Part shown: one piece after another, positions 1 through 64,000 of the stretch
Layout of the letters: the number at the start of each line of letters is the position of its first letter
How positions within the stretch are numbered: the first letter of the stretch is position 1
Origin: Chiloscyllium plagiosum
Lineage: Eukaryota
Length of the DNA stretch: 64,000 nucleotides
Direction: 5' to 3'
Assembly: GCF_004010195.1 (NCBI RefSeq)
Contig: NC_057757.1
Coordinates: forward strand, 6,959,402-7,023,401
Translations under genes and position numbers: made by a program
Notes under the pieces: model-generated
Database searches by the model: none
What the model saw: only the letters and a program-made list of their open reading frames with translations
What the model was told of the DNA's origin: nothing

Positions 1-382
1 GGACCATAAGGAGGCCCCGCCACTGGGGGAGGGGGTCATGGGGACATCTGTTTACTCAGGGTCTCTGTACTAAGAGGGTCTCTGTCTCTGGGAGAGTGGG
101 AGGGGGTCAGTGTCCTTGGGGGACTGGGGAGTTTCTCTGTTGGAGACTAGGTGTCTCTCTGATCCTGGGGAAGTGGGAAGAGCTCTCTCTGTCTCTGGGG
201 TGTTGGGGTGTCTCTGCCCCTGGGGAGTGGGGAGGTCTATCCCTGGGAGAGTGGGGTCTCTGCACTGGGGTAGTGTGTCACTGTCCTTGTGATAGCCTCT
301 CAGTACTTGGTGAGCGGTGTGGAAGGGTGCTGTCCCTCTCTCTCTCTCTCTCTGGCTGTTTTCCTGACTGTGCTACATTCAG

Positions 383-468
383 TTCGAGGGGAGGAGTCAA
401 AGGATGTGGTCGATATTTTCTACCAGAAGGTGAGGTCTTTGCCCCGAGACCAGGCCCCTGTTGTCATG
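383..468 (+). CDS. AP4M1: AP-4 complex subunit mu-1, coding exon 2 (exon 1 upstream of window)
   Basis: AG/GT bounded; encodes (F)RGEESKDVVDIFYQKVRSLPRDQAPVVM, like human [30 protein letters not shown]. Confidence 0.9.
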
Positions 469-899
469 GTGAGTAGATCAGGCTTATTATCATCCGTATT
501 CATAAACTATCTCCCACTTCCTTCCCTCTTCCCTCCAACCCCTCTTCCATGTTCCCCTCACCCTCCACCTCCTTGTCCCCTCCACCCTCCGTCCCTTCCA
601 CCCCCCACTCTCCATTTCCTACTCACCCTCACCTCCACCCCCCCTTTCATCTCCTCCATCCACCCTCACCCCGTACCCTATGCAGACACATGTTGAGATT
701 CTCTGGAACTGCCTTCCTCCTTAGGCAGTACAGTTCGAGCCTGGGGATGTTTCTCTGGTGATTCTGGGTAGATTCTCGACAAGGGTGGTGGGGGTGCGGG
801 GTGGGTGAAAGGTTATCGGGGTGGGGAGGGAGGAAGCAAGGCAGTGAAGGTGAGATACACAGTTCGGCCACGATCTTATCCAACGGCTACACAGGCTAA

Positions 900-1790
900 G
901 GCAGACGATTGGCCTTACACAGTTAATGGTCAGGTCCTGGGAAGTATTATCGAACAGATGGACCTTGGGGTGCGGGTACACAGTTCCTTGAAAGCGGACT
1001 CTCAGCTAGACAGGGCAGTGAAGAAGGCGTTTGGCACACTTTCCTTCATCGCACTGAGTCCAGGAGGTTGGGATGTTGTATTGTAGCTGATCATGCCAGA
1101 GTAATATGTAACATTCTGGTTGCTTGTGGAAGGATGTTGTTAAACTGGCAATGGTGAAAGAAGAATGTTACTTGGTGGTTGAGCTCCAGGGAGAGGCTGT
1201 TTCCCCTGGAGCGTCGGAGGCTGAGGGATGATCTTAGATTAGATTACTTACAGTGTGGAAACAGACCCTTCGGCCCAACAAGTCCACACCGACCTGCCGA
1301 AGCGCGACTCCTTCACCTAACACTACAGGCAATTTAGCATGGCCAATTCACCTAACCTGCACATTTTTGGACTGTGGGAGGAAACCGGAGCACCCGGAGG
1401 AAACCCACGCAGACGCTGGAAGAATGTGCAAACTCCACACAGTCACCTGAGGCGGGAATTGAACCCAGGTCTCTGGCGCTGTGAGGGAGCAGTGCTAACC
1501 ACTGTGCCACCATGCCGCCCACACATCTTATAGAGGTTTATAAAATCATGAGGAGCATGGATAGGCGAACTAGACAAGGTCTTTTCCCTGGGTGGGGGTG
1601 TCCAAAACTAGAGGGTATAGGTTAAGGGTTAAAGGGGAAAGATATAAAAGGGATCTAAGGGGCAACTGTTTCACACAGAGGGTGGTGTTTGTATGGAATG
1701 AGCTGCCAGAGGAAGAGGTGGAGACTGGTGCAATTACAGCATTTAAAAGGCATCTGCACAGGTACCCAAACAGGAATATGGGCTAAACAG
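900..1790 (+). mobile_element. CR1-type LINE 3' fragment interrupted by a SINE
   Basis: YTVNGQVLGS...DLGVRVHSSLK and KTRGYRLRVKGERYKRDLRGNCFTQRVV..WNELPEE, typical CR1 ORF2 C-terminus. Confidence 0.85.
1237..1520 (-). mobile_element. tRNA-derived V-SINE (HE1-like) with ATCTTA target-site duplication
   Basis: Reverse of gggcggcatggtggcacagtggttagcactgct...; (TAATC)n tail; ATCTTA at 1231-1236 and 1525-1530. Confidence 0.85.
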
Positions 1791-1937
1791 AGGCAACTGG
1801 AACTCACTCGGTTTAGGAAACCTGCTCCCCCATTTCCCTGACCCCTCCCACCCTCTGCACCCCTATTTCTCCACCCCTTATTTCCCTTGTTTCTCCCCAT
1901 TCTAATGGTGTCGTCTGTTTGTTTCTCACTCTGCCAG

Positions 1938-2044
1938 CATCACCAGGGCCTGCAGTTTATTCACATCCGACAGGACACGCTCTACCTGGTGGCGACCACA
2001 CGTTGCAACGTCTCTCCGTTCACTGTCGTCCAGTTCCTCGTCAG
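1938..2044 (+). CDS. AP4M1: AP4M1 exon 3
   Basis: AG/GT; HHQGLQFIHIRQDTLYLVATTRCNVSPFTVVQFLV(R). Confidence 0.92.
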
Positions 2045-2309
2045 GTACCGAGATGATTCACCACCTCCCAGTGACCGGGGCATGGTGTGGGTGGGAGGTG
2101 TGGTGGTTCTGGGGCTGGGGGTCATCAGGGTATCCTCTGTCTCTGGTCACTGTCCAAGGGGCTTTGTCTTAGCCAGCCCAGAGCCTGGATTCTGTCAGGT
2201 AGGGCAGGTACCTATCTGCACCCACCACGCACACACTGACTCACAGACTCTGTCACGCAGACACACGCACACTGTCACGCAGACTCGCGGACTCTGTCAC
2301 ACACGCTGT

Positions 2310-3110
2310 CATAAGAACATAAGAGCTCGGAGCAGGAATAGACCGTCCAGCCCTTCGGGCCTGCTCTGCCAGTCAATAAGATCATGGCTGATCCCATCGT
2401 AGACTAAGCTCCACGTACCTGCCCTCTCACCGTAGTCCTGAATTTCTTTACTGTTCAGAAAATTATCTATCTTAGCTTTAAAAACATTTACTGAAGAAGG
2501 GTCAACCACTTCACTGGACAGGGAAGATTCACAACCCTCTAGATGAAGAAGTTCCTTCTCAATTCCGTTCTAAACCTGCTATTTTGAGGCTATGCCCCCT
2601 TGTCCTAGTTGCCAGTGGAAACTTCCTCCATACTTCTCCCTTACCTGTTCCCTTCATAATTTTATATGTTTCTAAAAGATCCCCCCCACATTCTTCTGAA
2701 TTCCAACAAATATAATCCCAGCCTACTCAGTCTCTCCTCATAAGTCAACATCCCTCAGCCTGAGCGACAAATCTTCTCAAAACTTGCTAACATCCCCCCC
2801 AACTCCGGAATCAACCTCGTGAACGTCCTCTGCACCCCCTTCAGTACCTGTACATCCTTTCTGAAGTAATGAGACCAAAACTGCATGCAATACTCGAGGT
2901 GTGGCCTCACCAGCACCCTGTACAGCTGCAACATAATTTCCCTGCTTTTGATCTCAATCTCTTTCGCAATGAAGGACAAAATTCTACTTGCCTTCCTAAT
3001 TGATGTACCTGCAATTCAACCTTCTGACCTTCATATACAAGGACACCCAGGAGCCTCTGTGCAGAAGCATGCTGCAACTTTTTATCATTCAGATAATAGT
3101 CCTTTCTACT
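2310..3110 (-). mobile_element. CR1-type LINE 3' fragment
   Basis: LQLYRVLVRPHLEYCMQFWSHYFRKDV...VQRTFTRLIPEL; (TTCTTAT)-like tail. Confidence 0.85.
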
Positions 3111-3159
3111 GTTATTCCAGTCAAGAACTACACCTCATTCCCTGGACTGTATTTCCAGC

Positions 3160-4152
3160 TGACCCCAGCAGTGTGTGCCACCAGGCTGCCCTCTGACCCC
3201 AGCAGTGTGCGCCACCATAACCCAGGCTGCCCTCTGACCCCAGTGGTGTGAGCCACCATGACCCAGGCTGCCCTCTGACCCTAGCAGGGAGTGCCACCAT
3301 GACCCAGCCTGCCCTCTGACCCCAGCAGGGAGTGCCAGCATGACCCAGACTGCCCTCTGACCCCAGTGGTGTGAGCCACCATGACCCAGGCTGCCCTCTG
3401 ACCCCAGCAGTGTGCGCCACCATGACCCAGCCTGCCCTCTGAACCCAGCAGGGAGTGCCAGCATGACCCAGGCTGCCCTCTGACCCCAGCAGTGGGTACC
3501 ACTGTGACCCAGGCTGCCCTCTGACCCCAGCAGTGTGCGCCACCATGACCCAGCCTGCCCTCTGACCCCAGCAGGGAGTGCCAGCATGACCCAGGCTGCC
3601 CTCTGACCCCAGCAGTGGGTACCACTGTGACCCAGGCTGCCCTCTGACCCCAGCAGTGTGAGCCACCATGACCCAGGCTGCACTCTGACCTCAGCAGTAT
3701 AGGCCACCATGACCCAGGCTGCCCTCTGACCCCAGCAGTGTGTACCACTGTGACACAGGGTGCCCTTTGACCTCAGCAGTGTGAGCCACCATGACCCAGT
3801 CTGCCCTCTGACCCCAGCGGTATGTGCCACCATGACCCAGGCTGCCCTCTGACCCCAGCAGTGTGTACCACCATGACCCAGGCTGCCCTCTGACCCCAGC
3901 AGAGCATGCCACCGTGACCGAGGCTGCCCTTTGACCCCAGCAGTGTGTACCACTGTGACCCAGGCTGCCTTCTGACCCCAGCAGAGAGTGCCACCATGAC
4001 CCAGGCTGCCCTCTGACCCCAGCAGGGAGTGCCACAATGACCCAGGCTGTCCTCTGACCCCAGCAGGGAGTGCCACAATGACCCAGGCTGCCCTCTGACC
4101 CAGCAGGGAGTGCCATAATGACCCAGGCTGCCCTCTGACCCCAGCAGAGAGT
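3160..4152. repeat. 41-bp minisatellite (ccatgacccaggctgccctctgaccccagcagtgtgcgcca)
   Basis: About 24 tandem units in AP4M1 intron 3. Confidence 0.95.
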
Positions 4153-4408
4153 GTCCTCGTGATTCAGGTTGTCACTCATTGTTGACCTTTCCTGAAGCCC
4201 CTCTTGCTGGGTCTCTCCTCACTGAACACCTCGGCCAGTCCCAGCTCCCTATCCCTATTTCGGGCAATCCTTCAAACCCTGTGCTCCTCTGGTGTTCTTC
4301 CCCGATTTCTGCTCCCATGACAAGACAGTTAAAAATCTTTTCATTGCAGTTTCTTTTGCCCAGAGTTTGTTGCGAAGCGAGCAGAGATGTAAACGTTTGT
4401 GTCCTCAG

Positions 4409-4505
4409 GTTGGTCAGTCTCATTAAGGATCACTGTGGAACTCTGAATGAGAAGACGCTGCAGTTAAATTTCGCTCTGGTCTATGAACTGCTGGATGAAA
4501 TGTTG
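4409..4505 (+). CDS. AP4M1: AP4M1 exon 4
   Basis: AG/GT; LVSLIKDHCGTLNEKTLQLNFALVYELLDEML (adaptin mu motif). Confidence 0.93.
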
Positions 4506-4804
4506 GTGAGTTTATACAGAGTGGGTTCCAGGGCAGGTCAGAGACATCGCCCAATCTTCAGACAGAGAATGGGGCTGAGACAGTCCCCTTTTTCAGACAG
4601 AGACAAGGACTGAGACAGTCCCCTTCTCAGACAGAGACTGAGGCTGAGACAGCGCCCTCCTCCTATACAGTTCCCATCTCAATCAGACTGCCGACACGAC
4701 CATCTTGGTCTTCACATGCCACGAATTGAATCAACCTCTGCAGTGCCCGGTCAACAACAGGAACCACCTCCAACCCCACTCTTTTCAAATTGCCCATCAG
4801 AAGG

Positions 4805-5500
4805 GAGCAGGGGGTGGGATTAGTTTGGGATCGGGAAAGGGCTGTGCAGACAGCTTGGGACAGTTGGATTAGTTTGTGATTGAGAGAGGACTGTGGAGAG
4901 ATTGTGGGGCAGTGGGATTAGTTTGGGTTTGACACAGGGCTGTGGGGAGAGAGCAGGGCATTGGGATTAGTTTGGGGTTTGATACAGGGCTTTGGGGAGA
5001 GAGCAGGGCAGTGGGATTAGTTTGGGGTTTGATACAGGGCTTTGGGGAGAGAGCAGGGCAGTGGGATTAGTTTGGGAATTGGCACAGGGCTATGGGGAGA
5101 CAGCAGGGCATTGGGATTAATTTGGGATTGGTACAGGGTTGTGGGGAGAGAGTGGAGCATTGGGATTAGTTTGGGGATTGATACAGGGCTATGGGGAGAG
5201 AGCAGGGCATTGGGATTAATTTGGGATTGGTACAGGGTTGTGGGGAGAGCATGGGGCATTGGAATTAATTTGGCACTGGTACAGGGCTGTGGGGCAGTGG
5301 AATTAGTTTGGGATTGATACAGGGCTGTGGGGAGAGCAGGGCAGTGGGATTAGTTTGGGAATTGATACAGGGCTGTGGGGAGAGAGTGGGGCAGTGGAAT
5401 TAGTTTGGAGATTGATACAAAGCTGTGGGGAGAGAGAGCAGGGCAGTGAGATAAGTTTGGGATTGATACAGGGCTACGGGAAGAGAGTGGGACAGTGGGC
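4805..5500. repeat. ~49-bp G-rich minisatellite (gggattagtttgggattgatacagggctgtggggagagagcagggcagt)
   Basis: About 14 tandem units in AP4M1 intron 4. Confidence 0.92.
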
Positions 5501-5859
5501 TGTAGGAGTGAGGAGAGCTGAGTGACTGAGAATTGAAAACGTCGCTGCTGATTCTGTGGAAGTAAAAAGAGGGAAAGAAATTTGCCCATCCGTGTGAAGT
5601 TATTCCGGGGGCTGAGGATTCTGATCCATGGGGAATCCCAGCAGATAGACATAACAATCAGGACATTTTCCCAGAACATCACACGCTCTGTGGGGATCTG
5701 GCGGAAGGGAGGGGGGAGTGGGTGGATGCACCCACCAGCGATCTGCTCTGAATGGGGCTGACCAGCCCCATTCTGGTGGGACAAGGAATGGGCCCTGTAG
5801 GGTGGGAGGGTGGGGGTGACAGGGTGTCGGTGGAATTGACCGGACTTTCCCCCACACAG

Positions 5860-5970
5860 GATTATGGGTACATACAGACCACCTCCAGCGACATCCTGAA
5901 GAATTTCATTCAAACGGTGCCAGAAACATCCAAACAATTCAACCTCTTTGAACTCAGCAACATTGGCCTG
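5860..5970 (+). CDS. AP4M1: AP4M1 exon 5
   Basis: AG/GT; DYGYIQTTSSDILKNFIQTVPETSKQFNLFELSNIGL. Confidence 0.93.
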
Positions 5971-6543
5971 GTGAGTGTTGGGAGTTGAGCCCCTCCACCC
6001 CTGAATTCTCCCCTCTCATCCTCCCCTCACCCTTTGGCCATTCCCCCATCCGTTCCTCCATCCCCACTTGTCCATCCCTCCCTTCCCTCCTCGATTACCC
6101 CCTCCGTCCATCTTCCCTTGTGCTCTTCCAATTGCCTCCTTGCTCCCCTCGTCCAATTTCCCCCTCCCTCCCCTNNNNNNNNNNNNNNNNNNNNNNNNNN
6201 NNNNNNNNNNNNNNNNNNNNNNNNNNNNNNNNNNNNNNNNNNNNNNNNNNNNNNNNNNNNNNNNNNCACATGTACCCCTCTCTTCGCTCGCTTTCCCTAT
6301 ATTCCACTCTGTCTCCCCACCCCTCTCGCTCGCTTTCTCCCTACCCTGCTCTCTTCCCCCAACTCCTCCCGCCCCCCCCTTCCTCTCATCCCTTGTACTT
6401 CCCCGTCCTCCTGGCCCTCCCCAGGGTGTGCCTGAATGTGCTGGGGGAGCGTGAGGTTCAGGGCTTACAGAGAATCCCAGTTTGGGTGGAGCTCTGTTGG
6501 GCTTCAGAAGCCCCATGTCTCTAACCTATGCTTCCTTTTGCAG

Positions 6544-6624
6544 TTTGGAGCAGACACCCAGCAGAGCAAAGTGGCTCCCAGCATCGCTGCAAGCAGACCG
6601 GTGTTCGCAATGCGCACTGAAGAG
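6544..6624 (+). CDS. AP4M1: AP4M1 exon 6
   Basis: AG/[29 protein letters not shown] (human [20 protein letters not shown]). Confidence 0.93.
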
Positions 6625-6891
6625 GTGATTATCAGGAGCTGCACCCGGTTGTGGGGGGGTGGGGAGGGGTGTTACCCGCTGGGCCTGAGACAACACTCCT
6701 CCCAGTTTCTCAGCAAGGGTCTCCTGAGTAGAGGCCCCCAGGACAGTGACACCACTCCCTCAGATAGAAGTCCCCTGAGAAATGACTCTCACTGGGGAAT
6801 GGGACTGTACGACGGGTACGGGTCCTCTGGGATTGGTCTGGGGGTCCAAACGGAACATTTAATACATACAGATTTTGTATCATCACCACAG

Positions 6892-6954
6892 GGGCTGAAG
6901 ACGGAAATCTTTGTGGATGTCATTGAGCGACTGACGGTGGTCATCGGAGCCAAC
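6892..6954 (+). CDS. AP4M1: AP4M1 exon 7
   Basis: AG/GT; GLKTEIFVDVIERLTVVIGAN. Confidence 0.92.
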
Positions 6955-7153
6955 GTGAGACAATGTTTTATCAGAAGGATTGGTATCTGGGGGTGTGGGA
7001 GTGTGTCAACGCTCTGTATCAGGGCTGGGAGGGTGTGGGAGGTATCGACGCTCTGTGTCAGGGCCCAGGGGGTGTGGGAGGTGTCGATGCTCTGTGTTGG
7101 GTTCAGTGTTCCTGATCTGTCATGACTTACCTCTCACTGGGAATGTGTTCCAG

Positions 7154-7220
7154 GGCAGTTTGATGAGGGCGGATGTTCAGGGAGAGGTGCGGATGAAATG
7201 TTTCTTGCCCAGCAGCACAG
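7154..7220 (+). CDS. AP4M1: AP4M1 exon 8
   Basis: AG/GT; GSLMRADVQGEVRMKCFLPSST. Confidence 0.92.
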
Positions 7221-7722
7221 GTACATGTTCCAGCTCAGCCCTAAACTAATTCCTGCACAAATTCAGGCTGTAAACATGCCAGTCTGTCTGCCTGTCTGTC
7301 CCCTTCTTTCTCCCAACTCTATTCCTTCCACTCTCCCAGCTTCTCTCCCTCCCTCTCTTCTCCCCCCCTTCTCTTCTCCAACTCTCTTTGCCATCCTCTC
7401 TGTCTTTCACTGTCCCTCTCTCCTTCTGTTGCCTCTTTTTGTTCTTCTTTCTCCTTTTTCTTTCTCTCTCTGTCCCTCCCTGCCTTTCTCTTTCACCTTT
7501 ATCTTCCTCCTTTTTCTCTTTCTCTCCCCCCAGCCTCCCAACGTCCCTCCGTCTCTCTCTCCATCCTGAACCTGTTCACATTTGATGATCCTGCTAGCCC
7601 TAGCTTCTCCCCATCACCATCCTAATCTCGGTGTCTCTCATTCTGGGCGGGTCTTAGTAACTTGCAAGATTTTGCCCTCCTCCGGTTATGAATGACACTT
7701 TTTTATTTGTCTCTCCTGCCAG

Positions 7723-7776
7723 AAATCCGAATGGGGTTGAATGAGGAGTTTAGCATTGGGAAAGCCGACATCCGAG
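7723..7776 (+). CDS. AP4M1: AP4M1 exon 9
   Basis: AG/GT; EIRMGLNEEFSIGKADIR(G); ends in phase 1. Confidence 0.9.
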
Positions 7777-8349
7777 GTGAGTGGGTTCGACAGGAGGAGG
7801 GTTGGCGCTCAGGGGATGTAGGGCGTACGGGGTGAAATGATCATGCACTCCGACAAGCCATGCCAACACTCAGTTTCTGTCACCTCACGCACTGCCTGAC
7901 CTGCTGAGCTCCCCCAGCCTTCTGTCTGTCTGTTTGTTTCAGACGTCCAGTCTCCGCGGTGTTTTGCTTTTATAGAATCCTGGCCGATCCAGTCCCTCTT
8001 CACACGTCAGTCCTGCCATCCCAGGAATCAGTTCTTTATACATAACAGCGCAGTACAGGCCCGTTCACAGGATCCGGGTGTTGCTGGGATAGTCCAGCTT
8101 TTATTGTCCTTTTCTTATTGCCCCTTGAACACGGTGGCTGGTCCACGTTGCTGCGGGTCTGGAGTTACATGTAGGCCAGACCGGGTAAGGATGGCAGATT
8201 TCCATACCCTAAAGGGCATTAGTGACTCAGAAGGGTTAGCGCTCGCCTTCTCATTCCAGATTTGGTCACTGAGTTTGAAATGCTACCACTGACCGTCGTT
8301 AGAGTATCACCTTTCGAAGGTTTAACACAGTCCTCTCTGTTCGGAATAC

Positions 8350-9185
8350 TGTTACAACACAGAGTAAACCCCTCTGCTAATTTAAACCCGACACACAAAG
8401 AAGCTCACTTCATGCTACAATCTGTTAAATTTTGAGAGGCAAAGACCTATTCCAGAGTCACTATTTAAAGTAAAAATAAACAATTTTATTCTTTAAGTCC
8501 AAAAAAGAACATTAAACAACTGTTTACAACTCCTTCCTCTTAAACCTACCTTTTACCTCCCACTCGACAATACTGGTCCGATCTGTTCTCCTTGGTTGAG
8601 GGGTCAATCATGAGCAGGCATTTCTTTAGGTAAAGGGTGGGACATTCAGAGGGGATTTGGGAAAATACTTTTTCACTCAGTGGGTGGTGGGAATGTGGAA
8701 TGCACTGTGGCTTGCGAAGGTCGTGGAGGCTGGAAACCTGACAACCTTCAAGAGGTGTTTGGATGAGCACTACAGTATTCTGCCTCACAACTCTTTCATA
8801 TGATCAGGTACCTTTCAGAGAGCTATTCTGCTAACATCTATACTTGTTGGTGTTCTTGGCAGTTCTCCCCCTAACTGTTCAAAATACCCCCGAAGCATCG
8901 AATCATTTCATTGATTTGATGTCATCCCAAACAGTAAAATGCAAATTTGATTGGATTTTGACAGTAAAATGCAAATTTGATTGGACTTTGGTATCTGGGG
9001 AATAATTTCAACTAATTGGCCGAATTTGAATTTGTTGTTGTTCCATGGCAACCCAGCACTAGCTATTTGTGTCAACCAAATGTTACGTTTTTACTTTGTT
9101 CAGGACACTCTGTGCTTTCATTCAGTCCTTGTTCACTTCCTCTCTCTATCTTAAAGGTACAGTACACACCTACGCCTTGACAACA
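8350..9185 (-). mobile_element. Probable solo LTR (TG...CA, 4-bp TSD ATAC) with an internal CR1 fragment
   Basis: atac|TGTTACAA...TTGACAACA|atac; AATAAA on minus at ~8485; CR1-like piece ~8582-8790. Confidence 0.5.
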
Positions 9186-9724
9186 ATACCTCCAAGTTTC
9201 GTGTCATCTGCTAAGTTTGAAACTGTGTCCTGGCCAGTTGAGGAGGGATTGCTCCAGATTGAGGGGGTAGGGAGAACTGTTTTGATGAACACCGAGATAT
9301 TGGAGGCTCTGTTGGGCTTAAAAACAGACAAGTCCCCTGGCCCGGATGAACTGCATCCCAGGCTGCTGTGAGAAGCAAGGCAGGAAATTGTAGCACCTCT
9401 GATGCAAACTTTTAATTAGAGTCATGCAACACGCACATAGACCCTTCGATCCAACCAGTCCCTGCCGACTATAATCTCGAACTAAACTAGTCCCATCTGC
9501 CAACGCTTGGCCCATCTCTCTCCAACATTTGAGTGACTGCAGTCCAGCGGTGTTCCACAAGGATTAGTACTGGAACCCTGAATGTTTGTTTTATATATAT
9601 AAATTATATAGATAAACATGTGGGGGGAATGTTAAGCAAGTTGACAGATGACACCAAGACGGGGGAGGCGGTGTTTTGTGATTGGGATGGGTGAGCTGGG
9701 TGGGGATGTTTTGTGGTTGGGATG

Positions 9725-10179
9725 NNNNNNNNNNNNNNNNNNNNNNNNNNNNNNNNNNNNNNNNNNNNNNNNNNNNNNNNNNNNNNNNNNNNNNNNNNNN
9801 NNNNNNNNNNNNNNNNNNNNNNNNNNNNNNNNNNNNNNNNNNNNNNNNNNNNNNNNNNNNNNNNNNNNNNNNNNNNNNNNNNNNNNNNNNNNNNNNNNNN
9901 NNNNNNNNNNNNNNNNNNNNNNNNNNNNNNNNNNNNNNNNNNNNNNNNNNNNNNNNNNNNNNNNNNNNNNNNNNNNNNNNNNNNNNNNNNNNNNNNNNNN
10001 NNNNNNNNNNNNNNNNNNNNNNNNNNNNNNNNNNNNNNNNNNNNNNNNNNNNNNNNNNNNNNNNNNNNNNNNNNNNNNNNNNNNNNNNNNNNNNNNNNNN
10101 NNNNNNNNNNNNNNNNNNNNNNNNNNNNNNNNNNNNNNNNNNNNNNNNNNNNNNNNNNNNNNNNNNNNNNNNNNNNNNN
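9725..10179. other. Assembly gap (455 N), probable location of AP4M1 exon 10; a smaller gap lies at 6175-6266
   Basis: N run; exon 9 ends phase 1 and exon 11 starts phase 0. Confidence 0.9.
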
Positions 10180-11498
10180 CTCCTTTATCTTTCGCAGTAA
10201 GTTGGTGCAGTCTCATATAAATACCATCATCTGTATTTGTGTTGATGTACAGGGTATTCGAACTTTCCAAACAATTGGATTAGTAGAATTCAACAATGTC
10301 TTTTTGCAAAGTCTTGGAATGTTATCTCTTTTCTAATTAAAACGAGAAAGTGATTTCACTCATTGGCAGGATTGAAGGTCCGAGTCCCAACGTATCTCTT
10401 TCCTCTCAGTTCACTGACAAATTTCCCCTTAGAAAAATCTGTTGCTGGGCAGTAACTTTTTGTAATCTTCAAAGATTATTCATATCAGCAGGTCTTAAAT
10501 GTACCAGCCCAGTTCCCAGTAAAGTGTAATCATTCAGTGACCACACAGCTCCACTTTTCCTTTGAGGTGTGGGGTAAAGCACCTAATAACTGAATTATTA
10601 TTTCCTAATAAAAATCTGTCGTTTGAAGATGAGTTACCTCTCCCATTGCATCCCTCAGCCCCCACAGTTCTTTCTCTCTCACTACCTCTCCGATACATTC
10701 TGTCTCTCCAGCTGACTCTGATGTAGTCTCCTTTCTCTCTCTCTCTCTCTCTCTCTGTCTCTCCCCAGCTGACTGTGATGCAGTATTCGTTATCGGACGA
10801 TCTTCCAGTCTCTCTCCCGTTCCGACTGTTCCCAACTGTGGACAAGGACACCGACAGCAAGTGAGAAACTTCACCTAAAAACTCCTCCCTCACCAGAGTA
10901 GTGTACTGAGAGATTTAGTTGGGGGTAGAGTTGAGGGAATAGTTTGGGTTAAGGAGCAGGGGCCAAGTTTTGTTTTTCCCCCCAAAAGAATCCCCCCGAG
11001 CTCTCCTCTCGCTGATTACACTTTGAATTCCAGGGGCCATGTTTTGTTTTTGCAGGGGCTCCTTTATCTTTCGCAGTAAGTTGGTGCAGTCTCATATAAA
11101 TACCATCATCTGTATTTGTGTTGATGTACAGGGTATTCGAACTTTCCAAACAATTGGATTAGTAGAATTCAACAATGTCTTTTTGCAAAGTCTTGGAATG
11201 TTATCTCTTTTCTAATTAAAACGAGAAAGTGATTTCACTCATTGGCAGGATTGAAGGTCCGAGTCCCAACGTATCTCTTTCCTCTCAGTTCACTGACAAA
11301 TTTCCCCTTAGAAAAATCTGTTGCTGGGCAGTAACTTTTTGTAATCTTCAAAGATTATTCATATCAGCAGGTCTTAAATGTACCAGCCCAGTTCCCAGTA
11401 AAGTGTAATCATTCAGTGACCACACAGCTCCACTTTTCCTTTGAGGTGTGGGGTAAAGCACCTAATAACTGAATTATTATTTCCTAATAAAAATCTGT
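10180..11498. repeat. Identical 440-bp direct repeat (10180-10619 and 11059-11498) flanking AP4M1 exon 11
   Basis: Appears base-for-base identical at offset 879; first copy abuts the N gap. Confidence 0.9.
10769..10860 (+). CDS. AP4M1: AP4M1 exon 11
   Basis: (CT)n polypyrimidine tract + CAG; LTVMQYSLSDDLPVSLPFRLFPTVDKDTDS; GTGAG donor. Confidence 0.9.
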
Positions 11499-11659
11499 TG
11501 TCCTTGCACGACATATATAAAGTAGGCGTTGGTTTCCCAGAGACCACATGTTTAATTTGGCACAAGACAGTCGTCATAAGTTAGCAACGAGAGATTTTTT
11601 TTAAAAAACTGACACATGCTTCCACACACAAAATAGACCATCGCCCTCAATACAAATGA

Positions 11660-12570
11660 GGACCATGAGCAGGAGTAAGCCATCCGGCCCTTCGAGCCTG
11701 CTCCACCAATCAATATGACCATGGCTGATCACCTACCCTCTCACCACAAACCTTCATTCCTTTACTATTCAAAGAATTGCCTACCTTAGTTTTAAAAACA
11801 TTTACTGAGGAAGCCTCCACCCACTTCACTGGACAGGGAATTGCATGGATTCACAACCCTCTGGGTGAAGAAGTTCCTTTTCCATTCCATCCTAAACCTG
11901 TTCCCCTGAATTTTGAGGCTATGCCCCCTTTGTCATAGTTTCCCCTGCCAGTGGAAACATCCTCTCTACTTCTATCTTATCTATTCCCTTCATAATTTTA
12001 TATGTTTCGATAAGGTGTTCCCCCCCTTATTCCTCTAAGTTCCAATGAATATAATCCCAGTCGACTCAGTCTGTCCTCATAAGCCAAACCCCTCAACTCC
12101 AGAATCAACCTCGTGAACCTCCTCTGCACCCCCTCCAGTGTCAGTACATCCTTTCATAAGGAAGGAGACCAAAACTGCACGCAGTACTCCAGGTTTGGCC
12201 CCACCAGCACCCTGTGCAGCTGCAGCATAACCTCCTGTTTTCAAAGTTATGCAGCAGACCCTTAGTCCAACACGTTCATGCTGACCAGATTTACCAAACG
12301 AAACTAATCCCATTTACCCACTTCCCTCTAAACCTTTGCTATTCACGTATCTGTCCAAACGTGTTGTAACTATACCTGCAATTACCATTTTCTCCAGCAG
12401 TTCATTCCACACACCCCTCTGTGTGGAAAACATTGCCCCTTGGGGCCTTTTTAAACCTTTCTCCTCTCGGCTTAAAACTGTGCCCTCTAGTTCTGAACTT
12501 CCGTACCCTCGGCAAAAGAGACTTTTGCTGTTTACCTAATCTGTGTCCCTCATGATTTTATTAACCTAAC
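11660..12570 (-). mobile_element. Two CR1-type LINE 3' fragments
   Basis: Reverse-complement CR1 ORF2 end and 3' UTR motifs. Confidence 0.75.
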
Positions 12571-12815
12571 CAGCTGTGCACAGGTGAGGTTACAACTGAA
12601 CACATCTCTTTCTTCACTCTGGTCACCACAGGGATTGTGTTGCAGACCTTCAGGGAGAGAATTTTCCCTCAGCCCTGAGTGTTTGGAGCATTTAGTAGGG
12701 GGATGTTGGGGTGGGCATCTGTTTCTTTTCTTGCTTTGTATCTCTTCTGTCTCAGTGTTTAATTATTGTCAACTATATTGAGCTCTGCTCAATTTTCCCT
12801 CTGTCCCTCTTGCAG

Positions 12816-12863
12816 CCGCCTCATGGTGTATCTCAAACTCAGGTGTGATTTGTCTCCAAAGAG
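12816..12863 (+). CDS. AP4M1: AP4M1 exon 12
   Basis: AG/GT; RLMVYLKLRCDLSPK(S). Confidence 0.9.
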
Positions 12864-12966
12864 GTGAGTAGCTGATCCTCTGGGCTCACACGAGATGTCA
12901 GCGCTGATATTGCTCAGTTTTAACCCCTGACCCGAGTCACTAATTGCCTTTTGTTTTGATCTACAG

Positions 12967-13017
12967 TCAAGCTTTGAACGTCACTGTACACCTACCTGTG
13001 CCCAAAGGGACAACAAG
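12967..13017 (+). CDS. AP4M1: AP4M1 exon 13
   Basis: AG/GT; QALNVTVHLPVPKGTT(S). Confidence 0.9.
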
Positions 13018-13139
13018 GTCAGAAAATACATCTTGCTTTACTCTGTATCTAAGCCTGTGCTCTGTCTGTTGTGGGAATGATTCAGACGGAGCTTTACTGT
13101 GCGCCTAATCCTGTGCCGTCCCTGCCCTGGGAGTGTCTG

Positions 13140-13457
13140 GTGGAGATTAGCACTGCTGCCTCACAGTACCAGGGATCCAGGTTCGATACCAGCCTTGGGC
13201 AACTGTCTGTGTGGAGTTTGCACATCCTCCCCATGTCTGCGTGGGGTTTCCTCTGGGTGCTCTGGTTTCACAATCCAAAGATGTGCAGGTCAGGGTGGAT
13301 TGGCTATGGTGAATTGCCCAGAATGTTCAAGGATGTGTAGGTTCGGTGCTTTAGTAAGAGGATCGGGGAATGAGTCTGGGTGGGTTACTCTTTGGAGGGT
13401 TGGTTTAAGATTTGTTAGGCCAAAAGGCCTGTTTCCACACTGTAAGGATTCTATGAT
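13140..13457 (+). mobile_element. V-SINE (HE1-like), degenerate; an opposite-strand copy lies at ~13585-13865
   Basis: ttagcactgctgcctcacag...gtgtggagtttgcacat...ccacactgtaaggattctatg. Confidence 0.75.
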
Positions 13458-14426
13458 TGATTCTGCTTTCATTTTAATAAACTAGAAAGCTGGCTGTGGT
13501 GGTGTTTGTTGCCATAGAGAAGGTGATGGTGAGCTGCCTTCTGAAACTGCTGCAGCAGTCCCACCCATACAGTGCCGTTCATAGAATCCCTACCTCTGAA
13601 GGGCATCTTTCTCATACCACCCCTGCCATCCCTGTAACTCTGCATTTACCATCGCTCATCTACCTAGCCTGCACACCCCTGGATACTACAGGCAATTTAA
13701 CATAGCCAATCCACCCTAACCTGCACATCTTTGGACTGTGGCAGGAAACCCATCCAGACATGGGGAGAACATGCAGACTCTAAGACAGTCACCAGAGGCT
13801 GAATTAAACCTGAGTCCTTTGTACTATAAGGCAGCAGTACTAACCACTGAGCCATTATATCGCCCTTTTGACTCTGACAGTGAAGGAACAGTGCTGAGTC
13901 AATGCTGGGTGGTCCATCTAGTTTAAGTAAATGACTGTGTAGTCTGTGCCTCAGGCTGGTTAAGAATCAAACCCCACTGCTGTCGGTCTGGAGTCTCCTA
14001 GACCAGACTAGGTAAGGACAGCTGATTTGCCTCCCTAAGGAACAGGAGTGACAGAGACCAACATTTACAACCACCAGCCGTAAAGGGAGTTGGAGCTGAT
14101 CACTGAGTTCTGGTGATGTAATAAAAACAGAACTATGGAGTTAGCAGCAGGATCACATCCTGGATTAGATCCGGTCTGAGGGAAGATCTGTTCCTGGACT
14201 TGGATCCATTCTGGGTCAAAGTCTCACTGTGGATCAGGATCCTTTCTGGAACAGTGCCTCAAGACGGTTCAGGATCCCGTCTGGGTTAGGTTTCCACTCC
14301 TGACTCTAAATCTATTCTGGGGCAGTGGCTCATTGGAGACATGGAATCCAGGCTGGAGCAGGATCAAATCATTAGATTTACAGTTTGTCACAGGAGCTGT
14401 CACTGACTCTGGGTAACCGTTTACAG

Positions 14427-14544
14427 TCTGTCACAGGAGCTGAGCAGTCCCGATCAGCGTGCAGAGCTGGACTCAGTCACTCGGTCTGTGCACTGGACCA
14501 TCCCACGTTTCCACGGAGGCTCTCAGCTCTCTGCCCTCTTCAAG
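14427..14544 (+). CDS. AP4M1: AP4M1 exon 14
   Basis: [43 protein letters not shown]. Confidence 0.9.
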
Positions 14545-16009
14545 GTGAGTTCTGGGTGAGTGGAATGGGGCAAACAGTTTGCGAGGAGTGGTGGAAATAG
14601 ACAGTTGAGGAGGGGCGCGAGAGAGAAGGGAGCTGGGTAAATTTGTTCGGACACGTCCAGAGTTATGCAAGATTGAGTCAGGAAGAGTGCTAGCGATCAG
14701 CAATAAGGTAGATTTAAAAAGTAGGCTTTAGCTTTAAACTTTAACAATTAAAAAGCTCGAAAGAATTTTCCCTAAAGTTTCAATACCCCAAGTAGGTGGA
14801 TTACTAACAGTCGTAAAACCCGGCTATTGCATAAAGGCCGTTCAACTCATCAAGTCTACAGAAACCCGAACAGCATCCCACCCAGACCCTAACCGCATAA
14901 CCCTCCATCTTTACCATGGCTGATCCTTATATGCAATGCTGCAATTCACCGTGGCCAATCTACCTAACCTGCTCATCTCTGGACAGTGAGGACACTCGTG
15001 CAAATGCCACATCGTCACCAGAGGCTGAAATCAAACCCAGGTCCCTGGTGCCACAAGGCAGCAGTGCGAGCCATCGTGCCACCACGAGAACGTAGATCAA
15101 AAAAGAAAAAGGGGTGTCAGGGGTGAGGGAGTGTTCGTGTGAATCCCTGTAGCAATGCCAGGGAGCAAATTGTGAACTGTTTGAGTGGGGAAGGCTTGGC
15201 GGAGAATAGACAGAATCAGCAGCATACTTAATTCCAGCTTCACACAAGGTACTGGGGAGAGGACAATCCTCTGTTGATTAAAGATTCACTTTACATGAAC
15301 AAAGACTGGGACAGGGGTTAACGTACAGATAGACCTATCAGTGGAATATGGCTAGTATTTTCCTGCAAGGTGGTGTTCATTGGGAATTCAATTATTCACC
15401 ACTATTACTAATGGACTTGGGATGACTGAGTGGAAAAGCCCATACAAATGGCAAGTGTTGGCCTAATCTCAGCAATGCAGACAGACGCATAAAATTGCAG
15501 CTGTCTGACAGACTATAGGTTACAGTCGTTCCTGTAGAAAAGGCTCAAAAGAAGAGGATCCAAAACTACAACTAAATAGAAGATAGAACAAAGAAGTGAC
15601 ACCAGAAGATGTTCCAAGGGGACAGCAGTGGGCTGGCCATCAACCTGGAGAAAGGAATTGACTCACGAAGCAAGAGGCAGATTTTTGTTAGTGTGCATTT
15701 GGAGAGAAGGCTGGGTGATGCAGTGGTTTCAGATTCACAAAGGCCTAAGATATGGAATGTAGAACTGGGCAGAGCAGGTGAGCTCTATGTTTTAGATGGT
15801 CGGATGACTGACTGCAGTTTGGGTTTGTTTGTACACAAATCACCAAGTTAACATGTCAGTGTTAAGCAATCAGCCAGAAATATGTCTGTGTTTGGATGGG
15901 TTTATGGAGGGTGATGCTCCTCACCCTTTTGCTGAGGAACGTGTTAAGGGCTGAGGAATGCGAAGTGACCATTCTAACTGGTGTCCACATTTTTCCCCAC
16001 CCTCTGCAG

Positions 16010-16201
16010 CTGGAGGTTCCAGGATTAAGCGCCTCGTCTCTGCTGGAGCTGGGTCCCGTCTGCATGCAGTTCGAGCTCCCCATGAGCACCTGCTCAGGGC
16101 TGCAGGTTAGGTTCCTGCGTGTATCCAGCACACATCCCCCACTGCCCCATCGGTGGGTCCGCTACGTCACACACAGCGACTCCTACGTCATCCGCCTGTG
16201 A
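16010..16201 (+). CDS. AP4M1: AP4M1 terminal coding exon 15
   Basis: [38 protein letters not shown]...[17 protein letters not shown] (human ...SGLQVRFLR...KWVRHLSHSDAYVIRI). Confidence 0.93.
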
Positions 16202-16460
16202 ATGGGAAGGAGTGGGGGCCTCTTGGGTCTGCAAAGTGGTCTCAGGCGAGGGGGCTTGACCGAAAAGCAAAATGGTCTCTCTTCTGGAGCGAGGACGGCC
16301 CTGGGTTGCTTCAAGTCAGCACCTCAGGTCACAGCTATGAGGGGAGCCTCTCCAACACACCTTGCCACTGATGCAGATCATGCCAAAAACTGTGCTCAAC
16401 CATGTCTGAATGGGATATGGCGGGGGATGGAGGGAGGGGATTTTTCTAAACAAGCGTACA

Positions 16461-16466
16461 AATAAA
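16461..16466 (+). promoter_or_regulatory. Probable AP4M1 polyadenylation signal AATAAA
   Basis: First AATAAA, 260 nt after the stop codon. Confidence 0.55.
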
Positions 16467-17128
16467 AACCTAAGATGAAGTTGTCAGTAGACAGTGTAGA
16501 AAGTGTTCAAGTTTATCCTTCAATGGGATTTGCAAGGCTGGCATTTGTTAAAATCCCTGATTGAACTGGAGCTTGCTGACCCATTCCCAGGGACAAGCGC
16601 TGGAAAGTAGGATGAGAATAGTAAGGTGCCCATTTTTTGACTGCTGCAGACTTGATGGGCTGAAGGACATTTTTCTGTGCCACAGGCTGGAAGAACACAA
16701 CAAGCCAGGCAGCATCAGAAGGTGCAGACGTCAACATTTCGGGTACAACCCTTCCTGAAGAAACGTTGACTTCTCCACCTGCTGCTGCCTGGCTTGCTGT
16801 GTTCTTGCAGCCTCCTGCTTATGTACTGCGGATTCCAGCATCTGCAGGTTTTTGTTTGTCTCTAAGTAGGCCAGACTGGGTGAGGCTGGCAGATTTCCCT
16901 CTCTCAAGGCCTTTGTTGTTAAAATCTATCAATATACACGAGACAGGTGTTCATCCTTATGCTTACTCCACCATTCAATAGGATCATGGCTGATCCTCAC
17001 ATCCAGTTTTCTGTGTTTTTCCTTTAAGCCTTCATCCACAAGACATGACTCACAATATGCCACAGTCTATGTTAACACTTCAGACCTCAGGAACAACAAA
17101 CAGGAAATTATGTGAACGCGATATAACT

Positions 17129-17134
17129 TTTAAT
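17129..17134 (-). promoter_or_regulatory. Candidate STAG3 polyadenylation signal ATTAAA
   Basis: TTTAAT on + about 370 nt past the STAG3 stop. Confidence 0.35.
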
Positions 17135-17499
17135 AATGGCTGATAAACTAAACAACAAAATCTCTTTACATCAGAACTATACAAAAAAAGTTCAACTATA
17201 CAACAGAGGCAAGAGACCCTGTCCGGATCCTTACTTGTGGGTTGGGGGGGGGGAAGAGAACACATTCACCTGCTCTCGGTGATTAAACCTCATCCAAAAA
17301 TCACTTTTGCAGACACGTGATCAACAAATACAACTGAAATCAGTGCCTTTGGTTTTGTCACTGCGAGCAACTGGCCTCTAGCACAGAGAGACCCTCAAAC
17401 ACAAAATCGTTCCCTCCCCATATCCCAATTCACTCCAGCCAATGACAGCTCCACGGTGCAGGACTGAAGGCCAGACGTCGGCAAGTTCAATCAGTTGCT

Positions 17500-17508
17500 T
17501 CAGAAATC
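17500..17508 (-). CDS. STAG3: STAG3 terminal coding exon (DF*)
   Basis: ctcttgtcttctcAG|GAT TTC TGA; gives ...LDIDDF*, matching the human STAG3 end ...LDIEDF. Confidence 0.82.
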   Translation of the reverse strand, partial: DF

Positions 17509-18169
17509 CTGAGAAGACAAGAGGCGAGAACTAGAGGGGCAGCGTTCTGGGTCAACATGGGATACAGTAACAGCGAGACTGATTGAGCCCAGATCCCACC
17601 CCCACCCACCAGTTAGCTGCAGAATGGTTTGGTGAAAATTACAGACGACTTGGGGTCAGATGGATGGCCCTCCAGCTTGATCTAATTACCTACCCGTGCC
17701 CCACCCTGCATGCTTTCATCACCTCATTCCATGATTCTTCCACTTCTAAGTCATAGCTGAACAGCTTTGGCTTGGACTCGCTGGTGTTCAGAGGAACAAC
17801 AGGGGAAGGGGATCTGATTGAGACACAAAGTGAGACTGCTGACTTATTCACTGAGCTTGTAAGTTGGTTGGCAGGAATTTCACCACCGTACCAGCGCGCC
17901 TCCAGATGAATCGTTGGCGTTCTGTCCTGCGTGCATATGTTTACGTGATCCCAGTTTGCTGAGGTGGGTGCCATCACTTCTGGCTGTTTGTTAATGGTTG
18001 GTATATGGGGTCTAACTTGACATATTTGTAAATGGACTTCTGGGTGGAGTGTAAACAAACTTACCAGCTCAGCGAGCAAGTCAAATTACTCACCCACAGT
18101 CTCAGCTACAGACCTTCAGATGTATAAAATGCTAAACGGGGTTGATAAGATAAGGGCATTGGCTTTAAA

Positions 18170-18930
18170 AGGCAACCATGTAGGGGTTTATAAAATCCAT
18201 GAGGGGCATGGATAGGGTGAATAGACAAAATCTTTTCCCCTAGGGTGGGAAGTCCAAAACCAGACGGCCCAGGTTTAGGGTGAGAGGGGAAAGATATAAA
18301 AGGAACCGAAGGGGCAACTTTTCCACACAGAGGGTGGTGCATGTATGATTAGATTAGAGTTAGATTACATTACAGTGTGGAAACAGGCCCTTCGGCCCAA
18401 CAAGTCCACACCGACCCGCCGAAGCGCAACCCACCCATACCCCTACATTTACCCCTTACCTAACTCTACGGGCGATTTAGCATCTTTGGACTGTGGAAGG
18501 AAACCGGAGCACCCCGAGGAAACCCACGCAGACACGGGGAGAACGTGCAAACTCCACACAGTCAGTCGCCTGAGGCGGGAATTGAATTCGGGTCTCCGGC
18601 GCTGTGAGGCAGCAGTGCTAACCACTGTGCCACCGTATGGAATGAGCTGCCAGAGGAAGTGGTGGAGGCTGGTACAATTACAGTATTTAAAAGGCACCTG
18701 GATGGGCACGTGAATAGGAAGGTTTAGAGTGATATGGGCCAAGTCATAGAGATGTACAGCACGGAAACAGACCCTTCAGTCCAACTCATCCATGCCAACC
18801 AGTTGTCCCCAACCAATCTAGTCCCATCTGCCAGCACCCTGCCCATATCCCAGTGCTGGCAAATGGAACAAGGTTAATTTAGGATAACTGGTCGGCACGG
18901 ACAAGTTGGACCAAAGGGTCTGTTTTTGTG
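18170..18930 (+). mobile_element. CR1 3' fragment with nested minus-strand V-SINE (18348-18634, TSD GTATG)
   Basis: CR1 sequence resumes after the SINE; GTATG at 18343-18347 and 18635-18639. Confidence 0.82.
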
Positions 18931-19641
18931 TTGCACAAGGAGGAATGTCTGTTATAGTCTTGAGCAAGAGGAACGAGCTTCAAAACTGAGGTGAGAAGAA
19001 ACTATTACATTCAGAGGTTTGTGAAGCTGTGGAACTGTGTCCTAGAGGGCAGTGCAAGCAGAATAAATCACCAGATTCAAGAAAGAAATAGATAAGTTTC
19101 TGGTGAAAAAGCAGGATAAAAGGCTATGGGGATGAGGTAGGAAAGACAGAGGTAAGGGCTGAACTGCCTGCTCCAGCTCCTAACTCCTGTACTCCCACCT
19201 TAAAATTATTCAAAGACATTTGAGCAGAGTTCCAAAGACTGAGGACCTGTGACAAAAAAGTCCTTCTCTTCGGTTTTAAATGGGTGAGCCCTGGTTTTTA
19301 AATAGCAGTTAGAGAATGACATTCAAGGGAGCCGGCTGAGATTTATTGAAATGGTCCCACTGTTGGGGGAATTATAACTACGTGCACGAATATGGAGACA
19401 CTTTATGATGAATGGCTCAGATAGGGCAAACAAAAGACTGTTCCCAGAAACTGGAGGATGATAAACAGAAAACACAATGAAGCTAATTGACAAAAGAACC
19501 AAAGGTGACAGAGTCTTAGACACGTACAGCACAGAAACAACTCGTCCATGCCGACCAGATATCTTAAATCAATTTAGTCACATTTGCCAGCATTTGGGCC
19601 ACATCCCTCCAAACCCTTCCTCTTCATGTGCCCATACAGAT

Positions 19642-19980
19642 TTACAAAATTATGAGGGGCATGATTAGGATAAATAGACAAAAGTCTTTTTCCCTGGGGT
19701 GGGGAAGTCCAGAACTAGGGGGCATAGGTTTAAAATGAGAGAGGATAGGTATAAAAGAGACGTAAGGGGTAACTTTTTCATGCAGAGAGTGGTACGTGTA
19801 TGGAACGAGCTGCCAGAGGAAGTGGTGGGGACTGGTACAATTCCAGCATCTAAAAGGCATTTGGATGGGTGTATGAATAGGAAGGGTTTGGAGGGATATG
19901 GGCCGGGTGTTGGCAGGTGGGACTAGATTGGGTTGGGATATCTGGACGGCATGGATGGGTTGGACCGAAGGGTCTGTTTG
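19642..19980 (+). mobile_element. CR1 3' end
   Basis: KSRTRGHRFKMREDRYKRDVRGNFFMQRVVRVWNELPEEVV...EGYGPGVGRWD*. Confidence 0.85.
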
Positions 19981-20931
19981 ACTCTTAAGTGTTGTTCTTG
20001 TACCAACCTCCACCATATCATCTGGTCAAAAGAAAACAAAAAATTCCACAGCATTTTTGGGTTTCTAAGACTTCCATTTGGTGGACGAATCTCTGACCAT
20101 GAAACATGGATTCTCTTTCTTTTACTTCTTCCCAGGGTGCGGGTGTCACCTACAAAGCTGGCACTTGTTGCTGAGCTCTAGTTGCTCTCGGACTGAGGAT
20201 GGTTTAAGTGTCAACCATATTGGCTGTGGGTTCAGTGTCACATGTAGACCAGGAAAAGACAGCAGACTTCCCCTTCCCTAAAGGAAGCTGAGGCCCAGGC
20301 TTATGTTGTGGGAACTCGGGTTCAAATCCCAGCACAGCAGCTGCTCCATCTAAAATTCAATTCATCATAACATCCAAAATCCATCTGGTTCGTGGATTCT
20401 TTCTCGGGAAGAAAATCTGCTATCCTTACAATGTGCCTGACTCCTAACTGTCCTCGGAAATAGCTGAACAAGCCACTCAGATCAAGAGGTAATCAATCAG
20501 AGATGGACAACATGTACTGAGTTTACCAGCAGCACTGACATCCCGTGAAAAACATAAACGAAAAGAAATAATGATACATGGACATGGAGGGGGTGAGAAG
20601 AGGCAGGATGAGGGGCCATTACCTCAAAAATGTAAAATCAGATCATTCAGGGGTAATGTCAGGAAGCACTTCCTCGGATAAAAAGTTAGTGGAAATCTGA
20701 ACTCCTCCTCCCCAACTTGTAAAAACTAGCCATTGGGACAATGGAGAGAAATGGAACAAAGGACTTTAAAATACAGAGCAGTTTGGATCGAATTGTAGAT
20801 GGAATAGGCTTAAGGAGGTCAATGGTCTCCTTCCTGTTACTGTGCAGCATGTTTGAGGGGCTGAACTCGCCACCCCCTGTACCAGTGAGATAGGCTCGGG
20901 GATTTCAGTGTGAACAGGCGCAGTTACTTAC

Positions 20932-21003
20932 ATCAATGTCGAGAATACTGGAGTCGAACAGATCCTGCAACAGACCGGCTCGGCCCTGTCTGATCGGCGG
21001 AGC
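20932..21003 (-). CDS. STAG3: STAG3 penultimate coding exon
   Basis: tttcAG|APPIRQGRAGLLQDLFDSSILDID|GTAAGT. Confidence 0.85.
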
Positions 21004-21256
21004 CTGAAAGAGCGAGACAGACACACACACAATCATAGAAAGGATTTCAAGACAGCTACAAGCCTGCGGCATATAGATCCCTGGAGGTCGACACAGAGAG
21101 AGATAGCAGTGAGTTGGCAAACACCCAACACGGGCCAGCCGTGGCTCAATGACTCTCATTTCAGACGATTGAGTAGATAATCTAAGCTGACAACCAACTA
21201 ACTGCAGTGCAGCCATGTGGTTAGTCATTTACAGGTACCATCGTGGGCGGGGTAGG

Positions 21257-22042
21257 GTCAGTCAGTGCCGCAGGAGTGCCATATCAATCCCATGTCAGTC
21301 AGCACCGAGGGAGCGCCGCACCATCGAAGGGTCAGTCAGCACCGAGGGAGCGCCGCACCATCAAAGGGTCAGTCAGCACCGAGGGAGCGCCGCACCATTG
21401 AAGGGTCAGTCAGCACCGAGGGAGCACCGCACCATCGGAGGGTCAGTCAGCACCGAGGGAGCACCGCACCATCGAAGGGTCAGTCAGCACGGAGGGAGCG
21501 TCGCACCATCGAAGGGTCAGTCAGCACCGAGGGAGCGCCGCACCATCGGAGGGTCAGTCAGCACCGAGGGAGCGCCGCACCATCGGAGGGTCAGTCAGCA
21601 CCGAGGGAGTGCCGCACCATCGAAGGGTCAGTCAGCACCGAGGGAGTGCCGCACCATTGGAGGGTCAGTCGGCGCTGAAGGAGCGCCGCACCATCGAAGG
21701 GTCAGTCAGCACCGAGGGAGCGCCGCACCATTGAAGGGTCAGTCAGCACCGAGGGAGCACCGCACCATCGGAGGGTCAGTCAGCACCGAGGGAGCACCGC
21801 ACCATCAGAGCGTCAGTCAGCACCGAGGGAGCACCGCACCATCGAAGGGTCAGTCAGTGGCGAGGGAGCGCCGCACCATCGGAGGGTCAGTCAGTGGCGA
21901 GGGAGTGCCACACCATCGAAGGGTCAGTCAGCACCGAGGAAGCACCGCACCATCGGGGGGTCAGTCGGCGCTGAAGGAGCGCCGCACCATCGAAGGGTCA
22001 GTCAGCACCGAGGAAGCACCGCACCATCGGGGGGTCAGTCGG
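21257..22042. repeat. 37-bp CpG-rich minisatellite array (cagtcagcaccgagggagcgccgcaccatcgaagggt)
   Basis: About 20 tandem units; a second array at ~22363-23050. Confidence 0.95.
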
Positions 22043-23050
22043 TCAATGTCGAGAATACTGGAGTCGAACAGATCCTGCAACAGACCGGCTCGGCCCTGTC
22101 TGATCGGCGGAGCCTGAAAGAGCGAGACACACACACACAATCATAGAAAGGATTTCAAGACAGCTACAAGCCTGCGGCATATAGGTCCCTGGAGGTCGAC
22201 ACAGAGGGAGATGGCAGTGAGTTGGCAAACACCCAATACGGGCCAGCCGTGGCTCAATGACTCTCATTTCAGACGATTGAGTAGGTAATCTAAGCCGACA
22301 ACCAACTAACTGCAGTGCAGTCATGTGGTTAGTCATTTACAGGTACCATTGTGGGCGGGGTAGGGTCAGTCAGTGCCGAGGGAGCACCACATCAATCCAA
22401 TGTCAGTCAGCACCAAGGGAGCGCCGCACCATCAAAGGGTCAGTCAGCACCAAGGGAGCGCCGCACTATCGAAGGGTCAGTGCCGCAGGAGTGCCATATC
22501 AATCCCATGTCAGTCAGCACCGAGGGAGCGCCGCACCATCGAAGGGTCAATCGGCGCCGAGGGAGCGCCGCACCATCGAAGGGTCAGTCGGCGCCGAGGG
22601 AGCACCGCACCATCGGAGGGTCAGTCGGCGCCGAGGGAGCGCCGCACCATCGGAGGGTCAGTCGGCACCGAGGGAGCACCACACCATCGGAGGGTCAGTC
22701 GGCACCGAGGGAGCGCCGCACCATCGGAGGGTCAGTCGGCGCTGAAGGAGCGCCGCACCATCAGGGGGGTCAGTCGGCGCTGAAGGAGCGCCGCACCATC
22801 GGAGGGTCAGTCGGTGGTGAGGGAGCACCGCACCATCAGGGGGTTAGTCAGTGCCAAGGGAGCGCCGCACCATCGGAGGGTCAGTCGGTGGCGAGGGAGC
22901 GCCGCACCATCAGAGGGTCAGTCAGCACCGAGGGAGCGCCGCACCATTGGAGGGTCAGTCGGCGCCGAGGGAGCGCCGCACCATCGAAGGGTCAGTCAAC
23001 ACTGAGGGAGTGCCACACCATCAGAGGGTCAGTGCTTTGGGAGCACTGAC
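22043..23050 (-). repeat. Tandem duplicate (offset ~1110) of STAG3 penultimate exon + intron + 37-bp minisatellite, lacking the donor
   Basis: 22043-~22375 matches 20933-~21268 with about 10 differences, all intronic. Confidence 0.9.
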
Positions 23051-23099
23051 AGTGCCTTGTCCCACACCCTGCCTCCAAGGCCCCTCTATAGATACTGAC

Positions 23100-23199
23100 C
23101 AGACTGATCTCGCTGTTTGCATCAGAACGCTCACTCGTGGCATCTGATATCATTTCTCCTGTCTCTGACTCTTCACCATCTTCCTCCATCAGACTGAGC
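23100..23199 (-). CDS. STAG3: STAG3 exon
   Basis: (CT)n + AG; LSLMEEDGEESETGEMISDATSERSDANSEISL (human RLSLMEEDEEEE). Confidence 0.85.
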
Positions 23200-24000
23200 C
23201 TGAGAGAGAGAGAGAGAGAGAGATAAAACAACATACCCATGAAACTGAGCATCCGAGAGAATTACACATAGAAGAACGATGCTGAACTGAGAAAAGGCCC
23301 CTTTCCTTTGGAACCCTCCACCCATATTCCTCCCCACCCCAACCACCCATTTAAGGCTGCTCTGTTGCATGAAGAACCAACCCAGCTGGAGAAACCGAAA
23401 CTCATCTGACCCTGCCACTTCACTCACTCTCCCCTACTCCAGTTCAGCTACTACATTCCAGAACCAACCTCGTCCGAGTCCTCAAGCCCTCCTTATGCCC
23501 AGTAAAGCCACACTGCCCACAGCCCCTCCATCTCTGCTTCACCCCCTCCCCACAACAGAAAATCAAAGACCCCCTGCCAACTCCCTGCTTCTGAGAGGAA
23601 TGCATTATCCATTGAGTTAAACTGATGCAATGGGCCCTGATGCTGACACAAGCCTCCCCTGTCCTGGTCTTTGCTCGGTCTCATAGCGGTGAGGCACACA
23701 ACCTGATTTTCCACCTTCAAATCACAATGCTGCCCCCTTGACACTGATTTCCCCCTCCCCCTCACCATGTCAGCACTGCCTGGCCCGTGACACTAACATT
23801 CCCAGTGACAGAGTTGCCCTGCGATGCCACCCCCCCCCCCACGTTGCTGTCCCTCTCCCGGTGTTGAGCTTTAACGCCAGATCCGCTGTCTCACTGTTGC
23901 CCCATGACACCGGTCTCCTCTCCCCGGGGCTGCCAAGGAGCTGGGGTTAAAATTGACAGTGAGGTCCAAGCGCGCAAGTCACCAAAACCCAGTGACGTAC

Positions 24001-24108
24001 AGCTGCTGTTTCTTGTGCCGCTGTCGCATTCGGTTCTTCTGCTGCTGGTCCTTCTGAACTCTCTTGTTCTGCCTCTTGTTCTGACTTTGCGACTCAAGCC
24101 AGGAACGA
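24001..24108 (-). CDS. STAG3: STAG3 exon
   Basis: AG/GT, phase-compatible with both neighbours; RSWLESQSQNKRQNKRVQKDQQQKNRMRQRHKKQQL. Confidence 0.72.
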
Positions 24109-24318
24109 CTGGAGAAGAAGGGGGAAAAGGAAGAGGACGTTAGGTGCCTCACACAGGCAGCCACACAATCATACGGACAGCAAACTGGCTTCGGTGAAAG
24201 GGGTGTGGATGGAATACTCGTCGACAGTGTTCGTGGTGGAAATGAAAGACAGTCCCAGAAGCACTTCATTGCTTGCGAGAAGCCTGGCTTAATCTTTCAG
24301 ACTGCAACCCGAACCTAC

Positions 24319-24502
24319 CTTTGTGCAAATTCAGACTCTGACCCCTTCTCCGAATCCTGGTCATCAGAGCTCTGCAGACTTCTCGTGTCCCACTGGGGTG
24401 GTCTCAGGATGGTCGAGGTCAGTATCGGAGTTCTCAGTTTACCGCCCACGGGCATGCTGCCACCACTCTGCAGCCACACACCATCCGAACTCAGATCTGA
24501 AA
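24319..24502 (-). CDS. STAG3: STAG3 exon
   Basis: VSDLSSDGVWLQ...LRTPILTSTILRPP...GSESEFAQ (human TPTLTSTAV...GSELDFAQ). Confidence 0.82.
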
Positions 24503-25044
24503 CTGGACACAGACATGCAGACGTGGGCAGTCAGCAACACTCACAGCCTAATTAATTACAGAGATCCAGAAGCAGCCATGGTCCCCTCTCCCGTCCCACA
24601 CTATCTTCCCAAATGGGGTTCCAGGTCCAATTCTGCACCCATCAGCACAAAAACCAAACGCTTTGAAAGATGGGGTGGAGGCATGAAGCCAGTCAGGGAG
24701 ATCTATTTATTTTTTGTTTTACAGGATGCTGGCAAGGTTAATGCTTGTTGCTTATTCCCCATTGCCTTTTGAGACCAGCTAACAGTCAGCTACACAATGT
24801 GGGTCTGGGATAACACGTAGGTCAGGCCAGGTAAGGACATCAGTGATCTACAGGCAGTTCTGCGATAACACATTTTTCATTAATGCCATTGGGCGAATGG
24901 GGAATGCAGTTTCCAAAGCGTGAACTTTTAAAGTGTGTGTCAACTGTAGGGCGATTAGATTGCCAACATTTTTAGGTGTTGTTTGTACTCTGAGATTTTT
25001 GTCTAATCCCGGGTGGTGTGGGAACACCACTATCGCATGTTTAT

Positions 25045-25392
25045 TCATAGAATCCCCTACAGTGTGAAAATAGGCCCTTCGTCCCAGCAAGTCACACCAA
25101 CCCCAAAAGAGTAACCCACCCAGACTCATTCCTACCATATTACTGTACATTTAACCCCGGCTAATGCACCTAACCTACGCATCCCTGAACATTATGGGCA
25201 ATTTAGCATGGCCAATTCACCTCACCCGCACAGCTTTTGGATCGTGGGAGGAAACCAGAGAACCCGGAGGAAGCCCACGCAGACACGGGGAGAATGTGCA
25301 AACCCCACACAGACAGTTGCCCGAGGCTAGAATCGAACCCAGGTCCTTGGTGCCGTGAGGCTGCAGTGCTAACCACTGAGCCACCGTGCCAA
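25045..25392 (-). mobile_element. V-SINE (HE1-like); further copies at ~14830-15085(-), 27627-27975(+), 30330-30680(-), 31573-31867(-), 43590-43923(-), 50477-50805(+), 55005-55300(+)
   Basis: tRNA-like head ggcacggtggctcagtggttagcactgc and V-domain tgtgtgg..tttgcacattctccccgtgtctgcgtggg. Confidence 0.8.
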
Positions 25393-25881
25393 CCCGCTCT
25401 GTAACTGCCTGTATGCGGTATTCACAAATCAGATGGAGGGTCTGATGAAGGGTCGCTGGACTCAAAACACCAGCTCTGCCTTCTCTCCACAGATGCTGCC
25501 GGATCTAACTGAGATTTTCCAACGTCTTTATTTCAGTTTCAGGGTCAGCTTTCAATTCCAGGTTTTGTTTGGAGCCATTTTACTGAATTTAAATTTAATC
25601 AAATGCCAAGTTTGGATTTCAACCCACACCTCCGAAACATGAGCCTTGTTGGCTGGAATACTGGTTACTGGACTATTGGTTATCTTACTACGAGACCATT
25701 GTGTTTGTTGAGAGGGAAAGGATGCAGACTCATGGGGAGGAGCAGGATATTAGAAAGGGGGGCTTTGGAGAGGGTGCAGAAATCAGTGAGATGGAGCCCA
25801 AGGATGGGGACTGAAGGTGGGTTACAGAATCCTGGGGCAGGGAGGATGGTTTTGGGATGTTGCAGTCCTTCCACTTCTTAC

Positions 25882-26075
25882 CTTCCAGCCTCCTCCTCTT
25901 GGCAGACGATGTTGGTGCTTTTTTGCTGCGGGCACTCAACGTTCTGCTGCTGATCACAGACACAGTGTCATCTTCCCCCCGAGCCAGGAGCGAGCGACGG
26001 TACAAGGTCAGCGGGAGCCAGCCCTGGGTGCTCAGGTTGACGGGAGCCGGGAACGTCTTGTCAAGGTAGCCGAGG
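25882..26075 (-). CDS. STAG3: STAG3 exon (complete copy)
   Basis: AG/GTAAG; LGYLDKTFPAPVNLSTQGWLPLTLYRRSLLARGEDDTVSVISSRTLSARSKKAPTSSAKRRRLE. Confidence 0.87.
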
Positions 26076-26169
26076 CTGCGGGCAGAAGAGCGGGTTAGCA
26101 GAGCATCACCGCCAACACGGAACTGGGATGGCACGGCAGCTTACTGGGGGAGAGGGAAGGGGTTTGGTA

Positions 26170-26371
26170 CTGATCACAGACACGGTGTCATCTTCCCCCC
26201 GAGCCAGCAGCGAGCGACGGTACAAGGTCAGCGGGAGCCAGCCCTGGGTGCTCAGGTTGACGGGAGCCGGGAACGTCTTGTCCAGGTAGCCGAGGCTGCG
26301 GGCAGAAGAGCGGGTTAGCAGAGCATCACCGCCAACACGGAACTGGGATGGCACGGCAGCTTACTGGGGGA
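26170..26371 (-). repeat. Tandem partial duplicate (offset 220) of STAG3 exon 25882-26075 with acceptor but no donor
   Basis: 202 bp copy of 25950-26151 with 3 substitutions. Confidence 0.9.
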
Positions 26372-26640
26372 AGGTCAGTGCCTACTCAAATGGCCCAAAT
26401 GTCCTATTTCCACACTGTAGGAATTCTATGATACTGTGATCTGCCATCTCCCTACCATGTCAACATAGTCTTCTTCGACAATGCTCGTGTGAACTGTCTG
26501 GGATGTTGCGCTACACTGGAGATGCTACACAGATTATTTCTTGTTCCACATGCACAGACCCAGGAATAATCAACTGTGCAAAGTTGAACCCAGGCTCGCC
26601 CACACACCCTGTGTCCATGCACCTAACCTAGCTTACTCAC

Positions 26641-26769
26641 ACTGCCTTCTTGTCCTGACGCAGCAGTTTGACTGAGAATTCACTGATGACATCGAGGAAC
26701 AGCAGGTTCTGGGGAGGCAAGTCTGAAGCACTCGGATGATACTGCTGGAAGGCGAATCTTATCCCATCC
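26641..26769 (-). CDS. STAG3: STAG3 exon
   Basis: DGIRFAFQQYHPSASDLPPQNLLFLDVISEFSVKLLRQDKKAV. Confidence 0.9.
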
Positions 26770-28154
26770 CTACGATGAGAAGGAGCAGACCAGAGGCAGG
26801 AGAAAGTGATCAGAATACAGGCAAATAAATCAGAGACAAACTACAGATGGTGAATAAATGCTCGCAACCTTTATGTAAACACATTCACAGACGTGGATGT
26901 GATTGGCAAGGCCAGTATTCATTGCCCACCCTAACTGTCCTTGATAAAGTGATGGTCAGTGCCCTCTTGAACTGCTACAGAAACTGGCCTGTAAACGTTA
27001 GGGAGTTCCAGGATTTTGCCCCAGTGACACTGAAGTAATGATATACTTCCAAGTCAGGATGCTGTTTGGCACTGAAGGGGACTTGCAAACTGTGTTCCCA
27101 TCCTTCTGCTTGGCCCTTCCCAACAGAACGGGTTGGGGTCTGCACAGCGCTGTTGAAAGAGCCTTGGTGTGTTGTGGCAGTGTATCCTGTACATGGTCCA
27201 CGTTGCTGGCACTGTACACTGGTAGTGGAAGGAGTTAACTTTAACCTATAGTAGCCTGCTTAACAGGCATCCTATGTTGTGGATGGTTTTGAGCTTCTTC
27301 AGTATTGTTGGAGCCACATCCATCCAGATACAGGGGGAATATTCCATCACACTTGTGCCTTGTCAATGCCGGACAGGCTTTGCAGAGTCAGAGAAGGAGT
27401 TACCCACTATGAGATTCCCAACTTCTGTCCTAGCCATCTTTAAAGTGATACAGAGTTCAGCCAGAAACAATTTTTCTCAATTGATCTCCATTTCCCCTCA
27501 ACCCTAGAATTATTTGTACGCTTGTATTATTCGTAACGGCAACACGTGTAACGTGAAAAAATATTGTTTAAGTATCACCCTGCCCCAGACCATAAATGTC
27601 TGCAAGCCACTAGATCATATTCTCAGGTGGCACAGTAGCTCAGTGGTTAGCACTATGCCTTACTGTACCAGGGACCAAGGTTCAATTCCACACTCGGGCA
27701 ACTTTCTGTGTGAAGTTTGATATCCTCTCTGCTTGGGTTTCCTCAGAGTATTCCAGTCTCCTCCCACAGTCCAAAGATATGCAGGTTAGGGTGGATTGGC
27801 TGTGCTAAATTGCCCATAGTGTCAAGGGATGTGCAGGCTTTATGGATTAGCCATGGGGAATGTAGGGTTACAGGGATAGGATAGGAAGATGGGTCTCGGT
27901 GGGCTGATTTTCGGAGGGTCGGTGTGCACCTGATGGGCTGATTGGCCTGCTTGCACACTGTAGGGATTCTGTGATTCTCAGCCAATTATACGGATGCTTC
28001 CTGCAAACATTACAAGACTGAAAGCTCTGTGTGCCCACTGCATAAAACTATCGCAACATTCAAAACTGCACTTAGCATCCAGAGACACACATCCTGCTTC
28101 CTAAACCCTTCCCTGCCTTCCCCAAAACAGTCCAGATCCAAGTCCCATACTCAC

Positions 28155-28303
28155 AAATGCAGCGAGACCACAGACTGCCTGCTCTTGATCAGGTCTATCC
28201 CAAAGGTCAGTGCAAACCTCCTGCCGAGATCTTTAATGGTGCAGAAAGCAACAGAGGATCGGTCGATGACAGGGCCCTGATCTTGGACTAGTTCGTTGAA
28301 CAA
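28155..28303 (-). CDS. STAG3: STAG3 exon
   Basis: [49 protein letters not shown]. Confidence 0.92.
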
Positions 28304-28367
28304 CTAAAAGGTGAACGACAAAACACAGTGAGGACAAAACTGGTAAAATATAATGTCAAAAGGACTC

Positions 28368-28670
28368 TGTGTTGGGGGTGTCCAGAACTAGAGGGTATAG
28401 GTTTTGGGTTGGAGCGGGAAGATTTAAAAGGGACTTAAGGGGCAATTTTTTCACTCAGAGGGTGGTGAGTGTATGGAATGAGCTGCCAGAGGAAGTGGTG
28501 GAGGCTGGTACAATTCCAACATTTAAAAGGCATCTGGATGGGTCGATGAATAGGAAGGATTTAGAGGGATATGGGCCAAGAGCTGGCAAATGGGACTAGA
28601 TTGGGTTGGGATATCTGGTCGGCATGGATGAGTTGGACCGAAGGGTCTGTTTCCATGCTGTACATCTCTA
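28368..28670 (+). mobile_element. CR1 3' end
   Basis: SRTRGYRF...FTQRVVSVWNELPEEVVEAGTIPTFKRHLD...EGYGPRAGKWD*. Confidence 0.88.
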
Positions 28671-28808
28671 GGACTCTGTAGTTCAGAAGGATAGCAATGT
28701 ACATTTGGTGACCTTACCTGGCATTAGAACATACTGAATAGCTCATTGGGTTAAAAGGGAGTCGTTGTGCCTGTTGTGCTGGAAGACTGATCATGCTGAC
28801 ACACTCAC

Positions 28809-28910
28809 CTGCTGTAAACTGAGCAGGAGAGTCTTGGCACACTCCACTTTATCAATCAGCCGTGCTTTAGCCAACATCTCCTTGATAATGTCACCATAGT
28901 CACCATAGTA
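28809..28910 (-). CDS. STAG3: STAG3 exon
   Basis: [34 protein letters not shown]. Confidence 0.92.
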
Positions 28911-29540
28911 CTGCAATGAAGAGGACAGAGCTATCAATGTTTGACCCCAAACCATTGGTCCATAGGGCCCTATTCATTTGTAACTTGCTCAGCATCTCCC
29001 CAACTGCCTGTAAGCTGTCACTCCAATCCACATGCACCACTTGCTCTATATCCTCATACTTCTCAAAATTAAATGCACCCTGCTACCTCCAACCTACTGA
29101 CCTCAGAGAAAATGTAACTCTACTTCAGAATCCTACAGCCATCCAAAATCCTTCCCCAGCCCCTTGTTCATTTCTCCACCACGGAGCCTGTTACACTGTT
29201 CCCCCAGACTACACAGACCTTGTCCCGCTCATCCCTTACCCGACACCCACACCAACATATCTGAATCCACACCTTTCATTCTAGATCTCCAAATGTTCTT
29301 AGTGGTGGTGATGGGAGAAGAGAAACAAAACTTAATGGCCCGGCCCAGCCACCCACCCCAGTCCCTTCAACCAAGACTGAGCAGCCCCCTGCCACTTAGG
29401 TTGTGGTGAGTTGTTTGACCAATGGGGGCCATTGTGGTGGGGGAGATAGAATGCAAGCCCTGTGTGGCATCAGAAGTAGCTTCTCTCACCCCACTGAGCC
29501 ACCAGCCCTACAAGTCAGCGCTGGTCAGGACTACCCTTAC

Positions 29541-29665
29541 TTTCATGTAGTGTTTGAAGATGTCAGCTGCGGTCCTCAGATCCACCATGTTGTAGATGAC
29601 AAGTTTACAGAATCCAGCCAGGAAATTCCTCCTCTTGTGCAGCATCTCAATCTTCAACGTCTCAT
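29541..29665 (-). CDS. STAG3: STAG3 exon
   Basis: AAG acceptor; [42 protein letters not shown]. Confidence 0.88.
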
Positions 29666-31149
29666 CTTAATTCAAGGAAATCAAGGAAATTAATATTGAA
29701 CCAGAGCCAAGGGAAGTCCCACAACACGATAAAAGCTTTGAGTTGAAATCAACATGAACAGCTGCTAAGGGAGCTTGCCATTATCTCCCAAGCATCTGTA
29801 GATACGGGGGAGGCACCAGAATATTGGTGAGTGGCAAACATGGCACCCTTATCCAAGAACGGGTATGACGGAGAACAGAGTAACCATCGTGGGGTGGGCT
29901 GGGGGGTGGAAACTTAAGAAAAGCATTTGGAGAGGTTTGAATTAATTAAGGAGAATCAGCGCAGATCTATAAAAGGAAGATTGCGTTAACCTAATCTGAT
30001 TTAATTTTTGATTGAAGTACAGAAAAAACGTGGAACGTGTCGTCTACTGAGATATTAAGTGTTTTAAAAAAAAACTAACTACTCCTTATAAAAGGTTGGA
30101 TAACAAAATTAAGGCCCATAAAATAGACTAGTTAGCGTAAAGTTGGGGGAAAAAAATTCGAGAGCAAATCAGCTGGTCTTGGTAAATGGTTACTTTGTTT
30201 TTTTTAAAAAAGTCTCCTTAGAGGATAGTAGGCAGTGGTGTTTCCCTCAGGGTCAGTCCCAGGACTGTATTTGGTTTTGACATTGGTATAAATGGCTTGG
30301 GGTACTGGAATACAGATAAAATCATAACAGAATCCCTACAGTGCAGAAGCAGGCCATTTCATCCATAGAGTCCACACCAACACTCCAAAGATAATCCCAC
30401 CTGGATCCACCCCTATTAACTAACCCTATCCCCGTAACTCTGCATGTCCCATGGCTAATTTTACCTGACCTATACATCCCTGGACACTATGGATAATTTA
30501 GCACGGCCAATCCACCCTAACCTGCACATCTTTGGATTGTGGGAGGAAACCAGAGCACCCGGAGGAAACCCATACAGACACGGGGAGAATGTGCAAACTC
30601 CACACAGACAGTCGGCTGAGGCTGGAATCGAACCAGTCACCCAGACCCCGTGAGGCAGCAGTACTAACCACTGAGCCACCCTGACAACATTTTCTGATGG
30701 TATCAAACTTGGAAATCTGTCACACTTGGAGGATACCAATCCAGACTGTAAAAGGACAGAAATAGGCTGGCAGAATTGGCAGGTGTAAGAAATAGAATTT
30801 AACGCTGAGAACACAAGGTGATGCATTTTCACAGAAGGGTTAGAGAGAGGCAATGCAGAGTTAATGGCATTGTTCTAAATAGTGTGCAATCACATGGGGG
30901 CATTATAAAATTTATAAAGTTCTAGTTAGGTCACAACTAGAATAATGCATTCAGTTCTGGTCACCACGTTTTAGGAAGGTAAGCATCCCAGAGGGTTCCA
31001 GGGGTAAGGGATTTTAACTCCAAGGCAAGTTTGGAAACAGTGGAGTTGTTCACTTCCAAGAGAAGGAGTGACTTAGTTGCAGTCTACGAGATTATTGCAT
31101 GCTTCGACATAGCAGCTTTGTAAAAAGAAAACCTGCTGGAGTCCCTCAC

Positions 31150-31318
31150 CATCTCCATCCTCCTCCAGTTCCACAAACACATGGTCCATGACAAAACTTA
31201 GCAACTCAGACACCAGCGGAAGGTCAGCAGTGAAGACCAGGGGCTGGAGATCGTCGTGACCATCCCTCGTCATCTGCGAGCTGAAGATTACCAGCAAGTC
31301 ACACAGCAGGATGAAGGA
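31150..31318 (-). CDS. STAG3: STAG3 exon
   Basis: [56 protein letters not shown]. Confidence 0.92.
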
Positions 31319-32039
31319 CTGCAGAACAGCAAACAGGGAGATTACCAGCAGAAAGAGACAGTCATCAACCAGGAAATCCAGCACGCAGCTCAAAGCTATT
31401 GCACAATACCTGGAGTGTGATCTTTTGTGATTAATTCCACAGCACTGTCTGTCAGTGCACAGTTATTTCGTTATAAGGAGAGAGATTGTGTGAGCAAGCC
31501 GCAGGTTCTCAGACAACTGTTCACTGCCCAGCCCTGAGACTCTAAGACCGTACGTAGAATCGTAGAATAGATCATAGAATCCCTCCAGTGTGGAAGCAGG
31601 CCATTTGGCCCATCAACTCCCCACCCTGATCCAACCCATCCCTGCATTTCCCCATGGCCAATCCACCCAGCCTGCTCCTCCCCAGACACCACTGACAATT
31701 CAGCACGGTCAATCCACCTAACCTGCACATCTATGGACTGCGGGAGGAAACTGAAGCACCCAGAGGAAACCCACGCAGACAGTGTGCAAATTCCCCACAC
31801 AGACAGTCGCCCGAGAGTGGAATCCCTGGTGCAGTGAGGCAGCACTGCTAACCACTGAGCCACCGTGAAGGTGCTGCCTCTTGGAGAACAGTTCCACAGC
31901 TGCACATGTGTACAGAGGAGGGCAGCAGCAAGGTTGGAGCACTTCGGTGGGACATAATGAGGGTACCGATCGATGGGGAAGATGGGAATGGGATCTGACT
32001 GCACAAGGGCCCAAGCGCATTCAGCTTGCATTCACTAAC

Positions 32040-32132
32040 CTGCTCTCTCACTCTGGAGCTGACATTGGACAGGCCGTGCTGACACATTATGAAGACTTTG
32101 TTCCGTTGCTTCCTCAGTCTGATGATTTGCTC
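32040..32132 (-). CDS. STAG3: STAG3 exon
   Basis: EQIIRLRKQRNKVFIMCQHGLSNVSSRVREQ. Confidence 0.9.
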
Positions 32133-32597
32133 CTGTGAATAGCAACAAGTGCACATTTAGTGGTAATAAGCAGGTGTCTACCCACCCATCCCATTCCTCG
32201 AGACACCCCCTACCCTCCTCAGCCAGGCTCCAGCTCAGCTGATGGTGTCTTGAATGGTGTTTGTGCAGAGCAGGGGTAAATGGTCTGACAAGAGGATCTA
32301 TTAAGCAGTGCAACCTGACTGTATTTGGGAAGCAATTTGATTGGCCTATTCAGATTGCAAAGCTTTTGACAAATTTCCAAAAACAAACTGATGGGGAGGA
32401 GGGTCAATAACAAGGGGGCGTAATTTTAAGGTGAAAAGCAGGAGGGCTCAGAGGGGATTTGAGGCAAGTTATTTTCATCCAGAAATGTTGGCATTCTGAA
32501 ACGCACTGCCTGGAAGTGTAGTTGAGGTGGAAAACCTCAAAACTCTTTAACAAATACTTCAAGTGTCATGCATTCAAACGATCAGCTTAGTGACCAT

Positions 32598-33197
32598 AAG
32601 GACCCTCACCAACTTTTACAGATGCAACATAGAAATCATTCTATCTGGGTGCACATGGCAACTGCTCTGCCCAGGACCATAAGAAACTACAGAAAATAAT
32701 GAACACAGCCCAGAAGCCAACCACCTCCCAACCACAACCTTCCTGATGAAGGGCTTAATGTCTGAAACGTCAACTCTCCAGCTGCTCAGATGCTCCCTGA
32801 CCTGTTGTGCTCTTCCAGTGCCAGACTTCTCAACTCCCATCCATGGACTTCATCTACATTCCTCATTGCCACGGCAATGCTGCCACAACATCATCAAAGA
32901 CCCCCTCCATCCCCAGTAATACTCTCTTCCAACCTCTTCAGTCAGGCAGAAGATCTAGAAGCTTGGACACATGCAGGTTCAAGAACAGCTTCTTCCCTGC
33001 TGTTTTCAGACTGCTGAATGGATCTCTCCAATTTCAAATCTAACGTTGATCTTGCTGTTGTGCACCTCCTGTGGAGTTGCATGCCTCGCTCTAAGCGATC
33101 TGTACGTCCTTGTTTGTTATGATCTGCCTGTACTGCTCACAAATTGAAACCTTTAACTGTACTGTAGGTACAGGTGACAACAATAAATTCAATCAAA
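32598..33197 (+). mobile_element. Rex1/Babar-like LINE 3' fragment with an inserted Penelope-like end
   Basis: TLTNFYRCNIEIILSGC...GNCSAQDHKKLQK motif; aataaattcaatcaa tail; PLE-like piece ~32735-32840. Confidence 0.65.
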
Positions 33198-33702
33198 TTA
33201 AGTAGTGCTGGAAGGTGGGACGAGTGTAGATTTAGTGCAACTTTGGTGGTACAGACCGAATGGGCTAAAGAGCCTCTGCTGTGTCAAGCGGTTCTATTAA
33301 CCTAAACGTGATTCTCACGCCAAAACTGCAATGGGAGGCGCAAACTGCAATCAACAGATAACACTGACAAACCAAATTATCTGGGAACAAAAGATAATGT
33401 GCCATGCGCCTTCCTAATTGCTTACTGAAGCACAATATTAACATTGTGTTCCATGTGCAAGGACATGCAGGTTGTTCTGAATTCAAATATTGCTCTCCCC
33501 ATTCAAAAAAATATTCCGCTTGTGTTTTTCTGACTGAAGTGGATACGTCCACTTTGCTACACTGTATTCAGTTTGGCATGGTCTTGCCCACTGACTCAAA
33601 CCACCTCTCAGCTGCTTATTGTAGGTCCTCCTCGCTGCTTAGGATTACACCTGTCACTGCATGATCAATAAACTTCAAGACGTGGCACCTAAGTCAATAA
33701 TG

Positions 33703-34367
33703 TAGAGGTGCCGGTGTTGGACTGGAGTAGACAAAAATCAGAAATCATATGACACCAGGTTATAGTCCAACAGGTTTGTCTGAAATCACAAGCACAGCCC
33801 CTTCATCAGGTGAAGTGAAAGAGAAGAGCACACAAACACACAGTTTCTAGGTAGAGAGATCAAATGGTTATACAACCAGTGTGAATGGAGTGTCGAATAA
33901 TAGGTCTCTGCAGGTAACCAAGAGTGCCCTATTAACAACTCTCCTCTAATATTCTCAGTCCTTTGCTGTTCCTTAGTTCCACCCAAACTGAATCCACATG
34001 TAGATTTTCAGAGTTGAGAAGTCTAATGTCAATATCCCATCCTTCACAGTCAGAGGTCTCCATGCCTCCCTCAATCTGCCCATCCCCGATAAAAGCTAAG
34101 TATCCTCGATTATTTATTTTACAACTTGTTAATCATGTCACTTTAATGGCTATAACACCAAACCAGATTAGTTTGGGCACTCTTGGTCACCCAGAGATTT
34201 ATTATTTGACACTCCATTTGTATGATCTTTTGATCTCTCTGCCTATCAACTCTGTGTCTGTGCGCTCCCCTCTCTCACTACACCTGACGAAGGAGATGCA
34301 CTCCGAAAGCTTGTGATTTCAAATAAACCTATTGGACTATAACCTGGGTGTTGTGTGACTTCTGACT
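33703..34367. mobile_element. Penelope-like element with inverted ends and 13-bp TSD taagtcaataatg
   Basis: TSD at 33690-33702 and 34368-34380; inverted termini; hammerhead-like core at 34284-34315. Confidence 0.65.
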
Positions 34368-35261
34368 TAAGTCAATAATGCAGATTTAACCATCTCATTC
34401 TTCACACCACAAGAAATAGGAGCAGGAGTGGGCCATTCGGGCTCTCAAGCCTGTTGAACAGGATTGTGGTTGATCCAACTTTCCTCATGTCCTCTTTCCT
34501 GTGTTTTCCCTACAATCCTTTATTCCCTGACTGATCTGAGAATTTATCCCAGCCTTAAAGGACTCTGGGTAAGGAGTTCCAAAGGCTCAACCCTCAGAGG
34601 AAAGAAATTCCGCCTCATATATTCGGAGATATCTACCATGTTCGCTTTCTGTTTTAGTTAAGACCCCAGTTCCGGATTGAACCAAATTATTCCCAAACTC
34701 AATGTAGAATTTTACATCTTCCCTCAAGGTCCCTTTGATTTAAGATTATTCCATGACACCTCCTTACTGTACAGTACTGCATCTAAAACAGATCTTGGCC
34801 TTGGCTGATACCTCAACATATTGATGTAGAAAAATGCCTTTCATACTGATTCCACGGACACACCTTTCACACTTTTATTCCAAAATTTGGTCTGATCATT
34901 TTACAGAAAGATTAAGATTACTCTCTTACCCCGATCACGTGCATCGCAAATATCCTAAATTCTAATTGGACTTAAACTCAGTTACTCTCAGTGGTCCTCT
35001 CAGTGAACAACTCTCCTCTCATTCTCTGTCCTTTGCTGTTCCTTAATTCCACCCAAACTGATTCCACATGTCGATTTTCAAAGCTGAGAAGTCTAATGCC
35101 AACACCCTGTCCTTCATAGTCAGAAGTCTCCCTGCCTCCCTCTCCTCCTCCAATTTGCCTACCCGTAATAAAAGCTAAGCATCCTGGACTATTTATTTTA
35201 CAACTTTTGTCACTTTGCAACCACGTCACTTTAATGGCTATTGGACCAAACCAATTAGTCT

Positions 35262-35750
35262 GTGCAGTTTACACATCCAGGTTGTTCACTTAACAATTTT
35301 GACACTATTCCGGACAAAGCTGCCTGCTTGATTAGCACTGTGAGCACAAACGTTCACTCCCTCCCCACCAAAGTACAGGAGCAGCAGCATGTATCATCTA
35401 CAAGATGCACTGCAGAAATTCAGCAAGGCTTCTTAAACAGCACTTTCCAAACCCAATACCACTGCCATCGTGAAGGACAAAGGCAGCAGATACGTGGGAA
35501 GACCATGGCCTGCAAACACCCCTCCAAAACCTTCACCATCCTAACTTGGGGAATATTTAACTATTCCTTCAGTGTTGCTGGGTCAAAGTGCTGGGACACC
35601 CTCCCTCGTGACATTGTGAGTCTACCTACACCAAACGAACTGCAGCGGTTCAAGAAATCAACTCACCACAACTTTCTCATCAGCAACCAGTGAACGGCAA
35701 TAAATGTTGGCCCAGCCAGCAATGCCAACATTACAAAAATGAATTTTAAA
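35262..35750 (+). mobile_element. L2/CR1-group LINE 3' fragment (similar copies ~44380-44935, 48290-48660, 63330-63550)
   Basis: DTIPDKAACLIST...ttcaagaa..caactcaccac..cttctc...gcaataaatgttggcccagccagc tail. Confidence 0.7.
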
Positions 35751-36312
35751 AATGTTTTGTGCATTCAAAGATTGAACATAAACTTGGATAGTTTGCTCAG
35801 TGACTGAAACTTTTGTTACTCTCTCACTTTCTTCCTGACCCACTCTGCTTATTTACATCCAAAACCCACATCTGCTTGACAGTTCTCTCACAGCTTTTGG
35901 ATTTATCTACATATGATTTAGGAAGAGTAGGCCATTCAGCCCCTTGAGCCTGTTCTGCTGTTTGATAAGGTCATGGCTAATCCGATTGTGGCTTCAACTC
36001 CGGCTTCCCTGCCTGTTTCCTACACACTTGTGTCTGTCCTGTCAGCCAAGAATCTAACTGGGCCTGAAAAATATTTAATGACCGGGCCTCCAATGTTCTC
36101 TGGGGAAGAGAATTTCACCACAGCAACCAAGAACGGTCAGAGAAGCCAGCTGATACAAACTGCACACAAAATAAATAACATTCAGGATCTGTTCTGGGTC
36201 CATTATCTGTTATCAGCTTGGTTAAGCCCACATCCTCTTATCTGGATGGGGTGGAGAGGATGGTGTTGAGTGGCCAGCTGTGGAAGATCATCAGACAGGG
36301 GTTGCCTGTTAC

Positions 36313-36393
36313 CTTGGTTGCTGAATACTCCGAGATGACAGCCAGCGTCCAGAGGACGTGAAAGTGAGCACAGAGCAACGCTTGGACAATGAT
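36313..36393 (-). CDS. STAG3: STAG3 exon
   Basis: IIVQALLCAHFHVLWTLAVISEYSATK. Confidence 0.9.
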
Positions 36394-37920
36394 CTGAGGA
36401 AGAAGAGGGGGAAGAGGAAGAGTATTAAGCATATGTAACGTTTTAGATTCAGCCAACTCAACTATTCAAACCCGGAGAAAGTGAATGCAGCCTTTTCTCA
36501 CTGGGGTTTTAAGAGGCATGCAAGATGTTCTCACTAAAATATACATGATTCTGAAGGGGCCCGACAAGCTAGATAATGGTATGATGTTTCTCTTAGGTAC
36601 AGATTTTAGAACAGGCGATTATTGCCTCAGGATAAGGGTCAGCTGTTTGGGACTGCAGTACGGAATAGTTTCTTCACTAAGGAGACAAAGAATCTTTCGA
36701 ATTCTTGACTCCAGAAGCTGTTATTAAATAAATAATGGTGATCGGTTATTTCCTTAAATTTCACGAGGATGTGAGATAGTACGGGAAATGGGATTGAAGT
36801 GGATGGTCAGTCATGTTGCATGGCACAGTGGGACAAAGGGGTTGTACACTCTACAACTGCCCAGAGGTCTCACATTCTCCTCTCAAACCTGCTCCCACCC
36901 CTGCCAAATGGACATGTGAAGGCATATAGAGTCCAGCAAGGAACTGGAGGAGGAAGTGGCCGCTCATCAGAAAGAGTGAAACTGCCCGAGTGACGTGATC
37001 TCTTGTAACATCAGTCCTTTCTGAAAGGGCAGCAATCATGCCTTTGCGGTAGACATTCAAGGGATCAGGTCCCACGCGAGCAATGGTCAGGCTGATATAG
37101 CGCGGGGTTGGGGGGGCTGCATTCTACCCAAGAGCGAGCACCCAGGGAGTATTGCTGTGTTGGAGGGTCTGCATTCTGGGAAGTGCTGGGTCAGTGCAGT
37201 GGGAGCACTTGAACTGTTAGAGGGTCAGTGCTGATGGAGCACTGCAATGTTTTCAGAGAAAACATCAAGTTTGCTCGGGATCTTAGCCAATAAACAAACA
37301 TTAAACTAAACAGATTAGAGACAAAACAAAAACTGCAGATGTTGGAACCCAAGGTAGATAAGCAGGAAACTGGAAGATCACAGCAATCCAGGCAGCATCA
37401 GGAGGTGGAGAACTCAAACGCTTCAGGACCTGAAGAACGGTTACACCTGAAATGTTGACTACTTCACCTCCTGATGCTGCCTGGCTTGCTGTGCTCTTTC
37501 AACCTCCTCCTCGTCTACCGTGGATTCCAGCATCTTCAGTATACCTGGCAAATACTTCATTGCTGTTCATGGAATCTTGCTGTTTACAAACTGACAAACA
37601 TTTTCTGCATGACTAGGAACTACACTTCTAAAGCACTAAATGGCTTTAAAACACCTCAGGGCATTACCAGCCTCTTGTTTGGTTTAGTAAGGGCCTTAAA
37701 CATCCATTTGTCTTGAATAGTCCAGCATCAAGTGCAACCTGTATTTGAATTTATTTGCCCAATGAACAACATCCCCTCTAGCAGGGAAACCAAAAAAAAT
37801 CACTTGTCGAGAAACTTGACCTCCTATTGGTCACAAAGCTCAGCAGCTTCTTCTCCGGACAGTGTAAAGAATCTCCTGCACTGTTAAGACTGGGAGCCAG
37901 CTGGCATGCAGGTGCTTTAC

Positions 37921-38008
37921 CTGTTCTGGGACGTCCCCTGTGTCAATCCCTCGTTCCAGGACACGGCAGCAGTTATCAAACAACTCCCATCTGGTAAGGT
38001 CATGGGCA
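37921..38008 (-). CDS. STAG3: STAG3 exon
   Basis: [29 protein letters not shown] (human STAG3 [29 protein letters not shown]). Confidence 0.92.
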
Positions 38009-39274
38009 CTGTAAAGACAGGCACAAGCAGATGAGGAACAGGAGTCCTCACTCAAGCAGTAACAACGTCAGTGCCTGTGACATAATAGAATGTCCCACGA
38101 CACTTCTATGGTACCTTATGAAACAAAGTTAGATTAGATACCCTACAGAGTGGAAACAGGCCTGTCGGCCCATCAATAGATAGAAAGTCGCATTCTAAGA
38201 TCATGCAGCAGATGTCCTGAAGCTTGGTGGAAGAGGAAAGTTTTAAGGAGCTTTCTGATAGGTTATGGGTAGAGAAGTGGAGTGATTTAGGAAGGGAATT
38301 ATAAAGCTGAGGGCTCAGGCAGCTGAAGGCACAGCCACCAACAGTGCTGCAGTTAAATTCAGAGACTTACAAGAAGGCAGAATTACATGAGCAGAGAAAT
38401 CTTGGAGGTTGTTGGGTCTGGATGAAGTCACACAGATAGAACAGGGGCAAGGTCACAGAGGGAGGCAGCAGAATTTGAACATTTCAGTTGCTGGACTAGG
38501 ATCCAGAGTCAGTCAACATGGACAGTATGATGGTGATGGTAGGAAATAGACTGCAAAGTTTGGGATGACCATTTTTGTGCTGTTGGGGTTAGGGGATCAG
38601 ATATGTCACCAAGGTAGCAAATAGTCTGGCTCAGCCTCAGAGGTTTGCAGGGAGACGGAAGGAGTCAGTAGTTAGGGATCAGAGTTTGGATTGTGGACCA
38701 AAGATAATGGCTTCAGGCTTATCAATAACGTAACAGCAACGTAGCACAAAATTTAGTAACAATGAGACAGTCAGGAGAAGTGGTGATGATGTAGATCTGT
38801 GTTGCCTGCATACACATAAAAATGAACATTATGTTCTAAGAGGTGGTTAGTAGGGCCACTTCCAGAATATACAATTTATCAAGATAGCTGAATGCGTTAG
38901 ACTGGCAAAGCAAAATTTTCTTACCACTAGGTGCAGGCTGGGTGGATTGGCTGTGCCAAATTGCCCATAGTGTCCGGAGATGTGTAGGTTAGGTGGATGA
39001 GCCACGGGAATTACAGGATTACAGGGATAGGATAGGTCTGGATGGGATGCCTTTCGAAGGGTGGGTGTGGGCTAAATGGGCTGAATGGCCTACTACCATG
39101 CTGTAAGGATTCTATGATTTGCATTCCCTTTAGTCGCCATTATGCTGTCTCTGACCTCTGCTGCGAAACTGGATGCGAACTACTGGTCTAATATACCTGC
39201 CCATTGTTGGAGAATCAGCTGTGTTTGTCCTTAATGGAACCACACCTCTGTCAGTTACTGGGTCATTCCAGGGG

Positions 39275-39582
39275 AAGCAGTGGTATAGTGATAGCATCAC
39301 TGGATAAGAAATGCAGGAATGCAAGCTAATACCCTGAGGGGCATAGGTTCAAATCCTAATGCCGTAATGGGTGAAATTTAAATTCAGTGAAAATCTGGAA
39401 TAAAGAGCTGCCAGCTGGCAGTCATGTCACAATTGCAAATTGTTGCAAAAACCCATCTACCCTCCAAACATAGGCCAGACTACGTGTGACTGCAGACCCA
39501 CAACAATGTGATCAACTCTTAACTGCCCTTTGGGCAATAAAAGCTGGCATTGCCCACACCACACGAATGAATAAAAACAAAT
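39275..39582 (+). mobile_element. tRNA-headed SINE with L2-type tail (other copies ~20280-20560, 40565-41075)
   Basis: gcagtggtatagtgatagcatcactgga...ggttcaaatcc (A/B-box-like); tail gggcaataaaagctggc...gaatgaataaaaa. Confidence 0.55.
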
Positions 39583-41267
39583 TTCTAATGCAAGGGGATC
39601 CCCAATTTAAAGATGCAGAATATTCACCATATTTATGAACAGCTTTTTTATATTGTCCTGCACTGTGCTCCAACATACGCACAAATGAACTCGCGAGTGG
39701 GACTCAAGGGCAGAACTTCTTTGCAACCCAGAGACTGCTTGTACTTAGAAAACCTTCAATTCTTGGCAGTCATTGAACACTGGCAAGAATGTGATGCTGG
39801 AAAAGCACAGCAGGTCAGGCAGCATCCAAGGAGCAGGAGAATCGACGTCTCAGGCAAGGGCCCTTCATCAGGAATTTGGCTTTGCCTGAAATGTCAACTC
39901 TCCTGTTCCTCGGATGCTGCCTGACCTGCTGTGCTTTGCCAGCACCACACTCTCAACTCTGATCTCCAGCATCTGCAGTCCCCACTTTCTCCTAGTCTTT
40001 GAACACTTCCTACTGCTCGATTTCCCAGTGGGTCTGCTTGTTTCCAACTAAACCCAGGTCAGCATCGTCGTATCTGTTAAACTTGTTAAAAACAATATAA
40101 GCTGAAAGAACTGTGGATGCTGCAAATCTGAAGAGAAAATAAAACAGGGAACTGTTGGAAAAGTTCAGCAGGTCTGGCAGCATTTGTGGAGAGAAATCAG
40201 AGTTGCCTTTTCAGTGACACTTCCTCAGTGTTAGAAAAAGCAATCCTAGTTTCTTATGAAGATCTCCAATTCAAACCTGATCACGTCATGGTCACTACAT
40301 GCAAGATGCTCTCCTATTGTTACATTAGACATTAGCTCAGGCTTGTTAATCAGTTGTTACAAAGTGGCCATTGTGGAGAAAGTGGCCAGTTGTTTTCCTT
40401 GTTGGTTCTATAATTTACTGATGAGATGTGATCAAGATGATGTGCCCAGAACTGCTGAACTCAGCACCTGCTGCCAAGGTAGAGTTATGTTCAGGATTCT
40501 GTGCAAACCCCTAAACAGAAGCAGAAATTGCAAAATCTCTCATTAACAAGCAAATGCCAGCAGTGGGGGCTGGTGGCATTGTGGTAGCATCACCGCACTC
40601 GTAATCCAGAGTCCCATATCAATGGTCTGGGGAACAGAGGGTTAAAGGAGCAAGTGAGGCCTGAAGGTGCTGGAGAGTCAGAGTTGATAAAACATGGCAC
40701 TGGAAAAAGCACAGCAGGTCAGGTAGCACCCAGGAAGCAAGAGAGTCAAAGTTTCAGGCCAAAAGAAGGGTTAGGCTCGAAACATCAACTATCCTGCTCC
40801 TCGGATGCTGCCTGACGTGCTGTGCTTTTTCCAGAGCCACGCTTTATCAATGTGGGGGGGGGGGGTTCAAACCCCACCACAGCAGCAGGTAGAATTTAAA
40901 TTCAATTCTTAAAAAGATCTTGAAATGAATCACTTGGTCTCAGTAACAGCCACTATGAAGCAGTCATCAATTGTCAAAAACTCCCGTCTGGCTTACTCCC
41001 TGTCTCTCAGGGATGGAAACATGGCATACCTACCCTATCTGACTTATCCAGTTAAATGCAGGGTCCAGACAGCTGCAATGTTATCTGGTTATACTTGGGA
41101 TAGGGGTCCAGGCTGATCACACCCAGACAGAAGTTCAATGCAAGCTGGGTACATCCTAGGGGTGCAAGATCCAGGGTGTTTTTTTTGGGGGAGGGGTGCT
41201 CCTGCTGGGGCTGCAACCACGTTTCTCCTAGAGATTCGTGTTGCCTTAGATTCAATGCCTCACTTAC

Positions 41268-41338
41268 TTGTAAAGAGCTGTGATTCTCTTCAGTGATGTC
41301 GCCACTGTGTACAGGTTATCCTCATCTGTCTCTCCAAC
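41268..41338 (-). CDS. STAG3: STAG3 exon
   Basis: VGETDEDNLYTVATSLKRITALY(N). Confidence 0.88.
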
Positions 41339-42847
41339 CTGAAATCATAGAGGCAAACATCAGTCACTCTTCAGTGTTCCCCAGAGCTCCCCTACCCCAA
41401 TATCTGTTGCCCCCACTGTCTCCTCCATTCTCAATGCGCTGTTCCCACTGTCAGTGCTCATCACCCCTACATCTGCTACCCCTTCAATGGGAAGAATGTG
41501 TCCCCTTCTCCCATTACTCTTTCATAGAAAGATAGAAAATAGGCACACGAGTAGGCCATTCAGTTCTTCGAGCCTGCACTACCATTCATTATGATCATGC
41601 AATAGATAATAGACAATAGGTGCAGGAGTAGGCCATTCAGCCCTTCGAGCCTGCACCACCATTCAATATGATCATGGCTGATCATTCCTAATCAGTATCC
41701 TGTTCCTGCCTTATCTCCATAACCCTTGATTCCACTATCTTTGAGAGCTCTATCCAACGCTTTCTTAAATGAATCCAGAGTGGGCCTCCACTGCCCTCTG
41801 GGGCAGAGCATTCCACACAGCCACCACTCTCTGGGTGAAGAAGTTTCTCCTCATCTCTGTCCTAAATGGTCTACCCCGTATTTTTAAGCTGTGTCCTCTG
41901 TTTCCTGCTGCCAGAGTGTCCAATCCTTTCATAATCTTATATGTCTCAATCAGATGCAATTTCAGTATACCGCCCCGCTCTCTCTCCATACCCCTTGATT
42001 CCTTTAGCTGCAAGGGCTGCATCCAGTTCCCTCTTGAATATATCTCACAAACTGGCCCCGACAGCTTTGTGTGGTAGAGAACTCCACAGCGGAGACTGAG
42101 GGGAGACCTGATAGATGTCTATCAAATTATGAGAAGCTTAGGTAGGGTTGATGGTCAAAATCTTTATCCAGCCCAGAGTTGAAATGTCTAAAACTAAAGG
42201 GCATGCATTTAAGGTGAGAGAGGGAAAAGTTCAAAAGGAAGTGTGAGGGGGAGGTTTTTTATACACAGGGAATCGTAGGAGTCTGGAACACGTCGCCAGG
42301 GGTGGTGGTGGAGGTAGATATGATAGGGGCTTTTACGGGAATTTTCGATAAACATATGAATATGTAAGGGATGGAGGGATATGGGCCAAGGGCAGGCAGA
42401 AGGGATTAGTTTAATTTGGTGTCATGTTCGGCACAACATCATGAATCAAACATCCATCCCTGTGCTGTATGTTTTCTGAGTGAAGAAATTCTTCATCATC
42501 TCAGTCCTGAATGGCTTAACTCTTATTCTTAGACTGTGAGCCCTAGTTCTGGATTTCCCCAACATCAGGAACCATCTTCCTGCATCTTGCCTGTCCAGGA
42601 TTTCATGTGTTTCTATGAGATTCCCCCTCTTAAGACACAATGCAAAAGAGGAGGGGTTTAGGGATGGAAATCCAGCTGCTGAAGGCACAGCCCCCGATTA
42701 AATTTGGGAACAGTGAAGAGGTCAGAGGTAGAATAAAGGCTAGAGGAGATTACAGAGTGAGGGTGGGATTTGAAAGCAAGGAGGAGGAGTCTAAAACAGA
42801 CTTTGGTCGCACCCGGGGATCGGTGAAGCTTGTGGTTTTAGTCTGAC

Positions 42848-43051
42848 CTCATGCAGCAGCTCCTCCACGGAGTGAGTGAATATCTCGACCAGCGTGTCAA
42901 CGATTTGACTGCGTGCAATGTCAACACGATTCCGGATGGTGTACTCCTCGTTGCACAGGGTGTAGTACGCCCGGCTACACGCCTCCAGCACGTCCATCTC
43001 CGTGTGCTTCTCGACAATCTCCCGGATCTGCTTGAGCAGAAGGTCCAAATA
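42848..43051 (-). CDS. STAG3: STAG3 exon
   Basis: [68 protein letters not shown]. Confidence 0.93.
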
Positions 43052-43179
43052 CTGGAAAGGTGAGGGAGATGGTTAGCATGGACAGAGGTTGGGGACTAAT
43101 AGTGCAGAGGTGGACAGGAGTGGAGAAGTGAAGAAGCAAGCCTGGTCAGACAGCATTCTACGCTCACACCCAATCTTAC

Positions 43180-43269
43180 CTTCTCCAGTCGCCTGCTGCA
43201 GTAAACGTCCAAATCAAAGAAACCAGGAATCAGCAGCAGATTTGCGACTTTCTCGGCATCTGCAGAGTA
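43180..43269 (-). CDS. STAG3: STAG3 exon
   Basis: [30 protein letters not shown]. Confidence 0.93.
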
Positions 43270-43955
43270 CTGAAACAAAAACACATACTGCACATCGGTA
43301 AAAGCCCCTCTCGTTCCTATCCTCTCTTAAAATCAGCTATTTCAACAATGACACTCGCACCCTCTGGCCACCTCAGTAGGGAAGTCTACTCTGCACCCCC
43401 CCTTCAATAAATGCCATCCCCACCCATCTTCAGATCCAGCTTTGGACCTAATCCAAAGCTGTGGGATGACCCACCCCTCATCTTATGATAGCTGGGGACT
43501 GCATGATGCTACGCTCCTCCCTTCACTTTGGCCAGGATTGTGCAATGATGCCCCCCCCTTCCCCTTACCTTGGCCAGGAGTGATAATCAGTGAAGCATGG
43601 AAACAGGCCATTTGGCCCATCGAGACCACAATGACCCTCTGAAGATCATCCCACCCAGACCCACCCTCTACACTATCCCATAACTTACATTCCCCATGGC
43701 TAATCCATCCCAACCTACATATTCCTGGACACTATGGGGCAATTTAGCACAGCCAATCCAGCCTAACCTGCACACCTTTGGACTGTTGGAGAAAACAGGA
43801 GCAACCATAGGAAACCCACATGGAGACTGGGAGAATGTGCAAACTCCACACAGACATTCGCCCCGAGGGCAGAATCGATCCTGGGTCCCTGGCGCTGAAG
43901 CAGCAGCGCTAACCAAGCCGCCCAAGTTGTGCACTGATATCCCCTCTGCCCTTAC

Positions 43956-44048
43956 CTTGGCCAGGAGCTGTGGAATGATGACAATTAAATGCTCAGACAG
44001 TTTAACCCGATCGTCCATCTGTTGCTTCTTCTCTTTGACAGTCAGGAA
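43956..44048 (-). CDS. STAG3: STAG3 exon
   Basis: FLTVKEKKQQMDDRVKLSEHLIVIIPQLLAK (human STAG3 [20 protein letters not shown]). Confidence 0.92.
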
Positions 44049-45008
44049 CTGTTATGAGACAAGACAACTATCAGACCCGAGAATCCAGAGTTTCCGGACC
44101 AATATCCTAACACTTCAACCCATTGGGTCACCTAATTGACAACACATCGTTCCTTCACCCCCTGGGTACTGCTCCCTCAGGGTCATCTTATTCACATCAC
44201 TCTGACCCTTCTGCATCTTCCGTTCCCCAATGAGGATACCAGCTCCAGTATATAGCTGTCCTCTGTTGGTTCTCTTAACTGAAAAGTGGTAACATTCAGA
44301 TTACGCAGAAGCCTTCTCCAACAAGGGAGGATGTAACAATCAGCCCTTGGCACCGGGCACACATACACACACACACACACACAAAAAAGGGGGTCCACAA
44401 CTGCAAACTCGCCTTCCTCTGCTAGACTCCAAGGAGCAAGTCAGGAGTGTGACGGTATTACCCCAACCCCCACCACAAGCCTGGATGGGTGCAGCCTCAG
44501 CAGCACTCATGAAGCTCAACACCATCCAGGATAAAGCAGCGCACTAAATCCAGGATAAAGCAGCACCACATTCACAAATATCCGTCACAGACGCTCAGCA
44601 GCAAGCAGTGTGTACCATCTACCATGCACACACTGCAGAATGTTCCAAACCTTCAACTAGCACCATCTAGAACACAGCGTAGCAGATACATAGAAACACC
44701 ACCTCCTGCAGATTCCTCTCCGAACCACTCTCCATCCTCACTTGGAAATATAACAATGCTCCACCACTGTCGCTGGCTCAAAACCTGAAACTCCCTTATT
44801 GACGGCGTCACGGCTCTCCCAACACCAAATGCATTACAGCAGTTCAAGGGGCAGCTCATCACCACCTTCACAAGGGCAGTAGGAATGGACATTAAAGACT
44901 TGCCACATCCCAATTAATGAATAAAACAAATAACAAAACTGAGTCCAAACTACCCTCCTCCCCCTCCCAGGCTTGTAGAGGACACCTTACCTGAAAACGT
45001 AACATTAC

Positions 45009-45112
45009 CTTTTTGCCAGATTGCCGGCCAATCGGTGGGTGGCCCTCCACTGCTTGCCGCATCGAGCACACCATCAGTTCAATCAGAGCACTCTCCTCCT
45101 GATCAGTAAGTC
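45009..45112 (-). CDS. STAG3: STAG3 exon
   Basis: [35 protein letters not shown]. Confidence 0.92.
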
Positions 45113-45908
45113 CTATAACATAGGGGAAGTACCATTACAGACGCAAGATCCAGCTCCCAAGCACACAACACAATAGCAGATACACATGAACACATAGCTC
45201 AGCAGGCCAAGTGGGGGCACAGCGCAGCCCCATCCTAACCCAGCGCAGCCCCAGCGGGGTTCCACTCATTCTCACCCCAACACTGCAGCGTGGGTCCACA
45301 TACCCCACAGAAACCTAGTACGGAACACAGCAGGTCAGGCAGCACCTGAGGAGCAGCAGAGCCAATGCTTTGGGCATAGGTCCTTCATCAGGAGTGTGGA
45401 GGGGGAAGGGGGCTGAGAGATAATTAGGAGGGTGGGGTCAAGGTAGCTGGGAAGATGACAGGCACATGCAGGTGGGAGGTGATTGTGAAAGGTCGGTGGG
45501 AAGGAAGATGGACAGGTGGGACAGGTCAAAAGGGCAGTGCCAAGTTGGAGGGTGGGATCTAGGATAAGGTGAGGGTGGGGGCGAGGGAAAATTTGGAAAC
45601 TAGTGAACTCGATCTTGATGTCGTGTGGTTGAAGGGACCCAAGGTGGAAGATGAGGTGTTGTTCCTTCAGCTGACTAGTGGCTTCGATTTGGTGATGGAG
45701 GCGACCCAGGATTTGTATGGCTTTGGGAGAGTGGGAGGGATGTTTGTGAAGGGCTTATGCCTGAAATGACAACTCCCCTGTTCACTGGATGCTCCGTGAC
45801 CTGCTGTGCTTTTCCAGCATCACAATTTTCAAGTCTGACTCTCCAACTTCTTCTAGAAACATAGTATAGCCATCCGCGCATACACAGAACCAATAACTAC
45901 GAACTTAC

Positions 45909-46026
45909 CCTCCTCACCGTCCCCGATCTCCTCCAGGAGCAACTCCGTCATCCCTTCCCAGTCCTTCAGGACTGAGCCAGCGTGGTCCCACAGACTGTCT
46001 ACTAGGTATGCACAGTGCTCATGGAG
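45909..46026 (-). CDS. STAG3: STAG3 exon
   Basis: [39 protein letters not shown]. Confidence 0.93.
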
Positions 46027-46701
46027 CTGAGGAGGGAGACAGGTAAAGAAACATTCATCAGCTTTCAGAGCAGAAAGAAAGGTATTCTTGTCGCCAGTTC
46101 GCAGTAATGTTGAGCAACATCTTTTATGAATGTCATTGCTGGTGGGAACATGGACTGATGATTGTCTTGTCAAATCAAACAGCATGTTCCTTTGAAATAG
46201 GCAGAGGACATACCCTACTCAACCAGTCTGCATTTGCAAAACCCAAAACAAAACCTGTTGTTTGATGCGATTCCATGGCTGTGCAACACTATGCTGAGCA
46301 ATCTTGAGAAATTGCTATATCAATAACTTAGTCGGTCAAGCTAATAACGTAGCTCATTTGTGCTCAATAGGTACGGCCCATTCTCTGCAAGTTAAAGGAA
46401 TATATTCAAATCTGTGCTTGTTTTGAATTATCTAGGAGCTCGAGGAGACTATAATTCCCTTCTGTTTTTCCCAATGGCAAGGCCTGGGCTCACAAGGGTC
46501 AGCTTGCTAACCAATAAGCACCCATGATCCTCTGACCCAAAACCAGACAGGCCTCCAAGAGCTCCCGATCCTGGGATACCTGTACCCCTCCCAGGGCCTC
46601 ACAAATCACCACATCACCACACCTTGGTAGGATTACCCTGTCAGCAAGCAGAAAGGTGACCACGAGTGTTAGACCTTCCCGTCAGCAATACTGCACTGTA
46701 C

Positions 46702-46816
46702 CTCACTCTCCAGGAAAAAGGTGAGCACCAATTTAATGAATTCGCCATTGACACTCCGCCTTCCATGGTCTTTGGCCAGAGCCTTCTCACGTTCTGCGTC
46801 ATAATGCCTCCGCAGC
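46702..46816 (-). CDS. STAG3: STAG3 exon
   Basis: LRRHYDAEREKALAKDHGRRSVNGEFIKLVLTFFLESE. Confidence 0.9.
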
Positions 46817-47643
46817 CTGAAGGAAGAGAGACCGGCAGCCGATTACAGCTCAGACATACAACTGGGGTGAGCATAGCTGAAGACAACTCGCATCCATCGG
46901 CGTGTCTGCCAATTTCTGGAGACAGAGTGTGCCAAACATCACAAAAATACTCGCTTCTCCTTCACCATTCCCGGTGCAGTGGGTGTCCTGATAGTGTTTT
47001 CTGCACGGTCACGCTGCTGACCAGCTTTATACCCAATTTACAATAGCTCTGAGGAAGGGTCACCAGATCCGAAAACGTTAACTTTGATATCTATCCATGG
47101 ATGCTGCCAGACCTGCTGAACTTTTCCAGCAATTTCTGTTTTTGTTTACAATGTGATCACTGGACAGAAATCTCAGGAGTGGAAGCCTCTGTTGCATAAG
47201 ATCATATGAAATAGAAACAGGAGTAGGGCTTTTGACCCATCGAGCCTGCTCCACCATTCAGTAAGATCACGGCTGAGCCAACTATGACTGGAGCTCTGCA
47301 TTTCGGTCGGTATTCCAAAAGTCAAAAATCTGTATAACTAGGCCTCGAATACATTAGCTTCCTAGTCCCCATTACTCTTGGGTGGGGTATGAAAGACTAG
47401 CAACAAAATCTGACTTAAACCATTTTGCTTGAAACTCTGCCTGAGTTGGAGATCTCCCCCCACGAGGGGAGATACTCTTTCAGCATGTACCTTGTCCAGC
47501 CCCTTTGGAACCACGTGTTTTAGCATGACTAACACTCATTTTTCTAAATCTAATTTCAGATATTAAACTTGAGTAAAAGGTCAGCGACTATGTGCCCAAG
47601 TATTAAAAACAGCGAGATTACAAAGAACCGGAACCTGACTTAC

Positions 47644-47751
47644 TTCACGTGGACAAATTGTCCAGCAGCAGCTGCAGTGGGTCGGTGAGAGGCGTACACC
47701 AGCGGGTAAACACACTCACACTCCTCATGGGTCAGCACATCTTCAGTATTC
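47644..47751 (-). CDS. STAG3: STAG3 exon
   Basis: NTEDVLTHEECECVYPLVYASHRPTAAAAGQFVHV(K). Confidence 0.92.
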
Positions 47752-48669
47752 CTACAGGGGCCACATGAGAGAATGAGCAGCATTTAAACGACATCTTAAA
47801 CAGGATGTCCCAAGTCACCCTTTTCCCACCCATTATTTACTTTCTGAAGTGGTATCACTGCTGTAATGTAGAAACTGAGACAGCCACACTTACGAGGTTG
47901 CAAACTTCCAGGCATAGAAATGAGATCACAGATGATCTTACTAGTGCTATTGACTGAAGGGGGTGGATGTTGTTCAGGACACCAGGGACAGCAACTCTGC
48001 CCTTCTTTGTAATAGACAATAGGTGCAGCAGTAGGCCATTTGGCCCATCGAGCTAGCACCATCATTCATTATGATCATGGCTGATCATCCACAATCAGTA
48101 TCCTGTTCCTGCCTTATCCCCATAACCCTTGGATTCCACTATCTTAAAGTGGGATTTTTTTACCCAAGTGAAAGGCTAGGTCTTGGAGATGTCTATCGAA
48201 CTCTGTATTGGGTAAGGTCACAGGCTCAAGTTTCTCGAGTGGATCTTGAACCTGCAACATCTTGATGGAACAAAGCATCAGGAAGCTGGGAGGACCAAGT
48301 GAGAAATCAAATCCCAGAACAACAGTCCACTGCAAGGATCGAGAATTCGGATGCACTCGTAAAGGCTCCCTCGACAACACCTTCTAAACCCAAGGACCTC
48401 TACCATCGAGAAGGAGAAAGGCTGCAAGTGTACGGAAACACCACCAAGTTCCCTCGCAAACTGCTCGCCAATCTGATTTGGAACTACATCACCGTTCCTT
48501 CACTGTGACTGAGTCAATGTCCTGGAACTCCCTCCCGAATTGCAAAATAGAAATATCCTCACCATTTCACCCATGGGTAAGCAGAGGGAAAAGAGGAGAT
48601 ATAAGCTGGTTGAGCAGGGGCACCCACATCCAACAAATCAATAGTAGATATATTAAAAAAAAAACTTAC

Positions 48670-48749
48670 TGCAGAATGAGAGTCAATAGCCTGACTGCTT
48701 CCACTGCGACATCATAATCCACATCCAGGACCATTGACACCATCCTGTC
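48670..48749 (-). CDS. STAG3: STAG3 exon
   Basis: DRMVSMVLDVDYDVAVEAVRLLTLIL(Q). Confidence 0.92.
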
Positions 48750-48957
48750 CTATACAGACATCAGAAGTACAAGGAGTCAATACAACCACAGAGCAGCATC
48801 TGTTACAGTCAGAGAGTAGGACAGTGCTGGACTCCCTGCCAGAGGGCAAGCAGAGCCAGAATGCAATCCAGTACTAGCCACACTATTCACTGTCGAAGGG
48901 CTTTTGCCCATTGCTCAAAGCTCTCGACTTGCACAACCAATTAAGGAAGACATTTAC

Positions 48958-49056
48958 CTTGAATCGGTTGGTGAACAGATCCAGTTTCTGAGTGATTTCT
49001 TTGCTTTCGTACAGATTCTGGAGGGACTTCAAACATCTCAGCCTCACCTCCCGTTG
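48958..49056 (-). CDS. STAG3: STAG3 exon
   Basis: QREVRLRCLKSLQNLYESKEITQKLDLFTNRFK. Confidence 0.93.
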
Positions 49057-49593
49057 CTGAAAAAGACACACCAACAGTCATGACCAATTGGGAGGGAAGG
49101 GTGCAGGAAAGCTCCATCTTTCAGCTCACTCAGTCCACGCAGATGCCACCCTCCTCCCCACCACCCCAAAACACCTGGAAAAGTGCATGGCTCCAGACGG
49201 AAAAGCAGGAACAATTTTCACAAAAGGGAAACGTGTGTGACATACCTGAACCTGAGCTGGAGAACTGCTACCAACCCAACCCAGGAAGTCAAGCCTCTCT
49301 GGTGTTACCCATCTCTCAAATGCCTGATCCCATCTCTGTCCTGCCTCAGTATGTGAATAGCACCCTCCCATGACACTTATCAGAGTATAGCCTGAGCACA
49401 GCTTAGTACAAGGTTGTCACCACCTCCTCTACATTCGAGCCACAGATCTTGATGATATATCAGTAACGTTGATTGTTGGCCTGTACTGGCAAAATGGAAT
49501 TACAAATACTATCACAAATGACTGTAACATTCAGTAACAGTAACTGATCCTCAAGGTTCAAGGAGCTGAATGGCCAAATCCTATACATGCTCT

Positions 49594-50222
49594 GATGTGG
49601 AGGTGCTGGTGTTGGACTGGGGTGGGCAAAGTTAAAAATCACACAACACCAGGTTATAGTCCCACAGGTTTATTTGGAAGTCCAAGGTTTGGGAGCGCTG
49701 CTCCTTCATCAGGTAGCTAGTGGGACAGGATCATAGGGCACAGAATTTATAGCAAATTATCAAACTGTCATACAAGTGATATGTATTGAGCAAACCTGGA
49801 TTGCAATCAAGTCTTTAATCACTTAGAATGGGGATGCAAGTTTCGATTGATTAATATGTAAACCCCAGAACTTCTTTAAGCCATATTCTCGAGATAACGA
49901 GGTTTTATTTAAAAAAAAGTGACATCTCAACACAGAGTGCATTAAAGCCATGAGGCTAGAGGTGGTCTGCATACCAACTTGGGATTTATATATTAATCAA
50001 TTGAAACCTGCATCCCCAATCTAACTGATTAAAGACTTGACAGCAATCCAGGTTTGCTCAATACATTGTATCAGTTGTATGACACTTTGATCTTTTGACT
50101 ATAAATTCTGTGCCCTATGATCCTGCACCACAAGTTACCTGATGAAGCAGCAGTGCTCCCAAAGCTTGGACTTCCAAATAAACCTGTTGGATTAAAAACC
50201 GGTATTGTGTGATTTTTAACTA
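49594..50222. mobile_element. Penelope-like element forming a long inverted repeat
   Basis: Arms ~49631-49868 and ~49981-50221 are diverged reverse complements; each holds a ctgatga..stem..caaa core. Confidence 0.7.
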
Positions 50223-51746
50223 TATAGACTCAAAGTTTCACACTGCGTTTGCAAAAACACTTGGGTCTCCACACATTCAACCTTCATGATTTGAGCATCA
50301 TTATAGGAATGCAGTGCACTGCACTTGTCTCCTTCAATAATCCTCTGATCACTTGCACTGATCCCTTCGCTCACTCTAATTCCACATCGATCCTTCACTA
50401 TTCTGCCATGCTTTACTTTAAAACAGTGAATGTCGAGACAGGCCGCAATTGAGATATATAAAATTATGTTTGGGTAACACAGTGGCTCAATGGTTAGCAC
50501 TGCTGCCTCACAGCGCCAGGATCTCAGGATCGATCCCAGCCTAGAGCGACTGCCTGTGTGGAATTTGCACATTCTCCCAGTGTCTGCGTGGATTTTCTGT
50601 GGGTGCTCCCGTTTCCTTGCACAATCCAAAGAATTCCAGATTAGGTCAATTGGCTGTGCTAAATTGCCCATAGGGTTCAGGGACTTGTATGTTAGGTGCA
50701 CTAGTCTGTGGTAAACGTAGAGTAATAGGGTAAGGGAATCAGTCTGGATGGGAGACCTTTCAGAGGGTTGGTGTGGCCTGTTTCCACACTGTAGGGATTC
50801 TATGAATGGACAGGGTGGATAGAAAGCAACTGTTCCCCCTTAGTTGAGGGGTCAATAATAAAGGGGAATCATTTGAAGGTGAAAAGCAGGAGGCCTACAG
50901 AGATTTGAAGATTTTTTTTGTCCACCCAGAGGATGGTGGGAATCTGGAATGCACTGCCTGGGAGGGTAGCTGAAGTGGGAAATCTGGCAACGTTTTAGAA
51001 AAAAAATACTTGACCTTCAAGGGTCATGTCTAGAGGGTCATGTCCTGGGAACCACAGGCTAGAGTGAGAGCAGTTATTTTGCTGGTGTCATCCACCCTCT
51101 AGAAGGACAAGGACAGCAGATACATGGGGACACCGGCACCTGCGAGTTCCGCTCCAAGCCACACACCAAGCAGATTTAATAATATGTAGGCCATTCCGTC
51201 ACTGGGTCAAAATCCAGGAACTCCCTCCCTGACAGCACTATGCCCCCGTACAGCACACAGACTACAATAATTGATGAAGAGTAGGTCACCCCCATCTTAT
51301 CCAGGGCAATTAAGGGTGGACAACAAATACTGGTATCCTGATAACCGTTCACCCCTTCATTTATCAAAACCAATTCAGCTCTGTCTTTGAAAGATTCAAA
51401 ACCCTCTTCCACTGCCTTTCAGAGATGGAAGATCCATGACCCTAAGAGAAAAGGATTTCTCGTTATCTCTGCCTTAAATGGGTGATAGCCTTATTTGTAA
51501 AGTAATACCCTAGTCCTAGAGACTCCCACAAGAGGAAACGTCCTTTCCACCTTCACCCTGTTGAGTTTCCTCAGGATCCTTTATGTTTCAACTATGCCCA
51601 CTTTCCCTCCTGAATCCCATGTACCTATGCTTCCCGAAGCTTTCTGAATGCCCATTAACGATCATTCTGACCCCTTAAACATGCCACTGAAGAGTGAGTC
51701 CGTGCCACATACAGTCTCCCTGTGAATGCCGATATGGTGTCAGTAC

Positions 51747-51870
51747 CTTGTCATGCAACATCCAGCCAACATACTTCAGGTAGCTGTCGTTGAGAAACGA
51801 GTTGCTATAACGCTTCATCCACACACCAATCTCCTCCATACAGATAGCGCGGATCTCCGCGATCAAATCC
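51747..51870 (-). CDS. STAG3: STAG3 exon (stromalin conserved domain)
   Basis: [41 protein letters not shown]. Confidence 0.94.
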
Positions 51871-52124
51871 CTGCACAGCGAACAAAAAAAAAAAATCAGA
51901 CTCACCACTACAGACTATAACACTGTATAAAACACCACAGCGATATGCACGCGCAATTGGTGCCCTCTAAAACACGGACACACTGGCAAATTATTCCGAC
52001 AGAGGGGCACGCACTGGCGACAGTGACCCCGACAGAGAGAGAAACATTTGGGACAACTTTCTCAGCATGACCACCAAGACATCACACAAGTGTCCATTTC
52101 TGCATCAGAGCAGTTCCAACCTAC

Positions 52125-52198
52125 CGATATCGGTGGACAAACACCCCCTTAAAGATTGCATTCATCATGTTCTCAATCTCTTCCTGATTCTGTTGGAG
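52125..52198 (-). CDS. STAG3: STAG3 exon
   Basis: [24 protein letters not shown](R). Confidence 0.93.
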
Positions 52199-52458
52199 CT
52201 GCAATGGAACAGAAGTGTTAACAGTGAAACGTTGCACTTTGCAGAATAACAGCTAATGCACATGAAGCGTGTGGTCAGCCCGCGTTAGTCTGAGACCACA
52301 TGCCAGCTCTTCAGTTGGTCAACAATGATGGCTAAACAATCTCACTTGGTCAGCCAGGGAATATTGCTGTGAGTGCCAGAGGGGGACACAGTGACCCACA
52401 GCACTTGACACCAGTCCAATATACACATGTATTTTCATGTCTACTTGCACCCCCTCAC

Positions 52459-52610
52459 CTCCTTGCGTTTCTGCAGCAACATTTCCAGACGGTCATTGGC
52501 CCGTTTCCCTGCAGCTTTGTTCCGCTCAGTGTCGTACTGACGCTGGATGTTTTCCTGATGGCCATTCAGATTCAAAGCCACATCCACCAGTGCGGTCATT
52601 AGCTTCATTG
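52459..52610 (-). CDS. STAG3: STAG3 exon (STAG domain)
   Basis: [51 protein letters not shown]. Confidence 0.94.
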
Positions 52611-53225
52611 CTGCAGTTATAAAAACCAGACATGAGACAGAGCAGAGGACTTTGCACATGGAGAAATCCAGATGCCTGACCCCCAACCCGAGAGACTGCT
52701 CTTGCACCAGGATCCTGCTCAGAGAGACCCAGGTGTCGGACACCCTTCCCCCAGAGAGACCACCAAGACACTGGCCACTCCCTCAGAGTAACCCAAGTGC
52801 TAGAACTACTCCCTTCGCCCCCACCCGGAGACACAGACATCTACCCACGTTCCACCAGAAAGACCCGGACACTGGACCCTTCCCTCAGAAGAACCAGACA
52901 CTGTCCCTCTGTCCTCTCCCCACTGCTCTCCTCGACACACAGAGACAGGACCTCTCTCCCAGGGAGACTCAGACACTGACACCCCCTCCACACCTCAGAT
53001 ACGGCACCATCACCCGCTTCAGAGGTCGCCTCCTTTAGCAGGAACCAGGCACTAGCCCCTTCTTCCCTGAACAGCCATGGGCCTCCCCCTCCCAGAGGGG
53101 GACTCTGTACAACAGACCCCTCTCCCATAGAGCCCCATACACTGCAGCCCACTCTAGAACCTTAAGATGGGATTCAGCAGCTCAGCTAAGATTACGGACA
53201 GACAGTTGCAGTGTTATATTCTCAC

Positions 53226-53430
53226 CAGCCAATGTGCTGGTGTGTCGGAACGCTCGGACCTGAGAATCAGACAGTCCTGTCAGCAGGGAGATCAGTACGT
53301 CCACCATATATTCATCGTAGATGACATTGTACTGACACTGACGCACCAACACGGTAATGAATTCACAGAAATTCTGGCGGAATTTCTTCCACATGGGACC
53401 TGCCATCGATAGAGGGTAATCACCGCTGTC
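53226..53430 (-). CDS. STAG3: STAG3 exon (STAG domain)
   Basis: [68 protein letters not shown]. Confidence 0.95.
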
Positions 53431-53538
53431 CTGAAATAGACAGGGAGGGAATCACATTATACTTCCTGGTGTACTTGCTCACTGCAGGTCCACACGCAAG
53501 TGCACACACACACGCAAGACCGAGCGTACGTACGAACG

Positions 53539-53572
<34 letters not shown>

Positions 53573-54310
53573 GTGCAGAGAGTCAAAGACATGGCATATC
53601 AAGGAACAAAGATATGGAAACATAAACAAGCGCGTGCACACAGCAACTGGTGCACTTGCGCACACACTCAAGCAGAGACAAAGATACTGAGGCACACACA
53701 GACGTATGAGCACGCACGCACTCCCACCACTATCTATACACAGCCTACTGCCACTCTGCTGGAGAAACTATGATAAAATGACCATATGGGTTATACACAG
53801 ATAATGGGCGACTGATTGAATCAATTACTTTCTGCGTTGCAACTCGTCAAACGCCCACCCCCCACTGTAACCTCAGAACCGGCGGGATCGGGCTCCCAAT
53901 CGTGCAGGTCATAAGGGCCTGTCCCTGCTTGGCGCCAAAGTTCACCCCATTAGGAGATCTCTACCCCCACCCACCCACCCAAAGTAGCAAACAGGACCAG
54001 TTAGAGGCTCCACACAGTCATTGAGCACAGAGCATTCTCAGATCCACACCCGAGTCCAAGTGGGGCACTCAGCTTTTCCAGTGAACATGAGAGCAAGGGG
54101 AGGCCATTCAGCCCCTCCAACCTTTTCCGCAATTCAGCCAGATCACAGGTGATCCTACCACAATTCCATGCCTCCATAGAACTTCATATTCACAGCTAGC
54201 AGAACTAACCATTGATCTCAACCCTTTTACCCAAGTCATGAACAGAAACGATAAACCATTGGAGGGTTCCGTTCAGATCCTCAGAGTGTAAGCAGAGCTA
54301 CCAGAATTAC

Positions 54311-54387
54311 CTCATCAAATTCCTCAGTCATTTTCCGGATGATCTCGGCATTTTGCAGCTTGTGGAACATCTGTGAGGTAATAATCC
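54311..54387 (-). CDS. STAG3: STAG3 exon
   Basis: GIITSQMFHKLQNAEIIRKMTEEFDE. Confidence 0.93.
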
Positions 54388-56021
54388 CTAAAACAAACAT
54401 GAAAAAAACACATCGATGTGAGCTGGATCGATTTAAATGATGGCCCTCTGACACTTGCTGTACCTGACAGAAACAGGAGGCCACTCAGCCATGGAGTCTA
54501 TTCTGCACAATCATTCAGTCCCACAAGACCAACCGCTTAAATCTTAAATTTAATGTTGACCTCACTCTTTGTGCACCTTCTCTGCAGTCGGGGCATTGTA
54601 TCCCTCACTCTGCTTTATTACCCTTACACTCTTGGTGTGGTATGACCCGCCTGCACTGCACACAAAACAAAAAACTTTTCACTCTGCCTAGGTACATGTA
54701 TGTGACAATAATAAATCAAATCCAGCAGGAACAGTAGAGTCATTCAGAACCAAAGATTATTACAGAGGAAGAGATCATTCAGTCCCTTCAGCTTGCTACA
54801 CAGGAACAGGATGAGGCCATTCTGGCCCCTCTGAGAAACAGGAGGCAGCAATTCACACGTGTCACACCAGAAGAGGTGGCAGCTATTAATCCCTACAACC
54901 TGTTACATGGAACAAGCCTATGCAACCCTTCAAACTGCATCAAAATGTGTGGCGCTGGAAAAGCACAGGAGGTCAGGCACATCGGAGGAGGAGAATCGAT
55001 GTTTTGATTAGCGCTGCTGCCTCACAACATCGGGGATCTGGGTTCAATTCCAGCCTTGGCTTACTGCCTATGTGGAGTTTGCACATTCTCCCCACATCTG
55101 CTTAGGTTTCCTCTGAGTGCTCCAATTTCCTCACTCAGTCCAAAGATGTGCAGTTATGGAATGGCCGTACTAAATTGTCCCATAGTGTCTAGGTATGTGC
55201 ATGCTAGGTGGATTGGCCATGGTAAAATGTGGGGCTATGGGGATAAGGAGAGGACTGGATGGTTGCTCCTCAGAGAGTTGGTGCAGACCAGATGGGCCAA
55301 ATAGAATCCCTACAGTGCAGGGAGAGGCTATCAATCATCCTTCTACAACTCTCCCTCCGGCTTTCAGCTGATGGATGTGACCCGCTCCTGAATTAGCTAC
55401 TTGAGGATCCACGCTGCCAGGGTCAGAGGGAGGGGGTACCTCCCTGTGGTGGGGGGGGTTAGATTAGAGCTCAGCCAGCCAGGGGTGCGCACACTCGCCC
55501 TCGTCCATCAAACGAGAGCATAGCCTGGGGTCCTGGGCAAGGCGGGGACACAGTGGCACACTCAGCAGAGCCAGGTCACTCTGTTGGTGACAGCAAGAGG
55601 AGCCGGTGGTAGTGACTCATGCAGCAGCAGGACAACACCAGGAAGACGGCCCTCAGATTATCAAGGTTATCAAGCAACAGCCAATGGGACTGTGGCCTAT
55701 GCGTATCCCAATCTCTCTCAGATCAGCAGTGGATTAAAGAAACATGGGCTGAGTAACAGTTGCCATGGGCCAGGCAAAGGGTGGAAAAAGGGCTGCCTCA
55801 CAGCACCAGGGACCCGGGCTCGATTCCAGCCTCAGGGGACTGCCTGTGTGGAGTTTGCACATTCTCCCCATGTCTCCGTGAGTTTCCTCTGGGTGTTCTG
55901 GAGTCCTTCAGCATCTGCAGTCCTCACTTTCACTTCCTCCCATAGTGCAAAGATGTGCAAGTTAGATGAATTGGCCAAACTAAATTGCCCATAGTTTTCA
56001 GGGATGTGTAGGTTAGGAATA

Positions 56022-56165
56022 CAGAGGGCCCTCGATTATCCGAATGTCGGATTATCCGGCAAGATCGCAAGGTCCCGATTCTTGGTTAAACTATGATATC
56101 CAGCATTCAATTAACCAAACAAAATACTCCCTGACCGAGTCCTTCGGATAATCAAGGTTCCTCTG
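56022..56165. mobile_element. Tc1/mariner(pogo)-type MITE, 144 bp, nested in a V-SINE (~55790-56272)
   Basis: TA|CAGAGGGCCCTCGATTATCCGAA ... TTCGGATAATCAAGGTTCCTCTG|TA; TIRs match 20/23. Confidence 0.8.
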
Positions 56166-56570
56166 TATACAGTAATAGGGTAGAGGAATGGGTCTGGGTG
56201 GGTTACTGTGCAGAGGGTCAGTATGGACTTGTTGGGCCGAATGGCCTGTTTCCACACTGTAGGGATTCTATGAAAAGGAAAGGAATCTAGTGAACCAAAA
56301 GATTTTTTAAAAGATGGTGATGAAGGACAGATTCTTCTCTCAGAGGGACACTAGTCCTGAGAAAGCTCTTCCCCAGCAAAGCAAGAGAGACTGCATCCGT
56401 GAATATATTCAAGCTGGACAGATTGTTGATCCACCAAGTGAGTAGAGGGTTATGAGGACCAGGCGAGAATATAGAGTTACGGCCAAAATCAGATCAGCCA
56501 CGATCTTATCAAACAGCACTGAGCATCAGTCCTGCTTGCGGACGCAAAGCATGGCCTCAACACCTCTCAC

Positions 56571-56667
56571 CTTTACACCCACAGCTGTGGATGAAGAAGT
56601 TCAGAAGTTCCAGCAGACCAGTCTCTCTGTCCAGCTTGTAAACCTCCAGCCATTCGTCAACCAGGGT
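56571..56667 (-). CDS. STAG3: STAG3 exon
   Basis: [32 protein letters not shown](G). Confidence 0.93.
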
Positions 56668-56875
56668 CTGCAGGAGGAGCACACAGTCAATTACATTCAA
56701 TAGTGGTGTCGCTCCACACAGTCAGTCACATCCACAGTAGTGCCAGTGCAGGTGGTACGCCCTCCCGGAGAGTGACGCATTATCAAATCTCACATGAACA
56801 TTCCCAATATAACCAGAACCGAAACGCCAATGGGGTGCCCACCCCACCCACAACCGGGCGGCATCAAGTCTTGAC

Positions 56876-57010
56876 CTGCATGGCACTTTTTGCAAGCTTC
56901 ACCGCCTCGAACAGGTTGCTGGCTTCTTTCTGTTGTCCCGGAGCGGCTGCTTTCACACCCGACTTCTGTCCCGCTTTCGCGGCCGACACGTGTCCCACTT
57001 TCCTGGAGGA
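56876..57010 (-). CDS. STAG3: STAG3 exon
   Basis: SSRKVGHVSAAKAGQKSGVKAAAPGQQKEASNLFEAVKLAKSAMQ (human NDLFNAVKAAKSDMQ). Confidence 0.9.
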
Positions 57011-57039
57011 CTAGAGAAACAGAGTTCAGACAGCCAACT

Positions 57040-58715
57040 ATCAAACAGCTTCAGCACAGTGTCTCACGCACTGAGTGCATTTATTGCAGAGGGTGGTGGA
57101 GGGTTGCTTTTCAGACTGGAGGCCTGTGACCAGCAGTGTGCCACAAGGATCGGTGCTGGGCCCATGACTTTTCAACATTTTTAAAAATGATTTGGATATG
57201 GTTAGTAGGTTTGCAAGTGACGCCAAAATTGGAGGTGCGGTGGACAGAGAAGGAGGTCAGAGTCGAAAAGTGTGGCACTGGAAAAGCACAGTCAGTCAGG
57301 CAGCACCTGAGTGAAAGATTCGATATTTCGGCCATACATCCTTCATCAGGAATGTGGTGGGAGGGAAAGGGGGTTGAGAGCTGGGGCTAGCTAGGAAGGT
57401 GATAGGTGGGGGGTGATTGTGATAGATTTTTGGGGAAGGTGGGGGGGAGCGGAGATGTGGGAAGGAAAATGGACAGGTGGGTCACTTCAACTCTCCCTCC
57501 ACCAAGGACATGCAGGTCCTGGGCCTCCTCTACCACCAATCCAAGTCACCCCAGATCTGGAGGAAGAACGCCTCCCCTTCTGCCTTCAGACCCTTCAACC
57601 ACATGGCATCAACGTCAAATTCGCTAGTTTCCAAATCTCCTCTCCCCCACCTCATCCCAGATCCAACCGTCCAACCCAGCACTGCTCTCTTGACCTGTCA
57701 GCTCCCTTCCCCCACCCCCAATATTGCTGAAGGGCTTATGCCTGAAACGTCGACTCTTCTGTTCCTCGGAAGCTGCCTGACCTGCTGTGCTTTCCAGCAC
57801 CAGACGTTTCGGCGCTAACTCTCCAGCATTTGTAGTCCTCACTTTCTCTCAGAGAAGGCTACCTCAGAGAACAACAGGATCTTGATCAGATGGACCAAAG
57901 GGCCGAGAAGTAGCAGACGGAGTTTAATTTGGATAGATGTGAGGTCTGTGTTTTGGAAAGGCAAATGAGGGGACGGCTTATACACTTAATGGTAAGGTCC
58001 TGAGGTGTGTTGCTGAACAAAGAGTCCTTGGAGTGCAGGTTCATAGCTCCTTGAAAGTGGAGTCGCAGGTAGATAAGATAGTGAAGGTGGCATTTGGTAT
58101 GCACGCCTTTATTGGTCAGTGCATTGCGTACAGGAGTTGGGAGGTCATGTTGAGGCTGTACAGGATATTGATTAAGGCACTTTTGGGATACTGTGGTCAA
58201 TTCTGGTTTCCTGTTATAGGAAGAATGTTGTGAAATTTGAAGAGGTGCAGAAAAGATTTACAAGGATGTTGCCAGGAGGATTTGAGCTGTAGGGAGAGGC
58301 TGAATAGGCTGGGACTATTTTCCCTGGAGTGGAGGCTGAGGGGTGACCTTATCGAGATTTATAAGGTCACGAGGGGCATGGACAGGATAAACAGACAAGG
58401 TATTTTCTCCGGGATGGAGTCAACCAAAATTAGAGGCCATAAGTTTAAGGGGAGGGAGGAAAGATATAAAAGGGATCTAAGGGGCAACTTTTTCACGCAG
58501 AGGGTGGTGCATGTTTGGAATGAGCTGCCAGAGGAAGTGGTGGAGACTCATACAATTACAACATTTAAAAGGCATCCGGATGGATATATGAATAGGAAGG
58601 GCTTAGAGGGATACTGGCGAAATGCTGGTAAATGGGACTAGATTAGGTTAGGATATCTGGTCAGCATGGACGAGTTGGACCGAAGGATCTGTTTCCGTGC
58701 TGTCCATCTCTATGA
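57040..58715 (+). mobile_element. Degenerate CR1 LINE (RT to 3' end) interrupted by a Penelope-like insertion (~57255-57850)
   Basis: VTSSVPQGSVLGP RT motif, VQVHSSLKVESQVDKIVK, LRGDLIEIYK, ...EGYWRNAGKWD*. Confidence 0.85.
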
Positions 58716-58739
58716 GTCTGTGTGTTCAGGAAGAATTTC

Positions 58740-60765
58740 TCATGCAGTATGTAGAATAGGCCTACTAGAAAAGGGGCAAAACATAATCTCTTCTTGGGAA
58801 ACAATGCAGAGTTTGTGACGAATGTGTTAATAGAGGAGTACTCTGTGACCAGTGACCATAATTCAGCGTGATTAACAATAGCTATGGGAAAGGACGTGCC
58901 TGGTTCACAAGTTGAAGTTCTAAACTGGAGCAAGGCCAATTCTGATGATCTTAAAACAGAAACTTTCAAAGGTTGACGGGGGAGGCTGTTTGCAGGCAGA
59001 GGTACATCTGTCAAGTGGGAGGCTTTCAAAAGTGAGTTACTGAGGGTTCAGGGCCAGCAAGCTCCTGTTAGAGTGAAGGGCAAGGATAGCAAGAGTAGGG
59101 AACACTGGATGACTAGAGGCTCTGGTCTTGGAAAAAGGAGGCATATGATATGTATAGGCAACTGGAATCAAATTAGTGGGCGGCACGGTGGCACAGTGGT
59201 TAGCACTGCTGCCTCACAGCGCCAGAGACCCGGATTCAATTCCCGCCTCAGGCGACTGACTTGGTGGAGTTTGCACGTTCTCCCCGTGTCTGCGTGGGTT
59301 TCCTCCGGGTGCTCCGGTTTCCTCCCACAGTCACAAAGATGTGCAGGGTCAGGTGAATTGGCCATACTAAATTGCCCGTAGTGTTAGGTAAGGGGTAAAT
59401 GTAGGGGTATGGGTGGGTTTCGCTTCGGCGGGTCAGTGTGGACTTGTTGGGCCGAAGGTCCTATTTCCACACTGTAATGTAATCTAATCTAATGTAATCT
59501 AATCTAATCAAATGAATTCCTTTTGGAGTACAGAGGCTGCTGGAGTACATTTAAGAGAGAAATCAGGAGGGCTAAAAGGGGACATGAGATGGCTTTGGCA
59601 GATAAGATGAAGGAGAATCCAAAGAGATTCCAGAAGCACATGAAGGGCAAAAGAGTAACACGGGAGAGAATAGAGCCTCTTAAAGATCAACAAGGTCACC
59701 TGTGTGCAGAGCCACAAGGGCAGGATGAAATCCTAAATGAATATCTGTCAGTATTTACCATTGAGAAAGGTATGGATGTTAGGGAACAAATAGCGATACC
59801 TTAAAGAGTGTGTTGGTGATAGCCAAAGATGAAGTGCCTGAAGACTAGAGGGTGGCTAATGTCATTCCATTATTTAAGAAAGACTGCACAGAAATGCCTG
59901 CGAACTACAGACTGGTGAGCTTAACACCCACGGTCGGTAAGTTGTCAGAGGGGATTCTGAGAGACAGGATCTACAGGCATTTAGAGAAGCAAGGACTCAT
60001 TTGGGATAGTCAGCATGGCTTTGAGCATGGGAAATCGTGTCTCATGAATTTGATTCAAGTTTTCTTAAGAGGTGACCAAGAAACTAGATGACATTGTCAA
60101 CATGGACTTTAGTAAGACCTTTGACAAGGTACCACATGGTAAGTTGTTAAGGTTAAATCGCAGGGAAAGCGAGCCAATTGGATACAAAATTGGCTTGATG
60201 GTCAAAGACAGTGTGGTAAAGGGTTGATTTTTTTCAGACTGGAGGCTTTCGACCAGCAGTGTGCCATAGGAATCGGTGCTGGGTCCACTGTTATTCATCA
60301 TTTATATAAAAGATTTAGAATTTAGGGAGTGAGTTTGCCAAGATCGCTGAGGTAGTGGACAGTGAAGGTTATCTGGAAATGTAGAGAGATATTGATTAAC
60401 TGGGCTAATGGGCTGAGCAATGACAGACGGAGGTATTTAGATAAGAACAGCACTTACAGTTAATGGTAGGGTCCTGGGGAGTGTTACAGAACAAAGAGAT
60501 CTCGGGATACAGGCTCATAGCTCCCTGAAAGTGGAGTCACAAGTGGACAGGGCAGTGAAAGCAGCTTTTGGAATGCTAGTTTTCATCAGTCAGAGTGTAG
60601 GATTGGGACGTTTTATTACAGCTGAACATCAACTTGGTGAGGCCACATTTGGAGTTCTGCATGTAGTTCTGGTTGCCCTACTATAGAAAGGATATTATTA
60701 AACCAGAAAGAGTGCAGAAAAGATTTACTAGGACGCTGCCTGGACTGGAAGGTACGACTCTATGA
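58740..60765 (+). mobile_element. Degenerate CR1 LINE ORF2 fragment
   Basis: KREIRRAKRGHEMALADKMKENPKRF, ANVIPLFKKD..PANYRLVSLT..SQHGF, DFSKTFDKVPH. Confidence 0.85.
59178..59508 (+). mobile_element. Full-length young V-SINE (HE1-like) inserted in CR1
   Basis: gggcggcacggtggcacagtggttagcactgctgcctcacagcgccagagacccggattcaattcc head; (TAATC)n tail. Confidence 0.9.
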
Positions 60766-61003
60766 GAAGGATTGCGAACAAGATGGGGTGTGTTTGTGGC
60801 TGAACTACAAAGTTGAGAAAAGGAAGGCAGATGGGAAAGGGTTGCATGTGATGCCATTAACAGCTTTACATTGTGAGGTAGGAACAGTTAGCATTCTCTG
60901 AGTTGTCACTGACAAAACTCCCACTAATTCATCTCTAAACATGGAATGCCCAATATTTACTGAAGCAATGAAAACATCAGCCTTCTCCATCTCAGATACT
61001 CAC

Positions 61004-61141
61004 CTGAGCCATACTTTTCAGCTGCCTGACGCTCACCGATAGATTACTCGTTTCCTGATCACTGCTCGGGTGCATCGAGACATTTTCTTTCCCCGCTGTC
61101 TGGGGGTTACTCTTTGCTGGCACCCGCCTTGATCTCGAGAG
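61004..61141 (-). CDS. STAG3: Candidate STAG3 N-terminal exon (alternative donor would end it at 61037)
   Basis: Non-repeat island with gtgttctccAG acceptor and GTGAGT/GTGAGC donors; open frame LSRSRRVPAKSNPQTAGKENVSMHPSSDQETSNLS... joins the next exon in phase 0; no recognisable homology. Confidence 0.4.
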
Positions 61142-61636
61142 CTGGAGAACACACCGGAATGAATGTGAGTATACATGGCAGACTGAAACACGTGCAAAAG
61201 AATTACATTCTTCCTGCAGCTTGTAAACAAAGAGGCCTTTTGACCCAACTCATCCGTTCTGATTTTTAAACAATTATTTCATGGGTTACGGACGTCACTG
61301 GGTCTGGTGGCCGACCCTAGTTGGCTCTGGAGAAAACAGTGGTGAGCTGCCTTCTTGAACCAAAGCAGTCCATTTGACGTAGGACCCCACAATGCTGCTC
61401 AGGATGAAGACTTCACACCTATTCAACATATTGATTCACAGAATGAGAGTGTCACTGGCTCAATTAGCATTTACTACCCAGCCCTAATTGCCAGGAGGGC
61501 AGTTAAGAGTCAACCACATTGCTGTGGATGTGAAGGCCAGACCAGGTAAGGATGACATTTTCCTTCCCTAAAGGACATTAGTGACTGGATGTGTTTTTTC
61601 CAACCACTGACAATAGATTCATAGCCATCATTTACT

Positions 61637-62190
61637 ATACAAAACGCTGGTGCGGCCACACTTGGAATATTGTGTACAGTTCTGATCCCCATATTTCGGG
61701 AAGGATGTGGAAGCAATGGAAAAGGTGCAGAGGAGATTTACCAGGATGTTGCCTGGTCTGGAGGGAGGGTCTTATGAGGAAAGGCTGAGAGACTTGGGTC
61801 TGTTCTCATTGGAAACAAGAAGGCAAAGAGGGGATTTGGTAGAGACATACAAGATGACCAGAGGATTAGATAGGGTAGACAGTGAAAGTAGTTTTCCTAG
61901 GATGATGACGTCAGCGTGTACGAGGGGGCATAACTACAAATTTAGGGGTGATAGATTTAAGATAGATGTCAGAGGGAGGTACTTTACGCAGAGACTGGTA
62001 AGGGCGTGGAATGCCCTACCTGCTAATGTAGTCAACTCTGCCACATTAGAGAGATTTAAACAATCCTTATATACGCACATGGATGATTTTGGGATAGTGT
62101 AGGGGGATGAGCTGAGAATATTTCACAGGTCGGCGCAACATCGAGGGTCGAAGGACCTGTTCTGCACTGTATTGTTCTATGTTCTATTAG
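61637..62190 (+). mobile_element. CR1 3' fragment with (TTCTATG)-like tail
   Basis: YKTLVRPHLEYCVQF..MEKVQRRFTRMLPGL...TRGHNYKFRGDRFKIDVRGRYFTQRLVRAWNALP. Confidence 0.88.
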
Positions 62191-62279
62191 ACTCTTAATT
62201 CCAAATTTTTAAAACTCAGATGTTTACAGTACAGAAGTCAGTCATTTGGTCCATCACATCAATTCCATGCTTTCTTTAA

Positions 62280-62348
62280 CTACCTACCTAACCTACCTAC
62301 CTACCTAACCTACCTACCTACCTACCTAACCTACCTAACCTAACTACC
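62280..62348. repeat. (CTAC/CTAAC)n microsatellite
   Basis: tacctacctaacctacc... run. Confidence 0.9.
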
Positions 62349-64000
62349 TTGCCACCTTCACAGATTTGCAGAAATGCAAACCCAGGATTGCTCTGATCTT
62401 CAGTACTTTCCAGAGTCCTACATTTCATTTGTAATCGTTGGCCTTGTTAGCCCTTCCCAAGTGCATTATGTCACTCTTCCGGGCTGTGCCATTGGTCTGC
62501 CCAGTCTGATTATATCCTCCTGCAGCTTTCAGCTATCCTCCTCACTACTTGCCACCCTGCCAATTCTCATGTCATCCATGATCTTCTTGATCACAGTCCT
62601 TACAGTTATACCCAAATCATCACGTACACCACAAACAACAAATTCCCCAGCACCGAGCCCTGCAGGACTCCAATGAAAACAGACTTCCAGTCTCTGAAAC
62701 ATTCCCCCTACCATCACTCTACTTCCCACCTCTCAGCCAATTTGGATCCAACATGCCGTCTCGCCTTGGATCCCACTGGCTGTGTCAAAAGCTTTGCTGA
62801 AGTCCGCTGGACTACGTCAAATGCATCACCCGCAGCAACTCTCCTGGTTACCTCCACAAAATAATGACCGAATTTGTCAAACATGACTGTCCTTTAACAA
62901 ATTCACGCTGACAATCACTGATTGAAGTGTCTCTCCAAGTAATGATATTTTATGCCCCTCAGAACTCTTAACAACTTCCCACCAGAAGTTAGACTGATTG
63001 GGCTGTAACTCCTGATCTATCAATTCCTCTCACTTTTAACAATTGGATATTAGCAGTCTTCTGGTAGCTCATCTGTGGCCAGAGAGGATTCAAAAATTAC
63101 TGTCAGGACCAATGATACCTCCTCCCTTGCTTCTCTTAACAGCCTAGGATACATCTCATTCAGGCCTGCAGATGTATCACCTTTTAAAGCTGCTACACCA
63201 CGAGTAACACAAACTGAAGTTGCTGGAAAATCTCAGCAGGTCTGGCAGCATCTGTGAAGAGAAATCAGAAGGGTCTGAGCAAGGATCACCAGATCTGAAA
63301 CATTAACTTTGATTTCCCTTCTCAGCCACTCACTATCCTGATTTGGAAATATATCGCCGTTCCTTCAGCATCACTGGGTCAGAATCTTGGAATTCCCTCC
63401 CAAGGGCATTGTGGGTCAACCTGTAGCACATGGACTGCAGCTGTTCAAGAAGGCAGCTCACCACCACCTTCTCGAGGGCAACTAGGGACAGTCAATAAAT
63501 GCTGGCCAGTCAGCAAAGCCCACTTTCCATGAATTAATATACAAAATAAAACTTGTTTTATTGATAAAGCAAAACCTCCAGAATTTTGTGTTTCTGTTTC
63601 AGCAAGACCACTTTGTTAAAACTGCAACACGACAAAGTGGGATCTATCAAGACAGGTTCCCAACTGGGATTTCACTTGTCCAGTGATAACATCAACTGGG
63701 ATCATAGTACTTCTAGGTCCTTGAACGCAAGACACATCTCACTACCAATAAAAAAATCTCCTCCATGTCCATCCTACCAAATATTTTTGACAGGTCATCC
63801 GGTATAGGAAACCTGACCCAGTCTGTTCAATCTTCCTAATAGGAAGAAGCTTTCATTTGAGTAAAATGTTTTTTTAAACAGTCCAGTGTTCCCACTGTAT
63901 TAGACAGCCTCACAAAAACATGATAAAAATTGACAAAAGACCATAAGACATAGGAGTGGAAGTAAGACCATTCAGCCCATCGAGTCCACTCTGCCATTCA

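Follow-up and report, generated by a model that had tools for sequence, protein, structure and literature searches.

The partial exon repeat in the cohesin gene STAG3 of the shark Chiloscyllium plagiosum is real in the assembly, but probably not in the shark. We examined it within a stretch of 64,000 nucleotides, called the window in the following. The upstream copy of the repeat is most probably a false (heterotype) exon gain that brings in sequence from the second haplotype and exists in the assembly, not in the animal. The downstream copy, 25950-26151, is the real single copy, and 26168-26371 is the probable second-haplotype sequence standing in for missing intron. An earlier note on this DNA had left open whether the upstream copy is an alternative exon under protein-level constraint or the product of two haplotypes assembled in tandem. 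The second reading is the one that the data favour.

Results

Identity of the gene

STAG3 is a meiotic cohesin gene. A tblastn search with protein record P0001 places a STAG gene at 61144 to about 20932 of the window (minus strand), and its naming as STAG3 in the earlier note is borne out by the protein tree and by the neighbouring AP4M1 gene. The tree is a quick IQ-TREE run with 24 rows and midpoint root, and its rows include no true vertebrate SA-2. In it, the sequences from sharks and rays cluster with SA-3 of bat, hamster and frogs and apart from SA-1 (SH-aLRT 100, branch 0.1). An AP-4 mu-1 match is found at 16040-16198 on the plus strand (E 5e-15), giving a synteny of one neighbour; AP4M1 also sits in the human STAG3 region according to the part of PMC6375806 used here. 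The gene falls into the clade of vertebrate STAG3 (cohesin subunit SA-3) and adjoins AP4M1, which makes the assignment to STAG3 well supported, in contrast to the public shark and ray records, which are labelled SA-1-like or SA-2-like. The shark protein has a longer N-terminal region, with about 1400 aa compared to 1228-1244 aa for P0273 and P0226. The sections of PMC8470780 that we draw on give general STAG3 background, and we found no relevant literature on STAG3 cohesin in sharks.

Two side observations concern the neighbour and the tree. The AP4M1 gene lies tail to tail with STAG3 at about 4500-16201 of the window on the plus strand, and its last exon matches human AP-4 mu-1. Four snake and frog records labelled SA-2-like (P0257, P0261, P0281 and P0241) form a clade of their own in the quick tree, with long branches and distinct from both SA-1 and SA-3. 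They are possibly a further vertebrate STAG paralogue, in a tree that contains no true SA-2 row.

Structure of the repeat

The 202-nt repeat claimed in the earlier note is present in the assembly, with 25950-26151 matching 26170-26371 at 98.5% identity (blastn, E 1e-98). Tandem Repeats Finder reports 25950-26371 with a period of 220 and 98% matches, and a blastn search finds no third copy of the 202-nt unit in the window. The two copies are separated by 18 nt (26152-26169), and there is no N gap at the joint, nor any N between 10179 and 64000. Base-by-base comparison reproduces exactly three differences between the copies, at 25964/26184, 25988/26208 and 26063/26283. As had been stated, all are silent (Thr ACT/ACC, Leu CTC/CTG, Leu CTT/CTG), and the copies agree in each of the 76 intronic nt. 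The upstream copy is directly adjoined by a repeat fragment which we take to be SINE-like. The public protein model P0003 carries the label Chiloscyllium plagiosum. Its cleanly aligned C-terminal exons are 100% identical to the window, and it takes the downstream copy as its 194-nt exon. The coordinates are collected in Table 1.

Table 1. Features around the duplicated STAG3 exon, in window positions (a slash in a motif marks the splice site)
Feature	Position	Strand	Basis
True STAG3 coding exon, 194 nt, AG acceptor, AAG/GTAAGA donor, LGYLDK...KRRRLE	25882..26075	-	translation, P0003, contigs
Downstream (second-transcribed) 202-nt copy: 76 nt of intron end and 126 nt of exon	25950..26151	-	X1 record 7
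Donor-like site CCA/GTAAGC, in both copies; no use seen	26139..26147	-	sequence and translation
"Spacer", ancestral intron adjoining the intron end	26152..26167	-	X1 record 7, X13 record 15
Two junction letters and upstream 202-nt copy	26168..26371	-	contig depth; allele at 25988
Very high-copy repeat fragment; public contigs break there	26372..26435		10 further similar stretches in window
Upstream STAG3 exon	26641..26768	-	tblastn; X5 record 23
Downstream STAG3 exon	24319..24502	-	tblastn; X9 record 24 matches exactly 24319-24502
Second partial-exon duplicate, same build, penultimate STAG3 exon	20933..22398	-	22043-~22398 vs 20933-~21290

Contigs across the joint

Four of the 24 listed runs (X1, X5, X9 and X13) were compared with 24250-26850, all as contigs, not reads, and all from individuals other than the assembled animal. 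X1 is the sole DNA run of the species that was compared, among 8 runs with half or more of the words. Its assignment to the same species rests on two matches, of 694 and 448 nt, with 0 differences. None of the listed runs is recorded as RNA; X5 and X9 were treated as such solely because their contigs are spliced or end at exon borders, and X13 comes from a relative.

X1 record 7 (992 nt, depth 7.04) agrees with the window at every letter from 25474 to 26167, as a single piece. It crosses the whole downstream copy unbroken and then continues with 298 letters past 26167 that do not fit 26168 onward. Record 15 of the relative X13 leaves the window at the same base, 26167, with 66 letters left over. 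The tandem junction, as given in the assembly, is absent from the contigs of the independent conspecific DNA run X1 and of the relative X13. Since both runs depart at 26167, the spacer up to this base is ancestral intron. The 298 non-fitting letters mean that the true intron continues for at least about 0.3 kb, and that the upstream copy occupies its place.

The depth over the upstream copy is in line with this picture. Contig depth is 0 over 26251-26337 in all four runs, and over 26164-26250 it amounts to 0.69, 0, 0 and 0.67 across the four; zero depth alone proves little, since 5 contigs of X1, 6 of X5 and 5 of X13 fit two places. After subtraction of records 7 and 15, the letter-depth left unexplained in the bin 26164-26250 is 32 for X1 and 37 for X13. 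A junction contig at depth 2 would be expected to cover about 26168-26238 and to add about 140 letter-depth in this bin, so that the residual 32 and 37 are too little for a contig with the junction and the two nearby variant letters. Contigs of this kind drop rare and heterozygous variants. For X5, the uncovered parts 26164-26337 and 26512-26598 are holes and were not counted as DNA evidence. On the far side of the upstream copy, X1 record 8 and X13 record 16 both end at 26407, and we considered these ends as a second break. This was rejected because the contigs simply end in the repeat, where summed contig depth reaches 3e4 to 2e5 in the bin 26338-26424; 26372-26406 is neither confirmed nor contradicted by the two records.

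The same contigs bear on the idea that the upstream copy stems from an unlinked partial STAG3 duplicate which the assembler pulled into the intron. Undisplayed contigs contribute depth at 26077-26167 in X1 and X13, and our search for copies was confined to the window, both of which would agree with such a source. Against it, identical stretches of 88 and 74 nt should break the X1 contig, which is unbroken over the unit, and X1 depth in the bin 25990-26076 is exactly that of record 7 alone. We regard an unlinked source as highly improbable. The surplus depth at 26077-26167 beyond the displayed records is an observation in its own right. Either one single-copy contig of ~35 letters with its end at 26167 or a number of two-place contigs could account for it, and it may hint at a short repeat within the intron sequence that is missing.

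Differences between the copies

The silent nature of all three differences speaks for a constrained second exon. For unconstrained copies, counting the possible changes in the unit, three of three synonymous differences have a P of 0.005-0.008. For alleles of a constrained exon from which amino-acid changes have been purged, P is 0.03-0.04. The pattern, which was picked after the fact, thus favours constraint five- to six-fold. A silent pattern of this kind would also arise between two alleles of a single working exon, and constraint therefore needs no second exon. The complete identity of the 76 intronic nt is improbable for alleles as well (P about 0.03-0.04), which counts against the allelic reading.

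Of the three differences, one is allelic. The upstream-copy letter at 25988 (G>C, the letter of 26208) is found in the full-length spliced single exon of X5 and also in X13. The other two upstream-copy letters were not seen as alleles among the difference rows listed, and at these two sites X5 has the downstream-copy letters. Haplotypes of comparable divergence may occur at the locus, as suggested by two X1 contigs over 24668-24825: one equals the window, and the other has 4 other letters and a 2-nt insertion. The comparison covers 158 nt at a distance of 1.1 kb, and one of the two contigs, at depth 2, may hold errors. The 2-nt insertion of the non-window contig is also present in X9 and X13, and two of its letters recur in X13. 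As a side observation, this agreement with the relative X13 indicates that the window carries the derived states at 24668-24825.

Splicing and protein records

The contigs taken as RNA show use of the normal acceptor at 26075. The junction 26641>26075, which had been proposed as one of the junctions to look for, is present in a spliced contig of X5 (record 23). In X9, the match of record 30 begins at 26075, preceded by 380 letters of the contig, and coverage returns across the upstream exon. From this one displayed piece, we infer that X9 also joins the upstream exon to 26075. These contigs speak to the presence of junctions, not to their absence. X5 and X9 have no contig on 26170-26337, but the copy may be absent from these animals, and minor isoforms can be lost from contigs. 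Repeat-derived contigs dominate the joint table (429 joints, 2231 loose ends), and the missing rows for 26641>26295 and 26171>24502 carry no weight.

Two products had been proposed for the acceptor at 26295. Reading on from it gives the truncated peptide ...VISTKPLPSPPVSCRAIPVPCWR-stop, which our translation reproduces. The second product, a 125-nt exon ending at 26171, is indeed in phase with the 194-nt exon, but its donor includes the junction letters 26168-26169. This donor, TCA/GTACCA, is weak, and X1 and X13 are already off the window at 26168-26169. A stronger-looking donor-like site, CCA/GTAAGC between 26145 and 26144, had been overlooked. It lies 69 nt above the true acceptor. Spliced after the upstream copy, it would give a computed 151-nt exon and a frameshift.

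A fixed functional exon under protein-level constraint would be either a regulated poison exon or this mutually exclusive 125-nt exon, from which the basic KKAPTSSAKRRR segment is missing. The silent differences and the kept reading frame of the 125-nt exon are in its favour, and the tissues of X5 and X9 are unspecified, with minor isoforms prone to loss from contigs. A fixed feature should be present in X1, however, where it is not seen, and the donor rests on letters that neither X1 nor X13 contains. Further points against it are the empty stretch 26170-26337 in X5 and X9 and the content of the copy itself, which duplicates the same 42 residues and adds nothing but truncation. The exon is single and whole, with its basic segment, in all 41 elasmobranch protein records that reach it; these are mostly automatic models, and 4 of the 45 records examined fall short of the exon. 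Judged by X1, a fixed functional exon is largely refuted at the DNA level. The tandem junction is absent in both X1 and X13, and the first reading of the earlier note, an alternative or poison exon under constraint, is not supported; we give it hardly any probability.

Other duplicates and repeats in the window

Two N gaps lie in the window, which comes from a gapped assembly. Directly behind one of them (9725-10179) begins a duplicate of 443 nt whose copies, 10180-10622 and 11059-11501, differ at 1 position. From its sequence and position, this duplicate in the AP4M1 gene looks like a gap-flank assembly duplicate. A second partial-exon duplicate within STAG3 has the same build as the one discussed here. 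Its copies differ in 0 of 70 exon columns and in 15 of 288 intron columns (about 5%). The first-transcribed copy has the intron end and the acceptor but no donor, and runs into the 37-nt minisatellite. This second duplicate is probably false too. The protein model P0003 reads through it at its C-terminus into the minisatellite, whereas the 11 other full-length orthologues from sharks and rays in the alignment all terminate in DDF or EDF. From this alignment, the C-terminus of P0003 is probably wrong. Three long minisatellite arrays are present in the window, at 3181-4147 (41-nt unit), 4805-5499 (50 nt) and 21294-23033 (37 nt).

Discussion

A false exon gain would account for the joint in the following way. 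In the real intron, 26167 and the high-copy repeat fragment would be separated by a further stretch of at least about 0.3 kb. The assembly would have lost the intron stretch beside the repeat fragment, and the gap would have been closed by a path that starts in the fragment and continues on the other chromosome, through its intron end and exon. This gap-filling path would end after 126 coding nt, where it was butted onto the true contig end at 26167. The upstream copy would then represent the other haplotype of the sequenced animal, and the two apparent copies would be two alleles of one working exon, which is the reason to expect differences at silent sites only. A simple tandem duplication would not also delete intron, which counts for the false exon gain.

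The case resembles the false exon gain (FEG) described as a heterotype false duplication by Ko et al. 2022 (PMC9516828). In the sections of that paper used here, false exon gains occur where heterozygosity is raised, with joints that consist of gaps or result from erroneous gap filling, and gap-filled joints without N are also allowed. Shared with STAG3 are an exon segment that appears twice in a gene of a gapped assembly, copies that may differ like alleles (as seen at one of the three sites) at a locus with possibly divergent haplotypes, and a joint without support from independent sequence, which for STAG3 comes from individuals other than the assembled one. In contrast to the published cases, as far as these sections describe them, the STAG3 copies have no N gap between them, the copy is partial and lacks a donor, and intron is replaced. 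The test in that work uses reads of the assembled animal, while here contigs of other individuals were used.

The most serious competitor of the false exon gain is a real private or low-frequency allele in which a templated copy from a different haplotype took the place of at least about 0.3 kb of intron. The copy would comprise the neighbouring intron end and exon, splicing would mostly skip it, and any use of the 26295 acceptor would lead to a frameshift or early stop. The lack of N at the junction agrees with such an allele, as does the short TCCCCCAG stretch that the join of repeat fragment and copy has in common with the true intron. X1 is one individual and compatible with a polymorphism, and the portion of PMC9516828 considered here cites a true allele-specific tandem duplication inside one contig. 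The allele requires a deletion and an inter-homologue templated insertion together, however. It leaves no trace in X1, and two other near-identical local duplicates lie in the same window. We consider this explanation unlikely. Less likely still is its stronger form, a segregating allele with inter-homologue templated replacement in which the donor-less copy sits 220 nt upstream and its identical acceptor competes in germ cells with the true one.

Mutually exclusive exons derived from tandem exon duplication (Hatje et al. 2017, PMC5740500) offer a second comparison. As in the published part on which we rely, the STAG3 copies are adjacent and have an intact AG acceptor, and the putative 125-nt exon would keep the frame. 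In contrast to such exons, the STAG3 copy has no genuine donor and no amino-acid difference, no bridging junction for the upstream copy is seen among the contigs of X5 and X9, and the copy is found in neither the conspecific nor the relative. The prediction step given there uses a length within 60 nt; the putative STAG3 exon, with 125 versus 194 nt, is 69 nt shorter. Retention or fixation of the upstream copy is not seen in X1 or X13, nor in the 41 protein records with the single whole exon. According to the part of Martinez Gomez et al. 2021 (PMC8373072) considered, catalogued human mutually exclusive exons are mostly over 425 million years old.

If the segregating allele were true, a frameshifted SA-3 or one that lacks the basic segment would be a natural weak allele of a meiotic cohesin, and the same event would have occurred twice in STAG3, given the same build at the penultimate exon. 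An allele that is real and spliced would offer a natural experiment on the competition between acceptors and on the basic segment near the C-terminus of SA-3. If the repeat is an artefact, the lesson is one of caution: differences that are all synonymous are the look of two alleles, and not just of two constrained exons.
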